From contig JBBQTF010000003.1 of NCBI GenBank assembly GCA_038234675.1, positions 59,360-123,359 on the forward strand: 64,000 nucleotides of DNA, read 5' to 3'. This document shows, piece by piece, positions 1 to 64,000 of this stretch. A model generated the notes under the pieces. It did not search any database, was not told where the DNA came from, and worked only from the letters and a program-made list of their open reading frames with translations. The stretch is from Steroidobacterales bacterium (GTDB lineage: Bacteria > Pseudomonadota > Gammaproteobacteria > Steroidobacterales > Steroidobacteraceae). The position numbers were made by a program, and so were the translations under genes. Each line of letters opens with the position of its first letter. Position 1 is the stretch's first letter.

Positions 1-230
1 GCAAGCGGTGCGGGGCGGGCCTGGGTGAGGGGGGCGGGCGCCGTCAATGCGGGTGCGGTGCTGCCCAAAGCCGGAGTCCCGCCCGAGGCCGGCGATCCCG
101 GGGTTGCCGCGCTCGTGGCCGCCGGCTCTGCCGCCGGCGGGTAATCGTGCATCCAGGTGATGTAATTCATGAACAACGCCATGGCCAGCGTTGCCCACAA
201 GATTCCCCGGAGGTTACGCGTGCCGAACAT
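1..230 (-). CDS. yidC: membrane protein insertase YidC, N-terminal part (gene runs off the left edge)
   Basis: Reverse-strand translation from the ATG at 230 reads [32 protein letters not shown]..., a YidC-type N-terminal anchor. It lies downstream of rpmH-rnpA-yidD and overlaps the yidD 3' end by 17 nt. Confidence 0.7.
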
Positions 231-465
231 GCGTCGCCTTGCGGCACTGTGCGGTGGGCACGGGATCCAAGCCGCCCGGATGAAGGGGATGGCAACGCCC
301 GATCCGGCGCAGCCCCAGCCACACGCCGTAGGGTACGCCGTGAATCTGCAGCGCCTCGAGCGTGTATTGCGAGCAGCTCGGGTAGAAACGGCAGCGTGGT
401 CCCAGCAGCGGACTGAGGCTCCGTTGGTACCCGCGTATCAGGCCTTGGAGGATCTTTGTGCCCAT
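214..465 (-). CDS. yidD: membrane protein insertion efficiency factor YidD
   Basis: 83-aa ORF with RFYPSCSQY...[10 protein letters not shown], the YidD signature. It sits between rnpA and yidC. Confidence 0.9.
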
Positions 466-821
466 GCTTCGTTAATCTGTTTCCACAACCGCTCCAGCGC
501 CTCGCGCAGGTCCCGCCCCGCCGCCGCCCGCGCGGCGGTGCGTGCGCCGATTACGATATCCACCGGCGGCAAACTCGGCTGCCGCAGCCGAAAACTCTCG
601 CGAATCTGCCGGCGCAGCCGATTACGGCTCACCGAGTTGCCCACCGCGCGCGCGGCAATCGAGAGCCCCAGGCGCGCGCTCGCAGATCCCTCGTTAGCGC
701 GGACCGAAGCGGTGAACAATTCGTTCCCGAACCGACGACCCTGGGCGTATGCGGCCTGGAACTGGGCCGGCCGACGCAGTCGCTGTGAGCGCTGAAACCG
801 CGTTGTGCCCACCGGCGCCAC
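438..821 (-). CDS. rnpA: ribonuclease P protein component
   Basis: 127-aa basic ORF directly downstream of rpmH, in the conserved rpmH-rnpA-yidD-yidC order. It overlaps the yidD start. Confidence 0.85.
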
Positions 822-853
822 GCTGCAAGTCCCAGACGCTCCAAGAAATTCTT

Positions 854-988
854 TTACGGGATCAGCCGCTTGCGCCCTTTGGCGCGTCGCCGGGCGAGTA
901 CCTTGCGGCCATTCTTGGTAGCCATGCGGGCGCGAAAACCGTGAGTACGCGCGCGTCGGACCTTGCTCGGCTGGTAAGTGCGTTTCAT
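854..988 (-). CDS. rpmH: 50S ribosomal protein L34
   Basis: The internal Met of the 854..1156 ORF gives [44 protein letters not shown] (44 aa), canonical L34. The upstream 56 codons of the tracked ORF are not L34-like. Confidence 0.95.
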
Positions 989-1030
989 GATGTTAACGAG
1001 GTCCGACAACTGACCGGAAAACGGGCGGGC

Positions 1031-1059
1031 AGGGTACGTTTGGGGACCAGCCGTGTCAA
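1031..1059 (-). promoter_or_regulatory. candidate sigma70 promoter of rpmH
   Basis: On the reverse strand: TTGACA (1059..1054), a 17-nt spacer, then TACCCT (1036..1031), about 40 nt upstream of the rpmH ATG. Confidence 0.4.
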
Positions 1060-1146
1060 TACACAAACGCTTTCTGGCCGGGTTCGGATCAGTATAGACT
1101 TCGACCCCTTTTCCCCGCACACCCACGCATATAGGCAGCCGCCCGC

Positions 1147-2478
1147 TTGAGCGCAACCTGGTCCCGCTGTGTCGGTGCGCTCGAGCACGAGCTGCCCGAG
1201 CAGCAGTTCAATACCTGGGTCAAGCCTCTCCAAGCCATCGAGAGCGGCACGGAGTTGCGCTTGCTCGCGCCCAACCGCTTTGTCGTCGACTGGGTCCGGA
1301 CTCATTTGCTCGAGCGGATCGAGAGCCTGTTGCTGGCCGACGGTGGCCTGCCCGTTTCTATCGAAATCGGTTCGCGCGAGCCTGCGGTGAGCGCCGTGCC
1401 CGCCTCGGCCGCGCCGCAATTTGGTATCAGCCCGCCCCCGACACCGGCGCAGTTTCTGGGCGTGCCGCTCAATGCCAACTTCAGCTTTGCCACCTTTATC
1501 GAAGGCAAGAGCAATCACTTCGCCAAGGCCGCCGCCCTGCAGGTCGCGGAGAATCCCGGTTCCGCGTACAACCCGCTGTTCATTTACGGGGGCGTCGGCT
1601 TGGGCAAGACGCATCTGATGCACGCGATCGGCCACTTGATTCGCGAACGCAATCCCGGTGCGCGAATCGCCTATCTGCACTCGGAGCGCTTTGTCAGCGA
1701 CATGGTGCGCGCCCTGCAGCACAACCGCATCAACGAATTCAAGAATACCTACCGCACGCTGCACGCCTTGCTGATCGATGATATTCAGTTCTTCGCCGGC
1801 AAAGATCGCTCGCAGGAGGAATTCTTTCACACCTTCAACGCGCTGATCGAAGGCCAGCACCAGGTGATCCTCACCTGTGATCGGTATCCCAAGGAAGTCG
1901 ACGGCCTCGAGGAGCGCCTAAAATCGCGTTTCGGCTGGGGCCTCACAGTAGCCATCGAGCCTCCGGATCTGGAAACCTGCGTTGCTATTTTGCTGGGCAA
2001 GGCGCAGTTCGTCGGAGTCGCATTACCTGAGGAAGTGGCGTTTTTTATAGCGAAATGCATCCGTTCAAACGTACGCGAGCTCGAAGGCGCGCTGCGTCGG
2101 GTCATCGCCAACGCCCGCTTCTTGGGTCGGCCAATCACACTGGATTTTGCGCGTGAGGCGCTCAAGGACCTGCTTACCCTGCAGGCGCGATTGGTGACGG
2201 TTGAAAATATTCAGAAAACCGTCGCCGACTACTACAAGGTGCGCATTGCAGACCTGCTATCGAAGCGCCGCAGTCGCTCGGTCGCACGACCTCGCCAGGT
2301 GGCGATGGCTCTGGCGAAGGAACTCACCACGCATAGCCTGCCGGAAATTGGCGATGCTTTCGGCGGACGCGATCACACCACGGTGATGCACGCCTGCAAA
2401 CGCATCCGTGAGCTGCGTGCCAGTGAGCCGCGCATCCAGGAGGACTTTTCAGCCCTGTTGAGAACCCTAGCGGGCTGA
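1147..2478 (+). CDS. dnaA: chromosomal replication initiator DnaA
   Basis: 443 aa with a TTG start. It has the Walker [14 protein letters not shown], an AAA+ core and the C-terminal DNA-binding region ...[15 protein letters not shown]. It is followed by dnaN-recF-gyrB. Confidence 0.97.
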
Positions 2479-2524
2479 ACTGGCATATCCTGTGAGCAAT
2501 TATTCGAAGCTTTCTGCGCACAGT

Positions 2525-2533
2525 TCATCCACA
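2525..2533 (+). promoter_or_regulatory. DnaA-box-like 9-mer TCATCCACA (8/9 to TTATCCACA)
   Basis: This is the only near-consensus box I can see in the dnaA-dnaN spacer. Confidence 0.3.
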
Positions 2534-2675
2534 AGGTGCGTGCGCGGTTTGGGCTAACGCTTAAGATCTTGCTGGGCTGCTTTTTTCGATCGAACTGACA
2601 TGAAAACGGGTTGTCCCCGATCTTCACAGGCCTAATAATCATTACTGTCTTAACTCTTAAGAAGAAATAACTACT

Positions 2676-3773
2676 ATGAAAGTCTCCGCGTCGCGCGAAA
2701 GCCTGCTCGCACCGCTACAAAGCGTTATGGGCGTCGTTGAGCGCCGGCAGACCATGCCGGTGCTGGCGAACGTGCTGTTGGTCGCGCGCGGCGACAAGCT
2801 CACGGTCACCGGCACGGATCTCGAAGTGGAACTGGTTGCAGGGGCCGCGGTCACCGTGCAGCAGGCCGGAGACGTCACGGTACCGGGCCGAAAATTACTT
2901 GAGATCATGCGCACCCTTCCCGAGAAGGCGAGCGTGTCGCTGGCCCGCGAGGCCGAGCGCGTGGTCGTCAAGGCCGGGCGCAGCCGATTTACGCTCTCGA
3001 GCCTCCCTGCCAGCGAATTTCCGGTCATCGAGGAAATCAACGCCAAGCAGGTCATCCGCGTAGGCCGCGAACATTTTCGCCGCCTGATCGAGAAGACGCA
3101 TTTCGCTATGGCGCAACAGGACGTTCGCTACTACCTCAATGGCACCATGCTCGAAACATCGGGCAAGACGCTCCGCGCCGTAGCCACCGACGGCCATCGC
3201 TTATCGCTGGCCGAGACCGAGTTGGCAGCCGGCACCGAGGGCGGACAACAGGTTATCGTGCCCAGAAAAGGCATCTTGGAGCTCCAGCGCATCCTGGGTG
3301 GTGATGGGGAATTGGAACTCAGTATTGGCTCAAATCACGTTCGGGCCCAGATCGGCGACATTCGCTTCACTTCGAAGCTGATCGATGGAAAGTTTCCGGA
3401 GTACGGGCGAGTGATTCCGGCAAAACCTCCTTTTGCGATGAGTGCCGCCCGCGACATCCTGCGCCAGGCGCTGCAACGCACCTCGATTCTCTCGAATGAA
3501 AAATATCGCGGCGTGCGGCTCACATTTGCAAAAGATCTCCTTACAATTCAAGCACATAATCCAGAACAGGAAGAAGCTGAGGATCAGATTGAGGTGGGGT
3601 ACACGGGCACCGAGATGGAGATCGGTTTCAACGTAACCTATCTTCTGGACGCCCTAGCCGCGATCGACGTCGATACCGTGGAAGTGGCCCTCACTGATTC
3701 GAATTCGAGCTGTCTAATACGCGCGCCTGGAGAAAACTCGGTGAAGTTCGTCGTCATGCCCATGCGGCTCTAG
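2676..3773 (+). CDS. dnaN: DNA polymerase III beta sliding clamp
   Basis: 365 aa. It shows the N-terminal MKVSASRESLLAPLQ..., full three-domain length and the C-terminal ...FVVMPMRL. Confidence 0.97.
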   Translation: MKVSASRESLLAPLQSVMGVVERRQTMPVLANVLLVARGDKLTVTGTDLEVELVAGAAVTVQQAGDVTVPGRKLLEIMRTLPEKASVSLAREAERVVVKAGRSRFTLSSLPASEFPVIEEINAKQVIRVGREHFRRLIEKTHFAMAQQDVRYYLNGTMLETSGKTLRAVATDGHRLSLAETELAAGTEGGQQVIVPRKGILELQRILGGDGELELSIGSNHVRAQIGDIRFTSKLIDGKFPEYGRVIPAKPPFAMSAARDILRQALQRTSILSNEKYRGVRLTFAKDLLTIQAHNPEQEEAEDQIEVGYTGTEMEIGFNVTYLLDALAAIDVDTVEVALTDSNSSCLIRAPGENSVKFVVMPMRL

Positions 3774-3779
3774 CCCGGC

Positions 3780-4835
3780 GTGAGCTTGCTGGCACTCGAA
3801 GTCGAGGGCCTGCGCTGCCTGCAGCCAACCAAGCTCGAGCCACACTCACATGTCAACCTGATCACAGGCGCCAACGGCGCCGGCAAGACCTCTCTCCTCG
3901 AAGCCATTTACTTACTGGGCCGGGGACGCTCTTTCCGCACCCGCCAAACTGTAAAGCTGGTCGCGCACGCTTCCGAGCGTCTGTTCGTGTTCGGTCGCAC
4001 CGACTCACCCAACTTGCCGACCGTAGGCTTAGAATACGATCGTCAAACGGGGTTGCAAGCGCGGGTCGGCGGCCGGGAGGCTCGATCACTGGCCGAGCTA
4101 TCCGAAGCGCTGCCTGTTCAAGTTGTCGATCCAGGGATCCATCGACTGGTGGAAGAGGGGCCCGCCTATCGACGGCGCTGGTTGGATTGGGGTGTGTTCC
4201 ACGTGGAACCCGGTTTCGTGGATGCCTGGTCCGAGCATGCGCATACACTCAAGCAGCGCAACGCCGCGCTCAAGAGGCACGCCGATCCGAGCCCCTGGGA
4301 GCCCGCGCTGGTTCGTTATGGGACACTGTTGTCCTTGGCGCGCGCGCGTACCATGCAATTGCTCGAACCTTTCTGGCGCCAAACTCTTACGGCGCTGCTC
4401 GGGGAGCCCGTGGCATTGAGCTATTTCCAAGGGTGGCGGCAGGACGCGAGCCTGGCGGATACGCTCGAGGCGCAGCGGCCCCGCGACCTGGAAAGGGGGA
4501 GCACCGGGCAGGGCGCCCATCGTTTCGATGTTCGGCTGACGATCCACGAGCGCAGTGCTCGCGAAGTGCTCTCCCGTGGCCAGCAGAAATTGCTTGGAGC
4601 CGCCTTGGCCCTGTCAATGGCGCGGTTGGCTGGAAGTGAAGGTCGGCGGCCTCCGACTCTCTTGCTCGACGATCCGGCAGCGGAGCTGGATCGCCAACAT
4701 ACCGACGCGCTGGTGTCGGAAATCAGGACGCTGCGGGGGCAGTTGGTCGTCACGGCCTTGCACCCTGAGGAGGCTCGATTCGGAGACCCCGACAGGGCGT
4801 TTCACGTGGAACAAGGTCGCGTTACCACGCTATAA
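3780..4835 (+). CDS. recF: DNA replication/repair protein RecF
   Basis: 351 aa with a GTG start. It has the Walker A GANGAGKTSLLEA, the LSRGQQK signature and the Walker B LLLDD. Confidence 0.95.
   Translation: MSLLALEVEGLRCLQPTKLEPHSHVNLITGANGAGKTSLLEAIYLLGRGRSFRTRQTVKLVAHASERLFVFGRTDSPNLPTVGLEYDRQTGLQARVGGREARSLAELSEALPVQVVDPGIHRLVEEGPAYRRRWLDWGVFHVEPGFVDAWSEHAHTLKQRNAALKRHADPSPWEPALVRYGTLLSLARARTMQLLEPFWRQTLTALLGEPVALSYFQGWRQDASLADTLEAQRPRDLERGSTGQGAHRFDVRLTIHERSAREVLSRGQQKLLGAALALSMARLAGSEGRRPPTLLLDDPAAELDRQHTDALVSEIRTLRGQLVVTALHPEEARFGDPDRAFHVEQGRVTTL
4195..4210. promoter_or_regulatory. parS-like site TGTTCCACGTGGAACC
   Basis: 15/16 match to the palindromic ParB site TGTTNCACGTGNAACA. 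It lies inside recF, encoding the GVFHVEP motif. Confidence 0.55.
4798..4813. promoter_or_regulatory. parS-like site CGTTTCACGTGGAACA
   Basis: 15/16 match to TGTTNCACGTGNAACA. It lies inside the recF 3' end (AFHVEQG). Confidence 0.5.
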
Positions 4836-4838
4836 TAA

Positions 4839-7280
<2,442 letters not shown>

Positions 7281-7523
7281 CGCGCGGCTCCGGCGGCGTC
7301 GGGCGCCAGTGACTTCACACCATTCCATCGTGCGGGGTCGGCAACATGCGCACGCCGGATGGACATTAGCTGTCTTGCGGCGGCGCGCGCACAACCCCAC
7401 CCGGCGTGCTTTACTGACGTAAGGGTTTCAGCAATGATGTTTGCATACCGTGGCGGGCAGGCGTGCAACAGGGGCGGCGGCGACGTTGCTGACCGACACT
7501 CCGGCAGGACCGGCAAGGCAAAC

Positions 7524-7857
7524 ATGACTATTGCTTATGCTCTCGAGCCCAATCTCGCAGCCGCGGAGTTTCGCATGCTTTGCAATGGGGACGTCATCGT
7601 CACAGCGCGCGATGGCGAGCGCTTGATGGGCGTGACCAGGGCGATTACTGATTTTGCGTACTGCTGCGACCTATCGGATTTGGGGGATCGATGTCGCCTA
7701 CCAGCGCCAGGGCATAGGCAATCAACTGGTGGCGGAGACCCAGAGCGCGGCAGGGGAGAGGGCCTTATTGATGCTCATCTTGATGCTCATCGCCGCCCCG
7801 GCCGCGGAGGTTTATTATTCGAAGATCGGCAGGCAACAGATCAAAGCGCCTGGCTAA
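7524..7857 (+). pseudogene. GNAT-family N-acetyltransferase, frameshifted and apparently shortened
   Basis: Frame 1 (from the ATG at 7524) reads ...VIVTARDGERLMGVTRAITDFAYCCDLSDLG. Frame 2 continues IDVAYQRQGIGNQLV...AAPAAEVYYSKIG, the acetyl-CoA Q/RxxGxG motif. The switch falls in a G5 run at 7682..7686. The N-terminal part is shorter than usual for GNAT domains. Confidence 0.6.
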
Positions 7858-7902
7858 TTTCCACGAAGCGGCTAGCGGTGGGCGCCCGTTAAGTTCATAT
7901 CC

Positions 7903-9075
7903 ATGCCAGAAGCAGCCGTCAACGCAGATCCCACCGCCGGGCCCTACAATGGCCTCAAGCAGCTTGAGCACACGCTGGAGAGCTCCTGGTATTTCGACGC
8001 GCTTCATTACCAGCGCGAACTGTCCGGCATATGGCGACGTAACTGGGTGTACCTGTGCCGCGTCGATTCGCTCCCCGCTGCGCCATCATTCCGGAGCTTC
8101 AGCATCGGCGACCAGCCGGTGTTGCTAGTCCGCGACCAGGGGGGCGAAGTGAGAGCCTTCTACAACACCTGCCGGCATCGCGGTTCGATGCTCTGTGCGG
8201 CTCCTTCCGGGCGCCTGCCGACCGGCCAAATTACTTGCCCTTACCATGCCTGGAGCTACCGGCTCGATGGCTCGGTTGCAAAGATTCCCTCCAAGCGCCC
8301 GGAAGGGTACCTCGATACGCAGCAGCTTTCGCTGTACCCGATCGCGCTGAAGAATTGGCGCGGATTCCTCTACGTGAGTCTCGCTGCCGACTCGAATCCG
8401 TCCGCGGAGCATTTTAATGCGAACCGCGACACCTTTGGCAACTGGCCACTCGAGGAGCTGGCGGTCGGGCGCACGCTCACCAAGCGCCTCAACTGCAACT
8501 GGAAAATATTCTGGGAAAACTACAACGAATGTCTGCATTGCCCGGGTGTGCACCCGGCCTTGAGCAACCTGGTGCCCATCTACAAGCGCGGCATTATGGA
8601 ACCGCGCGACGATCCTGACTGGCGCGCGCACGCGGCAGCGGATGACCCGTGCTATGCCGGCGGCCTGCGACGCGGAGCTGAGACCTGGTCGCTCGACGGG
8701 CAGATCGTGGGCGCGCGCTTCGCGCGACTGACCGAAGAGGAAACGCGGCTCGGCTATCACTACATGACGAGTCTGCCTTCGCACTACGTGGTGTTGCATG
8801 TCGATCACGTGCGCTCCACACGTGTGCTGCCGCTGGGCCCGGAGTCGACCGAGCTGGAGATCGAATGGTTGTTTCCACGCGAGACACTGGCCGACCCGAA
8901 GGTGGACATCGGCCGCGCCTGCGACTTTTCCGCCCAGGTGATGGCCGAGGACGGGGCGGCGTGCGAGCTGGCCCAGCAGGGCCTGCACGCGGCGCCGCAT
9001 GTGCAAGGCCGGCTCCTGCCCGAGGATTACGACGTCTATCGATTCCAGCAATGGGTGCGCCAGCAGCTGAGCTGA
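7903..9075 (+). CDS. Rieske (2Fe-2S) non-heme iron oxygenase, alpha-subunit type
   Basis: 390 aa. It has the Rieske motif CRHRG...CPYHAWSY and the mononuclear-iron motif ENYNECLHCPGVH. No partner reductase or beta subunit is adjacent. Confidence 0.85.
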   Translation: MPEAAVNADPTAGPYNGLKQLEHTLESSWYFDALHYQRELSGIWRRNWVYLCRVDSLPAAPSFRSFSIGDQPVLLVRDQGGEVRAFYNTCRHRGSMLCAAPSGRLPTGQITCPYHAWSYRLDGSVAKIPSKRPEGYLDTQQLSLYPIALKNWRGFLYVSLAADSNPSAEHFNANRDTFGNWPLEELAVGRTLTKRLNCNWKIFWENYNECLHCPGVHPALSNLVPIYKRGIMEPRDDPDWRAHAAADDPCYAGGLRRGAETWSLDGQIVGARFARLTEEETRLGYHYMTSLPSHYVVLHVDHVRSTRVLPLGPESTELEIEWLFPRETLADPKVDIGRACDFSAQVMAEDGAACELAQQGLHAAPHVQGRLLPEDYDVYRFQQWVRQQLS

Positions 9076-9123
9076 ACGTCGAAAGAGGCGGTACAGTTTA
9101 TTAATCCACCCGCCCTCGATGTA

Positions 9124-10041
9124 GTGCTGCTGCTCTTGACGTTCGTGCTCGGCGCACTGCTGTCGCGCGTGAGCCTGTGCGCGGTCGCGGGAATGCAGCA
9201 AGCCGTTGCTTACGGCGATCTCACTGGCTTGAAGCGTTTAACACTCGCCACCTGCGGCGCGGGGCTGAGCCTATTGCTGCTGGCCGGCCTGCTGCCCGGG
9301 CAGGTTCGGCTGCCAAATGACATGCACTTGCACCTGAGCCTGATCGCGGGCGCTGTGTTGCTGGGACTTGGCGCGATGATTAACGGCGGCTGTTATCTGG
9401 GCAGCGTGCTGTACCTAGGAACGGGCAACCTCAATTTTCTGTTTACGCTCCTTGGACTGGGACTGGGTCTGCGTGGTGCCGCCGTGTGGTCGCCGCTCCC
9501 CTTTGCCGCGACGCCGATGTTCCGCATGGCGATGGGCTATCTGTGGATGGCGGGGCTGGGAGCGTTTGTGATTCTCATCGTCGTCCTCACTTGGCGCGGG
9601 CGTGGCAAGGGACAGTGGCTGGCACTGTGCGCAGGGCTGCTGGCCGGACTGGTGTACGCACGCCACCCCAACTGGAGCTATGGCTCAGCGCTCGAGGCGC
9701 TGGCGCGAGGACACACCGCTCTGACGCACTGGCGCGCACATGTCCCGGCATTCGCTCTATTCGCGGGTGCCATCGGCGCCGGCATTGTTGGCGGTCGGTT
9801 TAATCTTAAGTGGCCCAAGCCGGCGCGCGCGCTGCGCTGCCTTAGCGGTGGTGCGATCATGGGCTGCGGCGCGGCGCTGATTCCGGGAGGCAACGACAGT
9901 CTGCTGTTATGGGCCATACCGGGACTAACTGCGTATGGCGCGGTGGCCTTCGGCCTCATGCTCGGGGTGATGGCTGCGGGCTTCGGACTCTCGGCGCGCT
10001 GGCCGCGTGCCGCGGGTGGCCCGCAGACCCCGGGACAGTAA
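9124..10041 (+). CDS. YeeE/YedE-like polytopic membrane protein (sulfur-compound transporter family)
   Basis: 305 aa with a GTG start and many TM segments. It has a duplicated layout with conserved Cys loops (INGGCYLGS, IMGCGAALIPGGND). Confidence 0.5.
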   Translation: MLLLLTFVLGALLSRVSLCAVAGMQQAVAYGDLTGLKRLTLATCGAGLSLLLLAGLLPGQVRLPNDMHLHLSLIAGAVLLGLGAMINGGCYLGSVLYLGTGNLNFLFTLLGLGLGLRGAAVWSPLPFAATPMFRMAMGYLWMAGLGAFVILIVVLTWRGRGKGQWLALCAGLLAGLVYARHPNWSYGSALEALARGHTALTHWRAHVPAFALFAGAIGAGIVGGRFNLKWPKPARALRCLSGGAIMGCGAALIPGGNDSLLLWAIPGLTAYGAVAFGLMLGVMAAGFGLSARWPRAAGGPQTPGQ

Positions 10042-10050
10042 ACTAACGAC

Positions 10051-10554
10051 ATGCCACAGACCGCCAACCCCTATCACGCCCGCAGCCTGGATGGTCTGCG
10101 GCTCATCGGCCTGATCAAGCTCGGCAAGGCTGCGCTGGTGCTGGCCACTACTTATGGACTGTACCGGCTGCGCAAGCCGGACGTAGTTGACCATTTGTAT
10201 GACTGGCTCTACACGCTGACCGATAGTTTCGAGCGACGGCTCCTCGAACGGGGACTCGATTGGGTGGGCTCGCTTGGAGCCGACCGCATTCACAACATCG
10301 TCCTCGCCACGAGCGTGTATACGGGGATCCTTCTGGCCGAGGGCATAGGTCTGTGCATGCGCAAGACCTGGGCCGAGTGGTTTACGGTGGTCGCATCGGC
10401 CTCGCTGATTCCCTTCGAGCTATGGCACCTCTTCTCTGGTACACGCCACAACACGGCGGCGGTGCTGGCCGCGACGGTACTCAACGTGGCCATCGTGATC
10501 TATCTGGTGCGGGTCTTGCTGCGAGCACGTCGCGCGCGCCTGCGGCAGGCGTGA
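10051..10554 (+). CDS. DUF2127-like small membrane protein
   Basis: 167 aa with 3-4 TM helices. The pattern LRLIGLIKLGKAALVL...LAEGIGLCMRKTWAEW is typical of this family. Its TGA overlaps the next ATG (GTGATGG). Confidence 0.55.
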   Translation: MPQTANPYHARSLDGLRLIGLIKLGKAALVLATTYGLYRLRKPDVVDHLYDWLYTLTDSFERRLLERGLDWVGSLGADRIHNIVLATSVYTGILLAEGIGLCMRKTWAEWFTVVASASLIPFELWHLFSGTRHNTAAVLAATVLNVAIVIYLVRVLLRARRARLRQA

Positions 10555-12068
10555 TGGCGAGCAAATCCCCTCTGCGGGCCCTGGCGCTGCTGGCGCTGGT
10601 ATTGGCCGCGCTCGCCGGATCGCTGATCGCGCGTCGATCCATGGGACACCCCATAGCGCTGTCCGCGGTCGCACCCGATGTGCTGCGATTGGGCCACCTG
10701 ACGCTCGAGCCTTGTACGATTGGTCGTGCGAATGCCGGCATCGCGACCGCGCGTGCCTATTGCGCGGCCGTGCCCGTTCCGGAGAACCGGCGCGCAGCGA
10801 ACGGCCGCGCGCTGCGCCTCAAGGTGGCCGTTGTGCCATCCGAGTCCGCACAGCCCGACGCCGATCTGATCGTATTTCTCGATGGCGGACCAGGCGGGGC
10901 CGCGACCGAGGATTATCCGGCCCTGGCGCCGGCCTTCGCGCCACTGCGTAAGCGCCATGCAGTGCTCCTCATCGATCAGCGCGGCACCGGCGGTTCCAAT
11001 CCGCTGGATTGCGGCAAGGACGAGAGCACCGATGCGGCGCCCAACCTCGAGCAGCTCAGGGCGTGCCTGCAAGAGCTCGCGCCTCACGCGGCCCCGGAGT
11101 TCTACACCACAAGCGCTGCGGTGGAAGATCTGGAGGCGGTGCGCCGCACGCTCGGCAGCCCGCCGCTGGATCTGCTGGCCGTGTCCTACGGCACGCGCGT
11201 GGCGCAGCAGTACGCACGCCAGTACGGCACGGCGGTTCGCGCCATGGTGCTCGATGGCGCGGTGCCCAACACGCTTGCCCTCGGGAGCGAGCATGCCGCT
11301 AACCTTGAGGCGGTGCTGCGCGACTTATCGGCACGTTGCCGCACGAGTGCGGCCTGCGCCGAGCGGTACGGTGATCCGTACCAGACACTGCGGCGGGTGC
11401 ACACGCGCCTGCGTACCGAGCCGCAGCGAGTCAGTCTGCGCGATCCGTACACCTTTCGCGTCCAGCAAAAACAAATGACGGCCGACGCGCTGGCGCAACT
11501 GGTGCGGATCTACGTCTACAGCCCCTACACAGCCGCGCTCCTGCCGTATGTACTGCAGCAGGCGGATCGCGGCGAGTACGCGCTGCTCATGGCACAGGCG
11601 CAGGTGGTGGTGGGAGATGTGGCCGAAAGTCTCTCCGGTGGCGTGGCCTTGTCGGTCAGCTGCGCGGAGGACGCTGATCGGTTGCGTGTCGATGCGTCCG
11701 CGGCCGACACGATCCTCGGCAACAGCCTGGTCAGCGCTTTGCTGAGCGCCTGTCCGCTGTGGCCTCACGGCGCGCGCCCCAAAGACTTCAGTGAACCGCT
11801 TCGCGGCTCGCTGCCCGTGCTGGTGCTTGCCGGCGAGCACGATCCGGTGACGCCGGCCCGGTACGGCGAGGCGATCGTGCAAACGCTCCCGCGCGCACGA
11901 TTGCTGAAGCTCGCCGGGCAGGGCCACGGCCTGCTGGCGGTGGGCTGCGTGCCACGGCTGGTGGAAGAGTTCGTCCGGACGTTGGACGCGCGCTCACTCA
12001 ATGCGCATTGCCTCGATGTCCTGGCTCAGGCCCCGCCCTTCGTGGATGCCAACGGAGCGGGTCCGTGA
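10554..12068 (+). CDS. secreted/anchored alpha/beta hydrolase, tripeptidyl-aminopeptidase (TAP)-like
   Basis: I use the internal ATG at 10554 (MASKSPLRALALLALVLAALAG, a signal-like N-terminus) rather than the tracked 10260 start, which overlaps the upstream gene. It has FLDGGPGG, a nucleophile elbow AVSYGT and a TAP-like C-terminal region. Confidence 0.7.
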   Translation: MASKSPLRALALLALVLAALAGSLIARRSMGHPIALSAVAPDVLRLGHLTLEPCTIGRANAGIATARAYCAAVPVPENRRAANGRALRLKVAVVPSESAQPDADLIVFLDGGPGGAATEDYPALAPAFAPLRKRHAVLLIDQRGTGGSNPLDCGKDESTDAAPNLEQLRACLQELAPHAAPEFYTTSAAVEDLEAVRRTLGSPPLDLLAVSYGTRVAQQYARQYGTAVRAMVLDGAVPNTLALGSEHAANLEAVLRDLSARCRTSAACAERYGDPYQTLRRVHTRLRTEPQRVSLRDPYTFRVQQKQMTADALAQLVRIYVYSPYTAALLPYVLQQADRGEYALLMAQAQVVVGDVAESLSGGVALSVSCAEDADRLRVDASAADTILGNSLVSALLSACPLWPHGARPKDFSEPLRGSLPVLVLAGEHDPVTPARYGEAIVQTLPRARLLKLAGQGHGLLAVGCVPRLVEEFVRTLDARSLNAHCLDVLAQAPPFVDANGAGP

Positions 12069-12802
12069 TCGAGGCAAGGGGCCTGCGAAAGTCCTTCGGC
12101 GCTCATCGGGCCGTCGATGATGTGTCCTTTATCGCGCGCGACGGTGAGATCACCGGTCTATTGGGACCGAACGGCGCCGGCAAGACCACGACGCTGCGCA
12201 TGCTCTACACCCTGATGCGTCCTGACGCCGGCGCGGTCCTGATCGACGGTCGTGACGCACTGCTCGAACCACTGGCGGTGCGGAGGCTACTGGGTGTGCT
12301 CCCGGATTCCCGCGGCTTGTACAAGCGACTGACCGCTCGCGAGAACATCCAGTACTTTGCTGCGCTTCACGCCATGGCACCCGCCGAGGCACGCGCGCAC
12401 GCCGATGCGCTGATCGAAACGCTCGGCATGCAGGACATCGCCGAGCGCCCTACCGGCGGATTTTCCCAGGGCGAGCGGGTCAAGACCGCAATCGCGCGCG
12501 CGCTGGTGCACGGGCCACGAAACGTGTTGCTCGATGAGCCCACCAACGGTTTGGACGTGACGGCCACGCGAAGCCTGCGCGAATTCCTGCGCGGCCTGCG
12601 GGCTTCCGGACGCTGCATCCTGCTGTCCACGCACTTGATGCAGGAAGTGGCCGCGCTGTGCGATCGCATCGTCATCATTGCGAACGGACGCGTTGTGGCC
12701 GACGGTACGGCCGATGAGGTGCGCAAGATCGCCGGGGAGCAAAACCTGGAAGAGGCCTTCGTGAAGCTCATCGGCGCCGCGACTATGGGTAATGTGCTGT
12801 GA
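12065..12802 (+). CDS. ABC transporter ATP-binding protein (NatA/ABC-2 type)
   Basis: The GTG at 12065 overlaps the upstream stop (GTGA). It has the Walker A GPNGAGKTT, the signature FSQGERV and the Walker B VLLDEPT. Confidence 0.9.
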   Translation: MIEARGLRKSFGAHRAVDDVSFIARDGEITGLLGPNGAGKTTTLRMLYTLMRPDAGAVLIDGRDALLEPLAVRRLLGVLPDSRGLYKRLTARENIQYFAALHAMAPAEARAHADALIETLGMQDIAERPTGGFSQGERVKTAIARALVHGPRNVLLDEPTNGLDVTATRSLREFLRGLRASGRCILLSTHLMQEVAALCDRIVIIANGRVVADGTADEVRKIAGEQNLEEAFVKLIGAATMGNVL

Positions 12803-13974
12803 GCCCGGCATTCACCGTGTTCATTAAGGAATGCCGCGAGAGTCTGCGCGAGCGCCGTGTCCTGATAAACAGCCTGCTGGTGGGCCCGCTGATCGGACCG
12901 GTTTTGGTCTTGGTGCTGATGCGCCTGGTCGTCGGGCGTGAAGTGGAAAAGGCCGAGCGAGCCCTCCCGGTAGTCGTTATCGGAGCCGAGCGCGCGCCGG
13001 AACTGATCGGCGCGCTGCACCAGATGGGCTTGCGCCAGTTGCCTGCGGTTTCTGATCCTGAACGGGCGGTGCGCGAACAGCGGATCGATCTCGCATTGCG
13101 GGTCCCCCCCGACTTTGGCGCCGCGTGGCGCAGCGGACGTCCGGCGCAGGTCGAGTTGATCTACGATTCCTCGCGCCGCGAAGCGCAGGGCGATGTGGAG
13201 CGCGTACGCGCCATGCTTGAGAGCTACAGCCGGCGGAGCAGTGCACTGCGGCTGCTGGCGCGGGGCATCGCGCCGGCGATCGCCACGCCGCTGCTTGTGG
13301 CCAGCCGCGATGCCGCTACGCCCCAGGCACGAGGCGCACTGCTGTTTGCCATGTTGCCGTACATGCTGGTGCTCACCATGTTTATTGGCGGTCTGTGGCT
13401 GGCGATCGACTCGACCGCCGGCGAGCGCGAACGCCTGTCGCTCGAGCCGCTGCTGATCAATCCGGTGCCGCGCGATCGCATCCTGCTGGGCAAGTTGCTG
13501 GCGACCGCTGCCTTTAGCCTCGCGAGCCTGACCTTAGGATTGCTGGCGTTCCTGTGGGCGGGCCATTTCATGCCTACCGAAGAGTTGGGTCTGAGCCTGG
13601 CCCTAGGGCCGCACTTCTTCGCGGTCGCGCTGCCGATGCTCGTGCCGCTGGTGCTGCTGATTGGCATTACCCAGATCCTGATCGCCGCTTTTGCACGCAG
13701 CGTGCGTGAAGCGCAGACTTACCTCGGCCTGGCGCAGCTCGTGCCGCTGATTCCTTCCGTCGTGCTTAGCCTGCTGCCGGTCAAGGCGCAGCTGTGGATG
13801 TACGCGGTGCCGCTCCTCGGCCAGCAGTTGGCGATCATGCGGCTGTTGCGCGCCGAGGCGGTTCCTGGCATCGCGCTTGGTCTTAGCGCACTGATGACGC
13901 TGCTGGCCGTGCTTGGAGTGTTCCTGCTGGCGCGCCGCGTCTATAACTCCGAGCGATTGGCCATCACGGTCTAG
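12799..13974 (+). CDS. ABC-2 family permease (NatB-like)
   Basis: 391 aa. Its GTG overlaps the upstream stop. The topology is one N-terminal TM, a large extracytoplasmic loop, then 5 TMs. Confidence 0.8.
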   Translation: MSPAFTVFIKECRESLRERRVLINSLLVGPLIGPVLVLVLMRLVVGREVEKAERALPVVVIGAERAPELIGALHQMGLRQLPAVSDPERAVREQRIDLALRVPPDFGAAWRSGRPAQVELIYDSSRREAQGDVERVRAMLESYSRRSSALRLLARGIAPAIATPLLVASRDAATPQARGALLFAMLPYMLVLTMFIGGLWLAIDSTAGERERLSLEPLLINPVPRDRILLGKLLATAAFSLASLTLGLLAFLWAGHFMPTEELGLSLALGPHFFAVALPMLVPLVLLIGITQILIAAFARSVREAQTYLGLAQLVPLIPSVVLSLLPVKAQLWMYAVPLLGQQLAIMRLLRAEAVPGIALGLSALMTLLAVLGVFLLARRVYNSERLAITV

Positions 13975-13995
13975 TCGCCGATCGAGGTCAAGCCG

Positions 13996-14709
13996 ATGTG
14001 TGGACGTTTCGTGTCTCGTGAACAAGCCGCGCTCGAGCGCGAATACAACATCAAGGTCCGTAAGCCGTTTGAACGGGTCTACAACGCCGCGCCGACCATG
14101 ATGCTGCCGGTTATCCGGCAGGAATCGGGAAAACCTCGCGACCAGCGCGAGGCCGTCGGGATGCGCTGGGGGCTCATTCCCAGCTGGTGGTCACAACCCG
14201 CCCTGCCGAACTCGACCATCAATGCGCGATGCGAGGAGGCCGCCGCGAAGCCGATGTGGCGTGGTTCCCTGCGGCACACCCGCTGCCTGGTGCCGGCGCT
14301 CGGATGGTATGAGTGGCATACGACCCCCGATGGCAAGGTACCTTATTTCTTTCACGCTCCAGGAAAGGCAGGGATCTGTTTTGCCGGGCTGTGGTCGGAG
14401 TGGCGAAATCCGGCCGGGGAGCCGCAGCTGAGTTTTGCCATATTGACCCGGGCGGCAGCCCCGACCTTCAGTTTCGTGCATCACCGAATGCCGCTGGTTT
14501 TGGGGCCGGAAGCCTGGGACGGCTGGCTTGCGGATTGGCCCGGGGACCCTGCGCCCCGCCTGGAAGAGCAGGCCGCGGCCGCGCCGAGCGAGTTCGAGTA
14601 TTACCCCGTGAGCCGGTACGTTAATACGCCGCGCAACCAGGGCGAGCGTTGTATCGAACCGGCAACAAACCAAGGGCCGAGCAGCACTGAAAACCGCACT
14701 GGAGCTTAG
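13996..14709 (+). CDS. SOS response-associated peptidase (SRAP/YedK family, abasic-site processing)
   Basis: 237 aa. It has the N-terminal MCGRF with the Cys2 nucleophile, plus INARCEE and the WYEW motif. Confidence 0.9.
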   Translation: MCGRFVSREQAALEREYNIKVRKPFERVYNAAPTMMLPVIRQESGKPRDQREAVGMRWGLIPSWWSQPALPNSTINARCEEAAAKPMWRGSLRHTRCLVPALGWYEWHTTPDGKVPYFFHAPGKAGICFAGLWSEWRNPAGEPQLSFAILTRAAAPTFSFVHHRMPLVLGPEAWDGWLADWPGDPAPRLEEQAAAAPSEFEYYPVSRYVNTPRNQGERCIEPATNQGPSSTENRTGA

Positions 14710-14843
14710 CGCAGGCGCACTGGGAGCGGGGGGCCGGCGAGGCCTAGAATGCGCATCCTGAAGATGGGGCCCAAGGGCTTTGAAACCTCCGGCCACATTG
14801 CTGAGTCTAATTAGCTAATGATGGGCGGGGACGTGCCTGTCGC

Positions 14844-16085
14844 GTGCAGGTGGAGCGCATTATGAGCGGAGTTTTATCGGGCCCGAGAGGTCGAAAGCCT
14901 TCTCGTCGGCTTCTTATTGGGATCGCGATAGCGGTTGTCCTGGGACTGGCCTTGGGCGGGTGGCGCATGACAAGAGCGCCAGCCGCTGGCGACGCCATGG
15001 CCAAGGAAAAGGACGGCCCGACGCCGCCGTTGGTGACCGTCGTGGTGCCGGCCATGGGCAATGTGGCCACCACCGTGTCACTGACCGGACTGATCAGCGC
15101 CCAGAATGACATGCCGATCGGCGTTGAGGGCGATGGTGGGCGCGTGGCCGCCGTGCTGGTAGAGCCCGGCGATCATGTAAAGCGCGGGCAGGTGCTGGCG
15201 CGACTCAACCCGCTCACGGCCCAGTCCGTGGTGGAAAGCGCGCAAGCTTCGCTTGAAGAACTCAAGGCCGCGGCGGCCTCCTCGCAGGCCGAATATGCGC
15301 GCGCGGAAAAGGCCCGCGATTCATTCTCGGTCGAGGAATTCGAACGGCGCCGCACCAACGCGCTCACGGCGCTGGCCAAGGCCAAGGCCTCTGAGGCTCA
15401 ATTGGCCGAGGCGCGCACGCGCTGGCAGCGCATGACCGTGCTGGCGCCGAGCGACGGCATCGTGCTGACGCGTGCCGCCGAAGTGGGCCAGATTGCGATG
15501 CCCGGCTCACCGCCCTTGTTCCGTCTCGCGCGTGATGGTGCGATCGAGATGCGCGGTGAGGTGGCCGAGCAGGATATGCCGCGTCTCAAGGTGGGACAGA
15601 CCGCCACGGTGCGTCTGGATGGAGTGGCCCAGCCGTTCGTCGGCAAGGTGTGGCAGATCGGTGCGGTCATCGACGGGGTGACCCGCCAGGGGACGGTACG
15701 AATTTCGCTTCCCAACGAGGATCACAATTTGCGCCCGGGCGCTTTCGCTCGCGCCGATATCCAGGCCGACGCCATGGTCGGGGTGATCCTGCCCCAGACA
15801 GCGGTCCTGAGCGATGATCAGGGGACCTACACGCTGATTGTCGGTGCGAATGACAAGGTCGAGCGGCGCGCGATCAACGTGGTTGGGGCGCGCGCTACCG
15901 GATTGCTGGTGGACAGCGGCCTTAACGGCAATGAGCGAGTGGTCGCGGTGGCCGGAGCGTTCCTGCGGACCGGCGAGCAGGTCAAGGTCGCCCCCATCGC
16001 GGTGGCCGCCGGGGGTTCCGGAGACAGTGGCAAGAATGTAAGTGTCGTGGCGGGCAACGCGGGTGCCGCGGTGAGTCCGCCATGA
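14844..16085 (+). CDS. RND efflux periplasmic adaptor (membrane fusion protein)
   Basis: 413 aa with a GTG start and an N-terminal anchor. It has the lipoyl/coiled-coil/beta-barrel pattern and overlaps the RND permease start by 4 nt. Confidence 0.9.
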   Translation: MQVERIMSGVLSGPRGRKPSRRLLIGIAIAVVLGLALGGWRMTRAPAAGDAMAKEKDGPTPPLVTVVVPAMGNVATTVSLTGLISAQNDMPIGVEGDGGRVAAVLVEPGDHVKRGQVLARLNPLTAQSVVESAQASLEELKAAAASSQAEYARAEKARDSFSVEEFERRRTNALTALAKAKASEAQLAEARTRWQRMTVLAPSDGIVLTRAAEVGQIAMPGSPPLFRLARDGAIEMRGEVAEQDMPRLKVGQTATVRLDGVAQPFVGKVWQIGAVIDGVTRQGTVRISLPNEDHNLRPGAFARADIQADAMVGVILPQTAVLSDDQGTYTLIVGANDKVERRAINVVGARATGLLVDSGLNGNERVVAVAGAFLRTGEQVKVAPIAVAAGGSGDSGKNVSVVAGNAGAAVSPP

Positions 16086-19000
16086 GACGCATATCGGCCT
16101 GGGCGATTACCCATCCGGTCTTCCCGTTGGTGTTGTTCGCCGTGCTCACGGCCTTTGGCATCGTCGCCTTCGTGCGCATGCCCGTCACGCTCAACCCCGA
16201 CGTTTCTGCGCCCTTCGTGCACGTGCTGATCGGTGTCCCGGGCGCCGCGCCGAGCGAGATCGAGACCCAGGTTCTGCAGAAGGTGGAAGGTTCGGTTTCG
16301 AAAGTCGGCAACGTCAAGAACATCATTTCGCGCGCCACCGAAGGCCAGGCGATGTTGTTCGTCGAATTCCAGATCGGCACGCCGGTCGATCGCGCCACCA
16401 CCGACGTGCGTGATGCGGTGGCCCGCGTGCGCGGTGAACTACCGCAGGGCATCCTCGAACCCAATATCGGACGCGAAGAGATCGACGGCGGCCCGATCGT
16501 GTATTACGCGGTCAACACCACCGGCATGACCGAGGAGCAGCTTTCCTGGTTCGTCGACGACACGATCAACAAGCGACTGCTGGCGGTACCTGGGGTCGCA
16601 CAAGTCAATCGTTCGGGCGGCGTCGATCGGGAAATCCGCGTCGACCTGGATCCGGCACGCATGCAGTCCTTTGGCATCACCGCGGCCGAGGTCAACGACC
16701 AGCTGCGCCAGGTCAACATCGACGCGGCCGGGGGCCGCGCCCAGGTCGGCGGGAGCGAGCAATCGATCCGCGTACTCGGTGGCGCGCGCAGCGCGCAGCA
16801 ACTGGCCAACACCCGCCTTACTGTCGGCGTCTCGGGCCAGTCGGCCCGGCTCGGCGATATCGCCGAGGTGCGCGACGGAATTGCCGAAGTGCGCTCGATT
16901 TCCAGGCTGGACGGCCGGCCGGCCACCACCTTTGGCGTCATGAAGGCCAAGGGGGCCTCCGACGTCGAGACCCTCCGCCTCGTGGAGGCGGAACTGGCTA
17001 AGGTCAGCGCCGAGAACTCGAGCATCAACCTCAAGCAGGTTTTCACGACGGTCGATTTCACCAAGCAGCAGTACCACGCTTCGGTCGAGGCGCTCATCGA
17101 AGGCGCGCTGCTCGCCGTAGCCATCGTCTACCTGTTCCTGCGCGACTGGCGCGCCACCGGCATCGCCGCGCTGGCGATTCCGCTGGCGGCACTGCCCACC
17201 TTCGCGTTCATGCAGTGGTTCGGTTTCACGCTCAACCAGATGAGCCTGCTGGCGCTTTGCCTGATCACCGGAGTGCTGGTGGATGATGCGATCGTGGAAA
17301 TCGAGAACATCACACGCCACATGAAGATGGGCAAGAGCGGCTACAGGGCGGCCATGGATGCGGCCGATGAGATTGGCTTGGCGGTGGTGGCCTGCTCGAT
17401 GGCGATCATTGCCGTGTTCCTGCCGGTGAGTTTTATGGGCGGCCTGGTCGGGCAGTTCTTCATACAATTCGGCTTCACGGTCGCGGTGGCCGTGTTTATG
17501 TCGCTGGTGGTCGCACGGCTCATCAGCCCGTTGCTGGCCGCTTACACGCTCAAGCCACACGCGGAACTGCGCAGTGCCGACGGGCCCCTGATGGAGTGGT
17601 ATTTGCGCTCCCTTCGATGGACGGTAAAGCACCGGGTGCTGACGCTGGCCGCCGGCCTCGTGTTCTTTGTGCTTTCCATCGTCGGACTGACGATGGTGCC
17701 GCAGACCTTCATTCCCGACAGTGATAATTCCTCTTCCGCCATCACCGTCGAGTTGCCCCCGGGCGTGCTGCTCAGGCAGACCGCGCAAGCCTCGAATGCC
17801 GCCTACCAGATCCTGCGCCGCCGACCGGAGGTGAAAAGCGTCGTCGAGTCGATCGGCGAGGACGAGGATGGCGAAGTTCGTTCAGGCAACATCTATGTGC
17901 AGCTGGTCCCGCCGGGCCAACGCAAGCTCAGCCAGAAGCAATTCGAGGCCGAGGTCACCAAAGACCTGCGCATGATTCCCGACGCGCGGCTCAACTTCAA
18001 GAGCCAGGCGGACGGTGGCGGGCGCGATCTGACGCTCTTTGTCGTCGGCAGTAATCCTGATCTGGTTGAGCGCACGGCGCATACCGCCATCGAGCAGATG
18101 CGCACGCTCAAGGAACTGCGCGATCCTAGGATCAACGGCGACATGGCGCGCCCGGAGCTGGTGATTCATCCGCGGCTGGACCTGGCCGCGCAGCTCGGGG
18201 TCACCGTGGCGTCCATCAGCGAGACCGTGCGGGTGGCGACGCTGGGCGAAATCGCGCAGAACGAGGCCAAGTTCTCTCTGGCCGGCCGGCAGATTCCGAT
18301 TCGCGTGAGCCTGGTGGAGTCGGCGCGTAGCAATCTGGCCACGCTCGAGAACCTGCCGGTGCGTACCGCCAGTGGCGCGACCGTACCACTCAAGGCGGTG
18401 GCCGAGATCGGCTTTGGCCAGGGCCCTTCCAAGATACGGCGTTACAACCAGACCCGTCGCCTGTCGCTCGAGGCGGACCTCAATCACACTGAGCTGGGGC
18501 CCGCGCTGAAAAAGATTCGGGCCCTGCCGATCTTCAAGAATCTGCCCACCGGCGTGCAGATCGTGGATGTGGGTCAGGCCCAGTACATGGCGGAACTATT
18601 CACCAGCTTCGTGCTGGCGATGGTCGCGGGGATCATGCTGGTGTTTGCCGTGCTGGTGCTGCTGTTCGCGCGCTTGTTCCAGCCGATTACGATTCTGGCC
18701 GCGCTGCCCCTTTCGCTGGGCGGCGCCGTGGCGGGGCTTCTGATCACCGGCAGCCCGTTCTCTATGGCGACCGTTCTGGGCATTTTGATGCTGATGGGCC
18801 TGGTGGCCAAGAACTCGATCCTGCTGGTGGAATTCGCCATTGAAGAGATGCGCGCCGGCAAGGACCGCCTGACGGCGCTCCTGGAGGCGGGGCACAAGCG
18901 CGCGCGCCCCATCGTCATGACTTCCGTGGCGATGATCGCCGGCATGATGCCGCTGGCGCTGGGCATCGCCGGCGACGCGGCTCTTCAGGGGCAGATGGCG

Positions 19001-19177
19001 ATCGCCGTGATCGGGGGACTTGTGACCTCCACCGCGCTCACCCTGGTCATGGTGCCTGCGGCCTTCACCGTGATGGATGACTTCGAGCATTGGCTGGGAC
19101 GCAAACTGCACGTGCACTTCGGCGTCAAGAACGCCGAAGCGAACGAGCTGCCGGCAGCACCTCCGGCGAAGGCCTAG
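16082..19177 (+). CDS. RND-family efflux permease (AcrB/HAE1-like)
   Basis: 1031 aa with a 12-TM layout and two large periplasmic loops. It carries the conserved GVLVDDAIVEIENI motif. Confidence 0.95.
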   Translation: MRRISAWAITHPVFPLVLFAVLTAFGIVAFVRMPVTLNPDVSAPFVHVLIGVPGAAPSEIETQVLQKVEGSVSKVGNVKNIISRATEGQAMLFVEFQIGTPVDRATTDVRDAVARVRGELPQGILEPNIGREEIDGGPIVYYAVNTTGMTEEQLSWFVDDTINKRLLAVPGVAQVNRSGGVDREIRVDLDPARMQSFGITAAEVNDQLRQVNIDAAGGRAQVGGSEQSIRVLGGARSAQQLANTRLTVGVSGQSARLGDIAEVRDGIAEVRSISRLDGRPATTFGVMKAKGASDVETLRLVEAELAKVSAENSSINLKQVFTTVDFTKQQYHASVEALIEGALLAVAIVYLFLRDWRATGIAALAIPLAALPTFAFMQWFGFTLNQMSLLALCLITGVLVDDAIVEIENITRHMKMGKSGYRAAMDAADEIGLAVVACSMAIIAVFLPVSFMGGLVGQFFIQFGFTVAVAVFMSLVVARLISPLLAAYTLKPHAELRSADGPLMEWYLRSLRWTVKHRVLTLAAGLVFFVLSIVGLTMVPQTFIPDSDNSSSAITVELPPGVLLRQTAQASNAAYQILRRRPEVKSVVESIGEDEDGEVRSGNIYVQLVPPGQRKLSQKQFEAEVTKDLRMIPDARLNFKSQADGGGRDLTLFVVGSNPDLVERTAHTAIEQMRTLKELRDPRINGDMARPELVIHPRLDLAAQLGVTVASISETVRVATLGEIAQNEAKFSLAGRQIPIRVSLVESARSNLATLENLPVRTASGATVPLKAVAEIGFGQGPSKIRRYNQTRRLSLEADLNHTELGPALKKIRALPIFKNLPTGVQIVDVGQAQYMAELFTSFVLAMVAGIMLVFAVLVLLFARLFQPITILAALPLSLGGAVAGLLITGSPFSMATVLGILMLMGLVAKNSILLVEFAIEEMRAGKDRLTALLEAGHKRARPIVMTSVAMIAGMMPLALGIAGDAALQGQMAIAVIGGLVTSTALTLVMVPAAFTVMDDFEHWLGRKLHVHFGVKNAEANELPAAPPAKA

Positions 19178-19209
19178 GGATCGGGATCGATTCTCCGGGG
19201 AGCCTAAGG

Positions 19210-19911
19210 TCAGTGGCGCGAGTGCGCCTCGATCCATTTCTGGGCTTCCTCGTTGACCGTCCGACCATCGCGACCCGCGGCGGCAATCGGCGGGCCGATG
19301 ACCACGCGAATCGTGCCTGGCTTCTTGTATAGGCCGCGCCGCGGCCAGTAATAGCCGGCGTCGTGCGCCACCGGCACGATGAGCCGTTCGTTTTCTGCGG
19401 CGAGCAGCGCCCCGCTGATTCCATAGCGGCGCGTCTGGCCCGGAGCCATGCGGGTGCCTTCGGGAAAAATCACGATCCAGAGTCCATCCGCGAGCCGTAA
19501 CTTGCCCTGCGCAAGTACGCTGCGCACCGCCGCGCCGCCCGCGCCACGGTCCACGGCGATGGCGTGCATGAACTTCAGCGCCCAGCCCAGAAACGGCACC
19601 CAGGTCAGTTCGCGCTTGAGCACCCACACCTGATCAGGGAGCAGTGCGACCTGGGCAAAAGTCTCCCAGCTGGAGGAATGCTTGAGCAGCGCGATGTGGT
19701 TGCCCGGCGGCAGGTTCTCGGCGCCCTCGATGCGGTAGTCCAGCCGGCAGATGAGTCGCAGCATTATCAGCAGCGTCTTGCCCCAGCCGCGCGCCAGCTT
19801 GGAGCGGTATCGAAACGGAATGAATATGGCCGTGGCCGAGAAAAGCACCGCATAGGTGCCGGTCCACAGGAACAGGAAGATCGTGAATACCAACGATGCC
19901 AGCCACTGCAC
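19210..19911 (-). CDS. plsC: 1-acyl-sn-glycerol-3-phosphate acyltransferase
   Basis: 233 aa. It has a HxxxxE/D-type block KHSSSWETF and the FPEGTR block. Confidence 0.8.
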   Translation of the reverse strand: MQWLASLVFTIFLFLWTGTYAVLFSATAIFIPFRYRSKLARGWGKTLLIMLRLICRLDYRIEGAENLPPGNHIALLKHSSSWETFAQVALLPDQVWVLKRELTWVPFLGWALKFMHAIAVDRGAGGAAVRSVLAQGKLRLADGLWIVIFPEGTRMAPGQTRRYGISGALLAAENERLIVPVAHDAGYYWPRRGLYKKPGTIRVVIGPPIAAAGRDGRTVNEEAQKWIEAHSRH

Positions 19912-19944
19912 GCGCTAATTCCCCGGCCGCCTCAACATGGCCCC

Positions 19945-22056
19945 TCAGCCCGGCAGCCGCGACAAATCGGCGATGCCGGATATCAGCGCGTGCAGTTCTC
20001 CGAGCAGCGCCAGGCGATTACCGCGCAGCTGTGGGTCCGGATCATTGACCAGCACGTCCTCGAAGAACGCGTCAACCTCGGGCCGCAACAGCGCGAGCTC
20101 GGCAAACGCGGCCCCGTAATCTCCCTCGCCCAGCGATCGCTGGACCGCCGAGCGCCGGGCGGCGAGTGCCGCGTGCAGGGCCTGTTCGGCCGGCGCGCGC
20201 AGCAGCCTTGGGTCGATCGCACTGGGGGCGGCGGCGGCGGATTTCCTGAGAATATTGGCAATGCGCCGGTTCGCCGCCGCAAGACTCACGGCCTCAGGCT
20301 GCTTCAGAAATTCCACCAGTGCCTTAAGTCGGGCGTCGGCCTCGAGGGGCGAGCGCGGGGCCGTGGCCAGCACCGCATCGAAGATCTCGGTGCTCACACC
20401 TTGAGCGGAATCTTCCAGGTACTGGGCGCGCAGGCGCTCCATGAGGAAACCATAGACTTCATCAGCCACGGCGGAGCGCCTTGATCCAAGCTCGGCGACG
20501 GGCTGTGCGGCAACAGCTTGCTCAATCAGCGCGCGCAAATCGACCGGCAGCGCGCGCTCCCGGACGATGCGCAGCACCCCGATGGCAGCGCGACGCAGGC
20601 CGAACGGATCACGCGTGCCGCTGGGCTTTTGCCCGATCGCAAATATCCCGGCGAGTGTGTCGATACGATCGGCGAGCGCGAGCGCCATGCCGGTCGGGGT
20701 TGCCGGCAGCTGATCGCCCGCGCTGCGCGGCAGGTAATGCTCGCGGATCGCCGCGGCCGTCTCGGCATCCTCGCCATCCGCGCGCGCGTAGTAGGCGCCC
20801 ATGACGCCCTGCAGTTCAGGAAATTCACCGACCATGGAACTGAGCAGGTCACATTTGCACAACAGTGCGGCCCGCGCCACGCGTTCGGCCGTGGCGCCGC
20901 AAGGCGCACTCAGGCTCAAAGCCAGAGCCCCAAGGCGTGCTGCCTTGTCGGCCACACTGCCGAGCTTCGCCTGGAAAGAAACGCCTGCGAGCGATTCGAC
21001 GTTCATCGCCAGTGGCGAACGCCGGTCCTGCTCCCAGAAGAATGCAGCGTCCGCAAGCCGGGGTCGCACCACGCGCTCGTTGCCTGAGCGCACCACGGCA
21101 GGATCGCGGCTTTCGATGTTGCTGACAGCGATAAAGCGGGGCAGCAGCACGCCGGCAGCCGATTCCACCGCAAAGTAACGCTGGTGGTCTTGGAGCGCGG
21201 CCAGTAGCACCTCGCGCGGGAGCGATAGAAAGCGCTCCTCAAACTGCCCCGCGAGCGCCACCGGCCACTCGACCAGGGCCGTGACTTCTTCGAGGAGCGC
21301 CGCTTCGATAAGGGCGCGACCGCCGGCCAGTTCGGCGGCGGAGGTGACCTGCGCGCGCACGCGCTCGCGACGCTGGGCAAAATCGGCGATCACCCAGCCG
21401 CGGGTGAGCAGAGTTTTCTCGTAGCTGGCCGGCGCGCGCAGCGCCAGTTCACCCGGCGCGTGAAAGCGATGCCCGCGCGTGCTGCGGCCCGATGGAGTGT
21501 CGAGAATAGTCGCCGGCACCACCTCCCCGCCGTAGAGCATCACCAGCCAGTGCACGGGACGCACGAATTGCGCCGCTCCTGCTCCCCAGCGCATGCGGCG
21601 CGGTATCGGCAGCGCGTCGAGCACCGCGGTGATGATTCCCGGCAACAGGCCCAGGGCCGCTGCCCCCGGGCGCGTACCGCCGAACCACAGATATTCATTG
21701 TTCTGTTCGTCGCGTTCGCGGCCCAAGAGTGTCAAGTCCACCCCGCAGCTGGCCGCAAAAGCCTGCGCGGCGCGCGTCGGCTGCCCGGCCGCGTCGACGG
21801 CGACGCGCAACGGCGGTCCGCGTCGACGCACGGTTTGCTCGGGTTGTCGCGACGCCAGGCGCGATACCCGCACCGCCAGCCGACGCGGCGTGGCGAATGA
21901 TGCGATCGGACCATGGCGCAGATGGGCGGCTGCAAGTTGCGTTTCCAGCCCTGTGCGCAGCGCCTGTTCGAGTTCAGGCAAGGCCTTAGGCGGCAATTCT
22001 TCGGTGCCGATCTCGAAAAGGAAATCGCGCCGTTCGACGCCCGCGGAGCCGTTCAT
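19945..22056 (-). CDS. glyS: glycine--tRNA ligase beta subunit
   Basis: 703 aa. It starts ...[13 protein letters not shown] and overlaps the glyQ stop by 4 nt. Confidence 0.95.
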
Positions 22057-22994
22057 GCGGGCGCCTGTGCGGTTGCGCCCGCACTGCGAGCAAGCAGCGG
22101 GAATCCTAGCGACTCGCGGCTGCCGAAATAAACCTGCGCCACGCCGCGGGAGAGCGTGCGCACGCGAAGGATGTATCGCTGACGCTCGGTGACCGAAATC
22201 GCACGGCGCGCGTCGAGCAGATTGAACACGTGCGAGGCCTTGAGCACCTGTTCATAGGCGGGCAGCGCCAGGCGCGCCTCGAGCAGCGCGTTGCAGGAGC
22301 GCTCGTAATCATCGAAGTGCCGGAACAGCACGGCCGTATCCGCGTGTTCAAAGTTGTAGACCGACTGCTCGGCCTCGTTCTGGTGAAACACATCCCGATA
22401 GGTCACGCGCCCGTGCGCTCCTTCCGTCCACACAATATCGAAGAGACTCTCGACCTCCTGCAGGTACATCGCGAGCCGCTCCAGACCGTAGGTGATCTCA
22501 CCGCTCACCGGGCGGCAGTCAAGGCCGCCGACCTGCTGGAAGTAAGTGAACTGACTGATCTCCATGCCGTTGAGCCAAACCTCCCAGCCCAGGCCCCACG
22601 CGCCCAATGTGGGCGATTCCCAATTGTCCTCGACAAAGCGGATGTCGTGGACCAGGGGATCAAACCCCACGGCCCGCAAGCTCCCCAAGTACAGGTCGAT
22701 CATGTCGGGGGGCGATGGTTTGATCAGCACCTGGAACTGGTAGTAATGCTGCAGCCGGAAGGGGTTATCGCCGTAGCGGCCGTCAGTCGGGCGCCGGGAA
22801 GGCTGCACGTAGGCCGCCGCCCAGGGTTCCGGGCCGATCGAACGCAAGAAAGTGGCCGTATGAAAGGTCCCGGCGCCGACTTCCATGTCGTAGGGCTGCA
22901 GGATGACGCAGCCCTGGAGCGACCAATAGCGCTGCAGAGCAAAGATCAGTTCCTGGAACGTGCGTGGCCGGTCGCCGGTTTTGGCGGTTTTCAT
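22053..22994 (-). CDS. glyQ: glycine--tRNA ligase alpha subunit
   Basis: The start is taken at MKTAKTG..., which has GAGGAG 5 nt upstream. The sequence [40 protein letters not shown] is highly conserved GlyQ. Confidence 0.95.
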
Positions 22995-23087
22995 GCAGCT
23001 CCTCACCACTCTGCACGCCAGGGAATTGGCGCGCGAGTATACAGAACGTGCGCCCCGCGCTCTTCGGTGCCCAGCCCCGGTAGAATT

Positions 23088-23104
23088 TGCACACTAATAG
23101 GGCA
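23088..23104. promoter_or_regulatory. NtrC-binding-site-like dyad TGCACACTAATAGGGCA
   Basis: It resembles TGCACC-N5-GGTGCA and lies about 105 nt upstream of the sigma54 -24/-12 element of glnA. Confidence 0.35.
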
Positions 23105-23117
23105 AAAAATCTATCGG

Positions 23118-23134
23118 CGCCCTATAATGGTGCA
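23118..23134. promoter_or_regulatory. NtrC-binding-site-like half-dyad CGCCCTATAATGGTGCA
   Basis: The right half, GGTGCA, is perfect and the left half is degenerate. It lies about 75 nt upstream of the -24 element. Confidence 0.3.
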
Positions 23135-23207
23135 TCCGCAATCGAGATGAAAGACGGCGTATCGCCGAACTTGCTGATTTTTAAAGGGATTTGATTTTTC
23201 GGTGATT

Positions 23208-23223
23208 TGGCACGACCCGTGCA
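23208..23223 (+). promoter_or_regulatory. sigma54 (-24/-12) promoter of glnA
   Basis: TGGCAC-GACCC-GTGCA has correct GG-N10-GC spacing. It lies about 43 nt upstream of the glnA ATG, which carries a GAGGAGG Shine-Dalgarno. Confidence 0.75.
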
Positions 23224-23265
23224 ATGTAACGGGGCTCTACGAACACTCATTCTTGAGGAGGCAAC

Positions 23266-24675
23266 ATGATCCCGACCGACGTCGTGAAGCTCATAAAAGA
23301 AAAAGAAATCAAATTTGCGGACCTACGCTTTACCGACACTCGCGGCAAGGAACAGCACGTCACGGTTCCGGCCAGGTACGTGACCGCGGATTTTTTTGTC
23401 GAAGGGAAGATGTTCGACGGATCCTCGATCGCCGGGTGGAAGGGCATCAATGAGTCGGACATGATCCTGCTGCCGGACGCCGCCACCGCCGTACTCGATC
23501 CTTTTTTCGCCGATCCCACGGTCAACATCCGCTGCGACATCATTGAGCCGGCCACCATGCAGGGCTACGAGCGTGACCCGCGTTCGCTCGGCAAGCGCGC
23601 CGAGGCGTACCTGAAGTCGACGGGCATTGCCGACGGCGCGCTGTTTGGTCCCGAGAACGAATTCTTCATCTTCGACAGCGTGCGTTGGCAAAACGACATG
23701 CACAGCTGTGGCTATGCGATAGATTCGGTGCAGGGCGCGTGGAATTCAAACACCGCTTTTCCGGAAGGCAACATGGGCCACCGGCCCGGCGTAAAGGGCG
23801 GCTATTTTCCGGTGCCGCCGGTCGATGGCTTTCACGATATCCGTGCCGCCATGTGCAAAGCCCTCGAAGAAATGGGCCTCACCGTCGAAGTGCACCATCA
23901 CGAGGTCGCCACCGGCGGCCAGTCGGAGATTGGCGTGGGCGCCGGCGGGCTGGTCAAGAAAGCCGACGAAGTCCAGATCCTCAAGTACTGCGTGCACGGA
24001 GTGGCGCACATGCATGGCAAGTCCGCGACGTTCATGCCCAAGCCCCTGGTCGGCGACAACGGCTCGGGCATGCACGTGCATCAGTCACTGCAAAAAGCCG
24101 GCACCGCGCTGTTCGCGGGTGACAAATACGGCGGCCTTTCCGACACGGCGCTCTATTACATCGGCGGCATCATCAAGCACGCCAGAGCGATCAATGCCTT
24201 TACCAATCCAGGCACCAACAGCTACAAGCGTCTGGTGCCCGGGTTCGAGGCGCCGGTGATGCTGGCGTACTCGGCTCGTAATCGCAGCGCCTCGATCCGC
24301 ATTCCGTGGGTGCCCAATCCCAAGGCACGCCGTATCGAAGTGCGTTTCCCGGATTCCGCGGCCAATCCGTATTTTGCCTTCGCGGCCATGATGATGGCCG
24401 GACTGGACGGCATACAGAACAAGATGCATCCGGGCGATCCTGCCGACAAGGATCTTTACGACCTCGAACCGGAAGAGGCCAAGCACATTCCACAGGTGTG
24501 TCACTCCCTGGACATGGCGCTCGAGAGCCTGAACAAGGATCGCGAATTCCTCACCCGGGGCGGGGTATTTACCAATGATCTGATCGATGCGTACATAAGC
24601 CTGAAGAACCAGGAGGTGACCCGCTACCGCATGTCGACGCATCCGTGCGAGTTCGATATGTATTACAGCGTCTAG
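23266..24675 (+). CDS. glnA: glutamine synthetase type I
   Basis: 469 aa. It has conserved GSI blocks and the adenylylation-site region NLYDLPPEE-like sequence (DLYDLEPEE). Confidence 0.97.
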
Positions 24676-24771
24676 GCGCGGAACCGGGGATTAGCCCTAC
24701 GTGGGCACCAACAGGTGACGATCATCACAGGATCGCGCCTTAAGCTTTGCGCGCCCGAGCGCGAGAGGACT

Positions 24772-25350
24772 ATGCTGTGCGCTGTGCGTACTTGTATGGG
24801 TTTCCTGAGCCTTTTGGTGGCGGTGGCCTCGGTGGCCGGCGGTTCCCCGACCTATCGCTGGGTCGACGTCGACGGGGTGCATTACTCCGACCAGCCGCAC
24901 CCAGGTGCGGAGCAAATTACCTTAAGCCAGACCCAGACCTACAGCAGCGCGCAGGCCTCGCCCTCTGTCCCCGCCGCCTCACCGTCGCGTCCCGTGCGCG
25001 AAGCGCCCGATGGGGGAGAGTTTCGTTACGACAGCTGCTCGATTATCCAGCCGGCGCAGGACCAGATGTTGATCGACGTCCAGTCAGCCAATATCGCCGT
25101 ACACGTACAGCCGGACAAACGCAGCACCGATCGCGTGGTGCTGAGCATGGACGGCCAGTCGATCGAGCCCACAAGCAACGAGCAGGTGGAATTTGTCATA
25201 TCGCCCATAGACCGGGGCACTCATACCATCACCGCCAGCGTCCGCAGCTCGGATGGCCGGAGTCTTTGTCAGTCGGCGGCGTTGACCTTTCACGTGCGCC
25301 AGCCTTCGGTAAGAAAGCCGGCGTCCATGCCCCGCCCTACGCCCCACTAG
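24772..25350 (+). CDS. DUF4124-domain protein
   Basis: The internal Met gives a signal peptide MLCAVRTCMGFLSLLVAVASVAG followed by YRWVDVDGVHYSDQP, the DUF4124 hallmark. The overlapping ORF 24747..25379 in another frame is Arg/Pro-rich and was rejected. Confidence 0.7.
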   Translation: MLCAVRTCMGFLSLLVAVASVAGGSPTYRWVDVDGVHYSDQPHPGAEQITLSQTQTYSSAQASPSVPAASPSRPVREAPDGGEFRYDSCSIIQPAQDQMLIDVQSANIAVHVQPDKRSTDRVVLSMDGQSIEPTSNEQVEFVISPIDRGTHTITASVRSSDGRSLCQSAALTFHVRQPSVRKPASMPRPTPH

Positions 25351-25368
25351 CGCCCGCGCGCGGCTCGC

Positions 25369-26472
25369 ATGTCCGTTGAGCTGGCCCGCGCACCGCTGGC
25401 CGGCCACTTCCATGACAGTGAACTGCTGGACCTGCTGTCCACGGGCCTGGTCCTGCTCGATGCACAAATGTGCGTGCTGTACGCCAACGTCGGCGGCCAG
25501 GACCTGCTGGGAGTGAGCCTCAATCAGGCGCGCGGCCTGCCGCTCGGTGACTTGTTCGCTGGCGCTCAGCCGCTGGTCGAATTGTTGCGCCGCGCGCTCC
25601 AGGACAATAAAAGCTGCGCCGGGCACGAGCTCGCCCTCGTCCCGGTAGCGACCATGGCCGCCCTGCGCGCGCCGGCCGTGGTCGATTTCACGGTCACGCC
25701 GCTCGAGAACCCGTTGGTAGGCCGGCAACTGCTGCTCGAACTGGTTGATGCGCGGGCCCGCCAGCGAATCGCGCGCGAAAGCGAATCGCGCTCTCGTGCC
25801 GACGGGAGTCGCCTGATGGTCCGCCAGCTCGCCCACGAGATCAAGAATCCGCTCGGCGGACTGCGCGGCGCGGCGCAGCTGCTCGAGCGGGAGCTGCACG
25901 ACTCGCGGCTCAAGGAGTACACCGCGGTCATCATCAATGAGGCCGATCGGCTGTGCAGCTTGGTCGACACCATGCTCGGACCCTTCGGCCCGCCGCGCAC
26001 GCGGCTGCTGAGCGTGCACGAGATCTGCGAACACGTGTACCAGTTGCTGCGCAGCGAAGCCCCGCCTGGGGTGAGCATCGAGCGCGATTATGATCCGAGC
26101 CTGCCCGACGGACGCTTTGATCGCAACGAGATCATCCAGGCGCTGCTGAATATCGCGCGCAACGCTTTGCAGGCGCTGGCCGGTAGCGGCAAACTCGTGT
26201 TGCGCACTCGCGTGCTTTCGAACCAGAACATCGGCCCGCGGCGGCACCGGCTGCTGGCCTGCGTGCAGGTGCAGGATGACGGTCCGGGTGTACCGGAGGA
26301 GATGCAGCAGACTTTGTTCCTGCCGCTGGTGACCTCAAAGCCGCAAGGCACCGGCCTTGGCCTTTCGGTGGCACAGGACATGGTGGTTCGACATCGGGGG
26401 GTGATTGAGTTTGAGAGTCGCCCGGGGCACACCGTGTTCTCAATATTGTTGCCGGTGCAGGACCCGGCATGA
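25369..26472 (+). CDS. glnL: nitrogen regulation sensor histidine kinase NtrB
   Basis: 367 aa with a PAS domain, the H-box LAHEIKNPLGGLRGAAQLL and HATPase N/G boxes. It overlaps the ntrC start by 4 nt. Confidence 0.93.
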   Translation: MSVELARAPLAGHFHDSELLDLLSTGLVLLDAQMCVLYANVGGQDLLGVSLNQARGLPLGDLFAGAQPLVELLRRALQDNKSCAGHELALVPVATMAALRAPAVVDFTVTPLENPLVGRQLLLELVDARARQRIARESESRSRADGSRLMVRQLAHEIKNPLGGLRGAAQLLERELHDSRLKEYTAVIINEADRLCSLVDTMLGPFGPPRTRLLSVHEICEHVYQLLRSEAPPGVSIERDYDPSLPDGRFDRNEIIQALLNIARNALQALAGSGKLVLRTRVLSNQNIGPRRHRLLACVQVQDDGPGVPEEMQQTLFLPLVTSKPQGTGLGLSVAQDMVVRHRGVIEFESRPGHTVFSILLPVQDPA

Positions 26473-27887
26473 GTACCTCGCCGCTACGAGTCTGGCTGGT
26501 GGATGATGACGCCTCAATCCGCTGGGTGCTGGAGCGCGCTTTACGGAGCGACGGCATATTGCCCCAGGTGTTCGATGCGGCCGAGCCGGTGCTCGCGGCG
26601 CTCGCAAGCGATACGCCCGATGTGCTGATCACCGACGTGCGCATGACCGGCCGTTCAGGTATCGAGCTGCTCAAGCGCGTGCACGCCACGCATCCGGCAC
26701 TTCCGGTCATCGTGATGACCGCGCACTCGGACCTGGGCACGGCCGTGTCCGCCTACGAGAGCGGTGCGTTTGAGTACCTGCCCAAACCCTTCGACATCGA
26801 TCACGCCCTGCAGCTCGTGCGCCGCGCCGCGCACGGCAATGCGCGGCCTCGGGCGGATGCCGCCGCAGCAAAGGCGGCGAGCCCGGAACTGCTCGGACGT
26901 GCCCCTGCCATGCAACAGGTGTTCCGCGCGATCGGGAGACTGGCGCGTAGCAGCGTCAACGTACTGATCACGGGCGAGTCGGGAACCGGCAAAGAGCTGG
27001 TTGCGCGCGCCCTGCACGAGCACAGCCCGCGCGCTGCTAAGCCCTTTATCGCCCTCAACACCTCGGCGATCGCGCCCGAGTTGCTCGAGTCCGAATTATT
27101 CGGACACGAGAAGGGCGCATTTACGGGCGCGGAGAGCCTGCGCCGGGGGCGTTTCGAGCAAGCGGATGGCGGCTCGCTGTTCCTGGATGAGATCGGCGAC
27201 ATGTCCCTGGCCCTGCAGACCCGACTGCTGCGCGTGCTGGCCGAAGGGGAATTCTATCGCGTGGGCGGGCAGAGCCCTATACGCGTCGATGTGCGCGTAA
27301 TTGCCGCGACTCACCAGAACCTGGAGGCACGCACCCGCAGCGGCAAGTTTCGTGAGGACCTGTATCATCGCCTGGACGTGATACGGATCGAATTGCCACC
27401 GCTGCGCGCGCGGCGCGAAGACGTTCCCGATCTTCTGCACCATTACCTGAGTCTGGCTGCGCACGAACTCGCGGTCGCGCCCAAGTCACTCAGTGCCGAA
27501 TCCAGCGCCCTGCTCGCCGGCTACCCGTGGCCTGGCAATGTGCGCGAGCTGGTCAATTTCTGCCGTCGCGCAACCGCGCTTGCTCCTGGGAACGAGATCC
27601 GTGTGGCCGATCTGCCCGCGGCCATGACCCGGCCCGGCGAAGATGTGCGCGCGGATGCGGAGTGGACCCGGTCGCTTGCAGAGTGGGCCGAGAGCTGCCT
27701 GGCTGCGGAAGAGATTCCGCTCCTCGATGCGGCCTTGCCCGAATTTGAACGCACGCTGGCGCGCATCGCCTTGCGCGCCAGCCAAGGGCGAAGGCAGGAG
27801 GCCGCGCGGCTCCTGGGCTGGGGACGCAATACGCTGACTCGCAAACTCAAGGAACTGGAACTGGACAATTTCGACTCGGTTCCCTGA
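26469..27887 (+). CDS. glnG: nitrogen regulation response regulator NtrC (sigma54 activator)
   Basis: 472 aa. It has a receiver domain, an AAA+ domain with GESGTGKE and the GAFTGA loop, and a C-terminal Fis-type HTH. Confidence 0.95.
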   Translation: MSTSPLRVWLVDDDASIRWVLERALRSDGILPQVFDAAEPVLAALASDTPDVLITDVRMTGRSGIELLKRVHATHPALPVIVMTAHSDLGTAVSAYESGAFEYLPKPFDIDHALQLVRRAAHGNARPRADAAAAKAASPELLGRAPAMQQVFRAIGRLARSSVNVLITGESGTGKELVARALHEHSPRAAKPFIALNTSAIAPELLESELFGHEKGAFTGAESLRRGRFEQADGGSLFLDEIGDMSLALQTRLLRVLAEGEFYRVGGQSPIRVDVRVIAATHQNLEARTRSGKFREDLYHRLDVIRIELPPLRARREDVPDLLHHYLSLAAHELAVAPKSLSAESSALLAGYPWPGNVRELVNFCRRATALAPGNEIRVADLPAAMTRPGEDVRADAEWTRSLAEWAESCLAAEEIPLLDAALPEFERTLARIALRASQGRRQEAARLLGWGRNTLTRKLKELELDNFDSVP

Positions 27888-27965
27888 AACAAACTGTTGT
27901 TGACGGTGCCGCCTTGCAATCGGCAGGTGCCGGCGCTGGGCGCCGCCGCCGGAACTTCTTGTCCG

Positions 27966-29456
27966 CTACAGAGAATTAAGGAAGGCGACGAGGTCCGCTT
28001 TCTGGCGGTCGCTTAAGTTCATGGCAAAGCGCTCGTTGTAGAAGTTGATCAGTTGTCTGAGGGTCGCCGCCGCGCCGTTATGGAAATACGGCGCACGCGC
28101 GGCCAGGGCGCGCAGAATCGGACCCTTGGTGCGATTAAAATCAGCACACTTTCCCGTAATCAGGGCCTTGCCCGGATCGCTGGTGTAGAAGGATTCCGGC
28201 TCCTGCGCAGCGGATTTAAGCAGCCGCTGACCAGGTAGACGGGCAGGTCGGGCATGCCTAGCTGTGCGAGTCCGGCCGCAATGGCCGGATCGGTCTCCAT
28301 GTTCGGCAGCGCCGCGTGGCTGGTGCCGATATCCAGTGGGAGCGGTAAAGAGTGATTGCCGACATTGGGCGTGTCGTGGCAGCTCGTGCAGTGACCGACG
28401 AATGTTGCGGGACTGCCGATTGCCGCGTTGTCGTTGAGACCACGCACGTTGGTGATCTGCATGGGCGCTGAGTTGAAGAGCGTCTCGCCGGCTGCGATCG
28501 CACTCCGGGCATCGAGTAGCTCGCCAGAGCCGCTTCGCACGTCATCTGCAGGTGAAGCCCAGGCGTCAAACAGCGCCATCGCGTTCGAGTCGAATGGCAC
28601 CCCGCCCGGATCTCCACCCAGCGAGTCATTTACCCCGGGGTAGTAGCTCTTTCGAAAGCAGCAAGGGACCGCCCTGCGCGCCGGCGACGTTCAGCGCGCC
28701 GGCGGAGCGGTCCCGCCACTGCGCCGTGAACAGGCCGAGTTCGAAATTCACGATCTCCGTAACTTGCGCGTCGGTGGGCGGATTCGACGCCTGCGCGTGG
28801 CCGGTGGTGGCGTCTATGGCCTGATGCTTAAGATCGGCAGTGAGGTTGGCGAGAAAGACCGTACTGTCGATAAGAGGGACGATCGTCTCGCGGCCGTCGA
28901 ACATTACCGCGCTCAGGAACCTCAAGTTGGCCGTGGGCAGGGGTCTCCGGTACACCGAAAGCATGGTCTTGTTGGTTGCCGGATCGACCTGCAGTGCGCA
29001 GCCGTAGGGATCATGGACCACGCTCACGGTAAATTCTGCAGCGTCGGGCACGGGCAACGCCACGCGGATGAGGCCGCTATGCAGGATGAGACTGTGCCCG
29101 CGGCTATCGGCCGTCGGCACGTTTGCGCAGTTGGCGCCATCGACGGGCGCGAACAGCGGGTCACCTCCATGAGTGCGCTCGAAGCGATTACGCGCGTCGT
29201 CCGCGCTAAAACTGAACGCCTGGCCCGCCACGTGGCAGGTAGCACAGCTTCGCCCGTTGGTTCCAAGTATTTGAAAGAAAGCCCCATCGGGGTGGGTGCG
29301 GCCGTTGATGTTAACCGTGGCCAGAACCCCGCTCGGATCCTGGAACGCGCGCACTTCCACGCCCGATGAGGATTGAGAGTCTGCAAGCGACGGCCCGATC
29401 ACAGCGATCGCCAATGCGACTACGCACAGGTTTTTCTTCATGGGACCCCCCCACAT
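27966..29456 (-). pseudogene. di-heme cytochrome c peroxidase (CCP/MauG)-family gene split over three frames
   Basis: The N-terminal ORF 28626..29456 has a signal peptide and the heme motif CATCH. The middle part (upper limit about 28655, frame of ORF 28160..28600) reads YYPGVNDSLGGDPGGVPFD...CTSCH. The third frame, down to the TAG at 27966, reads TSDPGKALITGKCADFNRTKGPILRALAARAPYFHNGAAATL...ADLVAFLNSL. The frame switches fall near 28650-28660 (an A-run) and 28190-28245. Confidence 0.7.
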
Positions 29457-29529
29457 GATCGGGTCATACTACGCCTTCACTGTCGGATGTCTACTAAGTC
29501 GCAATGTGCTGAAAGCGGGCCGGGCAGGC

Positions 29530-30411
29530 TCAAGCCCCCCGAAGGGGCGCTCCGCCCACGAACCCGATGGTGAATGCGGTGCCCACGAGCGTCATAAGCA
29601 TGCCCGTCACGATGTGCCCTGTGACCTGCTCGTGCAAAAACACAGCGCCCCACAGCACGCCGAATACTGGGATGACGAAGGCCACGCCGGTCAGGGCCGT
29701 GGCGCTAATCCGGAGGATAAGCTGGTAATACAGCAGGTACGCGCAGGCCGTGCACAACACCGCGAGTGCTCCGACGGCGAGCCAGTCGGCGGCCGGCGGC
29801 ACCATGGTGGGCCACAGCCAATAGCCCAGAGGAATCACCATAACGGTTGACGCCAGCATGCTGCCGGCCGCCGGCAGCATCACCGGCTGGCCAGCGAAGT
29901 GACGCTTACCGAAATGCGCGGCACAGGCATAGCAGGCCGCCGCGGCGAGCGTGGACAAGACCGCCCACCCGCTACCGCCCTTGCCGAAGTCCAAGTGGTG
30001 CCAGGCGAGAATGATCACGCCACCGAATCCGAGTGCTAGCCCGATCAATCGGTGCCGGTTGAGCGGCTGGCGCCACCACAGCGCGTCGATCGCAACCGCA
30101 AACAAAGGCACCGTGGCTCCGAGTACGGCGGTGCACCCCGCCTGCAGGCGGAGCGTTGAAAAAGCCAGAAGCGAAAACGGGATGGCGGAGTTCATTGCGC
30201 CCAGCACCATCAATCCACCCAGGTTTCTGCGCAGCAGCGTTCGCACCGGCGCTCGAAGCAGCCAGGGCAGGAAAAACAGCGACGCACCGCTCAGGCGCAG
30301 CAGCACCAGTGGCAGCGGACCGAAGCCCGGCACGGCGATGCGCATAAACATGTAGGAGGAGCCCCATATCGCCGCGAGTGACACGAAGCGCAGCAGGTCG
30401 ATCTGTGCCAC
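29530..30411 (-). CDS. DMT-superfamily (EamA-like) transporter
   Basis: 10-TM protein with two EamA repeats. The start is trimmed to the GTG at 30411 because the tracked start overlaps the upstream gene, so the start is uncertain. Confidence 0.7.
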   Translation of the reverse strand: MAQIDLLRFVSLAAIWGSSYMFMRIAVPGFGPLPLVLLRLSGASLFFLPWLLRAPVRTLLRRNLGGLMVLGAMNSAIPFSLLAFSTLRLQAGCTAVLGATVPLFAVAIDALWWRQPLNRHRLIGLALGFGGVIILAWHHLDFGKGGSGWAVLSTLAAAACYACAAHFGKRHFAGQPVMLPAAGSMLASTVMVIPLGYWLWPTMVPPAADWLAVGALAVLCTACAYLLYYQLILRISATALTGVAFVIPVFGVLWGAVFLHEQVTGHIVTGMLMTLVGTAFTIGFVGGAPLRGA

Positions 30412-30418
30412 CTGAGAG

Positions 30419-30772
30419 CTAGCCTGGCTTCGGCGGCGTTGGCGGCGGCGCCCCGGCCGGGATGAAGATCCACAGCAGCAGGTAGAACAACAATCCGATG
30501 CCAAAATAGAAAGTACTGACGCAGAAGATCACACGCCAGGCCCAGGAGGGTAAGCCGGTGTGGGCACCGAGCCCGCCACAGACTCCGCCGATCACCCGAT
30601 CGGTAGTGGAAAGGCTCAGGCGGTGCAGAAAAGTATCGTGGGCCGGCGGGGCGGGCGTCGCCGCGCCGCCGAGTGCGCGCGCCTTGGCCTGTGCAAACTC
30701 GCTCTCGCTGATCGCGCCGCGCTCGCGCAGCGCCTGGAGGCGTTCAAGCTCTTCGGTGACGTTCATCTTCAT
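30419..30772 (-). CDS. SHOCT-domain / PspC-domain membrane protein
   Basis: 117 aa. The N-terminal ELERLQALRERGAISESEFAQAKARAL is SHOCT-like. The C-terminal RVIGGVCGGLGAHTGLPSWAWRVIF plus a TM is PspC-like. Its ATG directly abuts the pyrD TAA. Confidence 0.75.
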   Translation of the reverse strand: MKMNVTEELERLQALRERGAISESEFAQAKARALGGAATPAPPAHDTFLHRLSLSTTDRVIGGVCGGLGAHTGLPSWAWRVIFCVSTFYFGIGLLFYLLLWIFIPAGAPPPTPPKPG

Positions 30773-31753
30773 TTACCCCTGCAGTGTGCCGACCAACTGC
30801 TGCACGTTCGCCAGCTGCGCTTCGCGAAGATAGGCAGCGATGCCCTGATTGATCTGCGGACAGATCAGGGGCTCGTAAAAAAGCGCGGTGCCAATCCCGA
30901 CCAGGCTGGCGCCTGCGATCAGAAATTCGATCGCGTCCGTGGCGTTGGCAATTCCGCCCTGGCCGATGATTGGAATGTCGTGTGGCCGCGCCACTTCGTA
31001 GACCTCACGCACCTTGAGCAGCGCGATGGGCTTGATGGCCGGGCCGGACAAGCCCCCGTGGATGTTTCCCAGCACCGCCCGGCGCGTGCGCGCATCGATC
31101 GCCATGCCGGTCACGGTGTTGATCACCGCGAAGGCGTCGGTGCCGGCCTCGATGCAGCGGCGCGCGTTCTCGCGGATGTCGGTCTGGTTCGGGGAGAGCT
31201 TGGTGATCAGGGGCTTGCGCGTGAGTGCGCGACAGGCCGCCACCACGCGCGCCGACATCTCCGGTACATTGCCAAATTGAACTCCGCCTTGCTTGATATT
31301 GGGACAGGAAATGTTGATCTCGATCGCGTCAATGGGCGAATCGTCGAAGCGCCGGGTGACTTCCACGTACTCCTCGATGGTCGAGCCACAGACGTTGGCA
31401 ATAAAACGGGTCTCGCTGAAATCGAGCGAAGGCAGGATGGTGCGCACGACGTGCTCGACGCCCGGATTTTGCAGGCCGATGGCGTTGAGCATGCCCTCGG
31501 AGGTCTCGGCCAGACGATGGGGCGGGTTGCCAAGTCGTGCCTTGCCCGTGGTGCCCTTGAGCACGATCGCGCCCACTTCACGGTTGGAGAAGCCGGCGAC
31601 CCGGGTGTATTCCTCGCCAAATCCCACGCAGCCTGACAGCAATACGATGGGTGAGGCCAGCTCCAGACCGCAAAAGCGCGTCATGAGGGCGGCGGGGAGG
31701 ACGCCCGTGGGCGCGCTGGCTGAGGCGGTGGGCGCGGCACTCATGGGCGCCAA
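30773..31753 (-). CDS. pyrD: class 1 (1B-like) dihydroorotate dehydrogenase catalytic subunit
   Basis: 326 aa. It has SGCVGFGEEY, NAIGLQNPGV, NISCPN (the Cys catalytic base of class 1) and GGLSGPAIKP. Confidence 0.8.
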   Translation of the reverse strand: MAPMSAAPTASASAPTGVLPAALMTRFCGLELASPIVLLSGCVGFGEEYTRVAGFSNREVGAIVLKGTTGKARLGNPPHRLAETSEGMLNAIGLQNPGVEHVVRTILPSLDFSETRFIANVCGSTIEEYVEVTRRFDDSPIDAIEINISCPNIKQGGVQFGNVPEMSARVVAACRALTRKPLITKLSPNQTDIRENARRCIEAGTDAFAVINTVTGMAIDARTRRAVLGNIHGGLSGPAIKPIALLKVREVYEVARPHDIPIIGQGGIANATDAIEFLIAGASLVGIGTALFYEPLICPQINQGIAAYLREAQLANVQQLVGTLQG

Positions 31754-31773
31754 TTATCGCCTGAATGTGGACC

Positions 31774-32229
31774 ATGTTTGAGGTGATTCTGTATCGGCCG
31801 GAGATTCCGCCCAACACCGGCAACATCATTCGCCTGTGCGCAAATACCGGCTCGCACCTGCACCTGATCGAGCCGCTAGGGTTTAACTTGGAACAGCGCG
31901 AATTGCGCCGCGCCGGCCTCGATTACGCCGATCTTGCGGTGGTCCAGATACACCGCGACCTGCAGGCGTGCCTGGCGGCGCTTAGCGGCGCGAGACTCTA
32001 CGCGGTGGAGACCGCCGGAACCCGACTTTACAGTGCGGTGCAGTTCCGGCGCGGCGATGCCTTGCTGTTTGGGCAGGAAACTCGTGGGCTGCCCCAAGAG
32101 GTTTTGCAAAGCGTCGTACCGGAGAATGTGCTCAGCATACCGATGCGGCCGGGAAACCGAAGCCTCAACCTGTCCAACGCCGTCGCACTGGTGGTGTACG
32201 AGGCCTGGCGTCAGCAGGGCTTCGCCTAA
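31774..32229 (+). CDS. trmL: tRNA (cytidine/uridine-2'-O)-methyltransferase TrmL
   Basis: MFEVILYRPEIPPNTGNIIRLCANTG matches the SPOUT TrmL N-terminus. The start is taken at the fourth codon of the tracked ORF. Confidence 0.88.
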   Translation: MFEVILYRPEIPPNTGNIIRLCANTGSHLHLIEPLGFNLEQRELRRAGLDYADLAVVQIHRDLQACLAALSGARLYAVETAGTRLYSAVQFRRGDALLFGQETRGLPQEVLQSVVPENVLSIPMRPGNRSLNLSNAVALVVYEAWRQQGFA

Positions 32230-32239
32230 GGAGCAGGGT

Positions 32240-33253
32240 TCAGTCGAATTCGGGCCGGATCGGTCGCATCATCAGGCCGCGCACGACCTCGTCCGCTGGC
32301 AGTCCGGAGTAGAGCACGGCGTAGATGCCCGCGCAGATCGGCATCGTGACCCGCTCACGCTGCGCCACTTGGTGCAAAGCCCGCGCCGCGCCGTAACCTT
32401 CCACGATCTGGCCGATCTCGGTGAGCGCCGCCTCTTTGCCCAGTCCCTGGGCCAGCAGCAGGCCGAAGCGACGGTTGCGCGACTGATCGTCGGTGCAGGT
32501 CAGCACCAGATCGCCCAGTCCCGCCAGGCCCATAAAAGTCTCGCGCTGCGCGCCGAGGGTAACGCCCAACCGGGTCATCTCCACCAAGCCGCGCGTGATC
32601 AGCGCAATGCGCGAGTTGGCCCCGAACCCTAATCCGTCGGAGAGCCCCGCACCAATGGCGAGGACGTTCTTCACCGCACCGCCCACCTCGACGCCGACGA
32701 TGTCGGTCGAGGTGTAGGCACGGAAGGCGGGGGTCGAAAAATCATGCGCGAGCTGCTCGGCATAATCCGCATCGCGCGAGGCGATGGTCATCGCCGTAGG
32801 CAGGCTTGCGCCCACTTCGCGCGCGAAGGTGGGCCCGGAGAGCACCGCAGTTAGTCGCCCGGTGCCCAGGACTTCCCGGGCGACCTCATCCGGGAGGCGT
32901 CCGCTGCTGATCTCAAATCCCTTGGTGGCCCAGCACAAGCGCTGGCCCGCGGTGAGCAGATCGCGAATCGCGGTTAACAGTTCCCGAAACGCGTGGCTGG
33001 GAACGGCGATCAGCACGTCCTCGGCCTGCGCCAGCGCGCCCTTCAGTTCGCTCGCCACCTGCAGGTTGTCGGGAAACCCCGCCTCGGGCAGGTAGCGCTG
33101 GTTGACGCGTGCCTGTTGCATCGCGTGGCGATGGGCTTGTCCACGTCCCCACAGCCGCACGAGATGGCCCGCGCGTGCGAGTTGGATGGCGAGCGCCGTG
33201 CCCCACGAGCCCGCTCCCAGCACCGCGATCTGTGAGGGCGACTCGACGTTCAC
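32240..33253 (-). CDS. gpsA: NAD(P)H-dependent glycerol-3-phosphate dehydrogenase
   Basis: 337 aa with the GAGSWGTALA Rossmann motif, in secB-gpsA synteny. Confidence 0.95.
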   Translation of the reverse strand: MNVESPSQIAVLGAGSWGTALAIQLARAGHLVRLWGRGQAHRHAMQQARVNQRYLPEAGFPDNLQVASELKGALAQAEDVLIAVPSHAFRELLTAIRDLLTAGQRLCWATKGFEISSGRLPDEVAREVLGTGRLTAVLSGPTFAREVGASLPTAMTIASRDADYAEQLAHDFSTPAFRAYTSTDIVGVEVGGAVKNVLAIGAGLSDGLGFGANSRIALITRGLVEMTRLGVTLGAQRETFMGLAGLGDLVLTCTDDQSRNRRFGLLLAQGLGKEAALTEIGQIVEGYGAARALHQVAQRERVTMPICAGIYAVLYSGLPADEVVRGLMMRPIRPEFD

Positions 33254-33255
33254 GA

Positions 33256-33732
33256 TCAGTTTTTTGCGAGGCCTGTGGTCTGGTTGGCGCCCGCGGCGAA
33301 CAACATTTCGAAGTTGACCGGCGGCAACAGCAACTGCGGAAAGCCGCCCTGGCTTACCAAGTGTGAAACGACCGCCCGCGCATAGGGAAACAATACGCCC
33401 GGGCAGACCACCCCCACGGCACGCCGAAAATCCGGTTCGGCCAGGTTCTGCATCAGGAACGCCCCGCCCTGCTTGACCTCCGCGAGAAACATGGTCTGCT
33501 CGCCTTGCTTCGCCGAGACAGTCACGGTGAGCAACACCTCATGCAGGTCGCCTGAAATGTTGCTGACCGCCGTGTTGATGTCCAGTCCGATCTGGGGGCT
33601 CCACTCCCCGGTGATGCGCGGGCCCTGTGGGGCCTCGAAGGAGCAATCCTTGAGATAAACCGCCTGCATGGTCAGGGTTATGCCGGCGCCGGCGGCGGCG
33701 TCATTGGCGGATTGTGGTGCTTCGATGCTCAT
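33256..33732 (-). CDS. secB: protein-export chaperone SecB
   Basis: 158 aa, with typical SecB length and sequence pattern. It lies between grxC and gpsA. Confidence 0.92.
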   Translation of the reverse strand: MSIEAPQSANDAAAGAGITLTMQAVYLKDCSFEAPQGPRITGEWSPQIGLDINTAVSNISGDLHEVLLTVTVSAKQGEQTMFLAEVKQGGAFLMQNLAEPDFRRAVGVVCPGVLFPYARAVVSHLVSQGGFPQLLLPPVNFEMLFAAGANQTTGLAKN

Positions 33733-33783
33733 CGTTAGGATTTCCTTGGTAGTTGCAGGCGAATGCTCTGTACGCGGCGTTCA

Positions 33784-34044
33784 TCAGCCGGCCAGCAGTG
33801 GGTCGAGTTCACCGGCGGCGTCCAGATCATACAAATCATCCGATCCGCCGATGTGGCGCTCGCCGATAAAAATCTGTGGCACCGTGTGACGACCACTGCG
33901 CTTGATCATCTCGGCGCGGCGCTCGGGGTGTTCTTCCAGGCTGATTTCCTCAAAGTGTACGCCCTTGCCGCGCAGCAGGGTGCGCGCGAACTCGCAATAA
34001 GGGCACCAGGAGTTGGCATACATTTCAATCTTGGGTGCGGCCAT
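33784..34044 (-). CDS. grxC: glutaredoxin 3
   Basis: The internal Met gives 86 aa with the CPYC active site and TVPQIFIG. The upstream part of the tracked 143-aa ORF is Arg/Ala-rich filler. Confidence 0.92.
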   Translation of the reverse strand: MAAPKIEMYANSWCPYCEFARTLLRGKGVHFEEISLEEHPERRAEMIKRSGRHTVPQIFIGERHIGGSDDLYDLDAAGELDPLLAG

Positions 34045-34085
34045 TATCGGCGGGGGGGAAGAGGTGCGCGTCACTAGCCGCCAGT

Positions 34086-34508
34086 CTAGTCGCGCGCCAC
34101 CGGCAGCTGCTCGGCGCGCCAGGCATTCAAGCCGCCGCGCAAATTGACCACCTTGCCAAAACCCTGTTGCGAGAGTTGTCGCATCGCCGCGCTGGCGTTG
34201 GCTCCGCGCTCGCAATACACGATGACCGGTTTGTCCTTGTAGCGTTTGAGGCTGTCGAGCCCGTCGGCGAGACGCCCAAGCGGCAGACTGCGCGCACCGC
34301 GGATGTGGCCGGCCGCGTAGTCCTCGCTGTCACGCACATCCAGCAGTGCAGCGCCCTGATTCATGAGCCGCACCGCGTCCTGGGGCGAAACCGCGCCCGC
34401 GCGCTGGGCGCGTTCGCGCCATTCGTAAATCAGTACCGCGATGACCGCGGCCACGGCGAGCAGGCTCAAGGCCTGATGGTGGGCGGTGTATTCGAGCAGG
34501 CGCTGCAT
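34086..34508 (-). CDS. rhodanese-domain membrane-anchored sulfurtransferase (YibN-like)
   Basis: The internal Met gives 140 aa, with an N-terminal TM and the rhodanese loop VIVYCERGANAS. It sits in yibN-grxC-secB-gpsA synteny. Confidence 0.8.
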   Translation of the reverse strand: MQRLLEYTAHHQALSLLAVAAVIAVLIYEWRERAQRAGAVSPQDAVRLMNQGAALLDVRDSEDYAAGHIRGARSLPLGRLADGLDSLKRYKDKPVIVYCERGANASAAMRQLSQQGFGKVVNLRGGLNAWRAEQLPVARD

Positions 34509-34593
34509 GGGTGGATGTGGGTCCGTGGGGTTAGACTGGCGCCGCGTTGAAGCGGGCCGCGCATTATAGCCTCGCTGCGTTAGACTTTTCCGT

Positions 34594-35760
34594 ATGGCAC
34601 TGCCGCGCCCACTGATTTTCCTGCTGATATTGCTGGTCCTGTGGCCCTTGGATCCGCCGCGTGCGCCCGCGGCCGCACCATCGGCCGACCGGACCCAGGC
34701 GCAGTTGCGGGCGCTCAAGGAGCGGATCGAGCGCGTCAGTCGTGACGTGGGACGTGACGCCGTGGAGAAAGACCGCCTGGCGCGCAATCTGCGCAGCGCG
34801 GAATTGGCGGTGGCGTCGGCCCAGACCGAACTGGACGGGCTGCGCACGCAGGAAGCGGCGCACACCACGCAACGCGCGCAGCTCGCCGGGGAGAAAGAGC
34901 GCATCAGCGCCTCGTTGGCGCGCGAACGCGACAGCCTCGCCACGCAGCTGCAGGTGGCCTACCAGATCGGGCGGCATGAACCGCTGCAACTTCTACTCAA
35001 CCAGCGCGACCCCGCCGGGGTCGCGCGGATGTTCACCTGGTACGGATATTTCGGTCGGGCGCGAGCCGCGCAGATTGAAGGTATTGCGCAGCAGGTGAAG
35101 CGTATCGACGAACTTGACGCAGCGCTGGCCGAGCAGGAAAAAGCGCTCGCACAACTGCACCTCGCCAAAAAAGAGCGACTCGCGCAACTGCAAGGCGGTC
35201 GTGCGCAACGCCAGAGCGCACTCACTAATTTGCAGGTTGAGGCCCACTCGCGCCAGGCAAGCCTGACGCGCCTGCGCGCGCAACAGGCGGACCTGGAACA
35301 CTTGTTGCGCGAACTCGCCCGGGCCGTGCCCCCGAGCGCGCCGATCGATGACAGCAGCGGCTTTGGTCGCCTGCGCGGACGGCTCGACTGGCCGGTCGCC
35401 GGACGCGTGGTTGCGAGCTATGGCGAGACGCGCGCCAGCGGCGTGGACTGGGACGGCATGGTCCTCTCCACTGAACGCTCCGCGCCCGTGCACGCGGTGG
35501 CGGCCGGGCGCGTGATCTACGCCGATTGGCTCCCGGGACTGGGACTGCTGACCATCGTGGACCACGGCTCGGGGTACTTAAGTTTATATGGCTACAACGA
35601 CCAGCTGCGCCGCTCCGCGGGGGAGGCGGTGGCCGCCGGCGATGTCATCGCGGCGGCCGGCGACAGCGGCGGACGTCCCGAGCCGCAGCTTTACTTCGAA
35701 ATTCGCCGCGGCGGCAAGCCGATCGACCCGCGCCCCTGGTTTCGTCAGCGCCGTCCTTGA
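34594..35760 (+). CDS. envC: murein hydrolase activator EnvC (coiled-coil plus M23/LytM domain)
   Basis: 388 aa with a signal sequence, long coiled coils and a C-terminal LytM domain (GVDWDGMV...IVDHGSGYLSLYGY). Confidence 0.85.
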   Translation: MALPRPLIFLLILLVLWPLDPPRAPAAAPSADRTQAQLRALKERIERVSRDVGRDAVEKDRLARNLRSAELAVASAQTELDGLRTQEAAHTTQRAQLAGEKERISASLARERDSLATQLQVAYQIGRHEPLQLLLNQRDPAGVARMFTWYGYFGRARAAQIEGIAQQVKRIDELDAALAEQEKALAQLHLAKKERLAQLQGGRAQRQSALTNLQVEAHSRQASLTRLRAQQADLEHLLRELARAVPPSAPIDDSSGFGRLRGRLDWPVAGRVVASYGETRASGVDWDGMVLSTERSAPVHAVAAGRVIYADWLPGLGLLTIVDHGSGYLSLYGYNDQLRRSAGEAVAAGDVIAAAGDSGGRPEPQLYFEIRRGGKPIDPRPWFRQRRP

Positions 35761-35902
35761 GGCGCCGCGCTGCATTGGGACCTGCGTCACAGTGGGCGGC
35801 GCGCCAGAGGCGTAGGCCGTTTCACCCTATTTGACTAAAGCGCGAACCCGGTCAAGGTTACTCGCTGCGCTTTGCCCGATGCTTGCCCGTGGCAATTGAC
35901 CC

Positions 35903-38164
35903 ATGATTTCCGACACTCCGACAGCAGGGGCCGGCGAAGCGGCGGCCGATTACGAGGCCTACACGCGGCTGCTCCGTGCGTTGCTGCCGCGCCTGACTGG
36001 CGTGTCCTTGTTTGATGCGCAGGGCGAAGTGATCTGGTCGAGCGACATGGTGGCCGACACCGCGCTGCCTAAGCTAATTGTCGATTCGATGCGCACCGCC
36101 TGTGACAGTCCCGGGACGCCTGGTGTGCTGATCAACGACAACGAGCCGATATACATCTTCTGGCTGTGGCGCGCGGGCGAGAACGCGCCCAATCCGCCAC
36201 GCGCGGCGGTAGTACTGCGTTGCAAGGCAGGCTCGCAGTCCGATCAGCGGACGGTGGCGTTTGTACACGCCCTGGTGCGTCCGGCGCTGGAAATTCTGGC
36301 ACGCGAGCTGATGAACAAGGACCAGATAAAGAACCTGCACGGCTCGCTGGCCGAGCAGGAGGGCGACCTGGACATGCTCTTGTCGGTCAGCGCCGGAGAC
36401 GCCGCCAGCGACGATATCGGGGGCGATGAACTAAAGGCAATCCTGCGCGCGGCGGTTGAGCGGATCCGGGCAGGCCTGGTTGCGATCATCGTTCCGGACA
36501 AGGGCCTGGTGATGGTGCGGCGCGAGCCCAAGCATGCTATCGACGCCAGCCTGGTCGCACGCGCTCACCGCCATCTGATGTCGACCGCGCAACTGAGCAG
36601 CGAGCCGGTCATCGTCAATAACATGAACCTCAAGGCCGGGAAAGACACTCATTCCTACCGCGTCCTATCCTGCCCCATCACCCGGTCCGACGAGCGCGCG
36701 ATCGGGGTACTGGCATTATTCCGGCCGCTGACCATGCCCGAATTCACGCCGCGCCAGGCGCGGCTCAGCGAACTGCTCGCGCAGCGCGTGGCCACCGTCA
36801 TTGCCGGCAGCTACGACGCCCTGACGGGGCTGTTGAACCGGCCGGCCTTTGAACATCGTGTGCAAAGCACGCTGCGGCAACCCAACAGCGCGCAGCGCTG
36901 GTGGAGCGCGCTGGCGATCGACACCAACCGGATGCACGTCATCAATGACAACTACGGCATGCACGTCGGTGACAAGGTCATCGCACAATTGGGAGAGCTG
37001 ATCCGCAATCGACTGCCCCCGGGCGCCTTGGCGGCGCGAATATCCGGGGACCGGTTCGCGATACTGCTGCCGATCGGCCTGGACAATGCAGCGAGCTTCG
37101 CCGAGTCGGTGCGACAAGCGGCTGAGCAGCTCGGGACCACGATCGGAGATGGCACCCTGGTCGTATCGATCAGCGTCGGCGTCGCGGCCATTGAGCCGCG
37201 CGCGCAGGAATTCACCCACGCCTTCGCCGCCGCCGAAACCGCGTGCAAGACGGCCAACGATCGCGGCCGCAATCGCGTGGAAATTTTCCAGGAGGCCGAC
37301 GAGAGCCTGATCAGGCGCTTCGCGGACATCAACGTCATCACGGATTTGCGCGCCGCCATCACCGACGGCCGCCTGCACCTGTATGCGCAGGTGCTGTTAC
37401 CGCTGGGCGGCTCGAAGAGCAAGCCGCACTTTGAATTACTATTGCGCATGTTCGATGCGCAGAACGAGACCGTGGGTCCGAGTCATTTCATGTCGGCTGC
37501 CCACCGCTACCAGCTCATGTCAGAGATCGACCGCTGGGTGGTTTCCGAGGCGCTCAATCTGCTCAAGCCACACGCGCAGTTGCTGGCCAGCAGTGGCATC
37601 GTATTCACGATCAATTGCGACGGACAGTCACTCAAGGACGACGCCTTCACCAATTTTCTGGAGAGCGAGATCATCAAAAGCGGCATCAATCCCGCGGCAC
37701 TTTGTTTCGAACTCACGGAAAGCGCCGCTGTCGGAAATCTAAGTCACGCGGAGACGCTGATGCGGCGCCTGCGAAAACTAGGCTGCGGCATCGCACTCGA
37801 TGATTTCGGTACCGGCTTAAGCTCGCTCGCCTATCTGCGCTCCCTGCCGATTTCGATGCTCAAGATCGACGGCAGTTTCGTGCGCGACGTGCTCAAGGAT
37901 CCGAAGGCCGAATCCACCATCCAGGCGATCGCCCAGCTGGCGCGCGCCATGGCATTGACCACCGTGGCCGAATACGTGGAGACCGACGAGATCCGCTATC
38001 GCATCGCCAAGCTCGGCGTGGACTACGGCCAGGGTTTTGCCATAGGCAAGCCGGTGCCTATCGCCGACGTGCTGGAGCAGTTGCCGCTGTATGCGGCGGT
38101 CTCCGAGGCGCCGTTGGAAAATATTGATGTACGTGAGGCCTCTCCCGTCGCTCAAGCCATGTAG
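35903..38164 (+). CDS. GAF-GGDEF-EAL signalling protein (c-di-GMP turnover)
   Basis: 753 aa. The GGDEF domain has the degenerate motif SGDRF. The EAL domain has SEAL, ELTES, DDFGTG and the KIDGSF blocks. Confidence 0.85.
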   Translation: MISDTPTAGAGEAAADYEAYTRLLRALLPRLTGVSLFDAQGEVIWSSDMVADTALPKLIVDSMRTACDSPGTPGVLINDNEPIYIFWLWRAGENAPNPPRAAVVLRCKAGSQSDQRTVAFVHALVRPALEILARELMNKDQIKNLHGSLAEQEGDLDMLLSVSAGDAASDDIGGDELKAILRAAVERIRAGLVAIIVPDKGLVMVRREPKHAIDASLVARAHRHLMSTAQLSSEPVIVNNMNLKAGKDTHSYRVLSCPITRSDERAIGVLALFRPLTMPEFTPRQARLSELLAQRVATVIAGSYDALTGLLNRPAFEHRVQSTLRQPNSAQRWWSALAIDTNRMHVINDNYGMHVGDKVIAQLGELIRNRLPPGALAARISGDRFAILLPIGLDNAASFAESVRQAAEQLGTTIGDGTLVVSISVGVAAIEPRAQEFTHAFAAAETACKTANDRGRNRVEIFQEADESLIRRFADINVITDLRAAITDGRLHLYAQVLLPLGGSKSKPHFELLLRMFDAQNETVGPSHFMSAAHRYQLMSEIDRWVVSEALNLLKPHAQLLASSGIVFTINCDGQSLKDDAFTNFLESEIIKSGINPAALCFELTESAAVGNLSHAETLMRRLRKLGCGIALDDFGTGLSSLAYLRSLPISMLKIDGSFVRDVLKDPKAESTIQAIAQLARAMALTTVAEYVETDEIRYRIAKLGVDYGQGFAIGKPVPIADVLEQLPLYAAVSEAPLENIDVREASPVAQAM

Positions 38165-38238
38165 TATCCGCCAGGCATGTATGCGGCGCGGCGTTCCCCT
38201 CAAGTAACCTCTGTGACCAGTGCGGGCCGGCGACGCGG

Positions 38239-38928
38239 TTGCGTTGCGGCCGGCGCGGGACTGGTCCGGTGACAGCGCTGCAATGGCTGTCCGATGTCGT
38301 GCTGCATCTGGATCGTCACCTGGTCGAGCTCGTCGCGCGCTACGACTTGTGGATCTACGCGCTGCTGTTCCTGATCATCTTTGCCGAGACCGGCCTGGTG
38401 GTCACGCCCTTTCTGCCCGGGGACTCACTGCTCTTCGGGTGCGGGGCTCTGGCCGCCGTCGACACCACGCATACGCTGCACCTGTCCTGGCTGTTTCTGC
38501 TGCTGGCAGGGGCGGCGATCGCCGGGAACAGCGTCAACTACCACATCGGGCGATACGTGGGGCGGCGCGCCTTCGACGGCAAGCACCGCCTGTTCAAGCT
38601 CGAGCATCTGCAACGCGCCGAGAGCTACTTCCTGCGCCGCGGCGGCTTGGCGATCGCGGTGTCGCGCTTTATGCCGGTGGTGCGCACCTTCATGCCTTTC
38701 GTGGCGGGCATCAGCCGCATGCCTGAGGGGCGTTTCCAGCTGTTCAATGTCGTCGGGGCGGTGGCGTGGGCGGGATCGTTCCTGAGCGGGGGTTTCCTGT
38801 TTGGCAATCTTCCGATCGTAAAGAATAATTTTGGCCTCGTGACGCTGTCGATTGTCGGCCTGTCGCTGTTGCCGCTGTTGTGGATGATGTTCATCGATCA
38901 TCGCCGTGGCACAGAACACCGTGGCTGA
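38239..38928 (+). CDS. DedA-family membrane protein
   Basis: It has IIFAETGLVVTPFLPGDSLLF and RFMPVVRTFMPFVAG. The true start may be the GTG at about 38269. Confidence 0.8.
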   Translation: MRCGRRGTGPVTALQWLSDVVLHLDRHLVELVARYDLWIYALLFLIIFAETGLVVTPFLPGDSLLFGCGALAAVDTTHTLHLSWLFLLLAGAAIAGNSVNYHIGRYVGRRAFDGKHRLFKLEHLQRAESYFLRRGGLAIAVSRFMPVVRTFMPFVAGISRMPEGRFQLFNVVGAVAWAGSFLSGGFLFGNLPIVKNNFGLVTLSIVGLSLLPLLWMMFIDHRRGTEHRG

Positions 38929-39400
38929 ACGTACTCGCGGTTACGCGCATCGGGTCAACGTCAACGCTCCGATCGAATTGCTGTGGCGTGGCCTGATCGA
39001 GCCGGAGCTACTGGCCCTGTGGTGCGGCCCCGGACCGCGCGTTACCGCGCGGGCCGCGGGGAGTTTCTATGTGCGCCTCAACGGCGATCTGGAACGCGAG
39101 GCGCTCATCGATGTGTTCGAGCCGGCGCGGAGGCTGCGTCTGATTTATTTGCCGCCCCGTGACCTGGCGGGCAGCGAGGCGGTGATCATCGATGATTTCA
39201 TACTCGACACCGAGCAGGGCGTCGCCGTGCTACGACTGCTCGGGTCGGGCTTTCCGCAGGACGCCCTGTGGGAACCCCTGTTCGTTCGTTTGCGCGCAGG
39301 CTGGGCGCTGGCGCTCGCGCGCCTTAAAGTGTGCATGGAGCAAATCGCCAGCGGCAAGGTGCCCGGCAAGTTCCAACCGCCCGCCGCTCCTAAGGAATAG
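38906..39400 (+). CDS. SRPBCC-superfamily (AHSA1/START-like) protein
   Basis: 164 aa. The pattern ...VNAPIELLWRGLIEPELLALW... and the length fit the family. This is a weak call made by eye. Confidence 0.5.
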   Translation: MAQNTVAERTRGYAHRVNVNAPIELLWRGLIEPELLALWCGPGPRVTARAAGSFYVRLNGDLEREALIDVFEPARRLRLIYLPPRDLAGSEAVIIDDFILDTEQGVAVLRLLGSGFPQDALWEPLFVRLRAGWALALARLKVCMEQIASGKVPGKFQPPAAPKE

Positions 39401-39424
39401 TTCAGATAGTACTTATCAGGGTTG

Positions 39425-41428
39425 CTAGAAGCGCACGCGAGCGATCCATCGGTACAGCAGGAACATGGTCAGAGCGAAGGCGCCGCCACCAATCCACACC
39501 GCGGCGTGGTCCGCAAACCCGTCACCCACCAGGGACAACGGATAATCCTGACCCGAAAAAGCCACAAATGCGGCGAGCAGCACCCCCACCAGCCCTTCCC
39601 CCACGATCATTCCCGAGGCCAGCAGCACGCCGAGCTGCTTGCGCGCGTCTGCCTTCGGACCTCGATTGGCGCGGCGGTCGTAATACCAGCCGGCGACGGC
39701 GCCCACCACCACCATCAGGGTGCTCTGCGTCGGCAAATATATCCCTAGACCCACGGCCAGCGGGGAGAGGTGGGCTGACTTCGTGCAGCGGCGCAAGGTT
39801 TCGTCGGCGCCGATCACCAGCACGCCGATCAGCGCGCCGATCTTGATCAGGCTCCAGTCCACGTTATTCTGGATTACGCCCTGCGCCAGTGCCGAAATCA
39901 GGCCCGCTTGGGGCGCGGGCAGGGGGTGCTCGTGGTGCATGCCCGGCGCGCCGGCGAAGCCGTAGGCGTGATTGAGCAGATCGAGGATCGGCGGAATGAT
40001 CGCCGCACCGGCCAGCACTCCAACCACCAGCGCCACCTGCTGCTTCCAGGGCGTGGCGTCGACCAGCTGACCGGTCTTCAGGTCCTGCAGGTTGTTGTTG
40101 GCGATGGCCGCTACTGCAAACACCACGGCCGTGACGAACAGCGCAAAGGCCACCAGTGCCTGCTGGCCGCTGGCGGCGACACGCCCCTGCACTCCAAACA
40201 CCAGCAGCAGCGCCGCGCCGATCACCACCAGGATGCCAATACCTGAGAGCGGGCTGTTTGAAGATCCAATGAGCCCGGCCATGTAGCCGCAGACCGCCGA
40301 TACAAAGAAGCTCATCAGCGCGATGTAGATCAATCCACCCACAACCAGCACCACCATGTGCTCGGCCAGACCGCTGATGGCCGCAAAGTGCACCAGCAAG
40401 GCGCCGATGGGCACCATGCACAGGAGCGAAACTATGGCCACCCAGCCGATTGGAATGTCCTGCTCGGTACGGGGCAGCAATGACCCGGTGCCCGCAGCCC
40501 GCGCCCGTGAGGCCGCCATGGCGGAGGCCAGTCCAGCCGCGACCGGCTTGACCAGTTTCGCCAGCGTCCATACGGCCGCCACCGCGATGGTCCCCGCACC
40601 AACGAAGCGCACCTTATGGCTCCACGTGGCCAGGGCCAGGTGGGCAATCGAATCGGCCCCGCCCGCCAGCGCCGAATAATGCGGTACGCCCCAGACCCAG
40701 CCGATTAGCGCGCCGACCAGCATCGCCACCCCAACCCACAATCCGACCAGATGTCCCACCGCAAATAAGGCGAACGACAGGAAAAAATCGAAGCCGGTCA
40801 CCCCGCCGCCTTCGCCGCCGACCCGGAAATAACGCACCACATCGCCGGCAAACACGCGCGTGGCCACGATGCAGGCAAAGACCGCGGACACTATCGAACC
40901 CCAGAGCACCGCCGCGAGTCCGGCGCGGCTCTCGTCCACGGCCGACGCGTCGGCATGCTCGCCGCCCCCGACCTTGAGCACCTCGGCACAAGCCACACCC
41001 TCGGGGTAGGGCAGGTCCGACTGCGTGACCAGCGCGCGCCGCAGCGGGATCGAGTACATCACGCCGAGCGTGCCACCGAGCGCGCAGATCGCGAACGAGA
41101 CCCAGTAAGGAAAGCCGGTCCACCAGCCGATCATCACCAGGCCAGGCAATACGAAAATGATCGAGGACAGCGTGCCGGCCGCTGAGGCGACCGTCTGGAC
41201 GATGTTGTTTTCCTGAATGGTCATGCCGCGGAAGCCACGCAGCACCGCCATGGAGATCACCGCTGCCGGGATCGAAGTGGCGAAGGTCAGCCCGGCTTTG
41301 AGGCCGAAGTAGACGTTGGCCGCGGTGAACACCACCGTGATTACGACACCAAGAATGAGACCGCGGATGGTCAGCTCGGCGCGGACCGCCTCGCGCGATG
41401 CGGCCAGCGTTGGCGTGGGCTTGCTCAT
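39425..41428 (-). CDS. OPT-family oligopeptide transporter
   Basis: 667 aa with about 16 TMs. The N-terminal ELTIRGLILGVVITVVFTAANVYFGLKAGLTF is typical of bacterial OPT proteins. Its ATG overlaps the tatC stop (ATGA). Confidence 0.85.
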   Translation of the reverse strand: MSKPTPTLAASREAVRAELTIRGLILGVVITVVFTAANVYFGLKAGLTFATSIPAAVISMAVLRGFRGMTIQENNIVQTVASAAGTLSSIIFVLPGLVMIGWWTGFPYWVSFAICALGGTLGVMYSIPLRRALVTQSDLPYPEGVACAEVLKVGGGEHADASAVDESRAGLAAVLWGSIVSAVFACIVATRVFAGDVVRYFRVGGEGGGVTGFDFFLSFALFAVGHLVGLWVGVAMLVGALIGWVWGVPHYSALAGGADSIAHLALATWSHKVRFVGAGTIAVAAVWTLAKLVKPVAAGLASAMAASRARAAGTGSLLPRTEQDIPIGWVAIVSLLCMVPIGALLVHFAAISGLAEHMVVLVVGGLIYIALMSFFVSAVCGYMAGLIGSSNSPLSGIGILVVIGAALLLVFGVQGRVAASGQQALVAFALFVTAVVFAVAAIANNNLQDLKTGQLVDATPWKQQVALVVGVLAGAAIIPPILDLLNHAYGFAGAPGMHHEHPLPAPQAGLISALAQGVIQNNVDWSLIKIGALIGVLVIGADETLRRCTKSAHLSPLAVGLGIYLPTQSTLMVVVGAVAGWYYDRRANRGPKADARKQLGVLLASGMIVGEGLVGVLLAAFVAFSGQDYPLSLVGDGFADHAAVWIGGGAFALTMFLLYRWIARVRF

Positions 41429-42204
41429 GAATTCTCCCCCTGCGAATCTTTTTTCTTTGCGCGAGCGCGCGTCACCATGCGTGCGAACAGGATCCCGCCC
41501 TCGTACAGCAGGTACATTGGCACCGCCATCACGGTTTGTGAGATAGCGTCCGGAGGCGTGAGTATCGCGGCGATGACAAACACCGCAATAAGCACGTAGC
41601 CGCGGATCCGGGTGAGTTTCTCCAGCGGCACCAGGCCCATCAGCACCAGCAGCACGACCGCGACCGGCACTTCAAACGCGATCCCAAAGGAAAAGAGCAG
41701 CACCAGCACGAACTCCACGTACATGGAGATGTCGGCCATCATCTGCACACCGTGCGGGGTGGTGTTTACAAAAAAGCCGAACATCATCGGGAACACGATG
41801 TAGTAGGCAAAGGCGATGCCTACATAGAAGAGAACGACCGAGGACACCAGGAGCGGTACGGCGAAGCTTTTCTCGTGGCGATACAGTCCCGGCGCCACGA
41901 ACGCCCACAGCTCGTAGAGGATGTAGGGCATCGCCACGACCAGCGCGGCCACAAAGGCGAGCTTGAGGGGCGTAGTGAAAGGCGCGGTGATGCTGGTCGA
42001 GATCAGCATGCTGTTGGCCGGCAATTGCTGCAGCAGCGGGTGAGAAAGCCACTCGAACAGCTGGTTCGAGTAGAACGCGCAGGGGATGAACACGATAACC
42101 ACCGCAATAAACGCACGCATCAGTCGCGTGCGCAATTCCAGCAGGTGCGAGATCAGTGTGCCCTCGAGGAGCGATTCACTCTCGCCGGTCATGCGGCGCG
42201 GCAT
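41425..42204 (-). CDS. tatC: twin-arginine translocase subunit TatC
   Basis: 259 aa with 6 TMs and LISHLLELRTRL. Confidence 0.95.
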   Translation of the reverse strand: MPRRMTGESESLLEGTLISHLLELRTRLMRAFIAVVIVFIPCAFYSNQLFEWLSHPLLQQLPANSMLISTSITAPFTTPLKLAFVAALVVAMPYILYELWAFVAPGLYRHEKSFAVPLLVSSVVLFYVGIAFAYYIVFPMMFGFFVNTTPHGVQMMADISMYVEFVLVLLFSFGIAFEVPVAVVLLVLMGLVPLEKLTRIRGYVLIAVFVIAAILTPPDAISQTVMAVPMYLLYEGGILFARMVTRARAKKKDSQGENS

Positions 42205-42496
42205 CGGTCGTGGGTGGTGAGCTTGGGGTTGTGGAGACGTCGGAAGCCGGCGCAGGCGCAGGGGCAGGCGGAGGTTCTGGCGGAGGCGCAGGTGCGGCCG
42301 GGGGCGACACGTTCAGGTCGAATTTAAGGTTGTCGGTTTCCGCCTCCAGCTGATCCCGGAACTGGCGCGCCATCGCGCGTGCCCGCCCGGCCCAGCGGCC
42401 AATGGCGCGCGCCACGTGCGGGAGCTTGTCCGGACCCAGGACCACCAGCGTCAGACCGAAGATCAGCAGGACCTCGGAAAAGCCGATATCAAACAT
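42176..42496 (-). CDS. tatB: twin-arginine translocase subunit TatB
   Basis: The internal Met gives MFDIGFSEVLLIFGLTLVVLGPDKLP plus a Pro/Ala-rich tail (106 aa). Confidence 0.9.
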   Translation of the reverse strand: MFDIGFSEVLLIFGLTLVVLGPDKLPHVARAIGRWAGRARAMARQFRDQLEAETDNLKFDLNVSPPAAPAPPPEPPPAPAPAPASDVSTTPSSPPTTDAAPHDRRE

Positions 42497-42509
42497 CGCA
42501 TGCGCCGAT

Positions 42510-42770
42510 TCAGGCGCGCCGGTCGTCCTGGCGCGGGGTTTCGCGCGCCGCGGCTGATTCCGGGAATTCGGCGTCCTTGGCGGCGCCCGTGGGCAGCTGC
42601 TTCTGGGTCGCGGCCTGCTGCTGCTCCTCCTCGCCCTCACTCATTGATTTCTTGAAGCCACGAACTGCGGAGCCCAAGTCCGAACCGATGGTGCGAAGTT
42701 TCTTGGTGCCGAACACCAGCAATACGACCACCAGGATGATGATCAGGTGGCGGGGTGAAAACAGGTCCAT
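42510..42770 (-). CDS. tatA: twin-arginine translocase subunit TatA
   Basis: The internal Met gives [33 protein letters not shown] (86 aa). Confidence 0.9.
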
Positions 42771-42867
42771 AGCGTTCTCCAGAATCAAGCCGTAAAGGTC
42801 CGGCACTCAATAATAGGCGAACTTCAGCCCCAGCCGTAGCGGCGCTCTTCCGACTCTGCCGCGGGGT

Positions 42868-43317
42868 TCACGCTTTCGGGGGTACTTGCAGCCAGAAGGT
42901 CACGGGCCCGTCGTTGGTTAGGGACACTTGCATGTGGGCGCCAAACTCCCCGCTGGCCACCTCAGGGTGGGCGGTGCGGGCCGCGGCCAGGAATTGCTCG
43001 AACAGTTTCCGCGCCAGCGCCGGCTCGGCGGCCGTAGAAAACCCGGGGCGGTTCCCCGAGCGGGTATCGGCGGCGAGGGTGAACTGGGGCACCAGCAAGA
43101 GGCCGCCGTGCACGTCGCGGAGCGATTGGTTCATGCGCCCGGTGGTGTCCGGAAAGACGCGGAATTCGAGTAGCCGCTCAAGCAACCGCACGACCAGGGA
43201 CTCATCGTCGTCACGCTCCACTCCGATCAGTGCCAGCAGCCCGGTGTTGATCTGCCCACGCCTCTGGGTGTCGATCACCACGCAGGCGCTCGTCACGCGC
43301 TGAATCAGTGCGATCAT
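42868..43317 (-). CDS. dtd: D-aminoacyl-tRNA deacylase
   Basis: 149 aa with MIALIQRV... and ...SLTNDGPVTFWL. Confidence 0.93.
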   Translation of the reverse strand: MIALIQRVTSACVVIDTQRRGQINTGLLALIGVERDDDESLVVRLLERLLEFRVFPDTTGRMNQSLRDVHGGLLLVPQFTLAADTRSGNRPGFSTAAEPALARKLFEQFLAAARTAHPEVASGEFGAHMQVSLTNDGPVTFWLQVPPKA

Positions 43318-43403
43318 GCAGTGGCAAATCCGATGCTGAGTCCGTACACTTTGCCGCCATTTTACGGCCCCTGCAGGCCGTCGGTTGCTCTCGGAGTTCG
43401 ATT

Positions 43404-44024
43404 ATGCCTTCCATGTTGCGTTGCTGGGTCAGGGTCGCGGGCGCACTGCTCGCATGGGCGCTCGCCACGCCGGGGCAGGCGGCCGGGGATTCCCAGCGCG
43501 GCAAGCAGATCGGCTACACCTGCCTGGGGTGCCACGGCGTCGAGAATTACAAGAATGTCTACCCGACCTACAGCGTGCCCAAGCTGGTCGGGCAACATCC
43601 CGAGTACCTCGTGGCGGCCCTCAAGGCCTACCGCGGCAAGCAACGCTCGCACGGCACGATGTATGCGCAGGCCAGTTCATTGAGCGATCAGGACATGGAA
43701 GACGTCGCCGCCTACTTGTCCAAGGAGCCATTGGCCGCCACTGCGACCAAAGTCGGCACCGCACCGGCCAAAGTAACCGCCCTGTGCTCGGCCTGCCACG
43801 GCTCAAACGGCGTGGGACTGATGGGTGCGTATCCGACGCTCGCAGGGCAGCACGCCGACTACCTGGCACGCTCGCTTGTGGAATATCAGAAGGGCGATCG
43901 CAAGAATGCCATCATGCAGTCCTTCGTCGGGCAGCTGTCGCCCGCCGATATCACCTTGATCGCGGATTACTACGGCGCGCAGCGACCGCAACTGCAGACC
44001 GTGCTGCGTCGCAGCTGGCTGTAG
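43404..44024 (+). CDS. di-heme cytochrome c4
   Basis: The internal Met gives a signal peptide. There are two CxxCH motifs (CLGCH, CSACH), each followed by a Met-ligand region. Confidence 0.8.
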   Translation: MPSMLRCWVRVAGALLAWALATPGQAAGDSQRGKQIGYTCLGCHGVENYKNVYPTYSVPKLVGQHPEYLVAALKAYRGKQRSHGTMYAQASSLSDQDMEDVAAYLSKEPLAATATKVGTAPAKVTALCSACHGSNGVGLMGAYPTLAGQHADYLARSLVEYQKGDRKNAIMQSFVGQLSPADITLIADYYGAQRPQLQTVLRRSWL

Positions 44025-44055
44025 ACCTTACAAGAACCACGCCCCCCCGCCCCCT

Positions 44056-45873
44056 CTATCCGCCCAGCTGGCTGGCGATAAACTGGGCGATCACCGACTG
44101 CGCACCGAGCTGCTCCACCTCGCTTGAGAGCCTCTCGCCCCGGTCGCGCGGCGCCACAAACCAGCTGTCGATTTTCGCTGAACGCAGCCGCCACAACAGC
44201 TGCTCGGCCGAAGCGGCATCCAGCGCCGGGCTGCTCAGGCCGCGCACCAGCAGCACGGGCTTACGGATCGGCATGACCTGTGCGCTGGAGGCCATGCCAT
44301 CAACGCTCACCGCGGCGCGCAAGCGGTCGCCATAGAGTCCCAGACCCGTGAGGGCGAGCGTGCCGCCGGCATCGCGCCCCAGCACCATGACACGGTCGCG
44401 ACGCATGTCGGGCTGTGCACCCAGCCAGGCCAGCAACGCGCCGAGGTCGAGCACGCCCGACTCGCCCTCGCGCAGCCCCGGGGCGATCACGGCCACCTTG
44501 AGTTCATTCACGCAGTACTGCACGAAAGGGTCGAGCTGTGCGCTGGGAGCTGTGCCGGCGCCATTGAGCATGACCAGCACGGGATAGGGTCCGGGACTGC
44601 GCGGGCGATAGAGCAGCGCCGTGAGCGCGCTGCTGCTGCCGCCCGGACGGTCCCAGGTCGGGAAGCGCACGGTCAGCGGCGCGATAAGCCGCGCGGCGGA
44701 ATACGGCCCGAGCTTGCTCTCGGTCCAGCGTCCACAGGCCTTCGCACCGAGCTCGCACACGTACACGGCACTCGGCGTCGTGCTGGCGGTGAGTTCCACG
44801 GCGAGGCGCGTGCCGCCATGATCGAAACGCAGCGCGCTCACCGCACCTGGCGGCAAGCTGGGAAGTACGCTGACCCCGTTGGTTATCCGATCCAGCAGCG
44901 CGATCCGGCTGTAGCCGAATTCGGTCCAGCTCAGGGCGATCGAGCGGTTGGCGGTGCCGACGTCAAAGTGTTCGACCTCATGGCCGAGCGGCGCGCTCAG
45001 TTCCACTGTGGCGTGGTCGTACAGGTCGACGTAGCGCAGTCCGCGATGCCCACCGGCCGGTTCGCTGATGTAGTAAACCCCGCGGTCGTCCTGCGCGAGT
45101 CGTGCTTCCCCGATATGGGCGGAAGCGCTAGCCCCTGCTCCAGCGGCATCCACGCGTCGCGCGCCGCCCGTCTCGAGGTCGACCAGCAGCAACTCATCGC
45201 CGCTCCCCGCAATCGTGTGGCGCACCAGCAGGGAACGATCCGCACTGGTCCAAGCCAATACCTCACGGGCATCCGCGTTGCCGCTCGACACCAGGCGCGG
45301 CCCGGACGAATCGGCGGTATCGAGCACATACACGTCGGTACTGCGGCCATCGCGCAGCCTCGCAGTAAAGGCCAGGCGCCGGCCGTCGTGCGCCCACACC
45401 GGCGTACCCGGATGAGCCCGAGGCGGCACCAGTATTTTCGTATCAGCGCCCGAAAGCGCCCGCAGGCCAAGCCCTGCGCCCTCATGGCCGTCCTCACCGC
45501 GCGCAACACCCAGGTAGGCGACCCAGTCGTTGTGAAATGATTGCGCGGCAGCAAAGCGCACTAGGCCGCCCGGCGCGCCAAGCGGCTGCGGCTGGGAATC
45601 TGGAGGGGCACCCGTGAGGCGGCGAATCTGATCCTGGCCGCCCTCGCGCACGGCGACCAGAAGGGCGCCGTCGCTCGTCCAGTCCAGGAAGCGCGCATCG
45701 GCGTCGCTCCGGTATTGCTGCAATCCGGCGCCGATCTGCGCGCCGATGAGGGGCACGCCGTCCTTGAGCACGCCATCCTGTACGCTGCGCCCAGCCCAGA
45801 CCGGGACACAACTGAGCGCCAGACACAGGCCGAGCCAGGGCGCCACGGCGAGTGCGTAGTTCGGTCGGCGCAT
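44056..45873 (-). CDS. S9 (prolyl-oligopeptidase)-fold protein: beta-propeller plus alpha/beta-hydrolase domain, catalytic triad apparently absent
   Basis: The internal Met (MRRPNYALAVAPWLGLCLALSCVPVWA) gives a signal peptide. TolB-like propeller repeats follow, then a C-terminal hydrolase fold. That fold has GRDAGG where GxSxGG is expected. Confidence 0.6.
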   Translation of the reverse strand: MRRPNYALAVAPWLGLCLALSCVPVWAGRSVQDGVLKDGVPLIGAQIGAGLQQYRSDADARFLDWTSDGALLVAVREGGQDQIRRLTGAPPDSQPQPLGAPGGLVRFAAAQSFHNDWVAYLGVARGEDGHEGAGLGLRALSGADTKILVPPRAHPGTPVWAHDGRRLAFTARLRDGRSTDVYVLDTADSSGPRLVSSGNADAREVLAWTSADRSLLVRHTIAGSGDELLLVDLETGGARRVDAAGAGASASAHIGEARLAQDDRGVYYISEPAGGHRGLRYVDLYDHATVELSAPLGHEVEHFDVGTANRSIALSWTEFGYSRIALLDRITNGVSVLPSLPPGAVSALRFDHGGTRLAVELTASTTPSAVYVCELGAKACGRWTESKLGPYSAARLIAPLTVRFPTWDRPGGSSSALTALLYRPRSPGPYPVLVMLNGAGTAPSAQLDPFVQYCVNELKVAVIAPGLREGESGVLDLGALLAWLGAQPDMRRDRVMVLGRDAGGTLALTGLGLYGDRLRAAVSVDGMASSAQVMPIRKPVLLVRGLSSPALDAASAEQLLWRLRSAKIDSWFVAPRDRGERLSSEVEQLGAQSVIAQFIASQLGG

Positions 45874-45935
45874 CCTTGATATCGTTCCTGAATGGACTGC
45901 GGGTATTGTGCCTGCAGCGGCGCACAAGGCAACCC

Positions 45936-46604
45936 ATGCAGGCAACTTCTGCCGCAGATCTGCGCGGCGCGGCGCAGCAGCTCGGCGTGCCACTGGACGC
46001 TGCCATGGCGAGCAAGCTGTTGCGATTGCTCGACGAGCTCCAGCAATGGAATCGCGCCTACAATCTGACCGGCATCGACAATCCAGAAGCGATGGTGGCA
46101 ACGCATTTGCTCGACAGTCTCGCCGTGAGCGGCGATCTGGCGGGCTCGCGTATCGCGGATCTGGGGACCGGCGCGGGCTTCCCGGGTTTGCCGCTGGCCA
46201 TCGTGCACCCGGAGCGACACTTCACGCTCATCGACGCCACCGCGAAGAAAGTCCGGTTCGTGTCCCACGCAGCGCGCGCGCTCGGCCTTTCGAACGTGGA
46301 AGCCTTGCAGGCCCGCGCGGAGTGCATGCGGCCCAAGGAGCTTTTCGATACGGTGATCGCGCGTGCCGTGGCGCCGCTTCCTAAGCTTGCGGGGCTGGCG
46401 CGGCCCTTAAGCCGCCCGGGCACGCGACTGCTGGCGCTCAAAGGCAAGCGTCCCGTGGCCGAGCTCGCGGCGATCCCCTCCGACTGGGAACTGCTCGGTG
46501 TGCGTGAACTTCGCGTGCCCGGACTTGAGGCCGAGCGCTGCCTGGTGACCCTGATCGCGCGGCCCGGGGTTGCACGCGGTGCAAGTTCTCCCGTAACCGC
46601 GTGA
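45936..46604 (+). CDS. rsmG: 16S rRNA (guanine527-N7)-methyltransferase RsmG
   Basis: The internal Met is used. It has LQQWNRAYNLTGI and the SAM motif DLGTGAGFPGLPLAI. Confidence 0.92.
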   Translation: MQATSAADLRGAAQQLGVPLDAAMASKLLRLLDELQQWNRAYNLTGIDNPEAMVATHLLDSLAVSGDLAGSRIADLGTGAGFPGLPLAIVHPERHFTLIDATAKKVRFVSHAARALGLSNVEALQARAECMRPKELFDTVIARAVAPLPKLAGLARPLSRPGTRLLALKGKRPVAELAAIPSDWELLGVRELRVPGLEAERCLVTLIARPGVARGASSPVTA

Positions 46605-46625
46605 GCTGACCTACACTAAAGGAAC

Positions 46626-47417
46626 ATGAAACGCGTAATCGCAGTGGCTAACCAAAAGGGCGGCGTCGGTAAGACGACCACGGCGGTAAACCTAGCTGCA
46701 TCACTCGCGGCCACCCGGCGCGCGGTGTTGCTCGTGGACCTGGATCCACAGGGCAATGCCACCACCGGGTGCGGCGTCGACAAGTCCACCCTGCAGCGGG
46801 GTACGCTCGAAGTGTTGCTCGGCGAATGCAGCGCGGCCGAGGCAATCCTGCGGCCCGAGGGCCTGACGATGGCGCTATTGCCGGCGAATCAGGATCTGAC
46901 CGCGGCCGAGGTGCGGTTGCTGGCGATGCCCGCCGGTCGCGAACAACGGCTCAAGGAGGCGCTCGCCCCGCTGCGCACCGGGTTCGATGTGGTGCTGATC
47001 GACTGCCCTCCTTCGCTCAACATTCTGACCGTTAACGCCCTGATCGCCGCGGACAGTGTCCTTATACCGATGCAGTGCGAGTTCTACGCGCTCGAAGGAC
47101 TTTCGGCATTGGTGGCCACCATCGAGCAGATACGCGACGCGGGCAATCCGCAACTGGAGATCGAGGGGATCCTGCGCACGATGTACGACCCGCGCAATAA
47201 CCTCGCGCTCGAAGTGGGCGGTCAATTGATGGAGCATTTCGGCGAAAAGGTGTTCCGCACCGTCGTGCCGCGCAATGTGCGGCTGGCCGAGGCGCCCTCG
47301 TTCGGCCGTCCGGCGATCCTCCACGACAAGGACTCGCGCGGCGCGCTGGCCTACCTCGCGCTCGCCGGGGAAATGCTGCGACGGGACGACGTGGTGCAGG
47401 CCGGAGCGGCGACATGA
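46626..47417 (+). CDS. parA: chromosome partitioning ATPase ParA
   Basis: 263 aa with the deviant Walker [12 protein letters not shown]. Confidence 0.95.
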
Positions 47418-48319
47418 CGCAGAAAAAGCCGACCCTTGGGCGTGGCCTGGCCGATCTGCTGGGGCAGGCCCGTCCGACCGCGCCTGCTGCGGACAGAGTC
47501 GCGCCGCTCGTCGGGGAGCAACTGGCGCGCCTCCCGGTCGAACTGCTACAACGCGGCCGCTATCAGCCGCGCACCGATTTACGCTCAGATACCTTGAACG
47601 AACTGGCCGAATCCATACGCCAGCAGGGCATTATCCAGCCCATCGTGGTGCGGCCCTTGGGCGGCGCCGGCACCGAGCAACGGTACGAAATCATCGCCGG
47701 CGAGCGTCGCTGGCGGGCGGCGCAGCTGGCCGGCCTCACCGAGATTCCCGCGATTATCCGGGAGGTGCCCGATGAGGCGGCCGTGGCCATGGCCCTCATC
47801 GAAAATATCCAGCGCGAGGACCTCAACCCGCTCGAGGAAGCCCACGCCTTTGAGCGCCTGATCGGTGAATTCGGGCTCACCCATCAGCAGGTGGCCGACG
47901 CCGTCGGACGTTCGAGGGTGTCGGTGACGAACCTGCTTCGTCTGATCGATCTGGCCCCGGAGGTGGGCCGGTTGGTGGAGCGTCGCGAGCTGGATATGGG
48001 TCACGCCCGGGCGCTACTGGGTCTCGAAAATCATCGAAAACAGACCGAACTGGCCCTATTGGTTGTGAAAAAGGGGTTATCTGTACGGGAAACCGAAGCC
48101 TTAGTCCGGCGTCTCAACAATCCCGAAAAGCATCGGGCCGCCGAGAATGGCTCGGCGGTGGCCGGACGTGATCCCAACGTAACGCGGCTCGAAACCGAGC
48201 TGGCAGACAAGCTCGGGGCCCAGGTGCAGATCCAGCACACGAGTGCGGGGCGCGGCAAGCTGGTCGTCGCGTACAACAGCCTGGATGAATTGGACGGAAT
48301 TCTGTCGCACATTCAGTAG
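47414..48319 (+). CDS. parB: chromosome partitioning protein ParB
   Basis: 301 aa with ParB box II ([11 protein letters not shown]) and an HTH. It overlaps the parA stop by 4 nt. Confidence 0.95.
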
Positions 48320-48401
48320 TGCGGGGCCACCCGCGATCGGCCTTTTGCAATGCATTAAAAGCGTTGAAGCCCGGTAGCGTCCTCCCTATAATGCGCCGCC
48401 T

Positions 48402-48836
48402 TTGCGATGGGGCCTGGGTCGCGTCCTAGCCATAGGGATTCCGCTGACGCAATACAGCTTTGCGCTTGCCCGCCGCCAGGCTTTGACGCTGGTGGCTGGC
48501 CAGGTGGCGATTGCCGGAATCGTCGCGCTTGTTTGCGCTGCGTGGCTAGGAGCACCGGCAGGAATTGCGGCCGCGATCGGGGGGACCATAGGAGCGATGG
48601 CGAGCCTGGCCCAGGTGGCCAGCGGCTTCCGCCGGAGCACGGCCGGCGATGCACCGGCGATCGCGCGCGGCTTTTACCGCGGTGAAGCGATAAAGATTGC
48701 AGTGACGGTGCTGCTGTTTGTTCTCGCTCTGCGCGGGCGGCGTCTGGCGGCGGGTCCGCTGTTTGCGGGGTACTTGGCGACATTTGTCGCGTACTGGATC
48801 GCGCTTTGGCGATCCGTGGGCACACGCGAGGCGTGA
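48402..48836 (+). CDS. atpI: F0F1 ATP synthase protein I
   Basis: 144-aa, 4-TM ORF immediately upstream of atpB. Confidence 0.75.
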   Translation: MRWGLGRVLAIGIPLTQYSFALARRQALTLVAGQVAIAGIVALVCAAWLGAPAGIAAAIGGTIGAMASLAQVASGFRRSTAGDAPAIARGFYRGEAIKIAVTVLLFVLALRGRRLAAGPLFAGYLATFVAYWIALWRSVGTREA

Positions 48837-48866
48837 GCGGTTTGGTCGGGACTTATATATAGGTAG

Positions 48867-49727
<861 letters not shown>

Positions 49728-49758
49728 TTTTTGTATCGGTATCAGAGTTTGTTTCTAA

Positions 49759-50040
<282 letters not shown>

Positions 50041-50073
50041 GCGGCATCCTGAGCTAGTCGCGAGGTACACGGC

Positions 50074-50544
50074 GTGAATCTGAATGCAACGATTCTGGCG
50101 CAGATGTGCATCTTCGCCCTCGTGATATGGGTGGCGATGAAGTTCCTGTGGCCCGAGATCACCGGCTCCATCCAGGAACGGACGCGGCGCATCGCTGAGG
50201 GACTGGCGGCTGCCGAGCAGGGCCGCAAGGATCTGGTAGAGGCCGAATCGCGTGCCGAGGAACTGATCAAGGCGGCGCGCGAGCGCGCTCTGGGCATGGA
50301 AAACCAGGCCCAGGCCCGGGCCAATCAGATCGTCGAGGCGGCTAAGCAGACCGCCCAGAGTGAGGCGGCGCGGCTCCTTGAGAGCGCCCGGGCGCAAGTG
50401 ACACTCGATACCCAGAAGGCGCGCGAGGAACTGCGTGGCCAGGTTGCTTCCCTTGCGGTGAGCGGCGCGGCGCAGATCATTGGGCGCGAGATCGACCCGC
50501 GCGCCCACGCGCAATTGCTCGACAAGCTGGCCGTGGGCCTCTGA
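50074..50544 (+). CDS. atpF: ATP synthase F0 subunit b
   Basis: 156 aa with a GTG start, an N-terminal TM and a long charged helix. Confidence 0.92.
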   Translation: MNLNATILAQMCIFALVIWVAMKFLWPEITGSIQERTRRIAEGLAAAEQGRKDLVEAESRAEELIKAARERALGMENQAQARANQIVEAAKQTAQSEAARLLESARAQVTLDTQKAREELRGQVASLAVSGAAQIIGREIDPRAHAQLLDKLAVGL

Positions 50545-50550
50545 GCGAGC

Positions 50551-51087
50551 ATGGCAGAGCGCATCACAATCGCCCGGCCCTACGCGAAGGCAGTATTCAA
50601 GCTGGCCCACAGTCAGAAGCGCTTTTCGCACTGGTCCGAAGTCCTGAGCCTGGGCGCGAGCGTGGTGAGCGACCCCCGTGTCAAAGCTCTCCTTAACAAT
50701 CCTGCCGTGCCCGCCGACCAGCTGGTCGCTCTGATTGGCGACGCGGGCGGGGCCCGCCTGGATGAACAGGCGAGGAATTTTATGGCCACCCTGGCGGCCA
50801 ACCGGCGCCTGGGGTATTTACCCGAAATCGCCGCGCGCTATGAGCAGCTGCGCGCCGACGCCGAACGCACCGTGGAAGTCACGGTGACCTCAGCCGTGGA
50901 ACTGAGCGCGGCACAAAAGTCCCACTATGCCGCGGCGCTGGCCAAGCGGCTCGGCCGCGAAGTGCACTTGAACTGCCAGACTGATCCGGCCCTGCTCGGT
51001 GGTGCCGTGGTGCGCGCCGACGATCTGGTAATCGATGGCAGCGTACGCGCCGGTCTGACGCAATTGGCGGCGGCAATCGCGAATTAA
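50551..51087 (+). CDS. atpH: ATP synthase F1 subunit delta
   Basis: 178 aa with ITIARPYAKAVF..., in the correct operon position. Confidence 0.92.
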   Translation: MAERITIARPYAKAVFKLAHSQKRFSHWSEVLSLGASVVSDPRVKALLNNPAVPADQLVALIGDAGGARLDEQARNFMATLAANRRLGYLPEIAARYEQLRADAERTVEVTVTSAVELSAAQKSHYAAALAKRLGREVHLNCQTDPALLGGAVVRADDLVIDGSVRAGLTQLAAAIAN

Positions 51088-51129
51088 AGAGCGCCTGCCC
51101 GAGTATGAGTTTTTAAGAGGAAGGTTTCC

Positions 51130-52668
<1,539 letters not shown>

Positions 52669-52740
52669 AACGTGCAACCGACGATGCACAACAGCATGGC
52701 AAGCGTGCACGGGATGACACCCGGAGCGCGGGGCTGATCC

Positions 52741-53601
52741 ATGGCAGGCACCAAGGAAATCCGCACCAAGATCGCCAGCGTCAAGAGCACGCAGAAGATC
52801 ACCAAGGCGATGGAAATGGTGGCGGCGAGCAAGATGCGCCGGGCGCAGGATCGCATGAAGCTGGCCCGCCCGTACGCGGCAAAGATGCGCTCGGTGATCG
52901 GCAATCTCACCGAGGCAAATCCCGACTACCGTCATCCGTTTCTGATCGAGCGCGCCCCCAAGTCGGTCGGCATTATTATCATCTCGACCGATCGGGGCCT
53001 GTGTGGCGGGCTCAACACCAACGTATTCAAGGTCGTCATCCACCTGATGCGCGAGTGGCAGGAGAAGGGCGCGGCCATCAAGCTGTGCATCCTCGGCACC
53101 AAGGGCCTGGCCTTCTTCCGGCGACTGGGCCTGCCCATTCTGGGCAGCACCACGGGACTTGGCGACCGCCCGCACGTCAAGGACCTGATCGGCTCGGTCA
53201 AAGTGATGCTGGACGCCTATCGCGACGGCTCGATCGATCGGCTGTTCATGGTCAACGCGCAGTTTGTTAACACGATGACTCAGAGGCCGCTGGTGCAGCA
53301 GTTGCTGCCGGCGCTGGCGCCCAACGAGTCGGAACTGGCCCAGCACTGGGATTACATCTATGAGCCCGAGGCCATTCAAATCCTCGACGGCTTGCTGATG
53401 CGCTACATCGAATCCCAGGTGTACCAGGGCTCGGTGGAGAACGTGGCCTGCGAGATGGCGGCGCGCATGGTGGCGATGAAGAGCGCCTCGGACAACGCCG
53501 GGAACTTGATTGCTGACTTGCAGCTGGTCTACAACAAGGCGCGGCAGGCGGCGATCACCAAGGAGCTGGCGGAGATCGTCGGCGGCGCCGCGGCAGTTTA
53601 G
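52741..53601 (+). CDS. atpG: ATP synthase F1 subunit gamma
   Basis: 286 aa with [33 protein letters not shown]. Confidence 0.97.
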
Positions 53602-53622
53602 CGAAACATTTTCAAGTTATGA

Positions 53623-55049
<1,427 letters not shown>

Positions 55050-55050
<1 letters not shown>

Positions 55051-55472
55051 TGGCGCACACCCTGCACGTCGACATCGTCAGCGCCGAGGGCGAGATATTC
55101 TCGGGCGAGGCGAAGATGGTGTTCCTGCCGGCGGCCGAGGGCGAGCTCGGCGTCGCTCCCCGACATGCGCCGCTTCTGGCGCTGCTCAAGGCGGGCGAGG
55201 TACGAGTGCAGCCGGTGGATGGTGCCGAAATGTCCTTCTACGTCGGCGGCGGAGCACTCGAGGTGCAGCCCTCCAGGGTGACGGTGCTGGCCGACACGGC
55301 GGCGCGCGCCTCTGATCTGGACGAAGCCGCGGCGCTCGCCGCCCGGCAACGGGCGGAGGAAGCCTTGGCCGCCAAGGTCGACAAGATAGATCTGGCGGAG
55401 GCGCAGGGCGAATTGATCCGTGCCGCCGCGCAGCTAAAGCTCATCCAGAAACTTCGCAAGATCAAAGGTTAA
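55050..55472 (+). CDS. atpC: ATP synthase F1 subunit epsilon
   Basis: 140 aa. Its start overlaps the atpD stop. Confidence 0.93.
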
Positions 55473-55541
55473 GCTTCGCTCCCGTACCGCCTGGCGGCCT
55501 GGCATTCCGGACTGGCCGCTGTGTTAGATTGTCCGTCCCCC

Positions 55542-56927
55542 ATGACGGCAAAGTCTTTAAAACCTCATCCGCTGTCCGTAGTAATCCTCGCGGCGGGGCA
55601 GGGAAAGCGGATGCATTCGGACCTGCCCAAGGTGTTGCAGCCGCTGGCCGGGCACTCGCTGCTCTCCCATGTGCTCGATGCGGCCACCGCGCTTGACCCT
55701 GCGCTGATCCATATCGTCTACGGCCACGGAGGGGAACGCGTGCGCACGGCGGTACGGGCCCCGAACCTGCGCTGGGTATTGCAATCCAAGCAGCTCGGGA
55801 CCGGCCATGCCGTCCAACAGGCCATGCCGGGGATGCCTGATAACCACCTGGTGCTCGTTCTCTATGGTGACGTACCCCTGATCCGCACCCAGACGTTGCG
55901 TGCGCTGCTCAAGCTTGCCGGACCCAAGAGCCTGGGCCTGCTGACGGCGAGGTTTGTCGACGCAAGCGGCTACGGGCGCGTCATCCGCAATGCGAAGGGC
56001 CAGGTGCGACGGATCGTTGAGCAGCACGATGCCAGCACAAAGGAACGGAAGATTCGCGAGGCCAACACCGGCGTGCTCGCGGTGCATGCCACGTTGCTCA
56101 AGCGTTGGTTGGGAAAACTCAAGAATCGCAATGCGCAGCAGGAGTATTACCTCACCGACATCATCGAGATGGCCGTCAAGGACAAGATAAAGGTCATGCC
56201 GCTGATCTCCACTTCGACGGTCGAAGTCCTGGGCGTGAACGATAAGCTGCAACTCGCCGGGCTGGAGAGCGAGTACCGGCGATTGCGCGCGAGTGAACTG
56301 ATGCTGGCCGGGGTTACGGTGATCGACCCTGCACGAATCGACGTGCGCGGGGCGGTCAGCTGCGGACGTGACGTGCTGCTCGACGTTAATGTGCTGCTCG
56401 AAGGCCCTGTGCAGCTCGGTGACGGGGTGCGGGTCGGCGCCAATTGCGTGTTGAGCCAGGTAAAGATAGGTGCCGGTACCAACATCAAGCCCAACTGTGT
56501 CATTGAGCGTGCCGAGATCGGCGCTGCGTGCCAGATCGGGCCATTCAGCCGCATTCGTCCCGAATCCACGCTGCACGATGGGGTGCACATCGGCAATTTC
56601 GTCGAAGTCAAGAAATCAGAGATCGGAACCGGCAGCAAAGCGAACCACTTAAGCTACGTGGGGGACGCGATGGTCGGTGCCGGGGTGAACCTGGGCGCAG
56701 GCACCATCACGTGTAATTACGACGGCGCCAGCAAATGGCCCACCGAGATCGGCGATCAGGCTTTTATCGGCTCCGGAGTTATGCTGGTCGCGCCCGTGAG
56801 AATCGGTGCCGGCGCCACCATCGGCGCCGGTTCAACGATCACGCACGATGCTCCGGCAGGCAAGCTCAGCGTGGAGCGTTCGGCGCAGCGGACCGTCGAG
56901 CACTGGCAGCGGCCCGGCAAGAAATAG
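55542..56927 (+). CDS. glmU: bifunctional UDP-N-acetylglucosamine pyrophosphorylase / GlcN-1-P acetyltransferase
   Basis: It has LAAGQGKRM and C-terminal left-handed beta-helix hexapeptide repeats. I prefer the ATG at 55542 over the tracked GTG at 55521. Confidence 0.95.
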   Translation: MTAKSLKPHPLSVVILAAGQGKRMHSDLPKVLQPLAGHSLLSHVLDAATALDPALIHIVYGHGGERVRTAVRAPNLRWVLQSKQLGTGHAVQQAMPGMPDNHLVLVLYGDVPLIRTQTLRALLKLAGPKSLGLLTARFVDASGYGRVIRNAKGQVRRIVEQHDASTKERKIREANTGVLAVHATLLKRWLGKLKNRNAQQEYYLTDIIEMAVKDKIKVMPLISTSTVEVLGVNDKLQLAGLESEYRRLRASELMLAGVTVIDPARIDVRGAVSCGRDVLLDVNVLLEGPVQLGDGVRVGANCVLSQVKIGAGTNIKPNCVIERAEIGAACQIGPFSRIRPESTLHDGVHIGNFVEVKKSEIGTGSKANHLSYVGDAMVGAGVNLGAGTITCNYDGASKWPTEIGDQAFIGSGVMLVAPVRIGAGATIGAGSTITHDAPAGKLSVERSAQRTVEHWQRPGKK

Positions 56928-56948
56928 CAGGCCGGGCGGTCCACAAGC

Positions 56949-58784
56949 ATGTGCGGAATAGTCGGGGCGATTGCCGGGCGCGATGTGGTGCCGCTGCTGA
57001 TCGAAGGCCTGAAGCGCCTTGAGTACCGAGGCTACGATTCGGCCGGCCTGGCCGTGGTCGACGCCGATGGGCAGATGTGCCGCCTGCGCACCGTCGGGAA
57101 GGTGCGAGCCCTGGAAGATGAGCTTGCCGCGACGCCCACCTCAGCTCCCCTTGGCATCGCACACACCCGCTGGGCAACACACGGAGCGCCGAGCGAGCGC
57201 AATGCGCATCCGCATATATCGCGCGACGGGCTTGCAGTGGTGCACAACGGCATCATCGAAAATTATGAAGAGCTGCGCAAGGAGCTGAAGGCCGTTGGCT
57301 ACGCGTTTGACTCCGAGACCGACACCGAAGTCATCGCACACCGGATCCACTTTCAAATGCGGCGCCTAGCCGATTTGTACAAGGCGGTCCGCGCCACCGT
57401 CGTAGAACTGGAAGGCGCCTACGCCCTCGCGGTGATAAGCCAACAGGACCCCAGTCGGATCATCCTTGCTCGCATGGGATGTCCGGCCGTCATCGGTTTT
57501 GGGCGGCACGAAAATTACATTGCCTCGGACGTGGCCGCGCTCCTGCCGGTCACGCGAAGTTTTACCTTTCTCGAAGAAGGCGACGTGGCCGAGATCACCC
57601 GCGAGGGCGTGCGTATCGTCGATCGTGAAGGCAACCAAGCCGTGCGCGCCGTGCGCGAAAGCGAGTTATCGGCGGACGCGGCCGAGAAGGGTCCCTACCA
57701 GCACTATATGCTCAAAGAGATCCACGAGCAGCCTCGCGCCGTCGCTGACACCTTGCAGGCGCGTGTTGCCAATGGGCACCTGCTCGAAGCCGCATTTGGT
57801 CCGGACGCTCCGGAGATTTTTGGGCGCACGCAAGGGGTGCATATCGTCGCTTGCGGCACCAGCTTTCACGCCGGCATCGTGGCGCGCTACTTTATCGAGC
57901 AGTATTGCCGTATACCCTGCCGCGTCGAGATTGCCAGCGAATACCGGTACCGCAATCCGGTTGTACAGAAAAAATCGCTGCTGGTAACGATCTCGCAATC
58001 CGGAGAGACGGCGGACACGCTCGCTGCGATGCGCCTTGGCAAGCAACTGGGGTATCTGGCGACGCTCGCGATCTGCAATGTACCGGAAAGTTCGCTGGTA
58101 CGGGAAGCGGACCTGGTGATGCTGACGCGGGCCGGCCCCGAGATCGGCGTCGCCTCGACCAAGGCATTCACGACGCAGCTGTCTGCTCTGGGCATGCTCG
58201 TTATCGCACTTGCCCGCCATAATGGCGGCGACGCTGAGAGCGAACGTGGCTTGGTCAATCGGTTGATCGAGCTGCCGGGCATGATAGAGAGAACTCTGGA
58301 ACTCGATCCGATGATAGAAAAACTCGCCCCGCGATTCGCCGAGAAGCAGCACGCTCTTTTCCTGGGTCGCGGTGCATTGCATGCGGTGGCCCTCGAAGGT
58401 GCGCTCAAGCTCAAGGAAATTTCCTACATCCATGCCGAAGCTTATGCGGCCGGGGAGCTCAAGCATGGCCCGCTCGCACTGGTGGACGCAGACATGCCGG
58501 TAATTACCGTGGCGCCCAACAACCAGCTGCTTGAGAAGCTCAAATCGAACCTGATGGAAGTGCGAGCGCGCGGTGGCGAGCTCTACGTATTCGCGGATCC
58601 CGACTCAGGATTTCAGTCCAGTGACGGCGTGCACGTCATACAGATGCCCAGAAACGTCGGGTATTTCCAGGCGCCGGTCGTGTACACGATTCCACTTCAA
58701 CTGCTTGCCTACCATGTGGCTATCCTGCGCGGCACCGATGTCGATCAACCGCGAAATCTTGCCAAGAGCGTCACGGTAGAGTAA
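56949..58784 (+). CDS. glmS: glutamine--fructose-6-phosphate aminotransferase
   Basis: 611 aa with the N-terminal MCGIVG nucleophile, two SIS domains and the C-terminal ...LAKSVTVE. Confidence 0.98.
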   Translation: MCGIVGAIAGRDVVPLLIEGLKRLEYRGYDSAGLAVVDADGQMCRLRTVGKVRALEDELAATPTSAPLGIAHTRWATHGAPSERNAHPHISRDGLAVVHNGIIENYEELRKELKAVGYAFDSETDTEVIAHRIHFQMRRLADLYKAVRATVVELEGAYALAVISQQDPSRIILARMGCPAVIGFGRHENYIASDVAALLPVTRSFTFLEEGDVAEITREGVRIVDREGNQAVRAVRESELSADAAEKGPYQHYMLKEIHEQPRAVADTLQARVANGHLLEAAFGPDAPEIFGRTQGVHIVACGTSFHAGIVARYFIEQYCRIPCRVEIASEYRYRNPVVQKKSLLVTISQSGETADTLAAMRLGKQLGYLATLAICNVPESSLVREADLVMLTRAGPEIGVASTKAFTTQLSALGMLVIALARHNGGDAESERGLVNRLIELPGMIERTLELDPMIEKLAPRFAEKQHALFLGRGALHAVALEGALKLKEISYIHAEAYAAGELKHGPLALVDADMPVITVAPNNQLLEKLKSNLMEVRARGGELYVFADPDSGFQSSDGVHVIQMPRNVGYFQAPVVYTIPLQLLAYHVAILRGTDVDQPRNLAKSVTVE

Positions 58785-58818
58785 ATCCGGTTTCCAAATC
58801 GACACTCGCGCCTAGCGG

Positions 58819-59121
58819 TCAAGTGGGCTGCGTGTTATGCGCCGGTTGTGTGGGTGCGACAAGGGAAACGCCAAAAGCTCCAAAGTAAGGGCTGGGAAGT
58901 ATGCAGCGCCAAGGATTTGTGGGGCTGACCGAGCTGGGGCACTCGTGAGCACCCGAACACGCCTCCATACCCATTAGACATGCCGCCCACTGCGCAATCA
59001 GTGGCAAAAGTTGCCCGCGCCGCACCGTCCCACGCAGGCGTTCGGGGCCGACCGCATCTACACCGTGCACTGAAAACACGTTCTTTGCCAAACGAATCCC
59101 GACAGTAGTAACGTTGTTCAT
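58819..59121 (-). mobile_element. IS110-family transposase remnant (N-terminal ~60-90 codons only, decayed)
   Basis: From the ATG at 59121 it reads MNNVTTVGIRLAKNVFSVHGVDA...LMGMEACSGAHE, matching the IS110 DEDD-domain N-terminus. The first catalytic Asp is replaced (GIRLAK versus the usual GIDLAK). Downstream of about 58940 only frame-hopping traces remain (PxxYxxxF). The rest of a ~330-400-aa transposase is absent. Confidence 0.7.
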
Positions 59122-59207
59122 GTCCCCTTCTCGTTGATGATTGAACATGCACACTCACGTCAATCTTGGCACTTCGCCCGCTTCGGGAGGGGGAAAGACT
59201 TACATTC

Positions 59208-59214
59208 GTTATAC
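59208..59214 (+). other. possible attC R'-type core (GTTATAC) upstream of the first cassette ORF
   Basis: It is the exact reverse complement of the GTATAAC box at 59712. It lies between the IS110 remnant and the VOC ORF. One position deviates from GTTRRRY. Confidence 0.25.
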
Positions 59215-59265
59215 GCGAGGTGCGCTATGCACGTGCCTCAGCGGAGAAGTGAGTAACGGGAAGAT

Positions 59266-59787
59266 ATGACGCTTAAACGGATGGACAACGTCCTCATCGT
59301 TGTCGACGATCTCGAAGCCGCCCAGGCCTTCTTTATCGAACTGGGCCTCGATGTGGAGGGCGAAACGACGGTCGAAGGGCCATTGATCGGGAGACTGATC
59401 GGAGTCAAGGATGTCCGGGCCGCCGTGGCGATGATGCGGGCCCCCGATGGGCAGGGCATTGAGCCGGATAAGTTTCACACGCCCAACGCGGTGAGGTGCG
59501 GTCCTTTTGACGCACCGGTGAATACGCTGGGCCTTCGTCGCGTCATGTTCGCCGTCGATGACATCGACGCTGGCATTGCGCAGATGCGCGACCAGGGGGC
59601 CGAGCTTATTGGCCAAATGCAGTATGAGGACTCGTACCGCCTGGCCTTCATCCGTGGGCCGAGGGCATCATTGTCGCACTTGCCGAGCAGCTCGGCGGGC
59701 GCGTGCCTGGCGTATAACCCCTCCATCGAGCGCACATCCAAAAGCCTGCTTGGCAGCCTTTTGGCTGCCGCTCATATCGAACGTTAG
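59266..59787 (+). pseudogene. VOC (glyoxalase/bleomycin-resistance fold) protein with a C-terminal frameshift
   Basis: The N-terminus reads MDNVLIVVDDLEAAQAFFIELGL...RRVMFAVDDIDA. After ...AFIRGP the tracked frame gives unrelated RASLSHLPSSS. The +1 frame gives the expected EGIIVALAEQLGGRVPGV and stops at TAA 59715..59717. The shift falls at GGGCC near 59656..59660. Confidence 0.7.
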
Positions 59788-59789
59788 AC
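59712..59789 (+). other. attC-like recombination site (78 nt)
   Basis: The R'' is GTATAAC (59712-18) and the R' is GTTAGAC (59783-89), pairing 6/7. ATCGAGCG (59725-32) pairs with CGCTC.ATAT (59769-77) with bulges. The apical stem CCAAAAGCCTG / CAGCCTTTTGG is 10/11 with a 5-nt loop. Unpaired 5-6-nt spacers lie on both sides. The upstream ORF stop sits inside the R'' and the next ORF starts 3 nt after the R'. Confidence 0.55.
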
Positions 59790-59792
59790 ATC

Positions 59793-60542
59793 GTGAACAC
59801 AATCAACGTCATCGCCCCGTACAGATACCACGGCACGTGGGTTTTTGACGATCCACGAGTCGATTTAGTTCAAGAGCCTTTTATCAGTGGCGCCGATACC
59901 CTGATTGATCTTGCCGTGGCAAACATCGGCGGTGCCGATCGCGGGTTTTTCCTAATATTCTCGTGCGAGCACTTTCCTGGCTACGTAATCCAATTGACCT
60001 GGTGTCGTTCCGATATGCTTGGAAATTGGTACTACTCGGAAAGCCTTGACCATGAAGCATGGCTCTGTCCTGCGCTGTTGAAGTATTTTGACGATGTTCC
60101 TAAAGCATTGTATTTGCAGTGCAAGGCGAAACCCGAAGATGCCAAACATCCGTCGGATTGGTCCGTGGAAGGACAGCAATGCATCGCAGCTCGCCACTGC
60201 GACTCTAATGAGCCGGCGCTGCCAGTCCGGCCGCGTGGCTCGGCCGCTCATCTCATGCCTAGAGAGCCTGCGCACGTCATGCCAGACCCATACTTATCGC
60301 CATCACATCCATTAGGAGCCCCCGCATGGCTGCGACTTACCGCAGTACTCATTCTTTTCCTCATTGTCATAGGGAACCTCATGTTCGTTACGATGGGACT
60401 ACTTAATGGCATCAGACCACGTAGATATGTATTCCTTTTCTCGGTATGGGTCATGGGGATTACGGGGCTCGTGATGCTCGCTCGGCTTTGGCGTGCGCTG
60501 GTTTTGCAGCGAGTGTCACCGCCAAGCGAGCCGCCCACGTGA
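59793..60542 (+). CDS. small conserved protein of unknown function (N-terminal ~115 aa) read through into a 2-TM tail
   Basis: It has a GTG start. The sequence MNTINVIAPYRYHGTWVFDDPRVDLVQEPFISGADTLIDL...GNWYYSE...EAWLCPALLKYFDDVPKALYLQCKAK looks like a widespread ~115-aa DUF-type family, as far as I recall. The remaining 130 aa are a low-complexity linker plus two TM helices. An in-frame ATG is at 60255. Confidence 0.55.
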   Translation: MNTINVIAPYRYHGTWVFDDPRVDLVQEPFISGADTLIDLAVANIGGADRGFFLIFSCEHFPGYVIQLTWCRSDMLGNWYYSESLDHEAWLCPALLKYFDDVPKALYLQCKAKPEDAKHPSDWSVEGQQCIAARHCDSNEPALPVRPRGSAAHLMPREPAHVMPDPYLSPSHPLGAPAWLRLTAVLILFLIVIGNLMFVTMGLLNGIRPRRYVFLFSVWVMGITGLVMLARLWRALVLQRVSPPSEPPT

Positions 60543-60763
60543 CGTCACTGGTTGTCTACCTACCGGGTCGCCCGCAGGGGCGCCAACGGTTCGATAAGGT
60601 CGGGGAGCGTCGATGATCGTAGTAAAAGAGTGTCGTCTAGGTCCGAGAGCGTCGCTCCGCGGTCAAGTGGAGCGCTTGGTGGCACATGGTCTGCACCCGG
60701 GCATCATCGCCGGGCCCGCGGTGGCCCATTTCGAGCACCGTGCCCGCGGCACGCATGCGGAGC

Positions 60764-60770
60764 GTTAGAT
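60764..60770 (+). other. attC R'-type core GTTAGAT
   Basis: It matches GTTRRRY and lies 4 nt upstream of the ATG at 60775. I could not define the 5' half of the site cleanly. Candidates are GTCTAGG at 60634 and CGCCAAC at 60581. Confidence 0.35.
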
Positions 60771-60774
60771 CGCC

Positions 60775-61155
60775 ATGCCCCAAGCGCCTCTCTTAGCCAT
60801 TATCGCCGGATGCTCCGCTGGAGTTATCGGAGGATACCTTTTTACTAAGGCGATCATTCTGTGGCTCTCCCGAAGCTGCGCCAGGCCAGGTCTAGTCGCG
60901 TTGCTTGCCACTGTGGGCGCGCTAGCCGCTTTGGTGCCCGCCTTCTTCTTAAGTATCTTTGTGGGAGACACTCTGGGCGGGGGATTCGGGCAGATGACAA
61001 ACCACATTCTCGGTCTAGAAACATTCGGTGTACCCGTTGGGCTTGGCTTGGGATTGGCCCTTATCCTCGCTGTGATAACCGGCTGCGGTGCGCTAGCCGG
61101 AGCAGCGATTGCACGATTTATTGCCGCCCGTCACCCACCTCGTGCAGTGCTCTAA
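60775..61155 (+). CDS. small hypothetical membrane protein (4 predicted TM)
   Basis: 126-aa Gly/Ala/Leu-rich hydrophobic ORF. Its stop TAA is embedded in CTCTAAC (61150-61156). Confidence 0.5.
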   Translation: MPQAPLLAIIAGCSAGVIGGYLFTKAIILWLSRSCARPGLVALLATVGALAALVPAFFLSIFVGDTLGGGFGQMTNHILGLETFGVPVGLGLGLALILAVITGCGALAGAAIARFIAARHPPRAVL

Positions 61156-61473
61156 CAACGCATGGAGCGCCCCGTAGTACTATGTTCGCTGCGGTGCACG
61201 GACGGGTGGTTGCACACTTGGCTCACTCACTCATTTGCTCGATGGCTCAGCGCTCCCCGCCAGGGTTCGCCTCAATATGTACCCGCGAGTGCAAGCCTGC
61301 CGAATCCGATGGGCCGCAGGGCGTCTAACGATCGGATCGACTGCTACAGCGGCCCCAATTGCTCCGGATAGGCCGGCGAGAGGGGTCGATGATCGGCATA
61401 AATGAACTTCGTACTGTTTTGGGGGCGCCGCGCCCCGGTCAACCGGAGCGCGAGGCGTCATCGGGGTTATCGA

Positions 61474-61818
61474 ATGATTGAGACCTCGTGCCACTGCGGA
61501 TCAGTAGTGGTCCAGATCCCCCGGAGGCCGCGCACGATCACAGAATGCAACTGCTCGATCTGCAGGCGTTACGGCGCCCTCTGGGCCTACTACGCGCTGG
61601 GTGAAATCCAAGTCCGTGGGAAGCGCGGATCGACTTCCTCGTACATTTGGGGAGACGGAAGTATTCGCTTTGTTCGATGTCGGCGTTGCGGCTGCGTTAC
61701 CCACTGGGCAGCAGCGGCGAAGGCGGCCGCCGGGCGGGTCGGTGTAAATATGCGCAATGCTGATCAGCTCGTCATAAGGACAGCGCGCATTAGATACGTC
61801 GACGGGTCTTCCATGTAA
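61474..61818 (+). CDS. GFA/CENP-V family zinc-binding protein
   Basis: The internal Met gives MIETSCHCGSV...CNCSICRRYGALW...RFVRCRRCGCVTHW, the Cys pattern of the glutathione-dependent formaldehyde-activating (GFA) fold. Confidence 0.75.
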   Translation: MIETSCHCGSVVVQIPRRPRTITECNCSICRRYGALWAYYALGEIQVRGKRGSTSSYIWGDGSIRFVRCRRCGCVTHWAAAAKAAAGRVGVNMRNADQLVIRTARIRYVDGSSM

Positions 61819-62069
61819 GGGTCTAGACCGAAATTATTCCTTGTTTGCACTGGGGGCAGAGCAGAGGCGAAAATTCGCAGAGGCGACGGGAAAATCCTAC
61901 GTGTTGTACATTGAGAATACCCAGCCTAAAAAGGCGTTCGGTCGGTCCCTGAAGCGTAGTCGTTGGCGCGCTGTGAGCGCGTCTGTAAATTGTGCACCCT
62001 CGGCGCGCCAGTGCGGCCAGCTCGCGGCCGCTAACCGCGAACGCTGGACATTAGCATTGAGGTAAAGGT

Positions 62070-62576
62070 GTGACGTCCCGTCGAATAGTGGTCAATGACC
62101 TGATGCAACAGAACTACGTCTACCTGGTGACGGAGTCTATGGGACAGAATTTCCACCCTGATTTTGGTCCTGAACTTATTCCGAAGGAGATGCTGGACCT
62201 TGGCGTGTTCGGCGGCAAATATATGACCGACTGCGCCGCGGAGTACCCTGACAATTGGTTCGTAAACGCCAAGCTGTGCCCAGAGCGTCACGACCCCGAA
62301 ATGAACTTCTTTGGCGTGAATGCCTCGCAACCGCTTTCTTCTTGGATAGCCGGGGGGTGGATATACGCCGAGGATCCGCGGGGCTGGTTTCAATGGTATT
62401 GCCGATACTTCCTTGGGCGGCGCTGTCCAGATGACGGGCGCCAGATTCAACGGTGGAAAGCCATGCGGCGTCACGCGGCCCAGGTTAAGAAACACTGCGA
62501 GCCAGCTGACTTGAACTGCCGGCGCAAGCAGAGGCAGGCGCTTCTCCACTGGGCGTATGACTCGCGCAAGATATGA
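62070..62576 (+). CDS. conserved hypothetical protein
   Basis: 168 aa with a GTG start. It has well-structured non-repetitive sequence with distinctive blocks (GVFGGKYMTDC, DPRGWFQWYCRYFLGRR, RQIQRWKAMRRH). I cannot assign a family. Confidence 0.55.
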   Translation: MTSRRIVVNDLMQQNYVYLVTESMGQNFHPDFGPELIPKEMLDLGVFGGKYMTDCAAEYPDNWFVNAKLCPERHDPEMNFFGVNASQPLSSWIAGGWIYAEDPRGWFQWYCRYFLGRRCPDDGRQIQRWKAMRRHAAQVKKHCEPADLNCRRKQRQALLHWAYDSRKI

Positions 62577-62746
62577 TCGAACGGGTGACACCGCGCATGC
62601 GCCATGTCGAACAGTCTGACCGACTCCAGCGGACCACCCGCGGCGCCGCCCGCCCGCCGAACCTGAAGTTTAGCGTCAAAGGAAGCGCACTCGACTATGC
62701 CCCCAGAAATCAATCCCCCGGGTGCCCGGGCGGCCTCATGCGAACT

Positions 62747-62753
62747 GTTAGAG
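62747..62753 (+). other. attC R'-type core GTTAGAG
   Basis: This is a GTTRRR core 10 nt upstream of the ATG at 62764. Candidate R'' boxes are ATCGAAC (62576, touching the upstream stop) and GCCGAAC (62656). Confidence 0.35.
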
Positions 62754-62763
62754 GGCGCGTCAA

Positions 62764-63258
62764 ATGACGAGAGCGCTTGTACTTGCTGCTATGGGCGTCG
62801 GCCTTGCTTGGCTTTACATGTGGGTGGTCCCGGTGGCGACGATTTACGCTGGGGCGCTGTCCGTTCCTGCTTGGTGGGGGCCGCTTTTCACTTCACGCAG
62901 TAGTGGAATACTTACTTGGCTGGTCACCGTCCACACGTTGGCAGTGCTCTTTGCATCGCTGCCGTTTGCATTAGCGATTGATTTTATTTACGGACGTGCG
63001 GGAGTGTGGGTGGCACTGGGGATAACGATCGGAGTGTACTCTCTGACGACACTGCCAAGCGCCGCTAGTTATTTCGGCACCAGTGCGCTTCGTTTAAAGG
63101 CGGTCACGCTTTTCGATGCCGTAAAGTTAATCGGCCTCCTACCCGCGCTGGTATGGGTAATTTATACGCTGCCTTCTAACTACCGCGTCGAGCGCCGGGG
63201 AAAACCTAGAATGCCAACCTCAGATGTCGGCGCCCGCGGCACTCGTGCGGAACGCTAG
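62764..63258 (+). CDS. hypothetical membrane protein (4-5 TM)
   Basis: 164-aa hydrophobic ORF with a basic C-terminal tail. No family was recognised. Confidence 0.5.
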   Translation: MTRALVLAAMGVGLAWLYMWVVPVATIYAGALSVPAWWGPLFTSRSSGILTWLVTVHTLAVLFASLPFALAIDFIYGRAGVWVALGITIGVYSLTTLPSAASYFGTSALRLKAVTLFDAVKLIGLLPALVWVIYTLPSNYRVERRGKPRMPTSDVGARGTRAER

Positions 63259-63627
63259 GCACTCGCGCGCCGGAAACGCTAGCCGTACCCTAATGAATCT
63301 TCGGAAGAAGGGATCGACCATCTACTTTGAAGTAGCCTATATCCACGCCGTGTATGATTCGCCGCGGTCCTAATGGCGTCATTTCCATGCAGAGCCGCAC
63401 TCTGTCAACCGCCCTCCGAAGTCCGAATTGTGGCGGGCGGAATTCACCGGTCCTGATGGAATCCAGCTGGCGCGTCAATGCAATAGAGCAGTTGCGGGCG
63501 CAATAACCGCACCGAGGGCGCGTATGAACGTTAAAATACCGAACTCAGCGTGAGTGCGCGCGGCGCTTATACGGAGCGGAAGGCCTCCGCTTCGCGCAGC
63601 CAAGTTGATCAACTGAGAGAGAACCTC

Positions 63628-63993
63628 ATGCCTCGCAGTATAATTCGGACTGCCGATGCTCCGCCTTCGCCTGCCACATACAGTCAGGCGGTCAAAGGCG
63701 GCGGGCTCGTCTTCGTGTCGGGCACAGGCCCCTTCGAGCTCGGCACCGGCAAGGCCAGGGGTGAAATAATTCAGGAGCAAACGCGCCGATGCCTGACCAA
63801 CACCTTCGGAATCCTTAGTGCAGCAGGAATTTCATTGGACGAAGCAGCGAGCGCAATTGTCATTTTGCTCGAAGAGGAGGACTTTTCAGGCGTGAACGAG
63901 GAGTGGGTGAAGTGGTTTCCGGCAAATCCGCCGGCGCACCAAGCTACCAAGCTACCCGTCCGGATCCCAGGCGTCCTATGCAACCTCCAATAG
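63628..63993 (+). CDS. RidA/YjgF/TdcF-family protein (reactive-intermediate deaminase fold)
   Basis: The internal Met gives MPRSIIRTADAPPSPATYSQAVKGGGLVFVSGTGP...IQEQTRRCLTN. The C-terminus (...PGVLCNLQ) looks a few residues shorter or more divergent than usual. Confidence 0.7.
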   Translation: MPRSIIRTADAPPSPATYSQAVKGGGLVFVSGTGPFELGTGKARGEIIQEQTRRCLTNTFGILSAAGISLDEAASAIVILLEEEDFSGVNEEWVKWFPANPPAHQATKLPVRIPGVLCNLQ

Positions 63994-64000
63994 TTTTCGA

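Follow-up and report, generated by a model that had tools for sequence, protein, structure and literature searches.

An array of attC sites without integrase downstream of glmS in a Steroidobacterales bacterium, very probably the degenerating remnant of a sedentary chromosomal integron

Sedentary chromosomal integrons are exemplified by the superintegron of Vibrio cholerae with its VCRs, homogeneous attC repeats. Clusters of attC sites lacking an integron-integrase have been termed CALIN (Cury et al. 2016, PMC4889954), and the origins proposed for them include loss of intI and involvement of insertion sequences (PMC4889954). A recognisable intI pseudogene was nearby in only 15 of the 279 CALINs of the 2016 survey, which tested for pseudogenes by a profile coverage above 50 % (PMC4889954). 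For Xanthomonas, PMC12444791 describes an integron downstream of ilvD with a flank conserved clade-wide and lineage-specific arrays (Gillings et al. 2005, cited therein), an intI often inactivated by frameshifts or deletions, and some lineages that keep only the cassettes, or genes without recognisable attC. Insertion sequences of the IS1111-attC group (IS110/IS1111 family), such as ISKpn4 and ISPst6, target attC sites at a fixed position (Tetu & Holmes 2008; Post & Hall 2009; cited in PMC11187229).

The window, i.e. the whole stretch of 64 kb analysed here, ends in a 5.2-kb island that follows glmS (Table 1). This island is very probably a CALIN that arose by integrase loss, the degenerating remnant of a sedentary chromosomal integron 3' of glmS; it is a clear case of an already known kind of element and not a novel one. 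In common with CALINs, the array has no nearby intI, no sigma-70-like promoter was found, and the content is unrelated to resistance cassettes. Unlike them, it shows its origin directly, through an intI stub of about 23 nt and through intact integrons at the same locus of sister species; the stub is too short for the pseudogene test of the 2016 survey, and most attC sites are degenerate. With the integron of Xanthomonas the locus shares the sedentary character, a single housekeeping gene as flank, arrays varying between lineages and the loss of intI, but it differs in the anchor, glmS convergent with intI, in the Steroidobacteraceae-like host, in the IntI1-like integrase (56 % identity) and in attC families of 88 nt and 128-134 nt length. 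The arrays of the relatives resemble the V. cholerae superintegron in an average attC identity of 89 % to the consensus and in many cassettes of one orientation; in contrast, the window copy has no integrase. The relatives' arrays were surveyed within 10 kb. In the relatives L003 and L004, full IS110-family copies lie within attC sites, always at the same relative position, as described for ISKpn4 and ISPst6 of the IS1111-attC group. The window copy, in contrast, is a truncated one next to a crossover box, and its assignment is to the IS110 family only.

GlmS of the window was 74-93 % identical to that of Steroidobacteraceae-like MAGs. The closest relatives were soil MAGs of this kind with the order glmS, convergent intI, attI and cassettes on the glmS strand. 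In ten related genomes the gene next after glmS was an IntI1-like one on the minus strand; in the five closest relatives (L003, L004, L006, L039 and L074) the stop codons of intI and glmS are about 30 nt apart. Then came 8-15 attC sites per 10 kb, nearly identical and all on a single strand. The two integrase copies tested (L039 and L074) matched the integron integrase family TIGR02249 with 465-473 bits at a cut-off of 265; the L039 integrase was 55.7 % identical to annotated IntI1, and the insertion ALERKYP...WQYVFP was seen by eye in the integrases of the relatives. DNA homology between window and relatives ended at the glmS stop codon. Among the relatives, intI-attI and scattered single cassettes were shared. 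An earlier note on this DNA, made from the sequence alone, had named a gene order conserved as core synteny as evidence against a cassette array. The island's order is no such core synteny: no DNA stretch of at least 150 bp of the island was shared with the 10-kb glmS flanks of the relatives. The A/T-richer DNA noticed after glmS is real and modest (G+C of about 0.57-0.58 after against about 0.62 before glmS), and all arrays of the relatives showed the same drop. The motif GTTAGA and its complement TCTAAC occurred six times in the island versus three times in the remaining 58.8 kb.

Downstream of glmS, CTAGCGGTCAAGTGGGCTGCGTG aligned to the reverse complement of the intI 3' end of the five closest relatives, and its offset from the glmS stop equalled that of their intI ends. 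As the stub has only about 23 nt and a weak standalone E value of 0.12 (blastn to L004 11864-11884, 90 % identity over 21 nt), the argument is carried by the conserved position. Apart from this stub of about seven codons, no IntI-like translation was found across the 64-kb window or in L001, an independent 11.7-kb Logan contig (assembly of run SRR19962015) overlapping the window. The earlier note had left the choice between a CALIN and an array whose integrase was lost; the stub at its conserved offset and the ten relatives with an IntI1-like gene decide for the loss. The IS110 remnant reported in that note was confirmed by NCBIfam NF033542 (transpos_IS110, E 9e-8), of whose 343 profile positions only 1-64 are matched, and residues 1-60 of the L004 transposase matched window positions 59121-58942 in tblastn. 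The non-coding end of the remnant, ...GGGGGAAAGACTTACATTC, is similar to that of the full L003 and L004 copies, ...GGGGAACTCCCTTTTATTC; its N-terminus is only 42-44 % identical to theirs. The remnant adjoins the crossover box of the first cassette and not the L'' side of an attC.

Table 1. Features of glmS and the downstream island, in window coordinates
Feature	Position	Strand	Evidence or remark
glmS	56949..58784	+	Conserved chromosomal anchor of the integron; 611-aa ORF
intI stub, stop codon and last ~7 codons (~23 nt)	58808..58832	-	Alignment to relatives' intI 3' ends
Truncated IS110-family IS, 5' end and first ~60-70 transposase codons only	~58850..59207	-	Left limit approximate
Crossover box GTTATAC, 5' boundary of first cassette	59208..59214	+	Pairs with R'' GTATAAC at 59712
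VOC/glyoxalase-fold cassette gene	59266..59717	+	Pfam Glyoxalase_4 and Glyoxalase; frameshifted near codon 131
attC site 1, R'' GTATAAC, R' GTTAGAC	59712..59789	+	CM R2 30.1 bits, E 4e-6; R1 20.7 bits
DUF6717 cassette gene, C-terminal membrane extension	59793..60542	+	PF20475, 53.9 bits, residues 5-110
attC, long (134-nt) subtype, decayed, R'' GTCTACC, R' GCTTGGT	60554..60680	+	BLAST
Right half of 88-nt-type attC, ends in R' GTTAGAT	60739..60770	+	nhmmer family-HMM positions 58-88, 20.2 bits, E 3.5e-5
Small membrane-protein cassette gene, 126 aa	60775..61155	+	ORF; stop codon within CTCTAAC
Probable left half of 88-nt-type attC, CTCTAACAACGCATGGAGCGC...	61150..61175	+	nhmmer positions 3-29, E 0.26; weak
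attC, long subtype, decayed, R'' GTCTAAC intact, R' GCGAGGC	61323..61456	+	BLAST
GFA-family zinc protein cassette gene	61474..61818	+	PF04828, 35.1 bits
Hypothetical protein, 168 aa	62070..62576	+	ORF
Possible right half of attC, ends in R' GTTAGAG	62722..62753	+	nhmmer positions 59-88, E 1.8; alone not significant
Membrane-protein cassette gene, 164 aa	62764..63258	+	ORF reads through its own attC
attC, R'' TTCTAAC, R' mutated to GCTAGGC	63174..63260	+	CM R1 52.4 bits, E 3e-13; R2 48.2 bits
attC, both R boxes lost (GCGCAAT ... GGAAGGC)	63498..63584	+	CM R1 46.8 bits, E 1.6e-11; nhmmer 51 bits
RidA (L-PSP) cassette gene, C-terminally truncated	63629..63993	+	PF01042 profile positions 2-101 of 121 only
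Start of GDCCVxC-domain gene, runs past window edge	63978..64000	+	L001 5568-5801, NF041374, 101.9 bits

The attC sites were searched with covariance models (CM R1 and R2) built solely from attC sites of the relatives. In the structure model the R-box and L-box stems were paired in 91 % of cells, the L-stem had compensatory changes in 13 of 16 pairs, and the covariation score of 0.31 compares with 0.10 in shuffles and no more than 0.08 in slid registers. In two class 1 integrons of clinical origin the models found the attC sites of aadA1 (49.5 and 43 bits), cmlA5, aac(6')-Iq and arr-2. On the glmS flanks of 52 genomes without a detected array, 1.02 Mb in all, they gave no match. Three matches in the window were significant (59711-59790, 63173-63261 and 63497-63585), all within the island and in array orientation, which bears out the reading as a cassette array. 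BLAST against the 134-nt subtype added two sites: 60554-60680 shares 75 % identity over 125 nt with the L003 attC 14214-14347 (E 1e-15), and 61323-61456 shares 73 % over 127-131 nt with L003 attC sites (E 1.7e-13), with a weak CM R2 match of 12 bits at 61322-61457. The earlier note had overlooked these two long-type sites as well as the best-preserved pair, 63174-63260 and 63498-63584. Among the half sites, 60739-60770 lies in a CM R1 match of 13.9 bits over 60688-60771; 61150-61175 was the top-ranked nhmmer match above noise and agrees by eye, with one deletion, with the L039 site GTCTAACAACCGCATGGAGCGC. In the possible right half 62722-62753, ...CTCATGCGAACTGTTAGAG resembles the family end CTCATGCGGAGCGTTAG. 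For the GFA cassette and the 168-aa hypothetical protein no recognisable attC was found. Beyond the window the array continues with further attC sites at L001 5809-5895 and 6002-6086; in L001 6100-11758 no attC was recognised, though co-oriented small ORFs go on.

The boxes listed in the earlier note are all in place: GTTAGAC at 59783 (3 nt before the GTG at 59793), GTTAGAT at 60764 (4 nt before the ATG at 60775) and GTTAGAG at 62747 (10 nt before the ATG at 62764), with no further GTTAGA on the plus strand of the island, as well as GTATAAC at 59712, CTCTAAC at 61150, GTCTAAC at 61323 and ATCGAAC at 62576. Their assignment to R'' stood for GTATAAC, was not confirmed for ATCGAAC, and was in part wrong or incomplete. 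The cassette ends in the window follow the integron rule. GTTATAC at 59208 and GTATAAC at 59712 are exact reverse complements, down to the unusual T/A variant position, and R'' GTCTACC at 60554 agrees at both variable positions with the reverse-complemented R' GTTAGAC before it; in the relatives, both variable positions of R''(n) agreed with R'(n-1) in 74 % of pairs versus 20 % of random pairs. These matching boxes show that IntI once inserted the cassettes, by crossover at G|TT.

The seven plus-strand ORFs of the island hold up with their guessed folds: VOC/Glyoxalase, DUF6717, GFA and RidA (L-PSP) match Pfam, while for the two membrane proteins and the hypothetical protein no Pfam or NCBIfam match was found. 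With one base repaired, the VOC gene matched PF00903 over profile positions 2-119 of 121 instead of 2-103 and scored 31.3 instead of 26.4 bits, and the restored frame ends at a TAA within R''; the frameshift sequence is identical in L001. The GFA gene probably starts at ATG 61474, judging from its MIETSCHCG motif. The 168-aa hypothetical protein occurs identically on two Logan contigs. The 164-aa membrane protein is 50 % identical over 131 residues to the L039 cassette ORF 15582-15968, which is likewise followed by an attC homologous to that of the 164-aa gene.

The recombination sites of the window array are degenerating. R' GTT was intact in one of the five full sites versus 82 of 84 sites in the relatives (Fisher p 3e-5), and identity to the family consensus was 0.62-0.76 versus a mean of 0.89. 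The lower model scores reflect in part lineage divergence and not decay alone, since the attC sites of the intI-bearing L010 score 40-66 bits. Bottom-strand folding, proposed in the earlier note as a check, gave the canonical R-box/L-box hairpin for one full attC only, 59712-59789 (-19.6 kcal/mol, z -4.7; none of 200 shuffles as good). At 63174-63260 the L-box stem still folds and the R-box pairing is gone, and the canonical hairpin has disappeared at 63498-63584 (z +0.45), the site that ends a 324-nt cassette without ORF. At least two cassette genes are damaged, VOC by the frameshift and RidA by truncation.

An array that is still active, with IntI relocated by rearrangement or supplied by a second integron and shuffling cassettes in trans, is unlikely. 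About half of the CALINs lie in IntI-encoding replicons, rearrangements can split integrons (PMC4889954), and the attC at 59711-59790 is intact and foldable; however, the intI 3' end still beside glmS indicates that the gene was deleted and not moved as a whole, four of the five full-length attC sites have lost a GTT core that integrase-bearing relatives keep, and neither the window nor the 11.7-kb contig encodes an IntI. It is very improbable that the junction of glmS, IS110 remnant and cassettes is an assembly or binning artefact joining an array from another place or organism: the Logan assembly, which starts inside glmS and runs across the IS remnant into 11 kb of array, repeats the junction with one mismatch in 5590 nt, and glmS and the IS remnant are separated by the stub, as a real deletion predicts. 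The suspicion arises from the MAG nature of the relatives and probably of the window source, from the tendency of IS elements and attC repeats to break or mis-join assemblies, and from three relatives (L007, L008 and L011) whose contigs stop right after intI.

The link to attTn7 and Tn7 drawn in the earlier note was not upheld. Cargo of a Tn7-like transposon or genomic island, with integron motifs that are incidental or belong to a class 2-like integron, is the least probable of the explanations. It would fit the position immediately 3' of glmS and the string TGTGGGTGCGACAAGGG at 58848, which bears a superficial likeness to a Tn7 end, but the TGTGGG string falls within the IS110-remnant region, the integrase is IntI1-like (56 %), and no tns genes were among the ORFs, Pfam/NCBIfam matches and called genes of the island and L001. 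In the five closest relatives the stop codons of intI and glmS, about 30 nt apart, enclose no transposon end and leave no room for a Tn7-type one.

Integrase loss from a sedentary chromosomal integron, which sits directly 3' of glmS in this Steroidobacteraceae-like soil lineage, is thus the preferred reading. The most likely order of events is insertion, then deletion: an IS110-family element would have entered the array at its start or close to it, and one deletion would then have taken the remaining IS, attI and intI together. Of intI and attI, the window has only the last ~23 nt of intI, fused to the 5' third of the IS110 element, which adjoins the first cassette boundary. Without integrase or Pc promoter the array is no longer maintained. 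Expression, if any remains, would have to rely on glmS read-through. Mobilisation would require IntI in trans, and probably the VOC cassette alone could be moved.

The element 3' of glmS (island 58785-64000) is a CALIN, a cluster of attC sites lacking an integron integrase, that arose by integrase loss in a sedentary chromosomal integron, and it does not qualify as a complete integron. In agreement with the definition of Cury et al. 2016 (PMC4889954), at least two attC sites are clustered on one strand and no intI is nearby. Five full-length attC sites and two half sites were located within 3.9 kb, all on the plus strand (table). With all filters off, the five best matches in the 64 kb of R1, a covariance model (CM) built from attC sites of relatives, all fell within the island and followed the orientation of the array; R2, the extended model, gave 48.2, 33.2 and 30.1 bits in the window. 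A sequence-only HMM detected just two full window sites, the covariance models added 59711-59790, and the sites starting at 60554 and 61323, first noticed as a mutual repeat, required a BLAST comparison with a 134-nt attC subtype. These two are 73-75% identical to the 134-nt attC of the relative L003 over ~125 nt (E 1e-13 to 1e-15), and both alignments end just before R'. Two palindromes, GCTAAC-N14-ATTAGC (window 62030-62056) and GCCTAAT-N5-ATTAGAT (L001 8237-8255), are perhaps R'' and R' boxes joined after deletion of the attC interior. An Rfam 15 scan of 58000-64000 with E up to 10 gave one noise match only.

Features of the array, with the evidence for each
Feature	Position	Strand	Evidence
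IS110-family transposase N-terminal stub, after glmS	start 59154	-	profile positions 1-64/343; aa 1-60
attC	59711-59790 (boxes 59712-59789)	+	R1 21 bits; R2 30 bits, E 4e-6
attC, 134-nt subtype, full length	60554-60680	+	BLAST vs L003 subtype
R1 match	60688-60771	+	14 bits
attC right half, clean	60739-60770	+	local HMM, E 3.5e-5
attC left half, probable	61151-61175	+	local HMM
attC, 134-nt subtype, full length	61323-61456	+	BLAST vs L003 subtype
attC	63173-63261	+	R1 52 bits
attC	63497-63585	+	R1 47 bits
attC beyond window	L001 5809-5895 and 6002-6086

The models are lineage-specific; R2 served as a substitute for the model of IntegronFinder. The main attC family of the relatives is ~88 nt long with the consensus GCCTAAC-AAC-CGCATCGAGCGC...GCGCTCATGCGG-AGC-GTTAGGC. 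R1 was built from 50 aligned sites (alignment A1) with the canonical bottom-strand pairing imposed by hand, i.e., R box, unpaired spacer and L stem with one extrahelical base. Iteration to 81 sites of the relatives in three length classes yielded alignment A2 and thereby R2. RNAalifold missed the long-range hairpin when given the 50 aligned sites, and an inner hairpin guessed for columns 33-36 and 43-46 showed 29% pairing and was discarded as wrong. Pair counts were used as a test of the imposed pairing: the A2 structure was 91% paired vs 27-41% in slid registers, with a covariation score of 0.31 vs 0.10 in shuffles, both values coming from an alignment made to the model itself. Over the 81 sites, pairing of the L stem reached 93.6%; 13 of its 16 pairs showed compensatory changes, one column inside it was unpaired, and variable loops led to total attC lengths of 62-137 nt; the R helix of the relatives was 85% paired. 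Of 84 sites in the relatives, 78 retain AAC in R'' and 82 retain GTT in R'. Trained without any mobile-integron sequence, R2 located the known attC of aadA1 (two copies), cmlA5, aac(6')-Iq and arr-2 correctly, strand included, when applied to two clinical class 1 integrons; across the 1.02 Mb of glmS-flanking DNA of 52 array-negative genomes it had no match at E <=0.01.

The boxes carry the mark of cassette recombination. In the relatives, 74% of adjacent pairs have an R'' that agrees, at both variable positions, with the reverse complement of the R' before it, compared with 20% for the site's own R' or random pairs; this is a footprint left by the G|TT crossover. In the window together with L001, a contig extending it to the right, seven pairs could be compared, of which four agree at both variable positions and three at one. 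The boxes GTTATAC (59208) and GTATAAC (59712) are exactly complementary, the rare variant position included, and GTTAGAC at 59783 matches GTCTACC at 60554. All motifs listed in the earlier note were found in place, among them the three GTTAGA boxes 3, 4 and 10 nt before ORF starts, the sole plus-strand copies in the island; counted with the complement, GTTAGA occurs 6 times in the 5.2-kb island vs 3 times in the other 58.8 kb. Their reading as attC boxes held in part. The R' boxes at 59783 and 60764 are true and the one at 62747 is plausible; the R'' boxes at 59712, 61150 and 61323 are true or probable, while ATCGAAC at 62576 found no support, as 62576-62753 shows weak right-half resemblance only (E 1.8).

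The drop in G+C after glmS that the earlier note had judged by eye amounts to a change from ~0.62 to ~0.575. The seven plus-strand ORFs belong to unrelated families, as expected of promoterless, co-oriented and mostly single-ORF cassettes, and the folds guessed for them agree with Pfam for VOC, DUF6717, GFA and RidA; two membrane proteins and one hypothetical are without family. The DUF6717 domain covers residues 5-110 only of a 249-aa ORF (59793-60542), the C-terminal part of which looks, in the same frame, like a two-helix membrane protein; two once separate genes may have fused here, or the extension may be genuine. At the window edge (63978-64000, continuing at L001 5568-5801) lies a gene for a small protein with a GDCCVxC domain (NF041374, 102 bits; name as in NCBIfam), its start within the truncated 3' end of RidA. 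A crude consensus scan found no sigma-70-like sites vs 2.7 expected. Neither a sigma-70-like promoter nor a convincing terminator was seen between glmS and the array, thus glmS transcription could possibly read through into the array. The cassette array proposed earlier is real and was read correctly.

L001, an 11.76-kb Logan contig from run SRR19962015, starts inside glmS and differs from the window by 1 mismatch in 5590 positions. It runs 6.1 kb past the window with about a dozen further co-oriented small ORFs and no integrase. The ten or more ORFs of L001 6100-11758 (SnoaL, DUF5329, MAPEG, UDG, PEMT/ICMT and hypotheticals) have almost no counterpart in the relatives' flanks, the sole match being SnoaL (59%) in L038. 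No attC was detected in this segment by R1, R2, nhmmer or a repeat search; it may be an older decayed array or a different island.

Relatives were identified by a GlmS scan of species-representative genomes, which led to Steroidobacteraceae-like soil MAGs; the GlmS of the closest one has 93% amino-acid identity. In ten relatives an IntI1-like gene follows glmS directly on the opposite strand. The integrase proteins of L039 and L074, loci of two of the five closest relatives, obtained 465-473 bits on TIGR02249 'integron integrase' (cut-off 265), that of L039 is 55.7% identical to annotated IntI1, and the IntI-specific ALERKYP...WQYVFP segment was read by eye in the relatives' integrases. The result of the first IntI1 probe was confirmed independently via NCBIfam and annotated plasmid IntI1. 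Next to intI lies a conserved attI region ending TAGTAGTTAGG, followed by attC sites at a density of 8-15 per 10 kb, every one on the strand of glmS, and the G+C of the array flanks is lowered as in the window island. The relatives have only intI-attI and a few single cassettes in common. A cassette shared by L039 (19082-19677) and L074 (14993-15588), with 98.7% identity over 596 nt, occupies differing array positions, the intI-attI regions of the two species being only 84% identical; this suggests a recent cassette exchange or movement. In the more distant loci L005 (11836-12740) and L010 (11836-12000), intI is not flush with glmS, with ~870 and ~130 nt between. The contigs of L007, L008 and L011 have intI after glmS and stop ~150-300 nt past that gene. 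The repeated attC sites probably interrupt assembly, so MAGs likely under-represent the integron arrays of this clade. Full-length IS110-family elements with a 356-aa transposase reside inside attC sites of L003 (17040-18550) and L004 (19845-21356). The L004 copy gave 323 bits on NF033542 and matched PF01548 and PF02371 as well. Both copies interrupt attC at one and the same point, with the R'' box and its spacer on one side and the L'' box on the other, as has been published for the IS1111-attC group (PMC11187229); they behave as attC-targeting IS.

At the window's glmS junction little of this integron is left. DNA homology to the relatives ends at the glmS stop codon, save for CTAGCGGTCAAGTGGGCTGCGTG at 58808-58832, which aligns with the intI stop codon and the last seven codons at the same offset from glmS as in the relatives. 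The earlier note had seen no intI between glmS and the array; the gene is indeed reduced to this 3' stub of ~23 nt, and of the outcomes proposed there a CALIN through integrase loss applies. IntI-like translations were absent from the window and L001 even at E 10, and no intI was found within 58.8 kb upstream or 6.1 kb downstream of the array. No intI adjoins the array, unlike in the relatives with their TIGR02249-positive genes. Neither attI nor Pc precedes the first cassette: 58600-59300 has no match to the attI region of the relatives (...GGTTACAAATTCCCAACCATGTTAT...TAGTAGTTAGG), and the end of an IS110 fragment abuts the first crossover box directly. This IS110 remnant, reported earlier, was verified as the N-terminus of a transposase; the outermost bases, ...ACATTC at 59207, are similar to the ends of the full copies in L003 and L004. 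We infer that an element of the IS110 family probably landed at the start of the array first, and that a single later deletion then removed the 3' two-thirds of the IS together with attI and intI. The fragment is likely the mark of the agent behind the intI deletion.

A link to Tn7, suggested by the attTn7 position, was not upheld. A Tn7-like element has tnsABC(D), paired ends with TnsB-binding repeats and an insertion ~25 bp after glmS, a combination that was not seen here: the ORFs, family matches in Pfam/NCBIfam and called genes examined for the island and L001 included no tns gene, and in the five closest relatives it is intI that ends ~30 nt after glmS. TGTGGGTGCGACAAGGG at 58848 was rejected as a Tn7 end because it is inside the IS110-remnant region and the short spacing in the relatives could not accommodate such an end. 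Conserved core synteny, named in the earlier note as a refutation, is not what the glmS 3' flanks reveal: the array shares no stretch of at least 150 bp with any relative, so its gene order is not core synteny.

The array is decayed. GTT is kept in R' at one of five full-length window sites vs 82 of 84 in the relatives (Fisher p 3e-5). Both conserved boxes are present at 59712-59789, and the other four full-length sites are without one or both cores. Identity to the family consensus is 0.62-0.76 for the window sites vs a mean of 0.89 in the relatives; part of the window's score deficit is maybe lineage divergence, because the integrase-bearing L010 also scores lower. The folding of the bottom strand recommended earlier gave a canonical hairpin at 59711-59790 only (z -4.7); 63173-63261 keeps the L stem alone, and the other sites have lost the structure. 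The VOC gene contains a one-base frameshift, the repair of which extends the Pfam match to the domain end and moves the stop codon into R''. RidA stops at position 101 of its 121-position profile and runs into the gene that follows, and several ORFs traverse attC sites to terminate at the TAG of an R' box.

CALINs are common and their origin is usually unknown; the founding survey reported a recognisable intI pseudogene near only about 5% of them (PMC4889954). Here the origin is legible, since the 23-nt intI stub marks the deletion and a complete integron occupies the same locus in sister species. The array is a clean natural example of CALIN origin and decay. It also concerns annotation, as degenerate arrays missed by sequence-only searches were recovered by a lineage-specific model and synteny. 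The closest analogue is the ilvD-anchored integron of Xanthomonas, with frequent intI inactivation and lineage-specific arrays (PMC12444791). The relatives point to a clade-wide glmS integron; the searched literature holds no description of a glmS-anchored integron or of integrons in Steroidobacteraceae genomes. Besides Xanthomonas ilvD, the locus would add a second case in which a clade-wide integron has a housekeeping gene as its anchor. We see an even chance that this clade of Steroidobacteraceae-like soil bacteria has an ancestral, vertically inherited chromosomal integron anchored 3' of glmS, with an IntI1-like integrase, VCR-like homogeneous attC sites and IS110-family elements targeting them, and that the window genome is a natural integrase knock-out. 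The locus pairs integrase-bearing with integrase-less arrays and is usable for studying attC decay. If the knock-out reading is true, the sister comparison would directly measure the decay rate of attC sites and cassette genes after the integrase stops, and would also reveal whether the integrase actively maintains attC homogeneity.
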